From Lytechinus pictus (lineage: Eukaryota): 64,000 bases of DNA. The DNA is taken from positions 12,030,001-12,094,000 of the forward strand of contig NC_087250.1 of NCBI RefSeq assembly GCF_037042905.1, in the 5' to 3' direction. Each line of letters opens with the position of its first letter. Positions within the stretch are counted from its first letter, which is position 1. A program made the position numbers and the translations under genes. Below are positions 1-64,000 of this stretch, piece after piece. A model generated the notes under the pieces. The model was given only the letters and a program-made list of their open reading frames with translations. It did not search any database and was not told where the DNA came from.

Positions 1-1584
1 TTCTGAAAGCAGTGAGAATGGAATTGTAATTTGACTTTGTAGACTGCAGTGCAGCCGTACGCCTTGGTATCAAGATAACCTACAATTACATTTGTAAGGA
101 TTTATATTCATCTCTCAATCTCATGTATTCGAAAATTAAACTAAAACAAAGTCATAGTATAAATCATATACAAAGAAAATTATATAATTAAAACTGGACA
201 CAACAGAATGATAAAATAGATATAAGACATTCAATAAATGAAAATGCTAAATGCATAATGCAGAAAATATCACATGTTTAAAAAAAAACAATAAACACTA
301 GATTCTGTCTTCATTACAAATTAATAGATTATTGATTGATAAACATACATGTACATGTACATGTAACCTTGACTATGCAAATTACAATTGCCAAAGGGAT
401 TGATTTAGGATAGACCTCTATTTTGATTCCAAGAGAATTTAAAAAGCAAAGAACAAGAAAAAAAAATCTTTCCAACACTCAAACTGGGAGACGTCCTCGA
501 TAACCTTGCGGGATATGAAACTGAAATACGGAAAATAGGAACTTGGTCTTTTGTACACAATTCTCTCTCCCCAGTCGATGTTAACACATCAAGAAATACA
601 TAAATATATTTTTCAAATGTCATGGCAAGTGAGCATGTGGATTATTTATACCACAAATATCCAGAAAAAAGGGGTCCGGAAAATTGAGGATAGACTTTAA
701 AGTCTTTATATTACATGAAGATCTGCTTTTCTAATAAAAAATAAAAATAAAAAAACCAAGGCAAAAGACGTCTACGCAACTATTGTTACAAACAGTAGGA
801 GTAAGCAGGGAGTGGGTTGGGCCATTTTAATTTTTATAAATTATAGCCGATTAAAAAAAAAATCAAATAAAGCCTAAAAAAGGTTGCTCAGCTCAAATGA
901 CCTTTAAGTACATACACCCCTATTAATAATAAAAAAAAAGAGCTATAGATCTAGTAGATTCTATGCATGATAACATTTAACCTGGGTCTGGAAACAGGAT
1001 GGGTGAGGTGGCACCACAGAACACCCCCCCCCCCCCCCCGGCCCCGCCTTCAAAACAGAGTCAACTTACATGTACACTCACTTACAAGTTACAGTTAGAG
1101 AAATTATAGTTTATACAAATCAACAAGTCTAATTAATTTTTTTAGAATATTGCATGATCATAAAGCCATAATAATCAAATAGGGACTTCCTTCATTTATT
1201 TATTTTAAGTGCTGATTTAATTATACATAAAAAATGAAACATTCATGATGAGACTAATAGTTGGTACTCGCGTACCGTGCATTGTCAATTGGAGTCGTTA
1301 ACTACACAAAATCCATAGCGAGCAACACGGCAGCCAACGCGAAATCTGTTCGCGCCCTCCGACGGGGGCCGAAATTTTCATAATCTGGTCGATACAGGCC
1401 CTTTTTCATGCAGAACGAGCAATCAGTGAGCATTGGTGAGTACGATTGATTTTGGTTTCAAAAAACCAAAAAACATTTCTGAATTCTTTCTAATACAGTC
1501 TTTTAATTGCCAAATGTTGCCAGATATGGATAAGTGTACAAATTACACAAACTTAGTGAGAAAAGTGAAGAAATTTTGACTTAC

Positions 1585-1630
1585 CTTGTCGGGTTGAGTC
1601 GCTCGCGAGGGGTTGGATCAATGTAAACAT
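1585..1630 (-). CDS. Possible first coding exon (MFTLIQPLASDSTRQ) of an unidentified gene running off the left edge
   Basis: On the minus strand, an ATG at 1630 and a strong donor AAG|GTAAGT at 1585/1584, in a CpG-enriched patch; could equally be a UTR exon. Confidence 0.4.
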
Positions 1631-1824
1631 GGAAAACTGCATATCGCACGAAAGAGAAAATAGTTTAGGTTAATGATATGCCGAGATTTTGGAAAACGAC
1701 CCAATCACTTTTAAATGAGAATGGTATCAATTCGCACATGTCGAATCACCGATAGCTAGAGAAGCACCGCGGCTGCAGCAAAATCCTCCGCACACTACGT
1801 ACAAAATATAGTACGAGCGCGAGA

Positions 1825-1838
1825 GCGCCATCTTGTGG
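1825..1838 (-). promoter_or_regulatory. CCACAAGATGGCGC, a CTCF/YY1-like motif upstream of the putative minus-strand first exon
   Basis: Contains the YY1 core AAGATGGCG and resembles the CTCF consensus; motif match only. Confidence 0.35.
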
Positions 1839-3288
1839 TGAATGACGATGCCTACTCAAATATATAGAAATATAGAATTTACCTGAATCTCAGACCCGTC
1901 TTATTTCCAAGAGCAAATGCTGGTTATTCTTTTTCCGTTATTTTTTTCTTCAACCAGTTGACTGTGTGCGCGGGCGACCGAATTATACGGCGACGGATTT
2001 TGGTACTAGTATTCAACCCGTCGGCACTAGTATTCAACCTAGCGATGAAAGATGGCCCTGTCTCTCAATCTGCCCTTGTCCCATCCGACTATGGACTAGA
2101 CCATTTGAGATGAGACCAAACAGGGAATTAATCAAAGCCAGAGACTTACATAGATCTAGATCTAATTTAGCAATCTAAACCCTTTTGAGATTTGCTATCA
2201 ATCCTCACTAGGTTGAATACTAGTACCATTCAGTGCAAAAGGCCATCGCCGCATAATTCGATCCTCCGCCCATACAGTCGACAGATTGACAAAGAAAATA
2301 TCGACAACAGATTACCCTGGAAATAACAAAGGTATGAAATTAAGATAAATTCCCTATTTCTAAATATTTTTAGGAATATGTCAAAATCTTTGAATTATGC
2401 CGGGTTGAATACTAGTACCCATACGGTAGACTAGAGTGAGTAGGCCTAGATCTAGAATCTAGACTAGACCAGGTCTGTCTATAGATGGCTAATCTAGAGC
2501 AATCTAACATAGTACATGTAGTTTAAAGTTAGGCCTCTAATCTATATACAAATCAAGACTCTATAACGTTAGAATAGATCTAGACTTATACTAGGCAGCT
2601 AGGTTTATATACTATTACTAGGGCATAGGCCTAGGCTCTAACGTTAATAGAAAGTCTAGTCTAGATCTAGCGAATTAGACATAGCCTAAACCTAGTTAAT
2701 AATAATATAAGCAGGATTTAGATCTAGAGGTTCTATATTGTCTATGCCTAACTCTGAGGAACCCACTGCCACTGGTAAATAAGTTTCCAATATTTGCATC
2801 CTACCAAAAAAATGATACATAGCCAGGCCTACATTACATGTCTTAAAGTTAGAGTCTTAGACTATGTTTTGTTGACTTGGCTAATAAAACCAACAAATCA
2901 ATCAATTAGACAATTGATCAGTCAGTCAATCAATCAATAAAAAAATCAATTATGATATTAACTAGACCTAGGGTTGAGCCTAAATTTAAATTCTAATCTC
3001 GATTTTCGTCTATTCTAGAAGTAGAACCTACATTAGGCCCTACTTAGATTACCTTTAAAGTTGCAAAGGCAAAAGCTCCTTAAATTTAAGTCAACTAGAC
3101 TCTACTCAATTCGCTTTTATTTGTAATAATGATGGTATCATTAGTCACTGATTTGAACATTCGTATGATGATTTTAAGTTTTATACAGATGTTTCCTGTT
3201 TCAATATTCTCATAATTTTTACGACGTCTTGTTTCAAAATCAGGGTCTCGATCGTAACACAAAAGTTAGCGATTGATCGTACGCTTAA

Positions 3289-4225
3289 GGACGTTCCACA
3301 GTTAAAGTGAAATCCATGTCATTTTCACCAAACTTTGCACATAGATACTTTAGAACCTTAATATTCGAAATATGCAAAAATTAACATAGGTCCATGTGCT
3401 TGATTTTTGCTATAGAGCTTCAAAGTTCACCCAAATTGATGTTCTTAAGAATTGCGCATTCAAAAGAATTTGGCATTTTTAGACCGCCCAAGATTACTAC
3501 AATGAGTTTAAACCTCTATTACTCAGTCAAAATACGTGAAAAAGTCATCAAATTCCGCAAGACAGTTAATAATTATATCATTAGAATGGAGAATCTATGT
3601 ATAGTGCTATTTGTTTGCAATTTTAGGTTTAACTGCACTGTCAGTTCTTAAAAATGGCGTAAAAGATAACATAATCCCAATCTAACAAATGTGAAATTTC
3701 AGTAACTAACTACAAACGTACAATAAATGCTGCACTTTATTCAAAATCCATGTCATTTTCACCAAAATTTGCATAGTTGTAGAGGAAGGTATACCTAAGA
3801 GGTACAAACATTAAAAAATAGGGGTTCATGTGCTTGTTTTTAAACTATCAGCATTTTTATTAGAGCAAATGTGCTTTTTAAAACACCAAAAATGCGCCGA
3901 ATGCTTTGTATCTGTGTGAAGAAAAAAATCAAAACCACTCTACCATTTATTCAAACTCAGGGTAATATTAGTGATTCTTGGCAGCACTGCAGAGTATAGT
4001 ATTTTGAAATTGTAGATAATTTTTTTTTTTAATGGTCCATGGAATAATTCCATTTTTTAGCTTCATGAAATAACGCATCGGATCTGCAGTTAAAGTGCAG
4101 AAGATGAGAAAAATCAGCTCATACCCGCAGCTAGTCAATCACCTGTTCATCCATTGTGACGTCAGCGCGCAGAGTGTAAACTATGCGCAGATCATAATGC
4201 GCACAAACATAACTGTGGAACGTCC
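3289..4225. mobile_element. Kolobok-like non-autonomous DNA transposon
   Basis: TIR GGACGTTCCACAGTTA/TAACTGTGGAACGTCC with a TTAA TSD on both sides. Confidence 0.85.
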
Positions 4226-5031
4226 TTAATGCAATCAATCGTAGAAAAGTGTTTTACGAGCAGCTAAGCTTTGTGTACCTCAAGTGATGTTTGTGGAGTG
4301 GAGCCTACACGAACATCACTTGACATGCTTGAGGTAAGGCAGCTTTGTGTTACGGGCCCCAGGTCGCAGACCAATCGAAGGTTTACAGTAGCCTTGGGCC
4401 TTGATTCACAATGGACTAGATCTATCCATAACTTTCTTTTCTTTCAAATCTATTGTGATCAAAGCCCCGTCTTGCAAAGAGTTACGAATGTTCCAATCAA
4501 TCTCAACTGTATGGAAATCCATACATACCATTTTCTTCTTCTTCTTCTTCCTATATAAGTACATACCACCTGTGGTGTATTGTCGTACTGTATTGTGGAC
4601 TTGAATGCTGAGTGCTGAGTATCCACCGTTGAAGTTGTGGTAAAAAATGCCAACATATATATAATATTTACATATTTACATATTTTGTTTTCGAGAGGAA
4701 ATTTACACAATAATCTCCTTAGACTAGTAAACAAAACAAATCACACTGAATCTTGACTCTTGAGAAGAGAACGGTGAATGTATGAATATACATCATATCT
4801 AGAAAATATTGTGAAAATAACCCCCTGCATTTTTAGATGTTGACGTTGCTGGCCATCCATAGTTGTGGTTGATCGGATCAATCGAAACTCTTTGTAAGAC
4901 GGGCCCTGGTGGGTGTTTTCATAAACATGATAAATTTGTTTGTAAAGTTACGCACAACTTTACATGTACGCATGACTGGAACATGCTCTTAGGTGATAAA
5001 GCAGCTATATATATATATTTAGATATATATA

Positions 5032-5851
5032 CAGTGCGTCCCACAAAAAACGAAACCGAGATTTAGCGATGATTTATCATAACTTAATCTAAATAATATA
5101 GACAAATGACCTACCATTGTAAAGCTTAGAATTTCCTCTTTCATCTGTAATTATTTAGATTATTTCTCATTCACGCATGAGTGAGCAAAAACAATTTGAA
5201 GAGGGGATACCAAAAAGTCACTTGGCTGGCTGTATTTGGGTTTCAAAAAGAAAACCACATTTTTAAAAAGTTTAATATATGCTCTTTAATATGATACCTC
5301 AATTACAGAAAATTATCAAGTAATAACAAAGTTCTGGTTATTTGAAATAAGGCTTGAATTTCATTAATTTCATAAAATGAAGAGGTTTTACAGGCTAGCG
5401 TTCAGCCTCACTCGACACTCCGTTTTGTTGACGATCACCCATGCATTAAGTCTTTTGTTAACCATGCGATAGCTTCTGCGGGAAACCGATGAAAACACGT
5501 TTATTTAATGAAATTATGGAAATACAAGCATTGTTTCGAGGGAACAGGACTTATTTACTTCTTGACCATTTTCTGTGATTAAGGTATTAAATAAAAGAGC
5601 AGATATTGAACTTTTTAGCCATGTGGTTTTCTTTATGAAATTCAGATACCCCCTCCAAATGAGTTTTTGATATCCTTTCTTCAAATTGTTTTTGCCCACT
5701 CATGCGTGAATGAGGAATAATCGAAATAATTTCAGATGAAAGAGTAGATTCTAAGCTTTGCTTCGGTAGGTCATTTGTTTATTTTATTTATGATTAAGTT
5801 AAATGATAAATCATCGCTAAATCTCGGTTTCGTTTTTTGTGGGACGCACTG
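5032..5851. mobile_element. Tc1/mariner-like foldback MITE with long TIRs, inserted in (TA)n
   Basis: CAGTGCGTCCCACAAAAAACGAAACCGAGATTTAGCGATG and its exact reverse complement at the ends; imperfect arms of ~300 bp; TA flanks. Confidence 0.9.
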
Positions 5852-5899
5852 TATATATATATAATTTAGCACAAATAGGATCACCAGCAATGCGTAAAG

Positions 5900-6985
5900 C
5901 AATGGTTACCAAACCCAATCAGCTCTACGAATCGGGGACAAAAAGATCCGGTATAAATTCCTAATCAGAGCAAAATCGCCAAGAATTGACTACCCAGAAT
6001 CCCTCGAATGTTTCACAGAATCCATTCGAATTCCATCCGAATATATCCCGAAAGTGGCCCGAATGAAATTTGTCGTGGCCACATTATTTTGGAGGTACTC
6101 GGCTGGTTTTGAACATTTAAAAACGAGCCGAATCCCTGCACGAATGGTCCCGAATCCATCCCGAGTTTTCTCGCGTTCGGGGAGGGAGAACAAAATTTTC
6201 CCGAAATCTCCCGAATACGTGTAATCTGAATTAGGGGAATAGGTTCCGAAACCATCAGGCCGTGTTCTGGCAGAATCGGTCCGAATTTATTCGGGAGAAA
6301 TCGGTTCTGCACTGTTAGAAAATGTATCCTTAAAATAAAAGAAGTTCTTGCAGCAGAGTCTCGAGAACACATGTAATCTTACCAGATCATGTCAAATTAC
6401 AGGAAATTTGTATTTGATGTTTGGAACCTTACATATTTCCTTTAATAAAACACCCTTTTCCCTTTTTTAAACAGACCTGTTAAATTGCAGAAAAAAATCC
6501 TGTTTTATGAATTTACAGAATGATTCTGTTATTGCTTTCTGGAAAATCTTCTCTTTTTTCCTGTAAAATCCGTTTTTTAAACATGTTTAACAGTGTGATG
6601 TAACCCTGGCTTAAAGCAATTTGTTATAATATGGACAACTTTTAAGCCAGGGTTAGACCAAAACCAAATTCTCCCGAATAAATTGTGACCGATTTTCCTC
6701 CCGAATGTGTCCAAGACAAATTTCATTCAGGTCACATTCGGGATGTATTCGGATGGAATTCGGTTGGATTCTAGCTAGGAGGCATTCAGTGTATTCTGGA
6801 CAGTCAATTCTTGGCGATTCTGCTCTGATTCCTGACCTACTCCGGACCTATTATTCGTCTATGATTCCGACGAACTCCGCGAATCAGAGACGAATAGGTT
6901 TCGGATCCAACCGAGTCAGGCCATATTCGGGCAGAATCGGTCGGAAATTATTCGGGAGACTTATGTTTTGGTGTAACCCTGGCCT
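5900..6985. mobile_element. Two oppositely oriented copies of a CCGAA-rich MITE; the first carries a CACTG...CAGTG insert (6310-6596)
   Basis: GCCAGGGTTA...TAACCCTGGC termini (6647-6983); 5960-6300 is the approximate reverse complement of 6670-6960. Confidence 0.65.
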
Positions 6986-8018
6986 TATTCAACACCCAAC
7001 TGGACTAATCTGACAAGGGCCATGCAAAATCTCCAGTGCAATTCAAGCTTAATTACAACAACAAAGGTTTACCTTGAATACTGGTCAAATTATAGATGAG
7101 AACATGACAAATAAATTTGAAATAGCTTTGCCATTATTTCCATTGCTGATCATGTTAATGCAGTCGAGTCTTGCATTAATGTTGTGGCCAAGCCAAGTTA
7201 TTGTTGCTGAAATGGATGAAATTGTAAAAGTTTCCATTACTGTATTTCTAAATTCTGTTATCATGCAGATCCTCATTAATGCCATTGTTATCTTGTATAA
7301 AAAGTATTGATCTTATGACTATCATACAGATATTGGATGCATGATATAGAGTTGTATTAATTTTTTTCATTTTTATACAGACTTCCAAATCATTAACACA
7401 ATCCAAAATGAATCTGATTGTATTTTGCATCACACTCGCAGCGGTCGTAGGTAAGTTTGATTTTAGTTTAATTTGTGTTAAGCTAAAAGAATATTCTTGG
7501 ATCTTTTCATGTAATAACAAATATTTGACTGTATAACTGTTTTGCCTTCTCAATCTGGAGACTTGCATTGAAATTTTGTTTGACAACAATGGGAGTTGAG
7601 TTATATCGTGAAATGGAGAAAAGCGATTCGTACACTGCAAAATCACTGGTGTCAATTCAACACACACCTACCTGGTATCTATATGTCCACACCGGAGTAG
7701 TGTTAAACAACACTTATTTTGTTTTGGTGCAATACCAGATAGGTGTTTATACGGCACCAATTAGTAATCAAGACTAACGTCTTGGTACATAAGCCCATTA
7801 TAGACCACCATCGATCTTATCAGAATCAATCAGTGTTATCAAATACACTCTCATCTTTACCTTCATTTAGTGCATTCTGGGTATTTACATGTATGTATTT
7901 TCCATTTTGCATAATTCATAATTGTATTAAATAGTATCTATATCGAGGCTATAAACACCTTGGAATACAGGCTTATCACAGACCACTATCCGTTTTATCA
8001 ATTAATCAGTGATATTAA

Positions 8019-8607
8019 AGGAGAATGAAACCGTTGGAATAAGATAGCTTGTGTGAAAACAGAAAAATCCAAGAAACATATCAACAAAAGTTTGAGAAAG
8101 ATCGGACAGACAATGAGAAAGTTATCAGCATTTGAATATTGTGATCACTAATGCTTTGGAGATCCTCAAATTGGCAAAGCGACAAAGATGTGTGATGTCA
8201 CTTGTGAACAACTCTCCCCGTTACGTTAGTATATATTTCACTTAAATTGCCTCTTTTATTACATCTATCAGTAGATCATGTGTTCTTTCTATATAGGAGG
8301 GCATGTAATACAGATTTTTTTTAAGAATACATCATGGATAAAGAGTTTGTATCACCGTAAGAAAAAGCAAAAAGAGACATTTTGAGGGTACTTTATAGTC
8401 CATCAAAGGGAAAGTTGTTCACATGTGACATCACACATCCTTGTCGCATTGCCAATGGGAGGATCTCCATAGCATTAGTGATTGCAATATTCAAATGCTC
8501 ATAACTTTCTCATTATTTGTCCGATTTTTCTCAAACTTTCTTTGTTCTTATTCTTTGATTTTTCTGTTTCGACACAAGCCTACTTGTTCCAAAGGTTTCA
8601 CTCCCCT
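8019..8607. mobile_element. Kolobok-like MITE
   Basis: TTAA|AGGAGAATGAAACC...GGTTTCACTCCCCT|TTAA; largely palindromic; a sister copy lies at 31755-32303. Confidence 0.85.
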
Positions 8608-9372
8608 TTAAAGATACTCTCCTCTTTCTTCAGCATCAGTTCCATAAGCTACACTGTATATACTGCGGTGTTAATACTGACACCAGTTGGTGTTAATAGA
8701 GGACCACACCCCGAGGTGTTAAAATTACACCCTAGAGATTGAACATAACACCAAAGAGTGTAAATGTAACAACCAAAGGTGTTGTAATAACACCTATAGG
8801 TGTAAAACTAACACCACCAATTTAACACCGGTGTAAAATAACTGGTGTGGTCCTCTATGTACACCGGTTAACACCACAGTTTTTGCTGTGTACAGTATGT
8901 ATAAGGATCATCCATTTTGTATAATTGACAATACGATCTAAGACTGTATAAAAATGTCTCCATGTAACGACTCACTCCTCTGTACACAAGCCTATTTTAG
9001 ACCACCAGCCATCGTATCAGATCGAATTAATCAGTGTTATTAAAGATTAGGCCTGGGAGTAAACATCGATTGATCGAATGGTTCGAATGGCTTGCCGCCG
9101 ATTGCTAATCGATTAGCAAAATTTACACTAAAACTTGCAGGAGTAAGAAAAATAAAGCAAATAATGTTATTTTTATGACTGCTCCGTGCATTTCCCTGAC
9201 GTGTCACAGCTGTGGGGATACCTGACTGGTGCTGGTGAATGTGATTGCGATGATCCGTATGTGGTTGATTATTAATTCAAATCAATTATGTTATGTTCAA
9301 TGAAAATGTACTACATGTCAGGTATAACATACGTGAAAGAAAAATAAAACAAATGATGCATATTTGTTACAG

Positions 9373-9497
9373 CTCCGTGCGTTTCCTTGACGTGTCACAG
9401 CTGTGGATACCTGATTGGTGTTGGTGACTATGACTGCGATGACCCGTATGTCACAAATACCGACAATGTTACATGCGATGATAGTTGGTATTGCAAG
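9373..9497 (+). CDS. Ly6/uPAR three-finger (quiver-like) protein, internal exon (PCVSLTCHSCGYLIGVGDYDCDDPYVTNTDNVTCDDSWYCK)
   Basis: ttacAG acceptor and aag|gtaagt donor; LxCxxC...CxDP...C...C pattern; ends in phase 0, matching the exon at 23321. Confidence 0.85.
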
Positions 9498-9759
9498 GTA
9501 AGTAAAAAATAAAAATAAAAAAAGGCCTGTGACATCACATCGGGGTATCGCCTAGCCTAGCATTTTATCTTGGCAGTAAAGGCAGCTAGTCTGATAAGTG
9601 TTTAAAAAATTGGATCTAGATATATAGATCTAATCCTATAATGCCTATGTAACTATGTAAGGGTACCGGTAATTTGAGCATGTTGAGGGTGCTGATTCAT
9701 TCGTGGCAACGTGAACGCTAACGAACACTGATCGAGGCACTGACAATAAGCCAGTGTTT

Positions 9760-12700
9760 TTTCAATTCAATTTATTTTTATTTCATTTTCAACAGAACAA
9801 AGTAATGTGGTCAAAATAGTTACAGTGCACTTATGCAGACAAAAAAAATTCAGGCATGTACAGTATATGATATTTATCTAAGTATCTAAGTAAAAGCAAA
9901 ACAAAGCAGAGTATTATAAGCAAAATATCATAACCATTATAAAATAAATTTCTGAGAAAATGGAGGGATCCACTAAAAAGCATTACTTGTATTGTGTGGA
10001 CCCCTCTAAATAATTATTTTAGAATTGCCTACGAAGACAGACACGAAGGTGACAAAACAGAGAACAGCAGAACAAAAAAAAACGAACAAGAAACAATAAA
10101 AATGGAAGCACATACAAGGGATATGCAAATAAAAAGGGAAAAAGAGATAAAGAAATATAATAGAGCAGGACTTCAACACGCGGATAATAATAAAAAAAAA
10201 TAACTTAAGCCCCTTTCACAATTGACGTACGACCATTTGCGACCTTTTGGTCGTGCGACAGGCTGCAACAGGCATCAATCGCTAGTCATCTCATAAGATC
10301 GCACAGAGGCTTTCACAGTTGCAACAGCTGTCGTACAACAAAAACAACCAGTAAACCCCGTTGCACGAGTAAGTCGCATATGCTCTTATTGTGCTCGTGC
10401 GATCACATGCGAGTGTTGCACGAGGGATTGCGAGTGGAACGGTCGCATACATGCGAATGAAACGGTGGTGCAATGTTGTAAGCCGTTGCGATCGGTCTTG
10501 CAACAGTCTTATGGCCCATATCATTATCGCAACCAGTCGCAAGACAGGTCTCTGTACATGTAGGTCGCTTGCATATGTGCAAGTGTTGCACGACCTCCAG
10601 TCAAGTAAATGCGACTACTTAGTTGTGCCACCTCTCGCACCAAGTCGTACAACGTTGAACAACACTCGCACGATGATCGCCCGACCGATGGTACGACCCC
10701 GGGTACGGCCTGATGCGAGTGAATCGATCGTGTTTGATCGCGTTCGGATTTTGAACATGTTCAAAGTTCAGATGTGACCAGTCACGACCACCTCGAGTTC
10801 GTGCGACCGTCTACAACGACTGCGAGTGCTCGCAAGACACCAAGAGATCGATCGTGCAACAACAAGAAAAAACTGTTGCAGGCGGTCGTAAACTGGTCGG
10901 ACGTCAATTGTGAAAGGGGCTGAACGGTCGCATACATGCGAATGCAACGGTAGTGGAATGTAGTAAGCCGTAATTTCGATCGGTCTTGCAACAGTCTCAT
11001 ATTATCGCACCCAGTCGCAAGACTGGTCTCTGTAGGTCTCCAGCACATGTGCAAGTGTTGTACGACCTCCAGTCGACTAAATGCGACTATACTTAGTTGT
11101 GCCACCTCTCGCACCAAGTCGTACAACGTTGAACAACACTCACACGATGATCGCCCGACCGATGGTACGACCTGTTGCGAGTGAATCAATCGTATTTGAT
11201 CGCGTTTGGATTTTGAACATGTTCAAAGTTCAGATGCGACCAGTCACGATCACCTCCGACCACCTCGAGTTTGTGCGATCGTCTACAACGACTGCGAGTG
11301 CTCGCAAGACACCAAGGGATCGATCGTGCAACAACAAGAAAAAACTGTTGCAGGTGGTCGTAAACAGGTCGTACGTCAATTGTGAAAGGGGCTTTAAGGA
11401 GGCATGAAATGGTGAATTTAATGATATTATTTATTTAAAATTGAGGAAATGATGACCTGTATGATTTCAGAAAATTATTTTTAAGTTTCATTTTAAAAGA
11501 ACAGAGGGATGGGCTTTTAATGGTATCTTCACTAAGGGAGTTCCAAAATCTCGGGCCATCGTATAAATATTTTTTTTAGCTAACAGTGTTCTCAAAAGAG
11601 GTAAAATGAACTCATTAGACTGTCTCGTAAGGTAATGATGAAATGAACGATTTTGAGGGAACATTGAATCAAATACGTGAGGAAGTGAATTGTTATTATA
11701 TTTATACATAAATTGGCCTAAGTGAAACAGATATAGATCATTTATTTTTAGCAGCTTGTTTTCAGCAAACAATGGGTCTGTGTGTGAAAGAAATGAAGAA
11801 TGGTTAATTATACGGAGATATTTCTTTTGTAATAAAAGAAGTCTGTTTAATAAAACTTGGTGGGCATTGCCCCAAACAAGAATGCCGTAGTTCAAATGTG
11901 GTAAGATTAAAGAAGAATAAAGCATTAATAAGGTTCGTGGAGGAAAATGAAATTTCAGTTTATTTATTATGCCGATGTTGCGTGAAATCGCTTTACAAAT
12001 ATTTTCAATGTGATATTTCCACGAACGTTTGTTATCGACAGTTATGCCTAGGAACTTTATAAACGAAACAACTTCTAAAGGGGTATCATAAAAACACAAT
12101 GTTTGCGGGCAGTGTGTCTATGGAGTTACTAAATAACATGTATTTTTTTTTTAGATTAAGGGATAATTTGTTAGCTCTTATCCACTGAGTAACCTTTTCT
12201 AGCTCAGAATTTACTATATTTAGTAGTGTGTTTGGATTTTTATGAGAATAAAAAAGATTAGAATCGTCGGCAAAAAATATGAACGAAAGAATATCGGATG
12301 ATTTACAAAAATCATTAATGTAAATGATAAATAATAAAGGACCTAACGGACTACCCTGTGGGACTCCGCAATTTATATTTCGCATATTGGATGTAAAGTC
12401 GTTTAATGTTACGTACTGACGTATATTGGATAAGTAGCTCCTGAACCACTCCAAGGCCTTCCCACGCACCCCATAGTGAGTGAGTTTACGTAATAATATA
12501 TTGTGATTGATTGTGTCGAAGGCCTTGGAGAAGTCCAGGAAGATACCAACCATGTGTGAAGAGTTGTCGAGAGCATGTGCCACTTTGTCAATGAAATATA
12601 ATAAGGCATGTTCAGTATTATGTTTTTTCTAAAGCCAAACTGGTAATCGGAGAAAATAGTGTGTGCTTTCAAAAAGTTAATAGTTCTACTGTAAACAACC

Positions 12701-13325
12701 TTTTCTAAAATTTTTGATATGGAGGACAATAAGGAAATAGGTCTGTAATTATTGACATTAAGCTTATCAACTTTTTTTAAAAGAGGTATTACTTTACCAA
12801 TTTTCATGTTGACCATTTTGTAATGAAAGGTTTAAAATATGCAGCAAAGGGTTAACATAGAGGAAATTACACCCTTCAAAATAAAATTGTTGATATCATC
12901 ATAGCCAGGACTTTTTTGTTATTCAAACTAGACACAATATAGATAATTTCTTGTTCAACAACAGGGGTAAAGAATATAGAATTTGTATTAGGTATGCCCA
13001 GATAATCAGAAAAATGCTTGTTCGAAGGAGGGACTTCATGAGCTAAGTTTACCCCTGTAGAGGAAAAATGGTTGTTAAAAATATTGGCAATAATTTCAGT
13101 CTTCAACAATTTCATCATTATCCCTTATTTTAGTTATGCTTGTTTTGTTATTTGATAAATTCATGGCTTGTTTTAAAATCTTCCGTGTACCTTTGCATGT
13201 CGTTCTTATATAAATGTAATTGTTTCGTGAAGTATTTTTTCTTTGCTAGTCGTACTGTTTTAATTAGTCAAAATATTTTTTGTATCTGGAATACTTAATT
13301 TTAGCTTGCTCGTTCGTAGTTCCTT
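9760..13325 (-). mobile_element. 5'-truncated, frameshifted CR1/L2-group LINE (RT region), with a MITE inserted in its 3' UTR
   Basis: ORFs 11488-13118 contain YRPISLL, DFSKAFDT, GVPQGSPLGPLLF, FADD and FLGI; short (TTGAA)-like tail near 9760. Confidence 0.92.
10208..11393. mobile_element. PIF/Harbinger-like MITE with internal tandem duplication of its right ~480 bp
   Basis: TIR AGCCCCTTTCACAATTGACGTACGACC with a TTA TSD; extra right TIR ending at 10921. Confidence 0.85.
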
Positions 13326-13326
13326 T

Positions 13327-13725
13327 CTGCGCATGATCAAAAGATTCTACGCATGATCAGAGGAATGTAATTTGTACTAAAGTGACATGGTGGTTTAAAA
13401 TCTAATGAGATAAGCACCAACTTTGATGTCTTGATTATTCATATATTCTTTTGAATAGTGGTTTTCATTTACATCCACAAAAAAACAACAATGCGTCCAC
13501 AAACGACTGGTATTTTACAGTTTGCCAAGTACATTGTGCAACATGCTATGATATGCATTCAAAGTAGGAATGCAAAAAATACCTTCATAAAGTGTTCATT
13601 AGTGTGCTATTCTAGTCACCTGGTCTATTCAATTTCTTCATCCTGCTATGTAAGGCAAGCTTACGTAATATCTTGCTTTGAAATCTGCCTATAAAATTGT
13701 CCATGAAGTAACTACGAACTGGTCC
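13327..13725. mobile_element. Partial copy of a ~450-bp MITE; an inverted copy (18477-22730) is split by the second LINE
   Basis: The reverse complement matches 18477-18682 and 22528-22730; terminus AACTACGAACTGG. Confidence 0.8.
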
Positions 13726-14315
13726 ATTAATTTTGTAAAGATCCAGTTCACGCGCATGCGTACTCTTATTCCGAAGACGCAAGTCATGAATAATCGTATT
13801 TTGTTCCAGAACTGCGGAGGGAAAAATAATTTCGCTTCCGGGGGGGGGGGGCACTTCCATTGACGAGTGGATACCACGCGTGACCAAAGAAACACGTAGG
13901 AATTAAAGGGTCACTTTTTCAAGCTAGGGCACGTTACTTCCGTAACGTAAAAAGAGTGTCAAAAACGCTAAAATAATTTTCAAAAAAGGTAATGTATTTC
14001 GCTAGGAAAGGTTCCTGTTAACGGTCTAATTTGGGAGGGAGTAAAGAGTTCAACTAAAATACGTAGTTATGGTCTTGTGGAAGATGGAGCGGTCCCGAGA
14101 AACTATAATACTCTTCAAATGTTTGTCTTCACCACCATTTTTTATTGGAGGTGGTATAAAAAAAGGGGGGGGGGTTGAACCCCTGTAACCACCCGTACGC
14201 TACTGACAACATATGAAAAGTTTTGAAAGAGTTTGAAAACAAATTAATTTAGCATTTTGTAGACAATTAGGAACCCAGTGCTCTCCACTCCTGTAAAAAA
14301 ATACCTAGAGACATA

Positions 14316-14525
14316 CACTGCAAAAACTCCCGTGTTGATTTAACACCAGCCCATATATGTCCACACCAGAGAAGTGTTAAACACCAGAAAGTTGTTTATA
14401 CAACACCAATTAGTATTAAAACAGCATCGATTTGATTCCAAACTGGTGTTGTTTCAATATTTATCTGGTGTAGACATATATAGATTCCGGGCTGGTGTTA
14501 AATCAACACCGGAGTTTTTGCAGTG
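14316..14525. mobile_element. CACTG-terminated MITE
   Basis: TA|CACTGCAAAAACTCC...GGAGTTTTTGCAGTG|TA; related pieces at ~7634-7780 and ~8652-8895. Confidence 0.75.
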
Positions 14526-15549
14526 TATGATTTTGCCTATGTATACCAAAAATGTTTATTATCATTTTGAAAAATTACATAGATAACAATCGTTTTACAT
14601 GTTTTAGTAAGCCTTTTTATTTCAATATTCAACATCGATAAAAATATGAGAGCAAGAAAAAAAAAGGAAGAAAATTATCTTCTACAGTGTTAAGTGCTCG
14701 TTTTATAGCGATTAATTTTCCAAATGTGCCGGATCTACGGTTCGTGTGCCTCAATCACTGCGAATCAATTTCTTCAATGTACTAATATTCTCACCATATA
14801 AACTATAATTTCTCCTTATAAATATCAATATCTACTTTACTAAATTCAATTTTTTTTAAATTTTGTTGTCCGACGTACAGAACAAGTTTCGATATTACAT
14901 GTATTTTTTTTTCTTCCAAAACCACTCCCTTGTCATGATTTACATAAATTTAGGCCTATTCGCTAATTTAGATTTTAATGAATGAATTTATCGACCCAAA
15001 CATGGATCGAATGCAGTTGGAAGGACATAGTAGCATGCAATGCTGGATATTTTTTTTTTCATCTGGTACAAGACGATTAAACAATATTGGTTGCTATTAT
15101 CTGAAATTAAAAAAACACTGAGACCGACTCCTCACACAGTAAACAAATTGTTTAAAATTGTATACGACACTGTTTACATGCTTCATTTATTGAGAATTAG
15201 ATATTAAGATTTTAAGCACTTCTTTAAGCTGTTTAAACAATTATGGTAAGGTTCTTGTACATGTAAACAACGTTGTATTAAAAATAATAATCAGCATTGT
15301 GCATGCGCTTGAATTCGGGTGTCCCATTTGGGGTGTCAAAACAGTTATGCGAAACTATATACACGGTACGTATTATCTGAAGAAAAAAGACACTGAGACC
15401 GACTCCTCACACGGTAAACAAATTGTTTAAAATTGTATACAACATTGTTTACATGCTTCATTTATTGAAAATTAAATATTAAGCACTTCTTTAAGCTGTT
15501 TAAACAATATTATTATGGTAAGGTTCTTGTACATGTAAACAACGTTGTT

Positions 15550-15565
15550 ATACACACACACACAT

Positions 15566-15636
<71 letters not shown>
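15550..15636. repeat. (CA)n(TA)n microsatellite within a ~270-bp tandem duplication (15105-15730)
   Basis: Direct reading; ATTATCTGAA...ACACTGAGACCGACTCCTCACAC occurs at ~15097 and ~15372. Confidence 0.9.
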
Positions 15637-15640
<4 letters not shown>

Positions 15641-17834
15641 CAGCGTCGTATATGCAATTGAGTTCGTCTGTACCATTTGGGGTGTCAAAAACCATAACAC
15701 GAAACCATATACAGTACACGGTACGTGTCTATGTATGCTTCCGAAAAGCGTCCCTAAACGCTAAATACAAGTCCCATGATAGAGACGTTTCTTTCAGTTG
15801 TGGAAACAAATGGCCTCGCCCATTCATACAAGTGAACACAAAACAGGGTGTAAACTTTTTATTTTTTTAATGATAAGTTGTGACGTACGTTACATCTCAC
15901 CCAGCTTTTGTTACGACCATGCTTCTTGAACTCGCCCCATTTCTGCTACGCCCAGGGGGGCCAATTCCATTGACGAGTGGATACCAGGCGCGATCACCAT
16001 GATCACGGGGTTTCGAAAAGCACTCTACACATAATGGGGTAGGGTCATGGGCAAAAGTCTCTCCCCAAATGTTGGGGGTCTAGGGGCGGATCCAGGATCT
16101 TCCCCCGGAAAATTTGACAAGCCCAAAAAAAAAGGGGGGGGGGGAGGTTATCACTCTCAAGTGGGGGGGGGGGGGGCATGCATTGATTTCCATCATAAAA
16201 TACCACAAATAGAAGGGGGACATTAAATATTGTGCCCCTCCCCTTTCGAAATGGTAGGGGGACGCGTCCCCCTGGGTAGGATGAACTGCATACTATCATT
16301 TTATGAGTGAAAATTTTCTTTTTCGGACCCCCCCCCCAATTTACTTTATTCCAGACATCCATATTTGTTTTCTCTTTGCCCGTACCATTGATCAGATTTG
16401 TGATGCTCACGAATTTTGCTTTCAATTGCTAAGGGGATTTAACAATTTCATCAAGGTAATTTTGGTATGCAAATTTTTGTTCAGTTTAAATATTGAAAAC
16501 CGACACTTTAAACAATTTTGACCTTAATTTTCTAATAAATCATAATTGATTAATAATCGTATCAATTTTATACAGGTGGATTATTATACCTTTTATATTT
16601 ATGAGGCCAAAAAGGTCCAGCCCCTTACGCATAACGGTTGAATACGAACAATACAACTCAAAAGAGTTGCATGTAATGTGTACCACTTCCGCCATCCCTC
16701 AACAACCCTTGTTTTATTCCTTTTGTCGAGCAAGATGACTCAAATTAATATGCATATAAGCTTCATCACCCCTAAATCAGCTAATACTCAGCTTCCAAAT
16801 TCACAATAATGCGTCTCCATTCATCCGATAAATAACGTCATAAATTGTTCCTCTGCAAGAATTTTCCATGCTTACCGCTAATAACAATTAATTGAAATAA
16901 ATTGAGTGATAATTATACCACTTGATCAACCACCCTCGCCATATATCTGTCTCGCCTGCATAGCAGAGCGAGAAATCGCGTAATACAGGCGGAAATGCCA
17001 GAGGCGTTCCACTTTTTAAATAAAGGTTTTTCAAAATACAAATTACTTACACAAAAAATAAATTATTTTGTTGGGAACTGCATGGATGTACCTATTTGTG
17101 ATGTCACATTATGAGTGTCATCGGCCACAATGTGGCCAATCTAGTAATTTTTAAAACAAATTTCAAGAAATATTGCAACATTTCGATTAGGGTTCGAATC
17201 CCGGCCACCACTGCAACGAGTTGTGGGGTTCTTAAAGTCAGGTAGTGCACTGATTTACTTGGACCTATGAAGAGAGAATGGAAGAGCCAACTGAAATGTA
17301 CGAGTCCTACTCATAAATAACCAATAAGAGATAGGTGCTAGAGACTAGTCTGATGTGCAAACCCTTCACTGGTTAAATGGTCTGCATTGCAGCCCACTCA
17401 TGCCTTGTGTACTGAAGGCCCTCTCGCTGAATTGAAACAGCAAGTTTTGTATGTGCTAGTCTTTGCGTGGAGACACACTTGTTGATCAAAGTTTCAATCA
17501 GGGTCTGTGCCTGCAGACTAGATAGAGACCGTAATAGCATGTTTTGATTTTGATTTTATTTTATTGTTTTCTTCTGAATTCATATCATTCGTACAATACA
17601 TTTTCCATAACATAAATATAATATGTTAAAAACTGTTTTTGGCATGAATCATAGAGAAAACAAATTTTATAACCGAATAAAATTCTAAACAAATATGATC
17701 TACTACCAAATTATTTTTAACAAACACATGTTGGGGTATTTAATAATGTTGGGATGATTACATAATCATAATGTAAAAAAAAAATGTGAGAATGACATGA
17801 ATAAACACATCTGAATAGAAAAATAATGACAAGA

Positions 17835-18145
17835 GCGGAGCGTTGTGGCCCAGTGGATTAGTCTCCGGACTTTGAAATAGAGGGTCGTGGGTTCGAATCC
17901 CAGCTATGGCGTAATTTCCTTTGGGCAAGAAATTTATCCACATTGCGCTGCACTCAACCCAGCTGAGGTGAATGGGTACCCGGTAGGAATTTATTCCTTG
18001 AAATACGTGTGCGCTGTAATCTTAGTAATTACGACTGCCAAGCTACAGCTGGGGTAATAATATCTAAGTCATTTGGAAGCGCATAGAGACATTATTCATA
18101 ATTGTGATATGCGCTATACAAGAACTGTATATTATTATCATTATT
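17835..18145 (+). mobile_element. tRNA-derived SINE, near full length
   Basis: A box TGGCCCAGTGG, B box GGTTCGAATCC, shared core GCTGCACTCAACCCAG..GAGGTGAATGGGTACC and an (ATT)n tail. Confidence 0.85.
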
Positions 18146-18699
18146 AAGAGAATCAGACTGAAAGTCAAATATGGAAATAGCTGGAGCACCCATAATGTAT
18201 ACTGCTGCAATTGAGTAACCGAATAAATCGAACTCAATTACATTAAGAAAAACCAGTGTCAAAATAACACGTACAAAAGCATATTTCCTTTTGTATTTAA
18301 CTGGTCAGTAGAGCTGTAGTCATGGTAGTCGGGTGTGAATCTTTTGTGCACATTCTGCCAAAAAATTCCATTGCAGCATATGCCTGGTTTGCGGCATCAA
18401 ACGTAGCTTTTTATATGGGTTATATGCACAGTACGAAAGCTGTTTAAAATTTTCCCGGGGGGGCAGTCAAATATATAGACCAGTTCGTAGTTACTTCATG
18501 GACAATTTTGGTCAAATTACCTTTCATTTCTTTCATTAAGATAGGCAGATTTCAAAGCAAGATATTACGTATGCATGCCTTACAAAGCGGGATGAAGAAA
18601 TTGAATAGACCAGGTGACTAGAATAGCACATCAATGAACACTCTATGAAGGGATTTGTTGCATTTCTACTTTGAATGCATATTAGAGGATGTGAAACTG

Positions 18700-21600
18700 A
18701 AATTGATTGATTGATTGATTGATTTCATTTATTTCCATTAAAAATATACAAAGTCAAGAATATACAAACAAACATTACAAAGTATAAAAATGAGACATTA
18801 TACATATGACGTATCATACACATACTTAAAAAAAATACACAACAGTTCATTATATGTATATATATATATCAGGAAAATTTGATGCCCATGAAAGCAGTAT
18901 GCTTGTTCAGTTGGGTCACCCCCAAAAAATATATTAATCGGTAAATGATAGAATACAAAATACAGTTATTTGAAATACTGAACGGATAAAACTTCTATCA
19001 ATGATAAAGATATATTGCATTTATATGATACTAATAACTAATAACCCAACCCACCCGCCCCCCCCCCCACCATGCATGTTTTTATGTAAGTATGTAAAAA
19101 ATAGTTATGTACATATTAATAAGCGTCAAGGAGTTGCCTATTTAACTGTTGTTTGAATGAAGATAATAAAGAAGAGTTTCTAACATTCATTGGTAAAGAA
19201 TGCCATATGTCTGGACCAGTGTGGCGAATAGACTTATGTGCTGTGGTTGTGATTGGATTTGCTAAATGAAAATTGAGTGAATTTCTTGTGTCATAGGAAT
19301 GAATATCACGATTTAGTGTAAACATGGTATGAAAATAATTGGGTAGCATATTCTGTGTTAGTTTATACATGAATATTCCGATTTATAATTTATTAATATC
19401 GTGAATTTTTAAAAGACCGAGATTTTTTTATATAGGATTTGTGTGTGCTAGATAATGAGATTTTGTGTATAGTCTAATAGCTTTCTTTTGGAGTAATAAT
19501 ATCGAATCTAGGTGTGTTTTGTTCCCAGTTCCCCAAACGATATTGCCATATGACAAATATGATAAAATACATGATTTATATAAAAGTAGTAAAACATTTT
19601 GTGGGAGCAAGTCTCTTATTTTATAAAGAATTCCAACAATGCGAGATGCAAGAATCGATATATTATTAACATGGTTATTCCAATTCAAAGTTTCATCGAA
19701 GGTAATGCCCAAAAACTTGACATGGTCTTTCCTTTCTATGACTGTATTATTAATGTTGATATTAGGGCAAGAAGTGATCTTCTTATTTTTGGAGTGAAAT
19801 ACAATGAAATTTGTTTTGTTGATGTTAAGAACAAGTTTATTTAATTGAAACCAGTTAACAAGTTTTGGGAGTTCGTGGTTGAATGTGTCTATTGTACGAT
19901 TTAGATCAGAATGAGAAAATAAAAGTGTTGTGTCATCTGCAAATAAGAAGTGGGATATTTTTTTTGAATTGTTCACAATATCATTAATATATATCAAAAA
20001 TAAGAGTGGTCCCAATATTGATCCCTGTGGAACACCCGTCTTTTGATTCACGATGTTTGATGATAGATGATGATAAGTTGTAAATTGTTGTCTGTTAGTC
20101 AGATAATCATTGAACCAGGATAGTGGTGTTCCCCGTATACTCCGTAATGTTGGATTTTACTTATCAAAATCGAGTGGTTGAGGGTGTCGAATGCTTTACT
20201 AAGATCGGTGAATAAAGCAACTGCAAACTGTTTGCGAGAAATAGCATTAGAAATTCTGTCATATAAGTCAACAATTGCTAATTCCGTAGAGTGGTGTTTA
20301 CGGAATCCATACTGGCAAGGTGTTATAATCTTACATTTTTCCAGAAAATAAAACAATTGATTGTAAATAATTCTTTCCAGTATTTTAGATATACATGGTA
20401 ATATAGATATCGGCCGGTAGTTCGTACATTCATTTGTGTTTCCTTTTTTGAATTTTGGTATAACACGTGCAAGTTTGAAAGCTTGAGGATATTTGCCGGT
20501 GCGTATTGATAAATTAAAAGTATGACACAAAGGATCAACAATGTAATGAATAATCTTCTTTAAAAGAAAAGTATTTAAATCGTCGTGACCTATCGCTTTG
20601 CTATTCTTCATCGTTTTAACAATTGATACTACTTCATGTGGGCCAACTGGTTTGAGAAAAAGAAATTCTGGTTTCTTATTACTAAGAGTATCTAAATAAG
20701 AATATGAATTTATATTATTATGGATTGGTGCTACATCCTGAGATAATTTGACACCTATATTCACAAAATACGTATTCAAATTTGTGATAATTTCTTTTGG
20801 GTCATTAATAATCTTACCATTATCCTCCAGCTTATCCGGAAATACTGAAAGTTGTCTTTTGCCCATGAAGTCATTTATTACTTTCCAAGTTTCTTTACTA
20901 TTTCCTATAGCATATTGGAATTTATCAGTTTAATGTTTTTTTCGTGATGCTCGAATGACATTGTTTATTGTATTATATACGAAATTTTTTAAACTTGTTT
21001 AGAATATGTATATCGTTTGGTCTTTTTATATGATTTTTATATAATTTGTTCTTTTTATGGATTGATTTGAGAATAGATCTTGTAATCCAAGGTTTACGGA
21101 TTATTTCTTGTCTCTTTTGCTGTTTTATCAGAGGTATATTTTTATCAAAATGTTTTTTTAAAGTATCAAAGAACAATTTATATGCAAAATCAACATTTGA
21201 ATCATGTTCGTACACGTGATTCCAAGATTCTTCTGCTAAATCGTGAGTGAGATTAATTATATTTTGGTCTGTGATTTTCCTAAACGATATTTTATCATCA
21301 GGTTGCTTACTCTGATTATAACTTTTAATATAGTTCTTTAAGATACAGAATATGGGTAGATGATCCGAAATGTACGCGTATAATATTCCACTTTGAATAT
21401 CCTCAACATTAGTAAATATGTTATCGATTAGTGTAGCACAATTGGGAGTTATTCGGGTTGGTAGATTGATTGTGGGAATTAGACCATGAGCCGACAAAGA
21501 TAAAAGTAACTTTCTGTATGGAGCACTCTCGTTAAGCAAATTAACATTAAAATCGCCCATCAAATAAATGGCTTTACCGCCTTTAGAAACAAGGCTTAGA

Positions 21601-22520
21601 CAAGATTCCATATATTGAATGTAAGCATCCGGAGACTCGTAAGGGGGTCGGTACGATAAACCAATAATAATATTTTTGTTTGAAGCATTTTCAATTTCTA
21701 AAAAAATTGTCTGGAATAATGGAGAGAAAGGTATGTCAATTTTTTTTTTATAGGTTATTTGTTTTGTAATGTAAAGGGCTACGCCCCTCCTTTCCCGCGT
21801 GCACGATCGCATCGTAAGAAATCATAACCATCTAAATTAAAGATTGGGGGAGACTTGATATGAAGCCACGATTCGGTGATTCCTATGACAGAAAATGGAT
21901 TTTGGAGGGAGTGTGTGAGATTCAATAGTTTATCTTAATTACGTGATAAGCTTAGGATATTTATATGTAATAGGGTTAATTCATTATGGCGGAAGTTTAC
22001 GTTGCTATTATATTCATTTGGCAAGTAATATCGGCAATCTCCTACTGGATGAGACTCCAGAATATCATTTTCAAGTTCTGTATCAAGACTGTTCATAGAG
22101 AAGGATACATTTGAGTTCAATTACGTTTTTTTAATATAAAAGAGATGTATTGGTATGCATGGATACATTAAAACTAATCCTACTACTATAAAAACTACTA
22201 TAAAAACTAGTACTGCTATTGATAAAATCATCACTAGTACGAATACGAATACTACTACGATTAAATAAATAACATACAAATATTAAAATAAATGATTGTA
22301 ATAAAAAGCGTCATGGAAAACGGATCATTTTACCCTGGAGGCATAATGAGGTAAAATGGTGAACTACATGTTTATATTGAATTATGATTATTATTGTGAT
22401 TAGGGTCAGTGAGCACTTCAATTAAGGATTATGTTGATTGTGATAATTGAGTGAATGTAAAAGTAAATGTAAGACGTGTTGATTAAGTGTTGATGTTCTG
22501 TAGCTTACTGTTTTGTTCAT
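18700..22520 (-). mobile_element. Degenerate CR1/L2-group LINE ORF2 (APE endonuclease plus RT)
   Basis: ORFs 19116-22120 contain GDFN, LIDNIF, SDHLP, DLSKAFDT, GVPQGSILGPLLF and FADD; (CAAT)n 3' tail at 18702-18725. Confidence 0.94.
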
Positions 22521-23320
22521 ATTGTATACCAGTCATTCGTGGACGCATTGTTTTTTGTGGATGTGAATGAAAAACACAATTCAAAAGAATATATGAATAA
22601 TCAAGACATCGAAGTTGGTGCTTATCTCATTGAATTTTAAACCACCATGTCACTTTAGTACAAATGACCTTCCTCTGATGATGCGCAGAATCTTCTGATC
22701 ATGCGCGCAGAGTGGAACTACGAACTGGCTTAAGCTGCATGTACAAACGCGTGACCAAAAAAAAAAACCCGTTTAAAGGGGTGTTTTTTTTCAGTTTTGG
22801 TCGCGGGCCGCGCGTGCACTCGTTAAGGGTATCAAAACACCGATTTTCAAGAAAAAATTGTGGTTTTGAAAAACTAGTCAATGGTCAATCGCGGGGTCAA
22901 ACGTATTTAGGGTAGGCCTATGTTTTTTCCAAAGCTTTTTTTTTAAAGACTAGCCAAACGTGTTTAGGGTATGTTTTTTCTCCAAGGTTTTTCCCCAGGG
23001 TCGTATTCTGGCGACAACTTGTTTAGGGGCCAAAATGTGCAAAAAAGTGAAGCCCGCGAAAACTTGTTTAGGGGGTTACTTTGCACACACAGAAAAACTC
23101 GTTTAGGGGGTGTTTGGAAATAATTTGGTCACTCATGTGTACAGCAATACATTTGACTGCTCCCCCCCCCCTCGGAACCCTACCCTTAACCTTATCCCCA
23201 AACCTAACAAACTCGATAGCAACCCTAACCCTATATCTTTAATGCCACCGTCCGAGATATTAAAAACGTCGTCTGCCCTTTTTAACTTTTTTTATTATTA
23301 CTTTTTTTTTACCGATACAG

Positions 23321-23530
23321 AAAGGCACCATATCGAGCGGAAGCACTATCACCGCTCTCTCACGTACATGCGAGCCGGAGTGTTCTACAGGCTGCATCGA
23401 CTTCCTCGGCTCGACTTTGTGCGGTTACTGCTGCCGGACCGACTTATGCAATAGCGCCACCAACGTTCAGCTCAGCGCAGTGACAATCATCGCCACCCTC
23501 CTCGTTTCCTTTGGATTTCTGTTGAAATGA
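23321..23530 (+). CDS. Ly6/uPAR three-finger protein, terminal exon with CCxxDLCN and a GPI-signal-like tail
   Basis: Poly-T tract plus tacAG; KGTISSGSTITALSRTCEPECSTGCIDFLGSTLCGYCCRTDLCNSATNVQLSAVTIIATLLVSFGFLLK*. Confidence 0.9.
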   Translation, partial: KGTISSGSTITALSRTCEPECSTGCIDFLGSTLCGYCCRTDLCNSATNVQLSAVTIIATLLVSFGFLLK

Positions 23531-23684
23531 AAATTATTATTATAAGTCTGCTTTTGAAAATTAGTTTTTATTCAAGAGTTTATTCAACTTTAATAATATT
23601 GTATTCAGAGTTTTGTTATAATCTTCTAGGTATGTGGATACTAAATCGCTTGTAGAAAATACGAGGCTGAAATATATAGGGATT

Positions 23685-24620
23685 GAAAGAACAGTGTGTT
23701 CACAGTGCGCTGTGAAATCCAATCCCATTCACAGTGTGGAACACCATGTGAAATCCCATTCACACTGTGTTAACAACATTTTGATAGTGTGATTCATATC
23801 CTTGAAAGAACAGTGCGTCCCACAGTGTGTTCACAGTGTGGAACACGATGTGAAATCCCATTCACAATGTGTTTACTAGTATATCATTTTAATAGTGTGA
23901 ATCATATCTTTGAAAGAGCAGTGTGTCTTACATTGTGTCCACAGTGTGGAACACAATGTAAAATCACATTCACACTGTTTACATCTTTTTAATAGTGTGA
24001 ATCATATAATTGAAAGAGCAGTGTGTCTTACAGTGTGTTCACAGTGTGGAACACGATGTGAAATCCCATTCACAATGTGTTTACTAGTATATCATTTTAA
24101 TAGTGTGAATCATATAATTGAAAGAGCAGTGTGTCTTACAGTGTGTTCACAGTGTGGAACACAATGTAAAATCACATTCACACTGTGTTTACATCATTTT
24201 AATAGTGAGAATCATATAATTGAAAGAGCAGTGTGTCTTACAGTGTGTTCACAGTGTGGAACATGATGTGAAATCCTATTCACACTGTGCATGTTAACAT
24301 CATTTTAGTATTGTGAATCTCATCCTTCAAAGAGCAGTGTACCCCACAGTGTGGAACACGATGTAAAATCCCATTCACAATGTGTTTACTAGTACATCAT
24401 TTTTGATAGTGTGAATCATATCCTTGAAGAACAGTGTATCACACAGTGTGGAACATGATATGAAATCACATTCACCATGTTCACACTGTGTTAACATCAT
24501 TTTAACAGACCACTATGTGACCAAAGGTGTGGACACCAGTACTGCCAGGCTGTCCACTCCACACTGTGAAAATTATCTTCACTGTGGTAGATATGAGCAT
24601 ATTTTAACAGTGTGAATCAC
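23685..24620. repeat. Minisatellite of ~110-120-bp units (ACAGTGTG/CACACTGT-rich)
   Basis: TTGAAAGAGCAGTGTGTCTTACAGTGTGTTCACAGTGTGGAACAC...TCACA repeated about 7-8 times. Confidence 0.9.
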
Positions 24621-26685
24621 ATAATCCACCATGTGAACACAACTTGAATACACTGAACACGCGTACTTTCGAGGTCTCCTCGGTCACGTCAGTGTAAACT
24701 TATCTTCATGCTATTTAATCAATCTAGACGTCTGTCATTGTTAACAGTGTTAATTAATTGATTAATTAATTAATTAATTATGTGACCGCATTGTGTGACT
24801 GCCTGTATTCTTTCCAGCAGTGGGGGTGCGCCTTGGATAGATGGGCATCGCGTGTATGCTATGTCTTTCCACTTTGGTTATGATATTACTTCGTTGCTTA
24901 AATCATAAAAAGCCGGACAGACAATTCCACTGTATACTACATATTTTGCTCAGGCATGGTTATGACAAGTCTTCCCATTTCCTCTTTTTTTAACAGCAGA
25001 TTAAGTGTTCTTCACACTTTGTTCAGTACTCTGAACAAATTACACGGAGATATCGATAACAAAGTTTATGTAACGTTTGCTCCTTAAAAAAAATACACTC
25101 TTGCCTACATAATTATGTGTTATAATGATATCAAATACTGTGTAGAATATGTGCACAATGTTATACAGTCTTATAGCCATGACTACTCAGAAATATCAAT
25201 AACTCAATCAAGTTTATGTTACCTTTGTCACTTTATAATGATACCAACTTATGTGTAGGATTTCCACGATGTTATTGAAGTTTACCCCAAAATATGTTCA
25301 TATATTTTACCTGTCGTTTGCCAAAATGTAACCATAGAATCGTGCGTTCAATTTACCACAAATTGGGTTGACTTTTACTCAACCTTGATAACTGCAGGGC
25401 ATTATGATACAACAGACGGGCAGATTGGAATACAGCAAAATTGATTAACTATAATATAAACCAGGCCCCCTTTTTATCGGGGCGGGGGAAGTTTGGCTAC
25501 ACATACAAATTACAATCGGCTATGTCTGAGTTTCATAATGTGTACGGCTCATGTTGATTAAGCCTATATAACACCAGTATATGCAATTTGTATTTTCCCT
25601 TTATTATTTTCTTTATTATTTACAATTTGTATATTGTTGTTGTTTGTAAATAGATTTCAACTCTTCCTAAGTGGCTTGTTTGGTGGTGGAGGTACCTATG
25701 TAGTTAATACTTCAGTTACATTTGCTCTACGGCGGCCTTACGGCGAGTCGAAAACAGCCGTTTTATCAATTTTTACTCAATCCATGTAGCTATTGCAAAA
25801 AATGTTATAACGGCTGTTTTCGACTCGCCGTATGCCCGCCCTAGAGGAAATATGACCGAATATTACAGTTTCCGAGCCATATGATGACTTTAAAGTCAAT
25901 ATCATCTTAATGGTCCCGTTTCGTAAAGATTTGTTTCAATAACAATTGCAGTTGCCATAGCAATTTTACTTTGAGCCAATCAGGTTGAAGGACTTCGGTA
26001 GCCTTTAACAGTTTTAGCAAGTTTGTTATTATAACATGTTTTATGAAACAGCCAAACCGCACTTACATTCATTTCCGGTTCTGTTTTAAGAATTGTATGA
26101 GTTAATTTACAATCCACTCCCTATGGAAACCTAAGAAAATATTGATCTAGATGATGTTCGTGTGTGGCCAATCGAATGTTAGCTTAACAATTGATCTTCC
26201 AGAATATAAAATGTATATATTGTAGCATTCACAAACTATTGATATTCGACATGTTCGAGTGTTTAATAAAGTTAAGTTTTTCATATGCAATGAATTAAAA
26301 AAAAATAGTGACCGAGTTATTTTGGTGGCCTAGCTCTTACGTGATCTTTGAGACAATTCTTCTTCTTCGTCTTCTTCTTCTCTTCTCCTTCTTCTCTTCT
26401 TCTTGTTCTTCTTTTTCTTCTTCTTTTCTTTTTCCTTTTCCTTGAACTTATTTATTTGGAACAGGGGCATTTTTTCTTACATTAATCCTTACTGACATCG
26501 TAAGTTTTGTTCCCGCGTCCAAGACTACACGTACCTCATGAATATACATGGTTACTATAGAACATGAATTAGCTACAGATAGATTAATTTGCAATGACGC
26601 AAGTAAAAAAAAAAATCCAAGGGGTCTTGCAATCAAATATTTCCAATTAAACTGGCCCTGGCAACGATTTTTGACTGGGGATTCT

Positions 26686-26935
26686 CCCGGGGGAGGGGGC
26701 AGTCAAATGTATTGCTGTACACCTGCTGTACACATCCCCTAAACGAGTTTTTCTCTGTGTGCAAAATAACACCCTAAACTAGTTTTTCGCGGGCTTTATT
26801 TACACATTAAGTTGTCGCCAGAATATGACCCCGGGAAAAAGCTTGGAAAAAACCATACCCTATGAACACGTTTGGCTTTTGGTCACGCGTGTGTACAGCA
26901 ATATATTTGACTGCCGCCCCCCCCCCCCCGGGGGG
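26686..26935. mobile_element. CCCGGG-terminated MITE (GGCAGTCAAAT..ATTGCTGTACAC TIR)
   Basis: Inverted termini; the same family forms the outer shell at 18454-23172. Confidence 0.75.
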
Positions 26936-27600
26936 GGGGGATTCTCATGTGTAAAAATGTGGGTCGTTTTGGTTACATTTATCCATTTTGTCACGCCGTC
27001 AATTCCTGGGCATGCTAGGGGTGCTGCCTATGGAAAATAATATACACGCTGCACCCCGCTTCCCAGAGTCATGCAGTTAATTGCAATTTTCAGGTGCGTA
27101 TCCAATTTTGATTAAAGAAAATTAATTTATAATTGATATTTTTTAGCAAGTGCACACCTAGTTACCAAGTTTTTCATTTATTGGAATGCAGGCTAAAAGA
27201 GCATGGCCGATTAATTGATGCCTTGCTCACGGGCATAGGTACCGCGGCCGGGGATCAAACCCCGGACTTTCCATCGTAGAGTCAGGCGCCTAGACCACTC
27301 GGCCACGGCACCTTCATGCAAGAAGCAAACCGACAATTCATTGCAAAGTTGGTCCTTATTGTCAAATCTGTAAGAAAAAAATGAAATATTGTATAATTCA
27401 AACAATAAAAAAATAGTGAGTGAGGGGCATCATCGACTGTCCCATTTACATGCTACTGAAATGTGCATATCACTGTTTTGTGAAAAATAAGAGAAACTTT
27501 AAAATGTCATAATCTTTCCTATTTTAAATCCGATGTTCATGAAATTTTGATTTTTTATTTTTCTCTATTTATTCAAATTAACATTTTTTCTGGGGTTGAC

Positions 27601-30600
27601 CAGTGGCGTAACAGGCGGGGGGGCAGGGGGGGCAAGTTGCCCCCCCCCCCCTGGCGGATTTCACCGGGAAAATATAAGAAAAACGGGAAAAAGAAAAAAA
27701 AAAGGAGGGAGAAAGAAAGGGGAAGGAAAGGGGAAAAGGAAAGGAGGAAGAGGGAAAAGAAAACGAAGAAAAAACATTTTTTTAATAGAAAAAAAAGGAA
27801 AGCGGGAAAATATACGAAAGAAGAACATTTGAGAAAGAACAAATCATTCCGATATAGGCTTATGTAATGCAATAGCACGGTTGGAAATGAATGAAAGGAT
27901 GACAAAATGGCAACCAATAGCGGGAAACGAAGGTAAAGAGTAATTAGTCAAAAGCTAAATTGGAAAAGAAAAGGGATAAGGGAAAAATAATAACACGACC
28001 GGGCTGCCGATGATTGAAATCAAAGAGCGGGAAAAAAGATGGACTGCATACAACATTGTGCTATAAGCTTGCTAAATTTTATGCAAATAAGCTACCGAGG
28101 CTTTACCCCAGACCAGCGGCGTAACAGGGGTCGGTGGCCAGGGGGGGGGGGGGCAAGAGCCAAAAATTTCCCGGTCATATCATGGTATGAACAGGCGTAA
28201 TGGTGTAATGAGGTGACTATCTTGAGAAGGACAGATATTGCGTATCGGGCAGAATTAACTTTAAAATAAAAGTTGCGAGCGAGCGAGCAAAAATTTTGAC
28301 CTTTTTTATACAAAAATCCATTTTTGTGATAGATTTTGACATGATATCCACATAATAATATATTTCACTCTTCTCTCTTTAGATTCCCTTTTTTGTGGTG
28401 TGTACGCCACTGTGAACAGGATTCTTTGCGGCAGTAGCGTGAAGAGTTTTAAAAAAAAACGAGGGGCACTGTATAGCACATGTGCTAAAAAGGTGCTTTA
28501 TATAAGTCCCGAGCGAGCGAAGCGAGCGAGAAAAAAAATCACCTTTTCATGAGAATCTAACTTTGAGCCATTTTTTTACATTATATTCAGTAAATAAAAT
28601 CATATTCTACACTTTTGCTTTGCTTATCTTTCCTCCTTTTTTATTTTTGTTCTTGTTTGTAGAACTTTTTGGGGCCATGACTCAACCCTTCCATACGCAG
28701 TGCTGTGCGGTTGGGGTCCGGGGCGGAGCCCCCGGAACTTCTTGATATCAAAGCCATTTAAACCTCGCAGATTGCCGCTATTTTAATCAAATCGCGGGCA
28801 TATACAGAATATAGCTTTTACACAACACATTTATTCAACCCAGATACGTAATGAACCAAATATTTTGAGGAGGCAAAACATAGCAATGTGGGAAAAATTA
28901 GTAAAAAGTTGCCAGCGTGCAAAGCGAGCTGGACAAAAAATGCCTATTGAAATTAAATTCTAATTATGTAATAGATTTTTCCATTATATTCAGCAAATAA
29001 CACATTTCATTGTTTCCATTAATTTCATTATACGTTGTCTCTTATTATTTCTTTTATTTCCTCTTGGGTGTGGAACCAAGACCCCCCCCTCCCCAGCGCC
29101 TGTATGTCAGTGATTGAACGGGGGCGTTATAGAGCCATTTAAAGGTTATAAATGAAGAACCCCGGCGTGGGGTCTTGGGCAAACTTAAGCCCCGGTAGCT
29201 TATGTGCATAAACTTTAGCAAGCTTATAGCACAATGTTGTTTGCAGTCCATCTTTCTTTCCGCTCTTTAATTTCAATCATCGGCAGCCCGGTCGTGTTAT
29301 TATTTTGTTTTTTCTTGTCCCTTATCTTTGTTTTCCAATTAGGCTTTTGACTAATTACATTCTACTTTCGTTTCCCGCTATTATTTGCCATTTTGTCATC
29401 TTTCAAACTATTTCACACCGTGCTATTGCATTACAAAGGCCTATTTCGGAATGATTTGTTCTAATTCTCAAATGTTCTTACGTTCATTTTCCGCTTTCCT
29501 TCCTTTTCCATTAAAAAAAAAGTTTTTTCTTCGTTTTCTTTTCACTTTTCCCTTTCCCTTTCCTTTTCCTCCTTTCCTTTCCCCTTTCCTTCCCCTTTCC
29601 CTTTCTTTTTCCCTCCTTTTTTTTCTTTTTCCCGTTTTTCTTTTATTTTCCCGGTGAAATCCGCCAGGGGGGCAACTTGCCCCCCCCTGCCCCCCCCCCG
29701 CCTGTTACGCCACTGCCCCAGACCCCACGCAGTAGGGGCTCTTCATTTATAACCTTCAAATGGCTCTATAACGCCCCCGTTCAATCACAATCAATCACTG
29801 GCATACAGGCGGGGGGGGGGGGTCTTGGTTCCATACCTAAAAGAAAATAAAAGAAATTGTAGGAGACAACGTATAATGAAATGAATGGAAACAATGAAAT
29901 GCGTTATTTGCTGAATATAATGGAAAAAGCTATCACATAATTAGAATTTAATTCAATTGGCATTTTTTTTCCAGCTCGCTTTGCATGCTGGCGACTTTTT
30001 TTTATACAAATTTTCCCACATTGCTATATTTTGCCCCTTCAAAATATTTGGTTCATTATGAAACTGGGTTGAATAAATGTGTTGTGTAAAAGCTATATTC
30101 TGTATATGACCGCGATTTGATTCAAATAGCGGCAATCTGCAATGTTTAAATGGCTTTGATATCAAGAAGTTCCGGGGGCTCCGCCCGGACCCCAACCGCA
30201 CAGCACTGCGTGTGGAAGGGTTGGGCCATGGCCCCAAAAAGTTCTACAAACAAGAATAAAAAAAAGGAGGAAAGAAAAGCAAAGGAAAAGTGTAGGATAG
30301 GATTTTATTTACTGAATATAATGCCAAGAAATAGCTCAAAGTTAGATTCTCATGAAAAGGTGATTTTTTTCTCGCTCGCTTCGCTCACTCGGGACTTGTA
30401 TAAAGCAGCTTTTCAGCACATGTGCTATACTGCTCCCCTGTTTTTTTCTTTTGTTTAGTCTTCACGCTACTGCCACAAAGAATCCTGTTCACAGTGGCGT
30501 AAAAAACACAAAAAGGAATCTAAAGAGAGAAGAGTGAAATATTTTATTTTCTGGATATCATGTCAAAATCTATCACAAAATTTGATTTTTGTATTAAGAA

Positions 30601-30787
30601 GGTCAAAAATTTTTGCTCGCTCGCAACTGTTTTTAAAGATAAATTCTGCCCGATACGCAATATCTGGCCTTTTCAAAATAGTCGCCTCATTACACCATTA
30701 CGCCTGTTCATACCATGATATGACCGGGAAATTTTTGGCTCTTGCCCCCCCCCCCCCCCCTGGCCACCGACCCCTGTTACGCCGCTG
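27601..30787. mobile_element. Non-autonomous hAT element containing an inverted copy of itself (28114-29715)
   Basis: Termini CAGTGGCGTAACAGG/CCTGTTACGCCGCTG; outer 8-bp TSD GGGTTGAC (27593-27600, 30788-30795); inner 8-bp TSD CCCCAGAC (28106-28113, 29716-29723). Confidence 0.92.
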
Positions 30788-31754
30788 GGGTTGACTTGAC
30801 CTTTAACTTTCGAACAGCTTTATGAAACACCCACCAGAAACGGTGAGCTAGGGAACTAGGGGCCCGCGTCCTACCTCCAAAACGGATCCAAAATTTTCCT
30901 TTGGGGGGGGGGGGGGGCTTTTTTGTACAGCAAAAAAAATGACAAGAAGAACAAAGGGAACAAGTCTAAATTTTTCATATGCATGACATACTTCCCTAAA
31001 AAATTGTTTTTGGTGCCTTTCAAAGGAGGGGGGGGGGGAGGGGGTGATGGGACGGGCCCCTGCCTGGATTCGCCACTGCCAACATCGGTAGCAATGTGGA
31101 AAATCATGGCTGCCCCTTTTTTTCAATTATAGAAAAATGGGAAGAGGAGTGAGAACATCACAAAAAGTAGAGAAAAAATACAAAAGAATTGTCCGTATTA
31201 AAAGGGAAGTTCACCCTGACAAAAAGCTTAATGTAAAAATAGCACCAAAAAAGAGAAGGAAAAAAAAAAATATTGTTGAAGGCATGGGGAAAATAAAAAA
31301 AAGATTAGAATTTTGATTGTGACGTCATGTAGCAGCTTTCATACGTATTAATGGTATAGTTGAAAAAAGTCAATGAAATATCATTTTCTCTGAAAAAAAA
31401 TTGAAAGAAATGTTTTTGTGTGTGTGCATTCATATATCCAGTGTCGTACCGTGGGTCACAGCATTGGGGGCACCAGTAAGATTTTTTAGTCACTTAGTGA
31501 GCGCGTGAAGCGCGCTCAGTTGCGAGGTATACTGACCTGAAAAATAGAGACATTTTACGGATATGTATCTCACTGATCAAATTATGCGAGCGCGAAGCGC
31601 GAGCTGAAAATGTTTGATATCCAGACCTAAAAGGGACATTACAGGCTAAATGTTTGTAGTCATGATACGTACCTGACTCGCTAAACAAACGATACGAGCG
31701 CGAAGCGCGAGTTGAAATTTTTGTATATATTGACCCCAAACAGGGACATTTTAA

Positions 31755-32303
31755 AGGGGAATGAAACCTTTGGAACAAGTGGGCTTGTGTGGAAAGAGAA
31801 AAATCAAGAAAGTTTGAGAAAAATCGGACAAATAAAAAAGTAAAAAGTAATGAGCATTTGAATATTGGAATCACTAATGCAATGGAGATCCTCCTATTGG
31901 CAATGCAACAAAGATGTGTGATGTCACATGTGAACAACTTTCCCTGTGACATGATGTGAGGGACTATAAAATACCCCTAGAATGTCCCTTTTTGCTCTTT
32001 CTTATAGTAATACAAACTCTTCTGAATTCTGAATTACATGCCCTATTATAGAAAGAAGACATGATCTACTGGAAGATGTGATAAAAGAGGCAGTTAAAGT
32101 GAATATAGAAAAGCAATTTGTTCACAAGTGACATCACACATTTTTGTTGCATTGCCAACTGGAGGATCTACGTTATGATAATGAACTAAACTTCAAATGC
32201 TCATAACTTCCTTATTATTTATTGAATTTTTCTCAAACTTTTTTGATCTGTTTCTTTTTGTGTTTTAACACAAGCTATCTTGTTTCAAAGGTTTCATTTT
32301 CCT
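31755..32303. mobile_element. Kolobok-like MITE (same family as 8019-8607)
   Basis: TTAA|AGGGGAATGAAACCTTTG...CAAAGGTTTCATTTTCCT|TTAA. Confidence 0.85.
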
Positions 32304-32332
32304 TTAAGGACTATATGTTAGGAATCCATTAA

Positions 32333-33241
32333 AGGGATGGTCCAGGCTGGGGATATTTATATCTCAATACATAGAGTAAAATTTACAAAGCAAAATGCAA
32401 AAAATTTGATCAAAATCGGATAACAAAATAATAACAAAGTTATTTGATTTTAAAGATTTGCATTATTCCGGTGAAACAGTTCTCGGCACGTCTTTATGAA
32501 TATTGATTAGGTGGGTTGATGATGTAATTTCCCCACTTGTTCTTTTGTATTTTATTACATGAAATTAGGTTTATTCATATTTTGTTCTACCAAGAACTAA
32601 AACAATTGGATTGACAACTGATTAAGTGCATTAGTTATTTACTGCCACAACTTATCTCATCATAATGGAGACACATCATTAACACGTGTATGAAAATATG
32701 AAACATTTATAATTTAATCTAATAACATGAGAAAAGGAAAGTGGGGATGTGACATCATCAACCCACCTAATGAATATTCATGGCGATGTGCATATAACTG
32801 TTTTCACACAATATTGATGAACTTTAATAACTTCGTTATTTCTTATCCGATTTTGATGAAATTTTCAGCATTTTGCTATGTGAAATTTATTATTTATTTA
32901 TTTATTTATTTATTTTGTTTTATTTATTTTATACTGCAGGGTAGGCCTGTTCAGTTCTTAAAACTGCTTTACAAAGGCGCCCTGCAGTTTAAAATACATG
33001 TCAAGATAAATATGAACAACAACAACAAACAACATCAAAAATACAAAATATCTAACATCAGAAACAATTAACACCAAAATATAGAGTGGGAAGTGACAAT
33101 TTAAACATACATAGCATTGTAAATCAATGGAATATCATTTCGCTCTTTATCAATTCGTATGAAAGGCTTTGCATAATTTTTTTTAAAACTAACAAGGAGG
33201 TACAAACTTGGATATAAATATTTTCAGCCCGGACCATCTCT
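32333..33241. mobile_element. Kolobok-like MITE
   Basis: TTAA|AGGGATGGTCCAGGCTG...CAGCCCGGACCATCTCT|TTAA. Confidence 0.8.
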
Positions 33242-34739
33242 TTAAGAGTACACATGTAGTCATCTAATGCTATAGTGCCAAGCGCGTGGTGAATTTGTTA
33301 GGATTACTTTTAAACACATGAAGCACCTGTGTTCATTGTAATCATGATTAGCATACTCAGTAAAAACGCTGTTTAAGATTTTATACAACGCTGTTTACTA
33401 TATGAGCCTTACAGTATTTGTTTAACCGTTTAAACAATCATGTTTAATTTATTGACAATTAGATATTGAAAATTAAACCTTTGTTGCCTTAAGATTTAAA
33501 CAGTTGTTTAAACTGTTTAAACAATTGCTGTAAGGTTCATATAGTAAACAGCGTTGTATAATTTTTTTTTTACTGTGTACGCATCTCACTAATCAAATAT
33601 TGCGAGCGCGAAGAGCGAGCTGAAAACTTAGAAATGCACACCTGAAGAGGGGCATTCTAAGGCTTGTTTGACCATACTTTTTCACTAACCATTTGATCGA
33701 GCACGAGTTGAAAAATGTTGATATTCAGGTCAGAAAAGGGGGCATTTTTAAAGACTGATTTTAGGAATTCATGAAGAGCAGACATAGCTCACCAACCCAA
33801 CCCACTGATGCAAACGTAAGCACGGACAAGAAATGTCTTATATTCATACCTTAAAATGGGGTAATCACTTTAAGGAGTCATAGAGGCTACATAAAACAAT
33901 AATAACTCGAAGTACGAGGAAATGTATTTACTGTGTATTGACGTGAAAACGGGAGGTTTTAGTACAAAAGGATTATATATCCCGTTAAACAGACAATGCG
34001 AGCACCAGTTACAATGAATACATAGGCCCTGAGCACTGATTATATGTTTCACAAAGTTATGAAAAAAATATGTAATAACATAACATGATTATAATACTAT
34101 GAACAATAATTTATTCTTTCCCACTACGTTTCTCTTCCTTTCCCCTTTCATGCCCTTTTCTCCTTTTTCCCGTTTTTTGCCAGCCCAATGGGAAGGGGGG
34201 GGGGGCAAGTACAATATTGTAATAAGTCCATAATTTGACTGAGGAACCCCTAATAATAACCCCCTATAAATCCTGGCTCCTTCCCGCATACCTGTCCGTA
34301 TTTTCGGGGGGGGGGGGAGGGAGAGGTTAACAACAACAACAACAACAACAAACGTTTTGCCTGAAATGCCCCACGGAAATTTCCGTGGAATGCCCCCCCC
34401 CCCCCCCCCCCCCCCCATGTAACACCCACATCTAGGGACGTCGCGTGGAATATCGAATGCACGTGGATGTCACAGGTACCTTGTAAACAATTTCCAGACT
34501 GTATCAGCTTTCTGAAGATAATATTTCGGAGAAACATAGAACATAGATGCATAGATGAAAATATAACTTTTATAAATGTGTATGATTATACAAAATTTTA
34601 TTTATTTATCAAGTTTGTTCTTTATATTTAGGATGAATTTATAATTATAAACAAATAAAATCGTTTTTTATCAATATAAAGACTCAATAGAGACTATCGT
34701 CCTCATTTTTTTGCAAGAAGCAATGGTACGATGTAGAAA

Positions 34740-34866
34740 TTGACCAATCATGGGCCGTTGAATGTGTACGTCGGCTGCTGCTGCCAAATTGAGACGTTTT
34801 ACCGGTGCTTTGTCTGCGAAAACATCTGTAAAATCGTCAATATTCAAGACAAACAGTGTTGTAAGT
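34740..34866 (+). promoter_or_regulatory. Candidate FDPS promoter and non-coding first exon
   Basis: GACCAATCA (NF-Y box) at ~34742 in a CpG-rich patch, then a GTAAGT donor at 34861. The FDPS ATG exon has an acceptor, so an upstream exon is expected. Confidence 0.4.
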
Positions 34867-37154
34867 ATGCAAATTTCTATTATTGTCTTATTTTGTGATG
34901 TATTTTTGTATTCAGAATATAGGATATGTGGGAATCTATCCATATGATGATTGGAAAGGTGAAATTGGCTGGGCAGGTTTTTGGTGGTGGTGTGTCGCGG
35001 AGTGTATTTTCTTGGGACGGCTTCGCATGATGAGGCGCAGCCGCTACGGCTGGCACGAGCTGTGTGTTCCGGCGCGGTGTTATTTGGCAACAGTGACTGA
35101 CACGCCGGTGCAGTGTATTTCAAACAATAAAAAACAAAAGAAATAGTGAGTGAGGGACATCATCGATTCTCTCATCTGCATGTGACTAAATTGTGCATAT
35201 TACTATTTTGTGAAAAATAAGCAAAACTTCAAAATGTCATAATTTTTTTCTATGTTTTACATATTACTAATATGTAAAACATAGAAAAAAATTATATAAT
35301 ATTATTAGTATTAGCCTACATCCAATTTTGATCAAATTTTCAAATCATTTCACTTTCACCTGTTCACTTTGCAGCATTATGCTTGTTGTGGCATTGTCTG
35401 CTTTGTCTCTGTTGATTCAAATCAACATTTTTCTGAGGTGGACTTGACCTTTAAAACATAAACATATGGCCATTGAGTCCTTGTAGTACAGATTGAGCTA
35501 GAACTTTGGTCTCTGTATTTGGTGAGTGGCAGTGTACGTTGGCAAATGGGAAAGATAGTAAAATGTTAGACAGCTGGCAGCCTTCTGTTTCAAGCAGTTT
35601 TTAAACATTTTTATATGTGGAGCCAAAGGAGTTCAGCGGAACAGCCAACATAACAGAGATCGAAGCTTTTGGTCTAGTAAAATGTCAGAAATTCTTGTCA
35701 GTCCACCCCAGAAAAAAATGTTTGTTTGAATTAAAGTCAAAGAGAAAAAAAAATCAAACAAGAACAGCCACAGGGGCCTGTTAACTTAACTGTTGGTGTT
35801 GCAGAAAGAGTTGCGTTTAAATGCAAGTCAAAATATCAAGCGCAAGTCCCAAATACGGTTGCTTCATTGGCTGAAAATCAATGCAACTCTATCTGCAACG
35901 GGCCCCAGATCTACATCATAGGTTAGGCCTATGCTAGACAGCTGGCAGCCGTCTGTTTCGTGGAGTTTTTTTTTTTTTTTTTTTTCTCCTTGTACACATA
36001 CGGCTGTTAGGTCATTAGGGGATTAACAATGCAAAATCCCCCCGACGGGGCTTATCGATTTTTGTCTTTATTTCATAAAAATATATAAAAAGAACTGGAC
36101 CAAAATAAAGATTATTATTTGGCCTGAAATGCACCAAAATGGGGAAAAAATCATTTAGAAGGACAAAGACAGTGACTTACTTGGCTGTGGCGTAACTCTT
36201 ACTTCCCTGGTTTATCCGAACTTAGTACACATGGCCATTGAGTCCCTGTACAGATCGAGTTAGAACTTCGGTAGATTGGTCAGTGGAGCCAACGGAGTTC
36301 AGCAGAAAAACCAATTTAACAGATACCAAAGCTTTTGGTCTAGGCCTATGCATGCTATATATGCACAACTCAGTGACATGCAAATGAGAGGGTCAATGAT
36401 GTCCCTCACAACTTTTTTTTTATTGTTTAAATCAGGGGAGATCCAGGAATCAGGATTTTCCAAAAGGGGGGCACATTTTATGAAAAGGCCAAGAAAAATT
36501 TGTCACGCAAAAAAAAAAGGTTTTCAACCCCCTTAAGGACATTTCATCTACGTAAAAATTTGACAACCAAAAGAAATAACATTAATTGTGCCTTTCAAAG
36601 GGGGGGGGGGGGGCATGGGCCAGCTGTGCCCCCCCTTTTTTTTATACATATTTGGCAACAATAACCAACTTGACTGAACCACATACTGTTATTAGAGAAT
36701 ATTACATTGTAATCCACATGTTCAGGGAGGAATAAATCTTTTCTTTACATGACAATAAGGAAGGAATTGAAGTATTTCATATTTCATAATTCATATACGG
36801 TAGATCTAGACCTGAAATACAAAATAAATAGTGAGTCTGTGACGTCATCAGTCCCTTCATTTGCATACTGACCAGGATGTGCTTTTAACTGTTTAGTGAA
36901 ATGAAGCAAATCTTTAAAACGTCATAACTTTCTTATTTTGCGTCCGGTTTTGATGAAATTTTCAATGCTATGCTTTTTAATGTTTTTTTCCTTTTATTCA
37001 AGCCAACTTTTTGTTGTGGTGGAATAAATTTAATCCCCAGAAATGAAGGTTAGTCTATTCCTGTCTACACATAGTAGATCTCACGTTAGACCTTCAAGTC
37101 TACTCCAATTTTTTTTTGCTGACTGCGTATTTGCGTATGCGTGCGCAGCTATTG

Positions 37155-37560
37155 TCAATTTGGTAAATTGCCAATTGGTCCACTGCCAACTCGTCCACTC
37201 ACCACATGGTCTACCGCCATTTAGTCTAATGCCATTCCGTCCATCAACATTTCGTCTAACAACCATTTGGTCCAATCATCACTTCGTCAAATCACCATTT
37301 CGTCTATTACCATTTCGTCTAATAACCAGTTGGTCTAACAGCCATTTTCTTTTCATTCATTTTGCACAATAAACACTTTAAACAGTTTAATTAGACCAAA
37401 TGGTATATGGACTAAATGGCTATTGGACCAACTGGTTATTAGACATAATGGCATTAGACTAAATGAAAGTAGACCATGTGGTGAGTAGACGACCTGATGA
37501 TAGACCAAATGATAGTAAACGAGTTGGCAATTGGACGAATTGGCATTAGACGCATTGGAA
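37155..37560. repeat. Foldback element of ~16-bp subrepeats (CCATTTGGTCTA / TAGACCAAATGG)
   Basis: The left half has CCATTT(G/C)GTCTA units and the right half their reverse complements; second copy at 44610-45020. Confidence 0.8.
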
Positions 37561-38438
37561 ATAAACCGTCAATTTTATACTTTGTTACAGTACGTGTTCT
37601 GAATTGATGGGATTTGCGCATTTTATCAAACTTTGTATGGCATCGCCTTGAAAATCCCTTCATATCTCAAAAAATTAATCAAATTGCTGTCTACGTTAAA
37701 AATGTACTTATAAATGTAGATCTTGATCTATAGAGACTAGAGTAAGACTTTTTTTTTTTTCTGAAAAAAATCTTTAAAAAAAGAAGAAAAATTGATTTTT
37801 TGACAAAAATTGACCGATACGGCGGTTTGGATGAAAGCCAACGATATATATCTAGTGTCAGGCACTACTACTCCTGTTCCTGTGACATGTCAGAATTTTT
37901 TTGTTCTGGGATCTGCCGATGTTGCGCCGGTCAGAATCCGATATCCCGATAAATGAATTCACGAACAGGGGAAGTCAAGTCAATCTTGACGGTCATATGC
38001 CATAATAATCAATATAATGATTGTGGGCATTAACGGAAAAACAAAACAAGTACAAAGAAGTCACAGATTATGCAATATTGATTTCATTTTTAAACAAATA
38101 TTTAAAAAAAAAGATGATAAAAAAATTTGACGAGAAGACAGAAAAAACTTGCCGATGTTTACGTGGCCATCTTCTCTAAGTTAGTAGCTAAGCTTCGAGA
38201 CGCATATAGATTTTGCCGCCCTCTATATGCATCTCGTAGTTTCTCTACAAGAGAACAAGATGGCCATGTAAACATCTGCAAGTTTTTTTCCCGTCTTCTC
38301 GTCAATATTTTTCTTGGTGGTCACCTGAAATATAGCAAAGGAACCTGGTTTATAATTGGTAAGAATGAATAAAACATACTCAATAATTAGGCCTATATTA
38401 AGATATTCAGACAAAGAAAATGTTAAACTATTTGTTAA

Positions 38439-39432
38439 GGTGACAGGTGCCCTAATTTTTTTTTTTTTTAATGATTTTATTTTTTTGGTCTCCTTTGCTA
38501 GTTTCATGTGTGTACTTCATCATGCAACTTGTTTTATCTCAATATTCTACCTCTTTTTTTAATAAGAGGGGGGTTAAAACATATTTTCATAAAATTCTCA
38601 AACCGGAAGTAGTATTTTACACACCGGAAGTGATTAAATCTGTCCCCAAAACCTTTGATACTGCCTTAAAAAAAATCAGAAAATCCCCAGATTTTTTTTG
38701 GCTGAAGCCCCAGATATTCCATGTAGCAAAGTGGACTACCACCCTCTGTTGGCCAAATAGGGAGAGCTACTGTATTGCACAATATGGCAGCGACTACAAG
38801 TTACATACACTATGTGACAGACATGGCGCGTTACAAATGTCCGTTATTATTAGTATTATAGCCCTTTCTTTATCGTGATATTATACAAAATTGAGGGTTT
38901 TTTAATGAAAAATGTAATAACTCGAGTTCTAATCATTGGATTTGCATAAAATTTTGTAGAATTGTGTATCTTGAAGAGTACAACAAAATAATGATAGTTT
39001 TTGTGCATGGTACCCCCACAGGTGGAGTTGTGTATAAAAGTCCTTTCTGAATTTCTCATTATCTGACTGCTTGTTTAATCCATAATTTTTACAATTCTAC
39101 TCTGAATATTTCTTAAAGCCATCATAAATTCATCACAAAGAAGTCAGAGAATTAAATTAATCCATCAAAACTTAAATTACACTCTATGTTGTGAAGTTAT
39201 AACCATAGAAAGTTCATATAGAGAAAAATCATGATTTTTAAAGTCATGACTTTGAATGACCATATTTTGCTTATGCATAAAGCTAATATGCCACAGTGCA
39301 AATTTTTGTGTAGATCAGCTCATAAGCTTTCCAAAAATATATAGTTTGTTGGGGTACAGGTACTTAGTAAGAATCCTATGCTTGATTATATACCCGTAGT
39401 CGTTTCCGCACGGTAATAGGGCACCTGTCACC
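38439..39432. mobile_element. Kolobok-like non-autonomous element
   Basis: TTAA|GGTGACAGGTGCCCTA...TAGGGCACCTGTCACC|TTAA. Confidence 0.88.
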
Positions 39433-40458
39433 TTAAGTATTACATTGTTTTATTGGCATACCGAACGGGAAAAAACGAAACCGGAATCCGCATTCCGCAC
39501 ACATCGGACAAATTCCGGTATTCCATCCATTCCGACCCAGGATTCTATCTAGTAGGGCTATTTTTACTTCATCAATTAGATAAAAATAGAATTAATTTAT
39601 AGTGATAGTTGATAATAGCTGATCATAAGTAGTACTTGTACTTGTCTGGTTAGAGATTAACAACTAAATATAACATTCATTCACAGTGAGTAAATAGGAG
39701 TAATTGATAAGTGGTGAACCGCACCATTGAATTGAAGTTAATTATAGATCAAGTTTAGTGTGTTGACTATCTAGGATTTAATCTTTACAATGTAAACAAA
39801 GTGTATCTGTAGGATACTGCATGACTTCATGTAAGACATTGATAATAATCATTATTAAGTCTTGAAATAGAAGTATGTAATGATTAGTGCAGATTTAATA
39901 GGAATCTTTATTTATAAACCATGTTTCATTCATGAGTCTTCATCTGTGAATTAATAAAAACTGAACTTTGCTTGTGAATTGTTTAATGACATTGATTTTC
40001 TGATAACAAATATTGGTTTTAAAGGACAAGTCCATCCCAGCAACTACAAAATTTATTTGAATAAAATGAGAAAAATCAAACAAACATTACACTGAAAATT
40101 TCATCAAAATTGGATGTAAAATAAGAAAGTTATGACATTTTAAAGTTTCACTTAATATCGTAAGTAACGGTCTATTAACCGCACCATTTCCTCGGTGGGA
40201 TAGAAGCAAAAGTCAGGAGTGCGGTTTATCCACGGTAAAAGGACTGAGCCAGCATTGGCCTAAAAAAAAAAGCCAAGTCCATTTCCCCAGGCTGAACGAA
40301 GGTTACCAGTATTTGTTTTTAAGTTTCCCCACACGAAAGAGTTTCCCAAACATGAGATCCCACTATTTACTTTTATCATCTTATTTTTTTTTCAAACAGG
40401 AGTGCAACTTACAGTTACACGCAAGAAGGACATTGGACTTTAATCGGGCAGAACTGCC

Positions 40459-40703
40459 ATGCAACATAGGGTACCCATCATCAGCCAGAGATTGCTCCGT
40501 GCCAGCATCCCATACTACTTCACCCAGGTCAGAGGTCACACCGAGGTCACACAAGCTCACCGACCGTGCTTGTTGAGTAGCCGAGGTTCACATTCTTGGA
40601 GGGCGTCCGACTTGTTTCTGACAAAGACTTGTTCCCGCTCTGCACCTGGTTTGGGCTGGACCCCTGTCTCTACTTTCAAGGAAGAAGCCACAGAGCAGCC
40701 CTG
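40459..40703 (+). CDS. FDPS: FDPS coding exon 1 (N-terminal extension, [16 protein letters not shown]...)
   Basis: Acceptor tttttcaaacAG ends at 40399, followed by gccATG at 40459. The donor TG|gtaagg (phase 2) joins the next exon in frame (W-YSSDM). Confidence 0.75.
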
Positions 40704-43700
40704 GTAAGGTCTTCTCTTAAAGGGGAAGTTCACCCTGATAAGAAACTTATAGCTAGTAAAAGCAGAAAAAAATATTCATTTATTTATTTATTTATTTATT
40801 TCGTTTTATACAGGGTAGCCCCATCAGTAGTCTTGTACTGTTTTCAAGGGGGCCCTGTAAACAAATATTTACAATATATATAACAGATAAACAAAGTACA
40901 TAAGGAAAAAATAAACAGAACATGAAAATAATCAGAAGTGAATGCATGGAAAAAAGATAATGGTACCGGTACATAAGACATTTAAGTACAATGTACGAAA
41001 GTAATGTTGATTCATTTAGATTTCAATCAGCATTACAATACAGGAAAAAGCAAACCCCTCCCCCTACATTTCAATTATTTAAATTCAGGTAAAGAGAGAA
41101 AAATATCATTAATAATTATATATTGATTATGTAATTTCCTTCAGGGGTGCACGATACGGTTTAGACCACAATGCCCCAAACCTCACGCCTTGGTTTGGAT
41201 TCGATCCCACGTCCCTCTGATTGAAAGACGAGTCGTAACCACTAGACCACAACGCCCCAAACTCCACGCCTTGGTTGGGATTCGAACCCATGTCCCTCTG
41301 ATTGAAAGACGTGTCGTAACCACTAGACCACAATGCCCCAAACATCACGCCTTGGTTGGGATTCGAACCCACGTCCCTCTGATTGAAAGACGAGTCGTAA
41401 CCACTAGACCACAACGCCCCAAACTCCACGCCTTGGTTGGGATTCGAACCCATGTCCCTCTGATTGAAAGACAAGAGTCGTAACCACTAGACCACAATGC
41501 CCCAAACCTCACGCCTTGGTTGGGATTTGAAGCCACATCCCTCTGATTGAAAGCCGAGTCGTAACCACTTGACCACAATGCCCCAAACCTAACGCCTTGG
41601 TTGGGATTCGAACCCAAGTCCCTCTGATTGAAAGACGAGTCGTAACCACTAGACCACAACGCCCCAAACTCAACGCCTTGGTTGGGATTCGAACCCACGT
41701 CCCTCTGATTGAAAGACAAGAGTCGTAACCACTAGACCACAACACCCCCTCCCCTCTCCCCCTCTGCCTCCCCCTTTAATACTTTAATATGTCTTAACTG
41801 TCTTATTTCACATTTGATGAAATTTTCAACATTATGGTTGTTGGGGTTTTCTCTATTGATTCAAATCACCATTTTTTGGGGGTAGACTTCACCTTTGACC
41901 ATCTGAAGTCCTCCTTATCTCCAATATTTGTTCAGGTACTCCTCGGACATGTCGTCAGCAACTCAAGATCCTCAAACCTTTGAGAAGGTCTTCTACGAAT
42001 TGGTGGACGAACTCACGGAAGATGACGCCGCTAATCCAGAGATCGCCGATGCAGCAGCTTGGTTCAAAGAGGTAAGACATCTCACCCCTTAACAGGGGGA
42101 AGGGAGGGGGGGTGGTTAATTTGAACCCACCACCTCGCACCTTTGACAAAGTGTGCAACTTCTCTGCCGTGCCAAATTTTGTGACTGCGTAGCTTGCAGA
42201 CTTTTTAAAAGTTTTTGCGCTCTATTTTAAGACAATTGTAAAAATCAGACACACCGTTACGATGTTGGAGGATTTTTTTTACATGTACATGCATGTCAAC
42301 CCCTAAATCCTTCAAAAAGGTTTTTTTTATACAAAATCAATTCATAATGGGTTCATTTTTTTTAAACCAAAAGTCAAACAAAAAAAATGTATGATTATTT
42401 TCACTTTGCTAAAGTGGCCCAGACAAGAATCATACGTAAGAAAGTACAAAATGTTGAAAAATGTGTCTGAGAAATTCACAAAACAATTAATCTTGGAGGA
42501 ATGAGAAACAGAGGCCTTGCTTCGGTGAATGTGTTCAGACAGTAGGCGAGCAACGTTGCGATCCTTTGATATCAGATGCAGGTTTGCAATGTACTGGGAG
42601 TGCAGGCGTATGGGTCTTAGACACCATTCTCATTATACTCTCTAAAACTAGACTTGAAATCGATTCAGGAAACCAGTTTGGAAGATCGCTTTGCTAGTGT
42701 TCCCGTTTGATCAGCCGAAAGTGGTTTTCAAAACCACTTCATGTAAAGTGGCCTTGTTGCTATGGGAATGCTCTCAGTAGGGATGACATGTTTCGTGCAA
42801 ATTTGAAACCGCAGCGTAGACATTCTATACACATTGTGTGGAGTAGCACGCTCTAAATGTGCGAAGATCGCTTCCCGGAGAACTGTTGTGTCCTCCCTTA
42901 TGCTAAAACCAGTTTAGCGAGGCAGAGCGATCTTGAAAAGTACTTAGGGTGGTGGTTTTCCGAACTGATTTGGAAGATCGCTTTCAAGACGGCTTTGACC
43001 GTTCTCATAACACGTTAAACTAGTTTCCACTATACTCGTTTTATGGTAATAATGAGAACAGGGTCTTATTGTTTTAAATGTGTTGAGAGGAGTTGGCTAG
43101 CAATGTTATGATTCTCTTTAGATGCTGGTTTGCCCGTAGTAAAGTCAGGCAGCTCTTTCTGTATCGAATGTGTTTAGATGGTCGGCTAACAACGTTATAA
43201 TTGCCTTACTATTCAGATACTGGTTTACAATGTATCGGGAATGGCAGAGCGGCGGAGCAGAGGATTATCTTTTGTGTTTGGGGGGACGTCTATTGTTGCG
43301 TCCCCCCCAAACACAAAAGATAATCCTCTGCTCCGCCGCCAATGGGGAATGGGTCTTTCTTTAGTGAATGTGTTCAGACAGCTAGCTAGCAACGGTGTTA
43401 TTCTTTTATTTCAGATGCTTGTTTACATTGTTCCAGGTTGAAAGAACGAAAAAGGTCCAAGTACTCTGATGAATGCGTTCAGACAGTTCACTAACAACCT
43501 TCTGCGTATCTTATTTATTTCAGATGCTGGTTTACAATGTTCCGGGAGGAAAGAGAAACCGAGGTCTTACTGTGGCGAATGCGTTCAGACAACTGGCAAA
43601 CAGCGTTCAAAGCACAGAAGATAACATTCATATAGCAATGGTTCTCGGCTGGTGTGTCGAATGGGTAAATTCTTATCAACAAAGAAATCATATCAGATAG

Positions 43701-46700
43701 AGGGGGGGGTCACAAAGTTTTAATTATGACCCACTTAAATGCAGATGCTTTATGATATGTAATGCGCAATCTTATTGATTAATAATCAGTAGTGCGCGTC
43801 CTCTTGGCATGATCTGACCAATGCAGTCGTGCCTTTTGCAATGCACGCAACTCGGCATTTACGTGCGAGTGCGACTCTAAGTCATACTTAAATATTTGTG
43901 AAGCACCCCCCTGGATCTAGTTGAATTTTAAAAATGTGCCACAGGATTCTGGGAGAAATTGTGTAATTGCTGAGAAATAAGCAAAATGAGAATGACATTT
44001 CACCTTATTGCCAGGTCTTTTTCCAACCAATAATGATACACCGTCCCACATGCGCTTATCTGTGATGGCGATCTCCATTGTGATCATTTTTCACAAAGTT
44101 CAATTTATGTATCTCCACCAGAGCTACATAGAGATCTAGCATAATGTAGTGACAATTAACTTTGACTTTACAGATTTTCTCATGAAATCAGTGTTTACTG
44201 GAACTACTTTCATTTATAATAAGTTCTTCATGTTTCTCCAACAATACCTCAAGGGTAATAACAGCAGTACTGCTGCGTGATGCCTGCGTATGAGAAAAAA
44301 ATCAGAGGCAGACTGCGTTATTTGAACCCACGACATCTGGATTACTAGACCAGTGTCATAACCACTAGACCACCGGAGTGCCCTTTCATTTATCTTTAAT
44401 ACTCATCCTGTTTTTCTCTTCATGTTTTCAGCTACAAGCCTACTTCCTAATAGCCGATGATATGATGGACCAATCAAAGACAAGGAGAGGTCAGCCTTGT
44501 TGGTATAAGAAGGTATGGAGAGACAGGATGGTGGTAGTGATGATGATTATGATGATGATGGTGACGGTGGTGGTGGTGATGAGGATGATGATGATGATGT
44601 TAATGGGGTTTATTATCTATTGGTCTGATACCACTTCGTCCAATTACCAACTCATCTACTACCATTTGGTCTACCATCATTTCGTCCACTGTCCTCATAT
44701 CTAATTGCCATTTCGACCACTCACCATTTCGTCTTATAACCATTTGGTCCAATTGCCATTTAGTCCATATACCATTTGGTCTAATTTGAAAAAGTGTTAA
44801 TAGGGCCAAATGAAAGAAAATTTAATGGATATTGGACCAAATGGTTATGAGACGAAATGATCATAGACGAACTGGTGATTAGACGAAGTGATGATTAGAC
44901 CAAATTGTTATGGACCAAATGGTTTTTAGACGAAGTGTTGATGGGCGGAATGACATTAGACTAAATTAAGTTAGACCACGTGGTGTGTAGATGAGTTCAC
45001 AATAGACGAATTGGCAATTTTACTGATAATGGAAGTGGTGGTGGTGATGATGATGGCGGTGATGTGTGGATGATGATGATGGTGGTGATGATGGTGATGA
45101 TGGTGATGATGATGATGGTGTGATGATGATGATGATGAGGAGGAGGAGGATGACGGTGGTGGTGGTGGTGGTGATGATGATAATATAGATTAGGATGATG
45201 ATGATGATGGCGATAAAAGCGTTAGTTTTGCAGATGCAGTTATTGGAGGACCTTTCACCAAGAACAGAGACAAATCCCCAATATTCTTACACCTCATTTA
45301 TACATTTCCATTCTTTTTGGTAGGATGGTGTGGGAACAGTTGCAATCAATGACTCATTCTACGTTGAAGCCTGCATCTACAAAATTCTCAAGAGATTCAT
45401 TAGTCATCAACCCTACTATGTCCAAGTGATGGAATTATTTCACGAGGTTTGTCAAGGTCTTTGTTGTATTTGCCATTAAAGCAGCAAAAAAAAAATGATT
45501 TCAATTAAAAAAATATGAAAAGGAATAGAATTCTAAGAACAATAGTGGTTTGAAATTGTCATATACTATTTCATTACCCATGTTCAGTTTCCCTTGGCCA
45601 TCTTGGATTTTGGGACGGCACTCTTTTTTCTCGAATCCAAGACCAAAAGTGTTGTCATTTCATTTTGAGATCGGGTAAAAGGACCAAATAAAAGCTGTTC
45701 CCAAAATGAAATAACGGGAAAAGCCATTTTGACAACCCTGAAGTCCACTCCAATTAAATAGGAAAATGAAATTTAAAAAATTACAAATATATGATTATAT
45801 TGCTAGTTTCACTGATTATTTTTATTTGATTTTCAGTGTGATACCACCATCACTTTGGCAGAAATTCACACAGGTAGTTTTGAAAACCGCCGGCTGAAGT
45901 GATGGTTGATAAAGATTTGCTGTATTAAACTTTGCTTGATTTTTTGTACATGAAAAAAGTCCTGGTTTTGTCACAGTGTGCCAAACTTACGCCTGTTGCC
46001 GTGGTTAAGCATGCTATTTTATTCATGAGTCCACTGTTTTGAGCAGTGGGCTCATTAATTCAAAACAATGGACTTGGGAATAAAATAGCGTACTCAACCA
46101 TGGCAACAGGCGTAAGTTTGCTGCCTCGTGACAACAGCATGCATCAGCATTGGACTTTGTTTATGTGGTATTGTAAGCATGATTTATACAGGAAATCTGC
46201 ATACCCCTTGGGTTCAACTCATTTAAAAAAATTCCTTTGAGAATTAGGGTCTTATGGGTAGAACTTGGCTGAAAGGTACCCTTCATTCATCGGCTGAATG
46301 TGACCTGCCTCTCCGAAACCAGCAACAAGTAGTCCAAAATGGTTTCGAGTATGTTTACTTATTTTTAAAAAGCACATCTTATTCTTAAGCCTTAAACGGA
46401 CACATGATCAGATGTGTATCCAGCATCAGATCCTAAAAAGCATTTCATGGGCCTAATTAGGAGACAATAATGACTATTATGCTTGCACATGGGCCCATAC
46501 ATGCTGGATACGCTAGTTCACGATTTCCCAAACTGATCAACAACTACCCACGTAGTTACGTTATTGAATGCAGAATAAATTCAGTGAAAGATTCAAAGAA
46601 TAAAGAGAAAACAGAGTTTCAAGTTTTGGCTTGAAGATAAACACCAGTTGTACGTGGTAACGATCTCAAAATGAGTTCGAATAGAGTCCAATAAAATGAC

Positions 46701-49700
46701 CACCCAAGACGTGTTTGTATGTATAAATTAAAAACATGTGCCAATTGACTCTGGAAAACAATGTGTAATTGCTGACAAATGGGCAAAATAAGCACGGAAT
46801 TCCATAATATGTCGGGTATTATTCCAAGCATTATTAATACACTGTCCCACATATGCGTTTCTGTGTTAGTGATCATTAGAATTATGATCGGTTTTCAGCT
46901 AATATTTCATGATTTCACAAAGGTAAGTTTATTTCAATGTAGCAGAACTAGTTCTATGACAATATGGTAGCATTAAACATGATTTGAAAAGCTTTTTCTT
47001 GAAATTATTATTTGCTGCAATTCTTTTCTTTTACCTTTAACTCAAGTATGAAATGTGCTATCTGTGCAATCTCCAATGATGATTATTGGTGCACTGGACG
47101 CACTGCAAATTAGAGTGAGCACTTTGATAAATTTGTCATGATTATTATTATTTGTTTTATCTTCTTTACGCTTGCAGACGACGTACCAGACGATCATGGG
47201 TCAAAGTTTAGATCTACTGACGTCTCCAGAAAATGACAGGGATCTCAACAGGTTCACGGAACAGAGGTAATTACAGGGTATCGGTGAACCACAAGGTCTG
47301 GGATTCAAATCTCAATGCAGTAATGGTGTCCATGGCAAAGTGTTTATATACAATTGACACTCTTCACCCAGGTGTTGTTGATGGGTTCCCAGTAGAAAGG
47401 ATTTATTTGAATGCTTGAGCACTGGATCAGGGTGGCTGTTCTAAAGCTGGGAGATTGTACGAAGCATGATATAGATGTTGCATATCATACTTGTTTAAGA
47501 GAGTTTGTTTAGGCTTGATATTTTACATAAATTGTAACTTTATATTTAGTTTTATGTCTACTGACTAGCTTTCATTACTTTATATTTTGTTTAATGTCGT
47601 TCTTTTCTATTGTTAATGATGTTTATAATACAATCTGATCTATTTTATTATGTTCTGGACCCCTAGGCAGAACAGAGTGGTAAAAATTACCACTCTGAAT
47701 GGGCAATCCAGCCATTCATATGTATTCATTTTATTTTGTAATTATATCTGATGTATTTTGTTTGTATTTTGCATGTTTTTATGAATGGAAAATAAATACA
47801 ATACAATAAAGTACGTTTTGAAATGGCATACATATTTTCTTCTATACATGAAAAAAAGAAAGAAGAAAATCCATATTTAATGTTCGAAATAGAAATATTC
47901 CGAAAATCAATTTTGCCCAGTTGATTGTGGACCCAGCAGCCACAGACTGTGCAGCGCCAGATTGACTAGGCTCTATCCCTTAAATGTTGAATGCCAAACA
48001 TGGTAGCAGCAACTCCAATCTTTTTACGTCTTTTGGTCTGACGCGGCTTGGGTGTGAACTCATGAGCTCTTCCAACTGAGCTAACACACCGGTCTGTACA
48101 TGTACATACAAACACCCTCAATGGTAATTTTATTGGATTCTATGGGAGATAGTCTTTAGATTGTTACAACAACTGGCATTTATACACTGTGCATATCCAT
48201 TCATTGCATATTTTCTCCTCTTTTTAACAGATATGCTGCAATAGTCAAATGGAAGACTGCTTTCTATTCCTTCTATCTGCCCGTTGCTCTAGCTATGCAT
48301 ATGGTGAGTTATGCAAGCCTTCTTTGAGAATTAAGTAAAATGAAATTTCATTTTAAAGGACAAGTCCACCCTATCAAAAAGTTGGTTTGAATAAATAAGA
48401 GAAAAAAAATCAAACAAGCATAACACTAAATATTTCATCGAATCGGATGTAAAATAAGAAAGTTATGACAATTTAAAGTTTTGGTTATTTTCACGAAACA
48501 ATTATATTCACATCCTGAAATGTGAGCATTGGTATTAAATGAAAAGCTTGCAGGATTCCCGAACGAAAGACACGGCTGAATTTTGACAAGGTGCTTTCAT
48601 CGATGTAAGTTTGAGGGAATCAACGTCATGCCAGGTATTGAATCCATAACTTATGTGTCTCTTGTCAGGTACATACTAATAGCATACTCACCATTTTACT
48701 ATGATACACATGATTTAAAGGATGTATTCAAATTGAGCATCAAAGTTTACATAAGATGAAGGCTATTTTTTTCTCTCGGTGTTATGAGGGTTGTAATGAA
48801 AACGTTTTTTATAAAAAAAACAAATAAAACGTTTTTTATTGTTTTAAAACGTTTTAAATCGTTTTAAAACTTCTTTTTTTCCAACGATCGATGTAATTTT
48901 CCTGTAAATCAATTAAATCATACACTTAATACAGTATGATTTGAGCTCTTGATGTTTGAAATACATTTTTGGAGTAAGTAAGAGATGACTACAATTTTTG
49001 TTACTGAATTTTCAACAGAAAAGTTCATATTTTTCCCCAAAAAACATGTTTTAAAACACACCGTTTAAAACGTGCCAACCCTGGTTATGTTGCTACCAAG
49101 TTATGTTCTTCTTTCAAATCAGGTCGGAATATCAGATGCCAAGTCTCACACCAATGCAAAGACAATCTTACTTCAGATGGGCCATTTCTTTCAAGTTCAG
49201 GTAAGTTACTCTTGTAAGTTCTTGTAATATTGATAGAGAAGCAGAGCGAACAAATGTAGCTGGTTAATTTTCTAGGTTCAAAAAGTGACCGCACACCTTT
49301 TGACAAAAGGGAAAAGTAAGAAAGAAAATTAGGAGATTGGTAACAGCACATTTGGGGGAGGGGGGTGTGGAAGACGGATTGTGAGGTCAGAGAATAAGGG
49401 GTAATGCAATTATATTAATAATAGCAGTATACTTACCCAGGATAGCCACTTCAGTTCCGAAACTTATTCTCCCAGCGGGCCCTGCTACATTATTATTATT
49501 ATTACCCCAGCTTTAGCTCGGCTGCGTAGGCGCTCAAGCTTTCAAGGAATTCCTTCCTACCGGGTACCCAATCGCCTCCCATGGGTTGAGTGCAGCACAA
49601 TGTGGGTGAATTTCTTGCTGGAGGAAACCACGCCATGGCTGGGATTTGAACCCACGTCCATCAGATTGAGAGACGAGTGTCGTAACCACTAGACCACAAC

Positions 49701-52700
49701 GCGCCCAGAGTTAAATAGAAAAGGGATAGAATTCAAAGCAGGGCAAAGATTTCATGGGGGCCGTGGGCGATTTAGTCCCCAAAATGCTCGACCGAGCCCT
49801 GGAAATACCCATTCATTGCAATGTTAAAGCTTACCCAGTGTTGCAGATGTAGGCTCCCAAAATTAAACAAAAATCGATTGAAATTATATGAAAAAAATTC
49901 CTTTCTGTCTTCCTCTTTTTTTTAGGATGACTATTTGGATTGTTACGGTGCTCAAGAGGTCATCGGTAAAATCGGGACGGACATAGAAGAGAATAAATGT
50001 GATCGGTTGGTTGTTCAGGCTCTGAAGGGTTACATCAGAATGAAGAAAGATTCCAATGAAAATATGAATAATTGCTTTCTTGTTTTTCTCTCTCTCTCTC
50101 TGTTTAGGATGACTATTTGGATTGTTACGGTGCTCAAGAGGTCATCGGTAAAATCGGGACGGACATAGAAGAGAGTAAATGTGATTGGTTGGTTGTCCAG
50201 GCTCTGAAGGGTTACCTCAGAATGAAGAAAGATTCCAATGAAAATATGAATAATTGCTTTCTTGTTTTTTTCTCTCTCTCTCTGTTTAGGATGACTATTT
50301 GGATTGTTACGGGGCTCCAGAGGTCATTGGTAAAATCGGGACGGACATAGAAGAGAATAAATGTGGTTGGCTGGTTGTTCAGGCTCTGAAGGGTTACATC
50401 AGAATGAAGAGAGAAAGATTCCAATAAAAATAGGAATAATTGCTTTCTTGTTTTTCTCTCTCTCTCTCTGTTAAGGATGACTATTTGGATTGTTACGGGG
50501 CTCCAGAGGTCATTGGTCAAATCAGGACGGACATAGAAGAGAATAAATGTGGTTGGTTGGTTGTTCAGGCTCTGAAGGGTTACATCAGAATGAAGAGAGA
50601 AAGATTCCAATGAAAATATGAATAATTGCTTTCTTGTTTTTCTCTCTCTCTCTCTGTTAAGGATGACTATTTGGATTGTTACGGGGCTCCAGAGGTCATT
50701 GGTCAAATCAGGACAGACATAGAAGAGAATAAATGTGGTTGGTTGGTTGTTCAGGCTCTGAAGGGTTACCTCAGAATGAAGAGAGAAAGATTCCAATGAA
50801 AATATGAATAATTGCTTTCTTGTTTTTCTCTCTCTCTCTCTGTTTAGGATGACTATTTGGATTGTTACGGGGCTCCAGAGGTCATCGGTAAAATCGGGAC
50901 GGACATAGAAGAGAGTAAATGTGATTGGTTGGTTGTTCAGGCTCTGAAGGGTTACATCAGAATGAAGAGAGAAAGATTCCAATGAAAATATGAATAATTG
51001 CTTTCTTGTTTTTCTCTCTCTCTCTCTGTTAAGGATGACTATTTGGATTGTTACGGGGCTCCAGAGGTCATTGGTAAAATCGGGACGGACATAGAAGAGA
51101 ATAAATGTGGTTGGCTGGTTGTTCAGGCTCTGAAGGGTTACATCAGAATGAAGAGAGAAAGATTCCAATGAAAATAGGAATAATTGCTTTCTTGTTTTTC
51201 TCTCTCTCTCTCTGTTAAGGATGACTATTTGGATTGTTACGGGGCTCCAGAGGTCATCGGTAAAATCGGGACGGACATAGAAGAGAGTAAATGTGGTTGG
51301 TTGGTTGTTCAGGCTCTGAAGGGTTACATCAGAATGAAGAGAGAAAGATTCCAATGAAAATAGGAATAATTGCTTTCTTGTTTTTCTCTCTCTCTCTCTG
51401 TTAAGGATGACTATTTGGATTGTTACGGGGCTCCAGAGGTCATTGGTCAAATCAGGACGGACATAGAAGAGAATAAATGTGGTTGGTTGGTTGTTCAGGC
51501 TCTGAAGGGTTACCTCAGAATGAAGAGAGAAAGATTCCAATGAAAATATGAATAATTGCTTTCTTGTTTTTCTCTCTCTCTCTCTGTTTAGGATGACTAT
51601 TTGGATTGTTACGGGGCTCCAGAGGTCATTGGTCAAATCAGGACAGACATAGAAGAGAATAAATGTGGTTAATTGGTTGGTTGTTCAGGCTCTGAAGGGT
51701 TACCTCAGAATGAAGAGAGAAAGATTCCAATGAAAATATGAATAATTGCTTTCTTGTTTTTCTCTCTCTCTCTCTGTTAAGGATGACTATTTGGATTGTT
51801 ACGGGGCTCCAGAGGTCATTGGTAAAATCGGGACGGACATAGAAGAGAGTAAATGTGATTGGTTGGTTGTTCAGGCTCTGAAGGGTTACATCAGAATGAA
51901 GAGAGAAAGATTCCAATGAAAATATGAATAATTGCTTTCTTGTTTTTCTCTCTCTCTCTCTGTTTAGGATGACTATTTGGATTGTTACGGGGCTCCAGAG
52001 GTCATCGGTAAAATCGGAACAGACATAGAAGAGAATAAATGTGATTGGTTGGTTGTCCAGGCTCTGAAGGGTTACATCAGAATGAAGAGAGAAAGATTCC
52101 AATGAAAATAGGAATAATTGCTTTCTTGTTTTTCTCTCTCTCTCTCTGTTAAGGATGACTATTTGGATTGTTACGGGGCTCCAGAGGTCATTGGTAAAAT
52201 CGGGACGGACATAGAAGAGAGTAAATGTGATTGGTTGGTTGTTCAGGCTCTGAAGGGTTACATCAGAATGAAGAGAGAAAGATTCCAATGAAAATATGAA
52301 TAATTGCTTTCTTGTTTTTCTCTCTCTCTCTCTGTTTAGGATGACTATTTGGATTGTTACGGGGCTCCAGAGGTCATTGGTCAAATCAGGACAGACATAG
52401 AAGAGAATAAATGTGGTTAATTGGTTGGTTGTTCAGGCTCTGAAGGGTTACCTCAGAATGAAGAGAGAAAGATTCCAATGAAAATATGAATAATTGCTTT
52501 CTTGTTTTTCTCTCTCTCTCTCTGTTTAGGATGACTATTTGGATTGTTACGGGGCTCCAGAGGTCATCGGTAAAATCGGGACGGACATAGAAGAGAGTAA
52601 ATGTGATTGGTTGGTTGTTCAGGCTCTGAAGGGTTACATCAGAATGAAGAGAGAAAGATTCCAATGAAAATATGAATAATTGCTTTCTTGTTTTTCTCTC

Positions 52701-55700
52701 TCTCTCTCTGTTAAGGATGACTATTTGGATTGTTACGGGGCTCCAGAGGTCATTGGTAAAATCGGGACGGACATAGAAGAGAATAAATGTGGTTGGCTGG
52801 TTGTTCAGGCTCTGAAGGGTTACATCAGAATGAAGAGAGAAAGATTCCAATGAAAATAGGAATAATTGCTTTCTTGTTTTTCTCTCTCTCTCTCTGTTAA
52901 GGATGACTATTTGGATTGTTACGGGGCTCCAGAGGTCATCGGTAAAATCGGGACGGACATAGAAGAGAGTAAATGTGGTTGGTTGGTTGTTCAGGCTCTG
53001 AAGGGTTACATCAGAATGAAGAGAGAAAGTTTCCAATGAAAATATGAATAATTGCTTTCTTGTTTTTCTCTCTCTCTCTCTGTTAAGGATGACTATTTGG
53101 ATTGTTACGGGGCTCCAGAGGTCATTGGTCAAATCAGGACGGACATAGAAGAGAATAAATGTGGTTGGTTGGTTGTTCAGGCTCTGAAGGGTTACCTCAG
53201 AATGAAGAGAGAAAGATTCCAATGAAAATATGAATAATTGCTTTCTTGTTTTTCTCTCTCTCTCTCTGTTTAGGATGACTATTTGGATTGTTACGGGGCT
53301 CCAGAGGTCATCGGTAAAATTGGGACGGACATAGAAGAGAGTATGATTGGTTGGTTGTTCAGGCTCTGAAGGGTTACATCAGAATGAAGAGAGAAAGATT
53401 CCAATGAAAATATGAATAATTGCTTTCTTGTTTTTCTCTCTCTCTCTCTGTTAAGGATGACTATTTGGATTGTTACGGGGCTCCAGAGGTCATTGGTTAA
53501 ATCGGGACGGACATAGAAGAGAGTAAATGTGATTGGTTGGTTGTTCAGGCTCTGAAGGGTTACATCAGAATGAAGAGAGAAAGATTCCAATGAAAATAGG
53601 AATAATTGCTTTCTTGTTTTTCTCTCTCTCTCTCTGTTAAGGATGACTATTTGGATTGTTACGGGGCTCCAGAGGTCATTGGTAAAATCGGGACGGACAT
53701 AGAAGAGAATAAATGTGGTTGGCTGGTTGTTCAGGCTCTGGAGGGTTACATCAGAATGAAGAGAGAAAGATTCCAATGAAAATAGGAATAATTGCTTTCT
53801 TGTTTTTCTCTCTCTCTCTCTGTTAAGGATGACTATTTGGATTGTTACGGGGCTCCAGAGGTCATCGGTAAAATCGGGACGGACATAGAAGAGAGTAAAT
53901 GTGGTTGGTTGGTTGTTCAGGCTCTGAAGGGTTACATCAGAATGAAGAGAGAAAGTTTCCAATGAAAATATGAATAATTGCTTTCTTGTTTTTCTCTCTC
54001 TCTCTCTGTTAAGGATGACTATTTGGATTGTTACGGGGCTCCAGAGGTCATTGGTCAAATCAGGACGGACATAGAAGAGAATAAATGTGGTTGGTTGGTT
54101 GTTCAGGCTCTGAAGGGTTACCTCAGAATGAAGAGAGAAAGATTCCAATGAAAATATGAATAATTGCTTTCTTGTTTTTCTCTCTCTCTCTCTGTTTAGG
54201 ATGACTATTTGGATTGTTACGGGGCTCCAGAGGTCATCGGTAAAATTGGGACGGACATAGAAGAGAGTATGATTGGTTGGTTGTTCAGGCTCTGAAGGGT
54301 TACATCAGAATGAAGAGAGAAAGATTCCAATGAAAATATGAATAATTGCTTTCTTGTTTTTCTCTCTCTCTCTCTGTTAAGGATGACTATTTGGATTGTT
54401 ACGGGGCTCCAGAGGTCATTGGTTAAATCGGGACGGACATAGAAGAGAGTAAATGTGATTGGTTGGTTGTTCAGGCTCTGAAGGGTTACATCAGAATGAA
54501 GAGAGAAAGATTCCAATGAAAATATGAATAATTGCTTTCTTGTTTTTCTCTCTCTCTCTCTGTTTAGGATGACTATTTGGATTGTTACGGGGCTCCAGAG
54601 GTCATCGGTAAAATCGGAACAGACATAGAAGAGAATAAATGTGATTGGTTGGTTGTCCAGGCTTTAAAGGGTTACCTCAGAATGAAGAGACAAAGATTCC
54701 AACGAAAATATAAATAATTTTTTTTCTCTCTCTCTCTGTTTAGGATGACTATTTGGATTGTTACGGTGCTCAAGAGGTCATCGGTAAAATCGGAACAGAC
54801 ATAGAAGAGAATAAATGTGGTCGGTTGGTTGTTCAGGCTCTGAAGGGTTACATCAGAATGAAGAGAGAAAGATTCCAATGAAAATATAAATAATTGTTTT
54901 TTTTTTCTCTCTCTCTGTTTAGGATGACTATTTGGATTGTTACGGGGCTCCAGAGGTCATCGGTAAAATCGGAACGGACATAGAGGAGAATAAATGCGGT
55001 TGGCTGGTTGTTCAGGCTCTGAAGGGTTACATCAGAATGAAGAGAGAAAGATTCCAATGAAAATATGAATAATTGCTTTCTTGTTTTTCTCTCTCTCTCT
55101 CTGTTAAGGATGACTATTTGGATTGTTACGGGGCTCCAGAGGTCATTGGTAAAATCGGGACGGACATAGAAGAGAATAAATGTGGTTGGCTGGTTGTTCA
55201 GGCTCTGAAGGGTTACATCAGAATGAAGAGAGAAAGATTCCAATGAAAATAGGAATAATTGCTTTCTTGTTTTTCTCTCTCTCTCTCTGTTAAGGATGAC
55301 TATTTGGATTGTTACGGGGCTCCAGAGGTCATCGGTAAAATCGGGACGGACATAGAAGAGAGTAAATGTGGTTGGTTGGTTGTTCAGGCTCTGAAGGGTT
55401 ACATCAGAATGAAGAGAGAAAGTTTCCAATGAAAATATGAATAATTGCTTTCTTGTTTTTCTCTCTCTCTCTCTGTTAAGGATGACTATTTGGATTGTTA
55501 CGGGGCTCCAGAGGTCATTGGTCAAATCAGGACGGACATAGAAGAGAATAAATGTGGTTGGTTGGTTGTTCAGGCTCTGAAGGGTTACCTCAGAATGAAG
55601 AGAGAAAGATTCCAATGAAAATATGAATAATTGCTTTCTTGTTTTTCTCTCTCTCTCTCTGTTTAGGATGACTATTTGGATTGTTACGGGGCTCCAGAGG

Positions 55701-56904
55701 TCATCGGTAAAATTGGGACGGACATAGAAGAGAGTATGATTGGTTGGTTGTTCAGGCTCTGAAGGGTTACATCAGAATGAAGAGAGAAAGATTCCAATGA
55801 AAATATGAATAATTGCTTTCTTGTTTTTCTCTCTCTCTCTCTGTTAAGGATGACTATTTGGATTGTTACGGGGCTCCAGAGGTCATTGGTTAAATCGGGA
55901 CGGACATAGAAGAGAGTAAATGTGATTGGTTGGTTGTTCAGGCTCTGAAGGGTTACATCAGAATGAAGAGAGAAAGATTCCAATGAAAATATGAATAATT
56001 GCTTTCTTGTTTTTCTCTCTCTCTCTCTGTTTAGGATGACTATTTGGATTGTTACGGGGCTCCAGAGGTCATCGGTAAAATCGGAACAGACATAGAAGAG
56101 AATAAATGTGATTGGTTGGTTGTCCAGGCTTTAAAGGGTTACCTCAGAATGAAGAGACAAAGATTCCAACGAAAATATAAATAATTTTTTTTCTCTCTCT
56201 CTCTGTTTAGGATGACTATTTGGATTGTTACGGTGCTCAAGAGGTCATCGGTAAAATCGGAACAGACATAGAAGAGAATAAATGTGGTCGGTTGGTTGTT
56301 CAGGCTCTGAAGGGTTACATCAGAATGAAGAGAGAAAGATTCCAATGAAAATATAAATAATTGTTTTTTTTTTCTCTCTCTCTGTTTAGGATGACTATTT
56401 GGATTGTTACGGGGCTCCAGAGGTCATCGGTAAAATCGGAACGGACATAGAGGAGAATAAATGCGGTTGGCTGGTTGTTCAGGCGCTGAAGAGGGTCACC
56501 CCGGAACAGAGAAGTATACTCGAGGTAAATATTCTTTGATTGAATTAAGTTTCAGATAACTAAAGCTCACTTTATTTCCTAATTTAAGGACTTTGCCCCC
56601 CCCCCCTTGCTCTCACTTGATGCTTGACGTTAATGAAGAGATCATCACGGAATCAGTTATGAAATACCTGTATGATATTTCTCTCCCTCTTTTTGTTTAT
56701 TAGGAAAACTATGGCATAGATGATGCCGAGAAGGTCGCGAAGGTGAAAGAACTCTACGCGACCCTTGACCTGGAGGGCGTTTATAGGTCGTATGAAGAAT
56801 CCAGCTATAATGATTTGATGGATACAATTAACAGCCACAGTGAAACGTTACCGAAAGATATATTTGTCGCTTTCGCCAAGAGGATTTATAAAAGGAATAA
56901 GTAA
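40459..56904 (+). CDS. FDPS: Farnesyl pyrophosphate synthase, spliced: join(40459-40703,41936-42071,43524-43664,44432-44512,45324-45446,47178-47266,48231-48303,49123-49200,56390-56524,56704-56904), 433 aa
   Basis: All introns are GT-AG with consistent phases, and the total of 1302 nt ends in TAA. The translation has [26 protein letters not shown] (FARM), [34 protein letters not shown] (SARM), [14 protein letters not shown] and C-terminal KRIYKRNK, collinear with animal FPPS. Confidence 0.95.
41162..41743 (-). repeat. Seven tandem 81-83-bp tRNA-like SINE heads in the FDPS intron after coding exon 1
   Basis: Unit TTTGGGGCGTTGTGGTCTAGTGGTTACGACTCGTCTTTCAATCAGAGGGACGTGGGTTCGAATCCCAACCAAGGCGTG with Pol III A and B boxes; matches the SINE heads at 49630-49702 and 60798-60875. 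Confidence 0.92.
41936..42071 (+). CDS. FDPS: FDPS exon 2 ([45 protein letters not shown])
   Basis: ttcAG acceptor and gag|gtaaga donor; matches the FPPS N-terminal helices; second ATG at 41949. Confidence 0.92.
42620..43065. mobile_element. PIF/Harbinger-like MITE inserted in a decayed exon-3 copy
   Basis: TTA|GACACCATTCTCATTAT...ATAATGAGAACAGGGTC|TTA; removing it restores exon-like sequence. Confidence 0.75.
43245..43344. mobile_element. 100-bp hairpin hAT-like MITE in a decayed exon-3 copy
   Basis: Near-perfect ~40-bp stem with a 10-nt loop; 8-bp TSD GGGAATGG (43237-43244, 43345-43352). Confidence 0.85.
43524..43664 (+). CDS. FDPS: FDPS exon 3 ([17 protein letters not shown]...GWCVEW)
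   Basis: tttcAG acceptor and tgg|gtaaat donor; 47 codons; GGKxxR motif. Confidence 0.95.
44432..44512 (+). CDS. FDPS: FDPS exon 4, first aspartate-rich motif ([27 protein letters not shown])
   Basis: ttttcAG acceptor and aag|gtatgg donor; DDxxD with aromatic Y/F at -5/-4, the chain-length signature of C15 FPPS. Confidence 0.96.
44525..45212. repeat. (GAT/GGT)n microsatellite interrupted by a foldback element (44610-45020)
   Basis: Direct reading. Confidence 0.85.
45324..45446 (+). CDS. FDPS: FDPS exon 5 ([25 protein letters not shown]...ELFHE)
   Basis: tAG acceptor and gag|gtttgt donor; AIND motif. Confidence 0.93.
47178..47266 (+). CDS. FDPS: FDPS exon 6 ([29 protein letters not shown])
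   Basis: tgcAG acceptor and ag|gtaatt donor; GQxxD motif. Confidence 0.94.
48231..48303 (+). CDS. FDPS: FDPS exon 7 ([24 protein letters not shown])
   Basis: taacAG acceptor and atg|gtgagt donor; KT motif. Confidence 0.95.
49123..49200 (+). CDS. FDPS: FDPS exon 8 ([26 protein letters not shown])
   Basis: atcAG acceptor and cag|gtaagt donor; FQxQ preceding the SARM. Confidence 0.95.
49490..49705 (-). mobile_element. tRNA-derived SINE
   Basis: Reverse complement of the SINE head and core seen at 17835. Confidence 0.82.
49870..56490 (+). repeat. Tandem array of ~186-bp units (35 truncated copies plus the real exon) of FDPS intron 8 acceptor and partial exon 9
   Basis: AG|GATGACTATTTGGATTG recurs 36 times from 49926 to 56390, with periods of 176-190 bp (mostly 186). 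Confidence 0.97.
56390..56524 (+). CDS. FDPS: FDPS exon 9, second aspartate-rich motif; the only complete copy ([45 protein letters not shown])
   Basis: Last unit of the tandem array; the only one continuing to [12 protein letters not shown] and a gag|gtaaat donor. Confidence 0.93.
56704..56904 (+). CDS. FDPS: FDPS terminal exon ([18 protein letters not shown]...KRIYKRNK*)
   Basis: ttAG acceptor, 66 codons plus TAA; basic FPPS C-terminus. Confidence 0.95.
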   Translation, partial: ENYGIDDAEKVAKVKELYATLDLEGVYRSYEESSYNDLMDTINSHSETLPKDIFVAFAKRIYKRNK

Positions 56905-57236
56905 ACTGTTTTTTTTATATATACATCAGTTGATTTTTGAAAGGAATAATTAAACTGTTTCGGGGATATATACATGTTCAGTCCATTTGTGCCCCAGAGA
57001 AAAAAAAATTCTACTAATCTTATTATTATTTTTTGTAATCTATGTGTACAGATTACAGCTTTCCTAATATTCTGTATATATACAGATTGGTATATAAATC
57101 GTAATTTGTCTCATAATATATTCTTTGTACAGATTGCAGTAATCTGTAGAAACTTGTAATCTGCATGTAGAGATTAGGTGAAGTACCACAATCTATTTCG
57201 ATTATTATAAAAGCTGTAATTTCTATACTCGGATCA

Positions 57237-57500
57237 GGGCCATGTCTTACAAAGAGTTGCAATTGATCCGATCAATCAGAGCTTTGGACGGCAAGCAACT
57301 TCAACATCTATTATGCATGTTTGTTCAAAATATTTTCTAACTACGATGCATATTTTCACGTATTCATTGTTTTCTTGAAAATTCACTGTGCTTCTCTTTG
57401 TTCACAAAGGACATTGTGCAAATATCCTGTAGAAATTTTTTTTACACTGATGGATTTCCATAGAGTTACGATCAATCGTAACTCTTTGTAAGACAGGGTC
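57237..57500. mobile_element. MITE (GGGCC..GTCTTACAAAGAGTT TIR); relative at ~4463-4906
   Basis: Inverted termini GTCTTACAAAGAGTT/AACTCTTTGTAAGAC. Confidence 0.7.
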
Positions 57501-57853
57501 CATAGGAAATAATATTTGGTTTTCCTCTGTGGCACGAATGGTCTGTTGTTGATATATTCTGGGATGTTTAACTTGTATACCTTTTTTTTATAGATAAATG
57601 AGGGATAGGAATGCATGTTCAGGTTCTGAACCCCTTAAATCATGGCATTTGATTGGCTGAGAGCATATATTCTGAATAATTAACACTGATATCAAGTTTG
57701 TGAAAGTAGGGCTTGGCCCATTCCAGCTTAAAATTGTATTATGTACATGTTTTCTGTTGCCTAAGAGCAAATTTATTTTAATTATTCTCAGACAGTTATT
57801 AATGACGTGAGTGCCAAATGTGTTTATCAAACTGCTACTGTTAATTTTCTTAA

Positions 57854-58412
57854 CCTTTGAACCCTTACTTATTGGGACGGTCGTGAACCTCACCCTGAAT
57901 TACTTGCAGATATCAAGCTTATCGGTAAAATGAAGAAATACATGACATTTGAAATATCTTGTGATTCAAGCCCCGCCGTGCCAGCGGCACCTTACTCCGC
58001 TGGTAACCGGCCTGGCCCGTCTGATGTTGATAGCTGTTCCATGCTGATGATAATCTCAGATATTGTCTCAAAATCAAAATCACTGCTTTGACAGAAGTAA
58101 GATTCATCAATAGCTTATGCATAATCTGTATACGACTTGCCATATTATCACACAAGTTTATTTGGTAGTATATTTTGGCCATTTTTTACATGCTAAAACC
58201 TGACAAATGAAAGCCATTATCGGTGATATTAACTGGAGTTATCAACTAAAAATCTCTAAGATGACATCATTTTTCAAAGGTCATCTCACATACGAACCCT
58301 TGGTTTTTTAGTCAAATGACTTGAAGCGTTATTCCTGCTTTTTGGTTACAGTTGTATTTGCGTTTGCTTGTTCATGGTGAAGCCGATTTTCAGGCTTTTC
58401 GGGTTCAAAGGG
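57854..58412. mobile_element. piggyBac-like non-autonomous element
   Basis: TTAA|CCTTTGAACCC...GGGTTCAAAGGG|TTAA. Confidence 0.65.
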
Positions 58413-60289
58413 TTAAAGATGTGTGTCATAATCGGCTACCAGGGTGAGGAAAAATTTACATATTATAGGGGCTATTATTTTGCCACATTGGAGCGATTAG
58501 TGAATATAACATTGACTGGCCTTGAGAAGAACATCATATAATGCGCCAAAGCATACTATTTAGCAATTTTTTTTTGCCCGTAGCCCTCTTGTATTGCATA
58601 CACTATTGGCTTTCCAATGTCAAATTTCCATAGACAACTTTGGACTAGAGATACGGTCCAGTGTATTCAATATTCAATTTTTTACGTGTACCTTATGTCA
58701 CTCAGGAAAATAATATTTGAAAAAAAATCTAAATGATTGGATTATTTATTACTGGAATATTACAACATATACAGTATGTCCATGTAGTAAGTTCTGTTGG
58801 AAGTGTAAGCAATTAATCAAACTTTTTGTATTATTGTATTATGGAAACGAGCTAGAAACAGGACATGCTGCAAATTGGCAATGCAGAAGGAAATGAAAGT
58901 TTGATGGGGGACCTAAAGCTATGCACTTTGTTTACAACTGATTAAAAAAGTATGACAATTTTGATATTTGAACATATTTTTTTACTCTAATTTGTGGTAT
59001 AATTCTAAAGATCATTATTAAACCACGAAGAAAATTTCACTAAAACCCTACCATGCTTTCCGAACACATCTTGATTTGATTTTGCTGTCCAATGTGGAAG
59101 GGGTCCCAAAGATACACACTCCATTTATCATGCAAAGAAACTGTTTTTCCTGTGCCTCAATTTCCAATATATATGTTCATATTATCATAGGAAAATAAGA
59201 AAATAAAGTGATTGTGGATTTTCTCTGTATTTTGTGGCTTATTGCAGCCTCTGTAGAAAATCAGAATAGGAATTGTTCATACTGCAGACACAGTTCCTAA
59301 CATAAAGAGCACATTTTGCCATTGAAATTGATGCGCACTGACTGGTGCGTAGCTTTGGGACCCCTTTACCATATGTCATATATTAAGCGTGTAATACTGT
59401 TTTCAGTAACTCATGATTTGCACCATTGATTGCGTTCAGTAACTATTGCAGAGACTGCGCTACTTTTACAATCACCCATTAAAAAACTCTGGCATGCAGG
59501 CCTGGCACTGGTCTGGTGCTGACAAAAGCAGCCTGAAAAATGACCCGGGCCTGAAATAGCCAGCGCCATTCATAAACTCAAAATTTTACGACTTAGCCCC
59601 GAGATTAATCCGGGTAATTGAGTTATTGAAAGCGGCATGATGTAGACCACTCTTCTGATTGCATGCCATTCATAGTTTGCTATATTCGTCATTTTCTGTC
59701 AGAATAATGGATGCATGATTTTTTATTTGTAAATAAAATACTATATAGGCCAAATCATTCCAAGATGATGGCTTTTGAATCTGTGATCTGCACCCATGTT
59801 ATATGCAGATTTCGTTCATTATAAAGGTTAAAGACAGTAGTTGCAGCAAACAATTATTTCATGAGAAAGTCTTTTACCGGTAATCAAGGTTAATTGTCAA
59901 AATATTATCGACGTAGAGTTCTTGTACATTAATGTTAACTTATCTTTGTAAAATCATGAAATCTTAGCTCAAAATTGATAATTCTGATTATCACCAACAA
60001 AGAAAAGCATATGTGGGTCAACGTATCAATATTGCTTCAAAAACTACCCGACACGTGCTTATTTTGCTTATTTCTCAGCAATTATGAATTTTCTTCCAGA
60101 GCTATTTGATATGAAATGCTGCATGCTAAATGAACGGAGTGTTTCAATATTCATTTTTATGCCATGATGTGCAAGCTATGTATATTTATGCAGGAGACTG
60201 AGGAATGAGAGCAAATATGTGTCTATGATTTTTGTATCGCAATGCATTATGGGATGGAATAATAATAGACAGAACCGTAATTGTGTATA

Positions 60290-60570
60290 ATAATAATAAT
60301 AATAACTATTACTTATTTAACATTTTTTGTCCGAGGATACAGAGCGCAACTTAAATTACTTCGACTTGAGCCCGAGCTACCGCTTTATCAGAAGTGATCT
60401 GTATTCAAGGAACTAATTGTGCCGGGTACCCATTCACCTCACCTGGGTTGAGTGCAGCACAAAGAGTGTAAATTTCTTGCTGAAGGAAAACATTCCATGA
60501 CTGGGATTCAAACCCACGACCATCTGTTTGAAAGACGAGAGGCAGAACCATTGAACCTTGACCGGCCCAC
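60290..60570 (-). mobile_element. tRNA-derived SINE
   Basis: GGGTACCCATTCACCTCACCTGGGTTGAGTGCAGCAC core; (AAT)n tail. Confidence 0.8.
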
Positions 60571-60797
60571 TAATAGAACTTTTTGATGAACAACACCTGT
60601 TTGTTCATCTATTTTGATCTCTTTGTTACCACCTCATTCGATTGTACGGTATTCTTTGGAAATTTGATATTTTTCAAGTTTCTATACTTCTACAATAATT
60701 ATGGATAATATTAAGAGAGCAATATTGAGCAAAGTGTGAGCAATTTCCATTGAGACAGACAATATTGGATTTGATTGTTGTGTTCTCTTCACAATGT

Positions 60798-61375
60798 GGG
60801 GGCGTCGTGGTCTATCTAGTGGTTAAGAATCTCATCTTTCAATCTGAAGGACGGGGGTCCGATTACAACCATGGCATGTTTTCCTTCAGCAAGAAATTTA
60901 CCCACTTTGTGCTGCACTCAACCCAGGTGAGGTAAATAGGTACTGGCAGGAAGTAATTCCTCTGAAAGCTGTGCACATGGGAATCAGTAGACTAGCTTAG
61001 CCGGGGTAATATAGGAGCGCCTTGAGCATCTAGCAAGGTAGTCCACCTCCTGGACTGTTGTTATTTGGTACGATACGACTACCAAACACAACACACTACA
61101 TCCCCAGAACACGCATACACACACCCCCTGAATAGTCACATAGTCGGGGAAAGTGAATCAGTGGGTTAGGTCAATCACTGGGTTAGGCGAATCACTGGGG
61201 GTAAGTGAATCAGTGGAGGGCGTGTGTGTGTTGGTTATGTGTGCGCGCAGGGGTATCGGTACGGTCCGATAGGGTTCGCCCCTTTGGATTGCCCAATCAA
61301 TAAAAATCATCCAGGACGTGGACTACTAGCAAGGTGGATACGTGCACTATACAAATCCTATATAATTATATATAA
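60798..61375 (+). mobile_element. tRNA-derived SINE interrupted by a DNA element (61039-61325) with a 9-bp TSD; a further SINE follows at 61383-61560
   Basis: TIR TAGTCCACCTCCTGGA/TCCAGGACGTGGACTA; TSD CTAGCAAGG at 61030-61038 and 61326-61334. Confidence 0.8.
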
Positions 61376-61574
61376 TGTACTGGAGCATTGTGGCCCAGTC
61401 TCTGTACTTTGAAACAGAGGGTCGCAGGTTTGGATCACAGCCATGCACAGCAGTGATTTCCTTCAGCAAGAAATTGATCCACATTGTGCTGCACTCAACC
61501 CAGGTGAGGTAAACGGGTACCTGGCAGGAATTTATTCCTTGAAACACTTGAGAGCGAAACAGTAGCTTGGTTAA

Positions 61575-61968
61575 AGAGAAATTCCAGTATTTGCAGTAAA
61601 CACTGATTTCATGAGAAAGTCTGTAAAACAAGGCTTAATTGTCAGTATATCATCGAGGATCTAGATCTGGTACAGTTACATAAACTGAACTTTGTGAAAT
61701 CTTGAAATCTACGCTGAAAAATGTTCACACTGAAGATCACCAACACAGATAGGCACACGTGGGACAGTGTATTATTATTGCTAAAATAAAGACCCGACGG
61801 AAGTGACCGAATCCGCGCTTATTTTGCTTATTTCTCGGCAATTACACAATTTCTTCCAGAATCCTTTGGCACATATTTTTTATTCATACAAACAGACACT
61901 TAGGTGGTCATTATATTAGATTCTGTAAAAAGTCATTTTTAGATCGTTACCAAAACTGGAATTTATCT
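61575..61968. mobile_element. Kolobok-like MITE; decayed relatives at ~43910-44210, ~46600-47030 and ~59835-60110
   Basis: TTAA|AGAGAAATTCCAGT...ACTGGAATTTATCT|TTAA. Confidence 0.82.
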
Positions 61969-63088
61969 TTAAGCCCAAAGTAAATATGCTGCATTTATCG
62001 TAGAGTGCTATAGAGACTTTGATATATAGGTAGCCTACATGTAATAGGCACTATATAATCAAGTACATGTATAATTCTTATTGGTGGTAGTGTAGTACTA
62101 GAATTCTGTCCCATAATGGTAAAGCCACATGCTGTAACTCAATGAATTCTACAATGTGAACTGTTAAGAACAAATACATTGATTTGTGAAAATACATCTA
62201 TAATATGTATAATTGCTTCATGGATATTATTTTATTTTCTTGTCACTGAATGTCTGGGGAGCATTTCATCATGAAACAGTGATTTCTACTGACTGATGTT
62301 ATAAGCTACCAAAATCCTTGCATCTGATTGGCTCGGAAAGAGTCAGTCAGTGAAAAGCACTAAGTATTTGCTTCGTGAAATACCCCCCCTGGCCCTGGAA
62401 GCAATGAAGGATGGGAGAAAAGATTGAGGAAGAGGGGGGTGCATTTGTAGAGAAAAAGTGGGAGAGAGAGCAACGGAGATAGAGATAAGAGGTAAAGAGG
62501 AAAAAATCTTTGTATTTCAGAATATAAATAAAAAAGAAGGAAAGAGTGTGTTTGTGTGAGAGAGAGAGGGGGGGGGAGCAGAAGATACAGAAAATAAAAG
62601 AGTTAAAAGAGCAGGAAAATTATTAAAACTTGTTTGTGGTAGAGGTACAATTTAATTTGAAGTCTCCTTTAAACTTTATCTTTAGTTTCTCACGTCCGCC
62701 TTCTCTCCCCGTTTCCTACCACTTTGTCAATCTTTTCTTTCAGTCATACTTTCCTTTCACAGCCTTTCTCCTTACATGTATTTCCCGTTTCTTTAATTCT
62801 TTCCTTCAGATTACTAACATAATATTGATTTTTGCAGCCTTTTTTCTATCATCCACTCTGTCCATCACTTATCCCCTTCCCTTTCCTCCTTTCTCTCCCC
62901 TCTCTAATGCATCTCCTTTTCACTTTTTTAATATTGCTCTTTTGTCTTTTTCTCCTGACCTATCTCTCTCATTCTTTCCATTATTTTCTCTCTTTTTCTC
63001 AATCCTCATTGTTTTAGTCTGCAAGCACAGTCTCGTATTTGATACTTCAACCAATTATAACATGTCTAGAGTGAGCCACAGAACATAT

Positions 63089-63398
63089 TGGCCTGTATTC
63101 TGAAGTCGGGTTTAACTTAAACTCGGGTTTAAAGTTGTGATTTAAGTATGGACAGCCAATTGTTACATAATCACTAACAGTAGATATATACTTTCAGCTT
63201 ATTTGGCTCTCAAATCATTCATAATTGTCTAGGAAGTATAAATAGATGATTGTCTTCACCATCTATGAATCAGGAAAGAGCACAGTAAACATAAAAAACA
63301 TACGACTTAATAAAAAATTTGATACTTTTGGCTTCCCATACTTAAACCACAACTTTAAACCTGAGTTTAAGTTAAACCCGACTTCACAATACGGGCCA
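63089..63398. mobile_element. MITE with ~50-bp TIRs
   Basis: GGCCTGTATTCTGAAGTCGGGTTTAACTTAAACTC / GAGTTTAAGTTAAACCCGACTTCACAATACGGGCC. Confidence 0.85.
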
Positions 63399-64000
63399 GT
63401 GAATCTAGTCTCACTACTTCAGACTCTGCATTATTATGCAATACGATAATGGGGAAAATCTAGGATCTGTGTCTGCAGACTATTTTCTTATGTATCAAAC
63501 AAAAATACTATAGTAAAATTACCAACATGTATACCACGAATTAGAGAAACAGTACAAATAGTTTATTTACACACACAAATTCTACAATACAAAATTAGAA
63601 GAGATAAGAGTTGGAACGAATGAAAATGTTACGATAACATGATTTAACCCTCTTTCAGGAAAACCTTGCAAATTTTCTGGTTTCCCTTGAACACTGGATC
63701 TTAATCTATAAATACCACCTGGCTTATGAAGCCCACTTTTCTAGTCTTCCTATGCAAAAGATCAAAGGTCTGTACTTGCAGACTACATTGGATGTATTGT
63801 AATTTGGGAAAATATTCGGGGGGGGGGGGGGGTGTAATCCTCATTGGGGCCATATGCAGTTGCACAAACATGACTCTAGCTAAATTAATTCATTCTAAAG
63901 AAATATCAACTACATGCTATGATTAAATGCACTACAATACAGACAATCTACACTGTTCTATAATACATTATAAAAGTATATTCTCATAATTTTCATATCA

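Follow-up and report, generated by a model that had tools for sequence, protein, structure and literature searches.

Tandem duplication of exons is best known from Dscam-type arrays, in which it gives rise to mutually exclusive exons. Higher-order-repeat satellites and minisatellites evolve by unequal crossing-over, and CYP21A2 and CYP21A1P form a gene/pseudogene pair that exchanges sequence by conversion. Closest to the locus described here is the 37-bp VNTR in IVS7 of human F7, in which the first element lies across the boundary of exon 7 and the intron and identical pseudo splice sites are silent (Borensztajn et al. 2006, PMC1557585). In SF3B1 and OGT, intron retention is promoted by decoy exons, which are reported to need both 3′ and 5′ splice sites and to cause measurable retention (PMC6097662, PMC7373989).

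The window we analysed, 64,000 nt of Lytechinus pictus DNA (NC_087250.1, positions 12,030,001 to 12,094,000), contains on its + strand an FDPS gene in which an exon is preceded by 35 truncated copies of itself, all of them equipped with an acceptor. We consider it probable that the copies form an intronic minisatellite derived from the exon, with the functional exon as the last repeat, and that it is tolerated with splicing proceeding by the last acceptor. A tblastn search with the Lytechinus variegatus FPPS-like protein P0001, together with reading of the splice sites, places FDPS exon 8 at 49123..49200 (+, 78 nt, phase 0-0) with the donor CAG/gtaagt at 49200/49201, the position given for it in the initial annotation. 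Intron 8 begins with a unique 5′ part read at 49201..49925 (+), upstream of the array, whose end (49870-49925, +; T-rich tract, TAG) is presumed to be the ancestral acceptor region and now lies upstream of decoy unit 1. A tRNA-derived SINE-like stretch is located at ~49540-49700 within this unique part. The real exon 9 occupies 56390-56524 (+, 135 nt, 45 codons, phase 0-0; acceptor TAG, donor GAG/gtaaat) and is followed by intron 9 (56525..56703, +, 179 nt, GT..AG) and the last coding exon, exon 10 (56704..56903, +; stop at 56901-56903), which has 98% identity with P0001. Exon 9 starts with DDYLD, which is the catalytic second aspartate-rich motif of FPPS. It aligns with residues 238-282 of avian FPPS 1fps_A (E 1.6e-18), DDYLD being the first residues, while the relative P0001 matches the Pfam polyprenyl synthetase domain PF00348 at 1.2e-82 and a 45-aa decoy reading matches profile positions 186-220 of the same domain at 1.5e-11, in agreement with the earlier assignment of the array exon to this motif. 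PF00348 is likewise matched by exon 9 and by the initial 102 nt of the repeat unit.

The 35 decoy units (49926..56389, +) are arranged head-to-tail inside intron 8, directly 5′ of the real exon, which forms unit 36. Tandem Repeats Finder reports a single array at 49924-56491 (period 186, 35.6 copies, 95% matches), and the 17-mer AG+GATGACTATTTGGAT occurs 36 times with 0 mismatches, the expected number being 0.02 and 0/100 shuffles reaching 36. The initial annotation had listed 36 units at 49926, 50108, 50290, 50476 ... 56211, 56390, and in every unit the listed coordinate proves to be exactly that of the first exon-like base; the copy number of 35+1 is that found in the assembly alone. Decoy units measure 176, 179, 182, 186 or 190 bp and consist of exon 9 +1..+102, with about 95-97% identity between decoys and real exon, then a ~30 nt exon-tail remnant without a donor, and then ~55 nt of the intron-8 end, which carries a pyrimidine tract plus AG. 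A (CT)n tract had been ascribed to every unit; unit 1 is instead preceded by the old T-rich tract. The start of the spacer aligns to the tail of the real exon with a score of 8 (shuffles 3.55 ± 1.6, 35/2000 reaching 8), and its final 54 nt align with the end of the intron that precedes unit 1, at a score of 12 (shuffles 4.36 ± 1.96, 9/2000 reaching 12).

The roughly 34 codons of exon 9 attributed to each unit are indeed present, but they are identical to those of the real exon in only 5/35 decoys, with missense changes only in 22/35 and a stop or frameshift in 8/35; with these 8 and 22 altered copies the decoys are free of coding constraint. The 15-residue tail described as typical is read exactly in 18/35 and differs in the remaining decoys, and decoy tails end in stops. 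The real exon differs from the decoy consensus at 6 positions, all synonymous. Sites that vary among decoys comprise 8 synonymous and 8 nonsynonymous ones, more synonymous than neutral drift alone predicts, and we tentatively attribute this excess to import from alleles of the real exon.

The splice sites of the decoys resemble the real exon at the acceptor and depart from it at the donor. The view that decoy acceptors are near-identical to the real one stands for the 16/35 that have TAG with 20/21 pyrimidines, like the authentic site, and fails for the 19/35 that have AAG and therefore differ at position -3. The real donor GT aligns opposite GA in the decoys, leaving no decoy donor at the homologous place, and the best GT site in a decoy scores 6/9 to the donor consensus, with a non-consensus +3 or +5, as compared to 7/9 for the real donor. 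Only unit 36 has the private 14-residue exon end and, after 56524, the donor GAG/gtaaat; the earlier statements that the first 35 units lack a donor and that unit 36 alone is complete are thus borne out. Exon 8 would then be spliced to the last acceptor, which may be chosen because it is the only one with a donor within 135 nt, and skipping of the decoys via exon definition is a plausible mechanism; in addition, the AAG of the 19/35 decoys is a weak acceptor. Two other candidates were rejected: recursive splicing, as the units begin AG/GATGAC and not AG/GTAAGT, and RNA structure acting as a silencer, as pairing of the spacer purine run with the pyrimidine tract is equal before decoys and real exon (z -0.71, -0.36 and +0.70).

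This anatomy is compatible with an origin in which a ~186 bp tandem duplication would have taken in the last ~55 nt of intron 8 and most or all of exon 9. The upstream copy would have retained the old acceptor, its usable 3′ end and donor being lost, and the array may then have grown to 35 copies through in-register unequal exchange; we infer that duplication came first and expansion second. The internal structure of the array bears on the exchange step. Two copies of a 1418-bp higher-order block, separated by a lag of 1467 bp, differ by 1 mismatch (at 53741): copy A (53600..55017, +) starts in the last part of unit 20 and takes in 95 nt of unit 28, and copy B (55067..56484, +) terminates within the real exon, with 56485 (exon +96) as the first mismatching position. 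Units 22-27 show 0 differences to units 30-35, and the mean unit difference at lag 8 is 7.19, most lags giving 9-11. Among the units of 182 and 186 bp, divergence is greatest for the edge units 1 and 2, which differ from other decoys in 9-27 columns, while many interior pairs differ in 0-7. Multi-unit blocks are thus more alike than adjacent units and the edge units are divergent, as in a higher-order repeat.

The right edge of the block lies within the real exon, between +82 and +96, and therefore the functional exon acts as the terminal repeat and is itself involved in unequal exchange. Unit 28 (54923..55108, +) is a hybrid whose first 82+ nt carry the private synonymous letters of the real exon (+39C, +51A, +63G, +75C, +82C) and whose tail is of decoy type. 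Positions +39, +51, +54 and +63 vary among decoys and also in the real exon of other individuals, where the variants are always synonymous, and variants common to both fit sequence exchange. Such exchange probably still extends over ~100 nt at the start of the real exon, and would keep that part about 95-97% alike while the decoy tails drift.

The same near-perfect duplication could be read as a mis-assembly, with the copy number inflated and the real array much shorter. In favour of this are the 8-unit block duplicated with 1 mismatch in 1418 bp and the DNA of a second organism label (organism B), in which the decoy contig has a depth of 41.5, like single-copy contigs. However, the variants of the array are structured and nested (176, 179, 182, 186 and 190 bp in an ordered pattern) and the edge units are divergent, as in natural arrays. 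Moreover, the organism B contig is independent and short and contains two exon-like pieces, 84 nt apart, with the same 102 nt + 84 nt junction. We regard an assembly artefact as improbable.

To follow the array into RNA we used 3 raw RNA runs matched by species label, with the counts coming from 2 rRNA-depleted runs. The RNA is from other individuals (one tissue or stage set) that differ from the window at several sites. Reads were mapped on 56313-57212 with the decoy-type spacer and acceptor (56313-56390) masked as repeat, and the diagnostic letters were read at 56440 and 56428, positions 56464, 56471 and 56485 giving no proof among the rows listed. In the two rRNA-depleted runs the decoy letter G at 56440 (+51), carried by 29/35 decoys, is found in 0/45 and 0/51 reads, and the decoy-consensus T at 56428 in 0/44 and 0/57 reads. 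The depth in X21 is 44-55 over the shared part of exon 9 and 50.5 over its private part; the beginning of exon 10 has 47-57, and X22 is similar. The exon 9-10 joint is covered by 31+30 reads and the RNA derives from the + strand; the 179-nt GT..AG skip of intron 9 appears in X21, in X22 and in the X1 contig, with an interior depth of 0. This X1 contig (1079 nt) joins exon 9 to exon 10 and extends 712 nt further upstream, with a single exon-9-like piece.

In these data, decoys thus go undetected in steady-state RNA. The two units nearest to the real exon, 34 and 35, have the same letters as it at +51 (A) and +39 (C), and their use is bounded by the flat depth alone, to roughly 10-15%. Because 29 units carry the +51 letter, array-containing RNA should stand at less than about 0.1% of the level of the mRNA, provided that the arrays of these individuals are alike. 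Intron 8 retention is likewise not seen, with 0/96 reads of rRNA-depleted RNA from the other individuals having the decoy +51 letter. Nonsense-mediated decay (NMD) could hide decoy-using transcripts.

The RNA data also bear on whether the array does anything. As a copy-number-variable cis-element it would set FDPS output, by slow removal of intron 8, as a sink for 3′ splice-site factors or by early cleavage at 20 AATAAA-plus-GU sites, and would in addition feed variants into the catalytic exon. Were this so, individuals and species would differ in the length and content of their arrays, and mevalonate-pathway flux would be affected, but we think it improbable to the same degree as an assembly artefact. 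Slightly less probable still is a regulatory decoy array in the narrower sense, in which the 35 acceptors titrate or delay splicing, or divert transcripts to truncated or NMD forms, so that copy number tunes FDPS output; this is the rheostat proposed in the initial annotation. Such a role would agree with the 16 decoys that keep a real-like acceptor region and with the intron-holding decoy elements already reported (PMC6097662, PMC7373989). It would also agree with at least one decoy-to-next-unit junction in the DNA of the second organism label, so that the structure is not brand new. Against it stand the 0/96 reads with the decoy +51 letter, the flat depth and the clean intron 9, the free drift of the decoys (stops, frameshifts, 19 AAG acceptors), and the fact that the published decoy exons need both splice sites and the array units have no donor. 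An equivalent array before FDPS exon 3 has moreover decayed: it is an older stack of 4 partial copies with YAG acceptors and 72-78% identity, and it fits neutral birth and decay. The rheostat hence finds no support, and the evidence from RNA and from the exon 3 stack favours the fallback offered alongside it, a tolerated exon-derived satellite.

An intronic polyadenylation trap that ends transcripts early and attenuates FDPS is very improbable: AATAAA does occur 22 times in 49926-56524 (20 decoys at +66, 1 in the real exon, 1 in the spacer), each time followed by TGTGGTTGGTTGGTTGTT-like sequence, but the hexamer and run are also in the real exon, which is read through, there are no decoy letters among the 96 reads, and no molecule ends are reported in the mapped stretch, which covers the last unit only.

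As the decoys are skipped in the RNA data, the array appears to be a tolerated, still-evolving repeat rather than a regulator, and most likely it is selectively tolerated and not functional, its neutrality being presumptive. A tolerated minisatellite of this kind may nonetheless be a hazard, because stops, frameshifts and missense variants adjoin the catalytic exon and recombine with it. With an essential coding exon as the terminal unit of a recombining minisatellite and the crossover mapped inside that exon, there is a concrete route for defective copies to damage the gene, or for synonymous variation to shuffle in. The locus is also a natural experiment in splice-site choice, with 35 acceptors between a strong donor and the authentic acceptor; 16 of them match the real one on paper, yet the RNA looks clean. 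A system derived from the array would be suited to distinguishing exon definition from first-come and scanning models of 3′ site choice. Even if merely tolerated, the array matters for annotation: with 36 near-identical units, gene finders and short-read aligners can be expected to put reads and junctions in the wrong place. A literature search returned no report of this array or of exon-derived acceptor arrays, and in a protein search with the decoy reading the 14 of 30 matches examined are all single-exon FPPS fragments from other eukaryotes with the normal tail and no decoy tail.

Compared with known systems, the array shares with higher-order-repeat satellites the near-perfect duplication of a multi-unit block, the homogenised interior and the divergent edge units, but differs from the usual case in that an essential coding exon, under constraint, forms one of its edges and has the crossover point inside it. 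As in CYP21A2/CYP21A1P-type pairs, defective copies adjoin the functional sequence and have variants in common with it; unlike there, exchange concerns a fragment of an exon, is confined to one intron and has 35 copies as donors. Dscam-type arrays also consist of head-to-tail exon copies that each have their own acceptor (compare PMC8373072). The FDPS copies, in contrast, are truncated, stop-ended and unseen in mRNA, and mutually exclusive tandem exons were rejected since 35/35 have neither the exon 3′ end nor its donor and 8/35 are frameshifted or nonsense. Like the reported SF3B1 and OGT decoy exons, FDPS units are intronic, splice-site-like and absent from mRNA (PMC6097662, PMC7373989), but they lack a donor and no array-derived reads were seen; intron retention by decoy exons was rejected on account of the missing 5′ splice site and the 0/96 decoy letters in the RNA of the other individuals.

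The human F7 IVS7 array comes nearest (PMC1557585). In both loci the terminal unit straddles an exon-intron boundary and an authentic site stands beside a row of near-identical pseudo-sites; the site in use is, and in FDPS appears to be, the one attached to the exon body. The FDPS units run head-to-tail up to a boundary-spanning last unit, the upstream flank of unit 36 is repeat spacer, and the pseudo-sites are identical or near-identical to the authentic site (16/35 TAG). In F7, however, 5′ donors are repeated downstream of the exon in a few copies of 37 bp, whereas in FDPS 3′ acceptors are repeated upstream in 35 copies of 186 bp. The FDPS unit, unlike that of F7, also contains a catalytic motif within 102 nt of coding sequence, and its array shows a higher-order organisation. 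For F7, 5′-to-3′ scanning with use of the first donor has been proposed (PMC1557585); such a mechanism cannot account for selection of the last acceptor in FDPS. We read the FDPS array as a tolerated minisatellite over an exon boundary and as a mirror image, on the 3′ acceptor side, of the donor array of F7 IVS7, with which 5′ site selection was dissected.

FDPS, the host gene, is identified by its last coding exon (56704-56903), which shares 98% identity with P0001, a 434-aa Lytechinus variegatus protein named 'farnesyl pyrophosphate synthase-like', and 95% with P0002 of Strongylocentrotus purpuratus. When P0001, itself a match to Pfam PF00348, serves as tblastn query, ten coding exons are located on the + strand from ~40459 to 56903. 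The N-terminal exon shows only 85% identity to P0001, which marks the window as closely related to L. variegatus but distinct from that record. Exon 8 (49123-49200, + strand) ends in the donor CAG/gtaagt, and exon 9 (56390-56524, + strand, 135 nt, phase 0-0) aligns from DDYLD onward with residues 238-282 of avian FPPS 1fps (E 1.6e-18). This DDYLD is the established catalytic second aspartate-rich motif.

Within intron 8 and reaching into exon 9 lies one tandem array (49924-56491; period 186, 35.6 copies, 95% matches in Tandem Repeats Finder). The 17-mer formed by AG and the first 15 letters of exon 9 occurs 36 times with 0 mismatches, compared to 0.02 occurrences expected, and 36 was reached in 0 of 100 shuffles. 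The array of partial exon-9 copies described in the initial annotation is thus real and unusually clean in sequence, and each unit coordinate given there is exactly the first exon-like base of its unit. Unit lengths are 176, 179, 182, 186 and 190 bp. Translated from their starts, most units read DDYLDCYG...QALK; after the shared part (+1 to +102 of the exon) units 1-35, the decoys, continue as GY(I/L)RMK... and then meet a stop, and the exon's proper C-terminal reading followed by GAG/gtaaat is found in unit 36 alone, bearing out the claim that only this unit is complete. The decoys also lack the exon's donor, as had been proposed: their best GT matches the donor consensus at 6/9 positions versus 7/9 for the real donor, and the homologous position has no GT. 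Their acceptors read TAG (16/35) or AAG (19/35), preceded by 20/21 pyrimidines in all decoys inspected.

The 34-codon part is the same as in the real exon in 5 of the 35 decoys, carries only missense changes in 22 and contains a stop or frameshift in 8. Six positions (+39, +51, +63, +75, +82 and +96) separate the real exon from the decoy consensus, and since all six differences are synonymous while so many decoys are broken or missense, protein-level constraint acts on the real exon and not on the decoys. At +66, 20 decoys and the real exon (49992 to 56456) have AATAAA and, after it, a G/T-rich run resembling TGTGGTTGGTTGGTTGTT, with AGTAAA in 12 of the other decoys and a deletion in 3. The AATAAA element looks like a poly(A) signal, yet it belongs to the coding sequence, and in the real exon transcription continues past it.

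Alignment of the 36 units resolves three parts per unit. The first 102 nt have ~3-6 differences from the real exon. The next ~30 nt, compared with the real exon's last 33 nt plus donor, score 8 (shuffles 3.55 ± 1.6; reached by 35/2000), an alignment that is poor but non-random and sets the real donor GT opposite GA in the decoy unit. The last ~54 nt, compared with the intron end before unit 1, score 12 (shuffles 4.36 ± 1.96; reached by 9/2000). Because both flanking parts match these sources, each unit consists of exon 9 with the end of intron 8 before it, repeated head to tail, which shows that the array derives from these two elements. Under the geometry of tandem duplication, the old acceptor, with its T-rich tract and TAG (49923-49925), would now serve decoy unit 1, and a repeat spacer bearing a (CT)n tract would have come to stand before the real exon.

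The array also has a higher-order structure. Units 22-27 match units 30-35 without any difference, units 21 and 29 are one letter apart, and the interval 53600-55017 recurs 1467 bp downstream, at 55067-56484, with one mismatch. This block identity stops at 56485, position +96 of the exon, which reads G in the real exon and T in every ungapped decoy. The upstream block has unit 28 in the place that the real exon takes in the downstream block; this unit shares the exon's private letters at +39, +51, +63, +75 and +82 but has a tail of decoy type. Most simply, the real exon and unit 20 would have undergone a single recent unequal exchange in register, crossing over between positions +82 and +96, and two point changes would have followed. 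The edge units 1 and 2 differ from other decoys at 9-27 alignment columns, compared to 0-7 for many interior pairs, as expected if exchange homogenises the interior of the array. The tails drift while the first 102 nt stay near the real exon, because the real tail lies outside the array and is never copied inward by in-register exchange. Together this demonstrates that the array evolves by unequal exchange that takes in the real exon.

Public data were available under organism label A (contig sets X1-X8 and three raw rRNA-depleted RNA runs) and label B (contig sets including X10). We aligned RNA reads from X21 and X22 and contigs from X1 and X10 to 56313-57212 at 85% likeness, with 56313-56390, the decoy-specific spacer and acceptor, masked. 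Depth in X21 is flat across exon 9 (44.4, 48.1 and 54.6 in the shared part, 50.5 in the private part) and into the start of exon 10 (46.8-57.4), X22 has a similar profile, and coverage inside intron 9 is 0. The exon 9-10 joint is crossed by 31 and 30 reads, and splicing of these exons is normal. Among the positions listed, 56440 (+51; A in the real exon, G in 29/35 decoys) has G in 0/45 and 0/51 reads, and 56428 (+39) has the decoy-consensus T in 0/44 and 0/57. With G in 0/96 reads and 29 G-bearing units, array-containing RNA is bounded at ~0.1% of mRNA coverage, assuming that these animals carry a similar array; units 34 and 35 carry the real exon's +39C and +51A, and their use is bounded by the flat depth only. 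Among the four X1 records aligned, all of them listed, a contig of 1079 nt has exon 9 spliced to exon 10, 712 nt further upstream and one exon-9-like piece. Decoy sequence is therefore undetectable in these RNA data; NMD could clear decoy-using transcripts.

The RNA animals differ from the window in all reads at 56443 and 56452 (A) and at 56506 (C), and 56488 is C in 15/50 and 10/47 reads. The C at 56506 (49/49 and 45/45 reads; A in the window) changes Glu to Asp in ...TPEQR, and the L. variegatus and S. purpuratus proteins likewise have TPDQR; since all RNA reads and both urchin proteins differ from it, the window's allele is the unusual one. In X22, four reads have loose ends at 56705, which lies 3 nt into exon 10, and their exon 9 end differs slightly; reads with C>T at 56521 (7/13 and 2/13) bear many further differences. 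A divergent allele or a paralogue could account for these observations, as could wobble in the alignment across the junction. The real exon itself varies among individuals, with T at +39 and G at +51 in the X1 contig and A at +54 and +63 in X21 and X22; all of these are synonymous, and the window's decoys vary in the very same letters. Such sharing fits continuing exchange between exon and array; shared ancestral polymorphism is a possible alternative.

Under label B, X10 is genomic, because in two of its contigs the shared part is continuous with the real tail and with intron 9. A further X10 contig of 249 nt has an exon-like piece ending exactly at +102, 84 unaligned letters and the beginning of the next exon-like piece, the same 102+84 layout as the window's decoy junction. 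At least one decoy is present under this label, where contig depths give no copy number.

Exon definition is a general model of splicing, and under it the spliceosome would take the last acceptor, as only there does a donor lie within 135 nt. The AAG acceptor of 19 decoys would assist skipping, and unit 35, the nearest TAG decoy at 314 nt from the real donor, would be the likeliest leak. A structure-based silencer was rejected: predicted pairing of purine run and pyrimidine tract is equal before the real exon and no better than in shuffles.

Exon 3 (43524-43664) is likewise preceded by four degenerate partial copies of itself (42576-43523; starts 42576, 43122, 43217 and 43415), 72-78% identical and each with its own YAG acceptor; the copy nearest the exon runs into a stop, and the window has 5 occurrences of the motif AGATRCNNGTTTRC versus 0.00 expected. 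Because of these degenerate copies, such stacks must have arisen at least twice in FDPS, one having decayed. Neutral birth and decay accords with this better than a tuned device does. The initial annotation had preferred to see the array as a rheostat whose copy number tunes FDPS output, which is not supported, whereas its fallback of a tolerated exon-derived satellite is. The array does not qualify as decoy exons causing intron retention, as the units have no donor and no retention signal is seen in these RNA data, nor as mutually exclusive tandem exons.

Other repeats are present in the gene and the window. Intron 1 holds a third tandem amplification in FDPS, an 81-nt tRNA-like unit in 7.2 copies (41162-41748, 91% matches) within which a tRNA-Leu(caa) is predicted on the minus strand (41593-41662); intron 8 contains a related stretch (~49540-49700) that is tRNA-derived and SINE-like. 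In intron 4, shortly after the exon that encodes the first aspartate-rich motif, long ATG/ATC-rich trinucleotide-type simple repeats (44509-45220) read as poly-His, poly-Asp or poly-Met by frame. An unrelated tandem repeat occupies 23728-24487 (period ~108 or 208, 7 or 2.9 copies, 80-89% matches).

As a natural model, the array is of value for studying how 3' splice sites are chosen and how an essential exon recombines with defective copies of itself. Neither it nor an acceptor-side equivalent is described in the literature searched, and a description may exist elsewhere. The closest precedent found is the VNTR in intron 7 of human F7, where the first 37-bp element spans the exon-intron boundary, so that silent pseudo-donors identical to the authentic donor come after it (PMC1557585). 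The FDPS array is the acceptor-side mirror of the donor-side F7 repeat; its unit is much longer and includes coding sequence, it has 35 copies and higher-order structure, and a crossover maps inside the exon.

Follow-up and report, generated by a model that had tools for sequence, protein, structure and literature searches.

On the donor side, minisatellites spanning a splice junction are already known from F7 and ABCA7, where they have served to analyze how 5' splice sites are chosen. As described in the available part of the F7 report (Borensztajn et al. 2006, PMC1557585), intron 7 of the human gene contains a 37-bp VNTR with silent 5' pseudo-sites, and this intron (IVS7) is a natural model for splice-site choice. 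The accessible text on ABCA7 (De Roeck et al. 2018, PMC5954066) describes a 25-bp VNTR in intron 18 that ranges from 12 to ~427 units, with a several-fold change in intron size. Here we describe an unusually large junction-spanning minisatellite on the acceptor side, located in FDPS of Lytechinus pictus, an essential gene that this laboratory sea urchin has in a single copy; our literature search returned no description of an array derived from an exon in echinoderm FDPS. We consider it probable that this array is a tolerated intronic minisatellite across the intron 8/exon 9 junction, whose decoy copies of exon 9 are skipped for want of a donor.

The window analyzed is a 64,000-nt stretch of assembly GCF_037042905.1 (contig NC_087250.1, positions 12,030,001 to 12,094,000 of the forward strand), and all coordinates count from its first base (Table 1). 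The FDPS (farnesyl diphosphate synthase) model has GT..AG borders in all introns, and its 1302-nt coding sequence translates into 433 aa with one terminal stop and 0 differences from RefSeq L. pictus isoform X1, an FPPS-like protein. Full-length homology, the presence of PF00348 in all 120 homologues listed, and two DDxxD motifs (FARM DDMMD at residue 183 and SARM DDYLD at residue 323) place the protein in the FPPS family (polyprenyl synthetase, PF00348). The exon 9 peptide matches 51 FPPS-type sequences in the PDB, with a best E of 1.6e-18, the value at which its 45 aa align to residues 238-282 of avian FPPS 1FPS. This alignment and the position of DDYLD confirm the first-pass annotation, made from the sequence alone, which had called exon 9 the SARM exon of FPPS. 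The 811.7-Mb assembly gave 45 FPPS matches, every one of them at this single locus, and the real exon 9 tail is present in 4/4 L. pictus RefSeq models of the cluster.

Table 1. Features of the FDPS locus, in window coordinates; a slash within a motif marks an exon-intron border.
Feature	Position	Strand	Details
FDPS gene, 10 coding exons	40459..56904	+	tblastn
FDPS exons 1-5	40459-40703, 41936-42071, 43524-43664, 44432-44512, 45324-45446	+
FDPS exons 6-10	47178-47266, 48231-48303, 49123-49200, 56390-56524, 56704-56904	+
Second, older, decayed array: 4-5 partial copies of acceptor and first ~85-100 nt of exon 3	42483..43496	+
Exon 3-type partial copies	42483-42619, 43103-43196, 43205-43276, 43352-43394, 43402-43496	+	scores 46-99 vs maximum 37 in 100 shuffles
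Intron 8	49201..56389	+	7189 nt, of which ~6.46 kb is array; donor CAG/GTAAGT at 49200/49201
Diverged 5' edge of array, original intron end	49868..49923	+	homologous to last ~61 nt of each unit
35 decoy units	49924..56387	+	176-190 nt, mostly 186
Older copy of very recent 1467-bp (8-unit) duplication	53640..55017	+	equals 55107-56484 at 1377/1378 positions
Unit 28, recombinant decoy	54921..55106	+	real exon letters and real acceptor context, decoy tail
Unit 36, real acceptor and complete exon 9	56388..56524	+	TAG at 56387-56389; exon 56390-56524; donor GAG/GTAAAT

Tandem Repeats Finder places the array at 49924-56491, with a period of 186, 35.6 copies and 95% matches, and the motif AGGATGACTATTTGGAT has exactly 36 matches on the + strand from 49924 to 56388, against a chance expectation of 0.02 and with 0/100 shuffles reaching 36. 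The 36 AG-headed units of the first-pass annotation are thus real, and its unit positions (49926, 50108 ... 56390) agree with ours, being the first exon base, two bases past each AG. In a decoy unit, the AG is followed by ~102 nt of exon 9, then by ~20 nt whose origin is uncertain, and lastly by ~61 nt of the intron 3' end with its (CT)n tract. Repeat homology stops ~102 nt into exon 9, and the terminal unit 36, which spans the intron-exon boundary, alone continues into ...AAGAGGGTCACC...CTCGAG/GTAAAT, the real exon tail and donor; as had been claimed, only this unit is complete. Together the units comprise 22 distinct sequences in an ordered higher-order pattern, and the 35 decoys account for 21 distinct sequences with a mean pairwise identity of 93.9% (range 81-100%). 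All 36 matches to the repeat unit in the assembly lie inside the array, in 1 candidate region (counts that are lower bounds), and a dispersed satellite DNA family was rejected on this ground. Local alignment of the 5' edge with the unit tail scored 20, which 0/2000 shuffles reached, and the similarity is only distant; judged by it, the array edges are old.

Tandem duplication is common in the FDPS gene. The exon 3-type array sits ahead of the real exon 3, and the gene also holds an 81-bp x7.2 array and a (TGA)55 run. By a rough estimate, ~10% of random 186-bp duplications in this gene would span an acceptor, and two acceptor-spanning arrays in one gene are mildly above chance.

A pyrimidine tract and AG are present in 35/35 decoys, the acceptor reading AAG in 19 and TAG, like the real site, in 16. 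All 36 units read AG/GATGAC, with no acceptor followed by GT, and we therefore rejected recursive splice sites. Past exon position ~102 the decoys diverge and GAG/GTAAAT is absent from them; the earlier claim that they lack a donor holds for the exon's own donor but is not absolute, as donor-like GTs inside the units reach 6-7/9 matches vs 6-9 for the nine real donors by crude consensus counting. No joint from these GTs was found among the RNA joints listed. The ~34 exon 9 codons attributed to every unit stay in register in 30/35 decoys, in three of which (u20, u25 and u33) codon 15 is a stop, but 4-nt indels interrupt them in 5/35 (u10, u14, u19, u24 and u32), and only 5/35 decoys encode the real exon's 34 aa. 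Similarly, the 15-aa tail described as typical is read in 18/35 decoys; two other 15-aa tails occur in 5 and 3 and a 19-aa tail in 2, u1 and u2 have no early stop, and 5 are frameshifted. The 19 variable sites of the exon part divide into 11 synonymous, 7 nonsynonymous and 1 nonsense. The nonsynonymous and nonsense sites, the 4-nt indels and the few real-peptide copies indicate that the decoys are probably under no coding constraint. Synonymous sites are somewhat over-represented (11/19), which exchange with the selected real exon explains, and weak constraint would explain it too. No decoy-type tail was present among 67 ORF proteins, a set in which small intronic ORFs are rarely called, and decoy motifs gave 0 matches among 178 stored proteins; other data sets thus gave no sign of the array.

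The array has recently exchanged sequence with the real exon. The copies of the 1467-bp duplication part at 55018/56485, within the exon 9 part, and their near-identity suggests a recent change in copy number. Because this 8-unit block is near-identical to its twin and ends inside the real exon, the array grows by unequal exchange involving the live exon. Unit 28 carries four of the five letters that mark the real exon vs most decoys (A53, G65, C77 and C88, without G102, in the unit alignment), and it differs from the real acceptor by one mismatch between ~1281 nt upstream and 95 nt downstream. As the two sites share near-identical contexts, what decides between them must be found in the exon's last third and donor, which makes exon definition, the mechanism presumed in the first-pass annotation, a reasonable one.

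RNA evidence came from three rRNA-depleted runs of one study (X19, X20 and X21), giving sense reads from animals other than the assembled one, with NMD uninhibited. Reads were aligned to a one-unit proxy covering 47000-50105, and assignment to unit 36 was made by diagnostic letters and missing tail depth; the results hold among the letters, joints and loose ends listed, where rare decoy events may be hidden. The exon 8 donor was seen along with the exon 6-exon 7 and exon 7-exon 8 junctions, and the junction from exon 8 into exon 9-type sequence was used as often as its FDPS neighbors in all three runs: sense joints in X19/X20/X21 numbered 35/42/59 for exon 6 to exon 7, 30/55/33 for exon 7 to exon 8, and 35/50/34 for exon 8 to the unit acceptor AG/GATGAC of the one-unit proxy. 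Position 50007 reads C (44/44, 36/36 and 41/41), the real letter, found in only 6/35 decoys, and the majority decoy letter (29/35 decoys) was seen in 0/121 reads over the three runs on this proxy. Positions 49976 and 49979 read A (45/45 and 51/51), with majority decoy letters at 49976 in 0/96 reads of X19 and X20, and the combination A53, A56 and C88 is absent from every decoy of the assembly. Three exon 9 haplotypes are expressed at 49976/49979 (A-A, G-G and A-G), all of which also occur among decoys; the expressed letters are those of a real exon 9 allele, not of the decoys, with one exon 9 type per allele in RNA. Mean depth is 40/47/41 at 49912-50015 and 5.3/4.4/5.4 over the decoy tail at 50016-50105, where the residue is due to 12 shared bases. 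In the unique intron 8 bin at 49288-49391 depth was 0/0/0 in the three runs, vs 24-59 in exons, and no antisense reads fell over the unit in any of them. We saw no RNA derived from the decoys, which at the diagnostic sites of the one-unit proxy could make up at most roughly 2.5-3% of reads. The first-pass annotation had proposed assigning RNA junctions from donor 49200 by diagnostic letters; done on the proxy and with no NMD block, this points to the real exon 9. Its claim that the spliceosome skips 35 decoys is likewise upheld in these three runs by normal use of the exon 8 junction, the real-allele letters, and the unseen decoy tail and unique intron.

We suggest that the array originated by tandem duplication across the intron 8/exon 9 boundary of single-copy FDPS. 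After a duplication across this boundary, only the last copy is joined to the exon remainder and donor, and the earlier copies are therefore an acceptor with a truncated exon. Unequal crossing-over and gene conversion would later have enlarged and homogenized the array, the real exon taking part because its first ~100 nt belong to the repeat, and such exchanges may keep the decoys resembling fresh exon copies while the array edges decay. The downstream exon tail and donor would fix acceptor choice across the exon, the decoys would be ignored, and the whole array would leave with intron 8 to give a normal mRNA. We infer both that exon definition is what discriminates the sites and that the array is neutral. 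Unit 28 is a built-in control, a decoy near-identical to the real site while mRNA comes from the real site only, and with it the proposition that downstream signals, acting across the exon, select the acceptor can be tested directly in vivo in a deuterostome outside the vertebrates. The locus is also a warning to gene predictors and variant callers, as the 35 copies in the intron are near-perfect matches to an exon with a catalytic motif and exchange sequence with it.

A broader objection is that the array is not inert. Its 35 tract/AG modules, transcribed minutes ahead of the real acceptor, could load U2AF/U2 and act at some stage or in some tissue as a copy-number-dependent brake or a nuclear-detention/NMD sink, and the array could in parallel serve as a reservoir of synonymous variants exchanged with the catalytic exon; we regard this as unlikely. 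The first-pass annotation had raised one such role, a copy-number-tunable rheostat in which a copy-number-dependent share of exon 8 splices to a decoy, hits a stop and is degraded, tuning FDPS output. TAG acceptors like the real one in 16/35 decoys and the matching context of unit 28 would allow this, in decoy-spliced RNA a premature stop would precede the last junction, and degraded products could be missed by steady-state RNA-seq. Against it stand the absence of majority decoy letters at 50007 and 49976, a decoy-tail depth of ~0 though 35 copies collapse onto one reference unit, exon 8-exon 9 counts equal to those of neighboring junctions, and the free decay of the decoys (stops, indels and AAG acceptors), and we find the rheostat quite unlikely. 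It is unsupported within the ~2.5-3% bound of one study's reads with NMD unblocked, and the annotation's fallback, a tolerated exon-derived satellite, fits best; its observation is thus confirmed and its interpretation partly supported.

Alternatively, binding of U2AF/U2 to the decoy acceptors might delay or prevent the removal of intron 8 at particular stages or in particular tissues. The available part of the decoy-exon model for large introns (PMC6097662), in which weakly spliced cryptic exons bind U2AF, offers a precedent, and 35 pyrimidine tracts and AG sites lie within this one intron, but the unique stretch of intron 8 has zero depth in the three rRNA-depleted runs, beside exons at 24-59, which makes such detention improbable. 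An assembler could have created the array, or inflated its copy number and the 8-unit duplicate, since assembly of long near-identical repeats is error-prone and the 1467-bp block differs from its twin at a single compared position. The 22 distinct sequences in an ordered pattern argue otherwise, as does independent run X1 (its RNA status is a guess), in which a contig of 216 letters spans an entire decoy unit of the 186 type, tail included; 216 is 186 + 30, as a 31-word graph would give for a 186-bp cycle, and an artifact is very improbable. Least credible of all is a decayed Dscam-like cluster of mutually exclusive exons: the copies are tandem, homologous and each with its own acceptor, and exon positions 103-123 may survive in decayed form as the initial ~20 nt of the decoy tail (14/21 matches by eye), but the similarity of the first 40 nt of the tail to exon 103+ is not significant (144/2000 shuffles reach it), for which reason an original duplication of whole exons with donors was dropped, the decoys diverge past exon position ~102 with the exon's donor in none of them, the spacing would leave introns of ~45-60 nt, and no alternative exon 9 appears in the three runs or in 4 RefSeq models.

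Returning to the tolerated minisatellite, we compared it with described systems, as far as the available text of each source goes. The Rogers model (Hellsten et al. 2011, PMC3265369) likewise has the redundant part of an intragenic tandem duplication spliced out with the protein unchanged, but there a new intron arises from a duplicated exonic AGGT, whereas in FDPS the 3' junction of an intron already present was duplicated repeatedly, which made that intron longer. The decoy exons of Parra et al. (2018, PMC6097662) are also nonproductive acceptor-bearing elements in large introns; they are, however, conserved cassette exons with both splice sites that cause intron retention, whereas the FDPS decoys have no paired donor, and retention through them was rejected at the zero intron 8 depth in three runs of one study. 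The resemblance to F7 IVS7 and ABCA7 is closer. In F7 the terminal minisatellite unit spans the exon-intron boundary, several identical pseudo-sites beside the authentic site are normally silent, and the site used is the one contiguous with the intact exon; in ABCA7 the VNTR adjoins an exon and includes its splice site. The FDPS array shares the boundary-spanning terminal unit and a splice signal in every unit, and its pseudo-sites are silent in the RNA listed, within a detection limit of ~2.5-3% on the one-unit proxy. F7 is donor-side, with a few 37-bp intron units whose silence was tested in minigenes, whereas FDPS is acceptor-side, with 35 copies of 186-bp units that include ~102 nt of coding exon and a silence seen by RNA-seq alone. 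For ABCA7, retention of one unit through a cryptic donor and length-dependent skipping of exon 19 were measured, whereas no aberrant isoform was seen for the FDPS array. By analogy, the FDPS array can be regarded as the mirror image, on the acceptor side, of the human F7 IVS7 and ABCA7 VNTRs.

FDPS was modeled from tblastn with P0001 (an FPPS-like RefSeq protein) and a splice-site check, which together gave ten coding exons at 40459-56904 with GT..AG at all introns. The CDS of 1302 nt encodes 433 aa with DDMMD at 183 and DDYLD at 323, and it shows 0 differences from P0179, the RefSeq entry 'farnesyl pyrophosphate synthase-like isoform X1 [Lytechinus pictus]'. Intron 8 measures 7189 nt and the remaining introns 179-1731 nt. 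Echinoid FPPS sequences were the nearest proteins in the database, and the peptide of exon 9, which carries the second aspartate-rich motif (the SARM exon), matched 51 FPPS-type sequences in the PDB, the best being avian FPPS residues 238-282 (E 1.6e-18). FDPS is a single-copy gene in the window's own genome, since 45/45 FPPS matches of the 811.7-Mb assembly lie at this one locus. For Lytechinus variegatus, RefSeq lists a pair of FPPS-like proteins, P0001 and P0181 (434 and 436 aa), on one 47.8-Mb contig, versus the single FDPS locus of the L. pictus assembly. An N-terminal extension of 82 residues comes from exon 1 (40459-40703) and is missing from isoform X2 (347 aa; proteins P0179/P0180); this difference suggests that alternative starts produce differently targeted forms of the enzyme.

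The first-pass annotation had described 36 units here, and both their number and their coordinates were right. The 17-base string AG|GATGACTATTTGGAT has exactly 36 matches on the + strand, from 49924 to 56388 (chance expectation 0.02; 36 was reached by 0/100 shuffles), and Tandem Repeats Finder returned a single 186-bp-period array at 49924-56491, 35.6 copies long and with 95% matches. Every unit contains a (CT)n pyrimidine tract, an AG and then ~102 nt coding for the 34-residue exon-9 peptide or near variants. As had also been claimed, units 1-35, the decoys, diverge and run on as GGTTAC(A/C)TCAGAATGAAG... to a stop, and unit 36 alone is complete, going on as AGGGTCACCCCGGAACAG...CTCGAG|GTAAAT. 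In the repeat unit, the AG and exon positions 1 to ~102 are followed by ~20 nt whose origin is uncertain and then by ~61 nt that share homology with the original intron 8 end. The layout proposed for the decoys stood, with corrections to its details: the acceptor is AAG in 19/35 and TAG in 16/35, 4-nt indels fall within the exon part in 5/35, three decoys have a stop at codon 15, and only 5/35 encode the real exon's 34 residues. The 36 units represent 22 distinct sequences in a higher-order pattern. A dispersed satellite is ruled out because all matches to the repeat unit in the assembly (36/36) are at the FDPS locus.

The intron-end homology of 49868-49917 with the unit tail reached a score attained by 0/2000 shuffles; similarity between the first tail bases of the decoys and exon positions 103+ was not significant (144/2000 shuffles reach the score). 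For geometrical reasons, a tandem duplication across an acceptor must leave the remaining exon joined to the last copy alone, so a stack of decoys in front of the exon needs no special explanation. The segments 53640-55017 and 55107-56484 are identical at 1377/1378 positions and split at 55018/56485, within the exon part; this pattern was left by an unequal exchange that is very recent, was out of register by eight units and had its crossover point within the live exon 9. Unit 28 has 4/5 of the letters separating the real exon from most decoys, along with the real acceptor's T-rich tract, but is without G102 and then enters the decoy tail. Unequal exchanges of this type explain why the decoys' exon part has remained ~91-99% similar to the real exon even though the edges of the array have decayed. 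The 19 variable sites in that part comprise 7 nonsynonymous, 1 nonsense and 11 synonymous sites, plus two kinds of frameshift, and five of the synonymous sites set the real exon apart from nearly all decoys. Protein-level constraint seems to be absent from this variation.

We addressed splicing with three rRNA-depleted raw-read runs of the same species label (X19, X20 and X21), which come from one study of unspecified tissue without NMD block and from animals other than the assembled one, and with the contigs of a further data set, X1. Reads were mapped on window positions 47000-50105, a stretch with exons 6-8, the unique sequence of intron 8 and a single unit, unit 1, which served as proxy for all units collapsed together; reads counted as sense when their first mate lay on the minus strand. 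The exon 6 to exon 7 junction was covered by 35, 42 and 59 reads in X19, X20 and X21, respectively. Splicing from exon 8 to an exon-9-type acceptor was borne out on the one-unit proxy, with 35, 50 and 34 reads joining exon 8 to AG|GATGAC versus 30, 55 and 33 joining exon 7 to exon 8, and in X1 one contig per junction showed each of the three. There were no back-joints within the unit among the joints listed for the proxy and no antisense signal over it in the mapped reads, and depth in the unique intron 8 bin at 49288-49391 was 0/0/0.

All reads had C at 50007 (44/44, 36/36 and 41/41 in X19, X20 and X21), the real exon's letter, which is found in only 6/35 decoys. At 49976 and 49979, A was present in all X19 (45/45) and X20 (51/51) reads, and the combination of these two As with C at 50007 occurs in no decoy of the assembly. 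X21 was mixed, with A in 21/48 at each of 49976 and 49979. This mix reflects an allele of the real exon and not decoy use, because X21 is heterozygous in exon 6 as well (47183: 20/43) and because decoy reads at a level of 56% would give the decoy tail coverage that it does not have. Mean depth was 40/47/41 over 49912-50015 and 5.3/4.4/5.4 over 50016-50105, a bin of 12 exon-shared bases and 78 decoy-tail bases; by our arithmetic, the 12 shared bases fully account for the depth there. By the rule of three, counts of 0/121 and 0/96 (35 units collapsed on one) put decoy-derived RNA at less than roughly 2.5-3% of the exon-9-type reads, and, among the letters and joints listed, the proposed skipping of all 35 decoys is complete within this detection limit. 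In X1, a 216-letter contig with a depth of 9.09 versus 44.3 spans a whole 186-type decoy unit with its tail, and we infer that 216 is the 186 + 30 given by a 31-word graph for a 186-bp cycle. This contig supports the array being real in independent data; its source in the X1 run could be traces of pre-mRNA or of DNA.

Synonymous polymorphism is present in the expressed exon 9 at 49976 and 49979, which stand for positions 51 and 54 of the exon. X19 and X20 have haplotype A-A, X21 has both A-A and G-G, and X1 has A-G, as does the assembly. Each of the three haplotypes is also present among the decoy units, and this sharing suggests that the array and the live exon 9 have exchanged sequence.

Apart from one mismatch, unit 28 is identical to the real site over a stretch that reaches ~1281 nt upstream and 95 nt downstream, so the real site cannot be distinguished by its branch point, its pyrimidine tract, its AG or the context upstream. 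The sole consistent difference between the real site and the decoys is the exon's last third with its GAG|GTAAAT donor. In exon definition, U1 at a downstream donor stabilizes U2AF/U2 at the acceptor across the exon; under this mechanism, which the first-pass annotation had presumed and whose prediction these sequences fit, the last third and donor would mark the real acceptor among the decoys. Recursive splicing is excluded, the junction AG|GA being unable to rebuild a donor. The claim that decoys lack a donor held in that the exon's GAG|GTAAAT is only in unit 36, but crude consensus counting found GT sites with 6-7/9 matches inside units (e.g., AGA|GTAAAT in Ser-variant units), so the lack of a donor is relative.

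The FDPS locus is generally prone to tandem duplication.

Other repeats at the FDPS locus (window coordinates)
Feature	Coordinates	Location	Details
Tandem repeat of 97-108 bp (208-bp higher-order)	23728-24487	upstream of FDPS	~7 copies
81-bp tandem array composed of tRNA-like SINE heads	41162-41748	intron 1	7.2 copies
Second, older array of acceptor and partial exon 3 copies	42483-43496		4-5 decayed copies, scores 46-99 vs shuffle maximum 37
(TGA)n microsatellite	45045-45209	intron 4	~55 copies; 16-bp and 32-bp repeats flanking at 44724-44934
Lone copy of the tRNA-like SINE element of the 81-bp array	49430-49700	intron 8	

The copies of the older array hold an acceptor and the first ~85-100 nt of exon 3 ahead of the real exon 3 (43524); four keep CAG or TAG immediately 5' of AT(G/A)C, and a palindromic insert near 43240-43330 breaks one copy. 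Within the 81-bp array, ARAGORN called a minus-strand tRNA-Leu(caa) spanning 41593-41662. RNA depth on the lone SINE copy was ~3700-5700 on one strand, which indicates that the family is highly expressed elsewhere. The intronic stretches 47936-48143 and 48352-48559 were covered on both strands by hundreds of RNA reads with many mismatches and probably belong to dispersed repeat families that are expressed.

We conclude that the array is a real, local, exon-derived minisatellite that spans the acceptor of the SARM exon of single-copy FDPS and owes its expansion to unequal exchange in which the live exon 9 takes part. A regulatory role is unsupported by these runs and improbable, and the suggestion of a rheostat finds no backing in the low ceiling on decoy RNA in these runs. 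Several known systems bear comparison. The decoy-exon model predicts intron retention (PMC6097662), whereas FDPS intron 8 was without retention in X19-X21. The Rogers/Hellsten model of intron gain is built on silent intragenic tandem duplications (PMC3265369), and the FDPS array is likewise such a duplication. The nearest described cases are two VNTRs: in the human F7 IVS7 37-bp VNTR, the exon 7 boundary falls within the first element and identical 5' pseudo-sites are silent (PMC1557585), and the ABCA7 intron 18 25-bp VNTR starts with the exon 18 donor and its length affects splicing (PMC5954066). Both are donor-side, and the FDPS array is their acceptor-side mirror image, a variant of the known junction-spanning kind.
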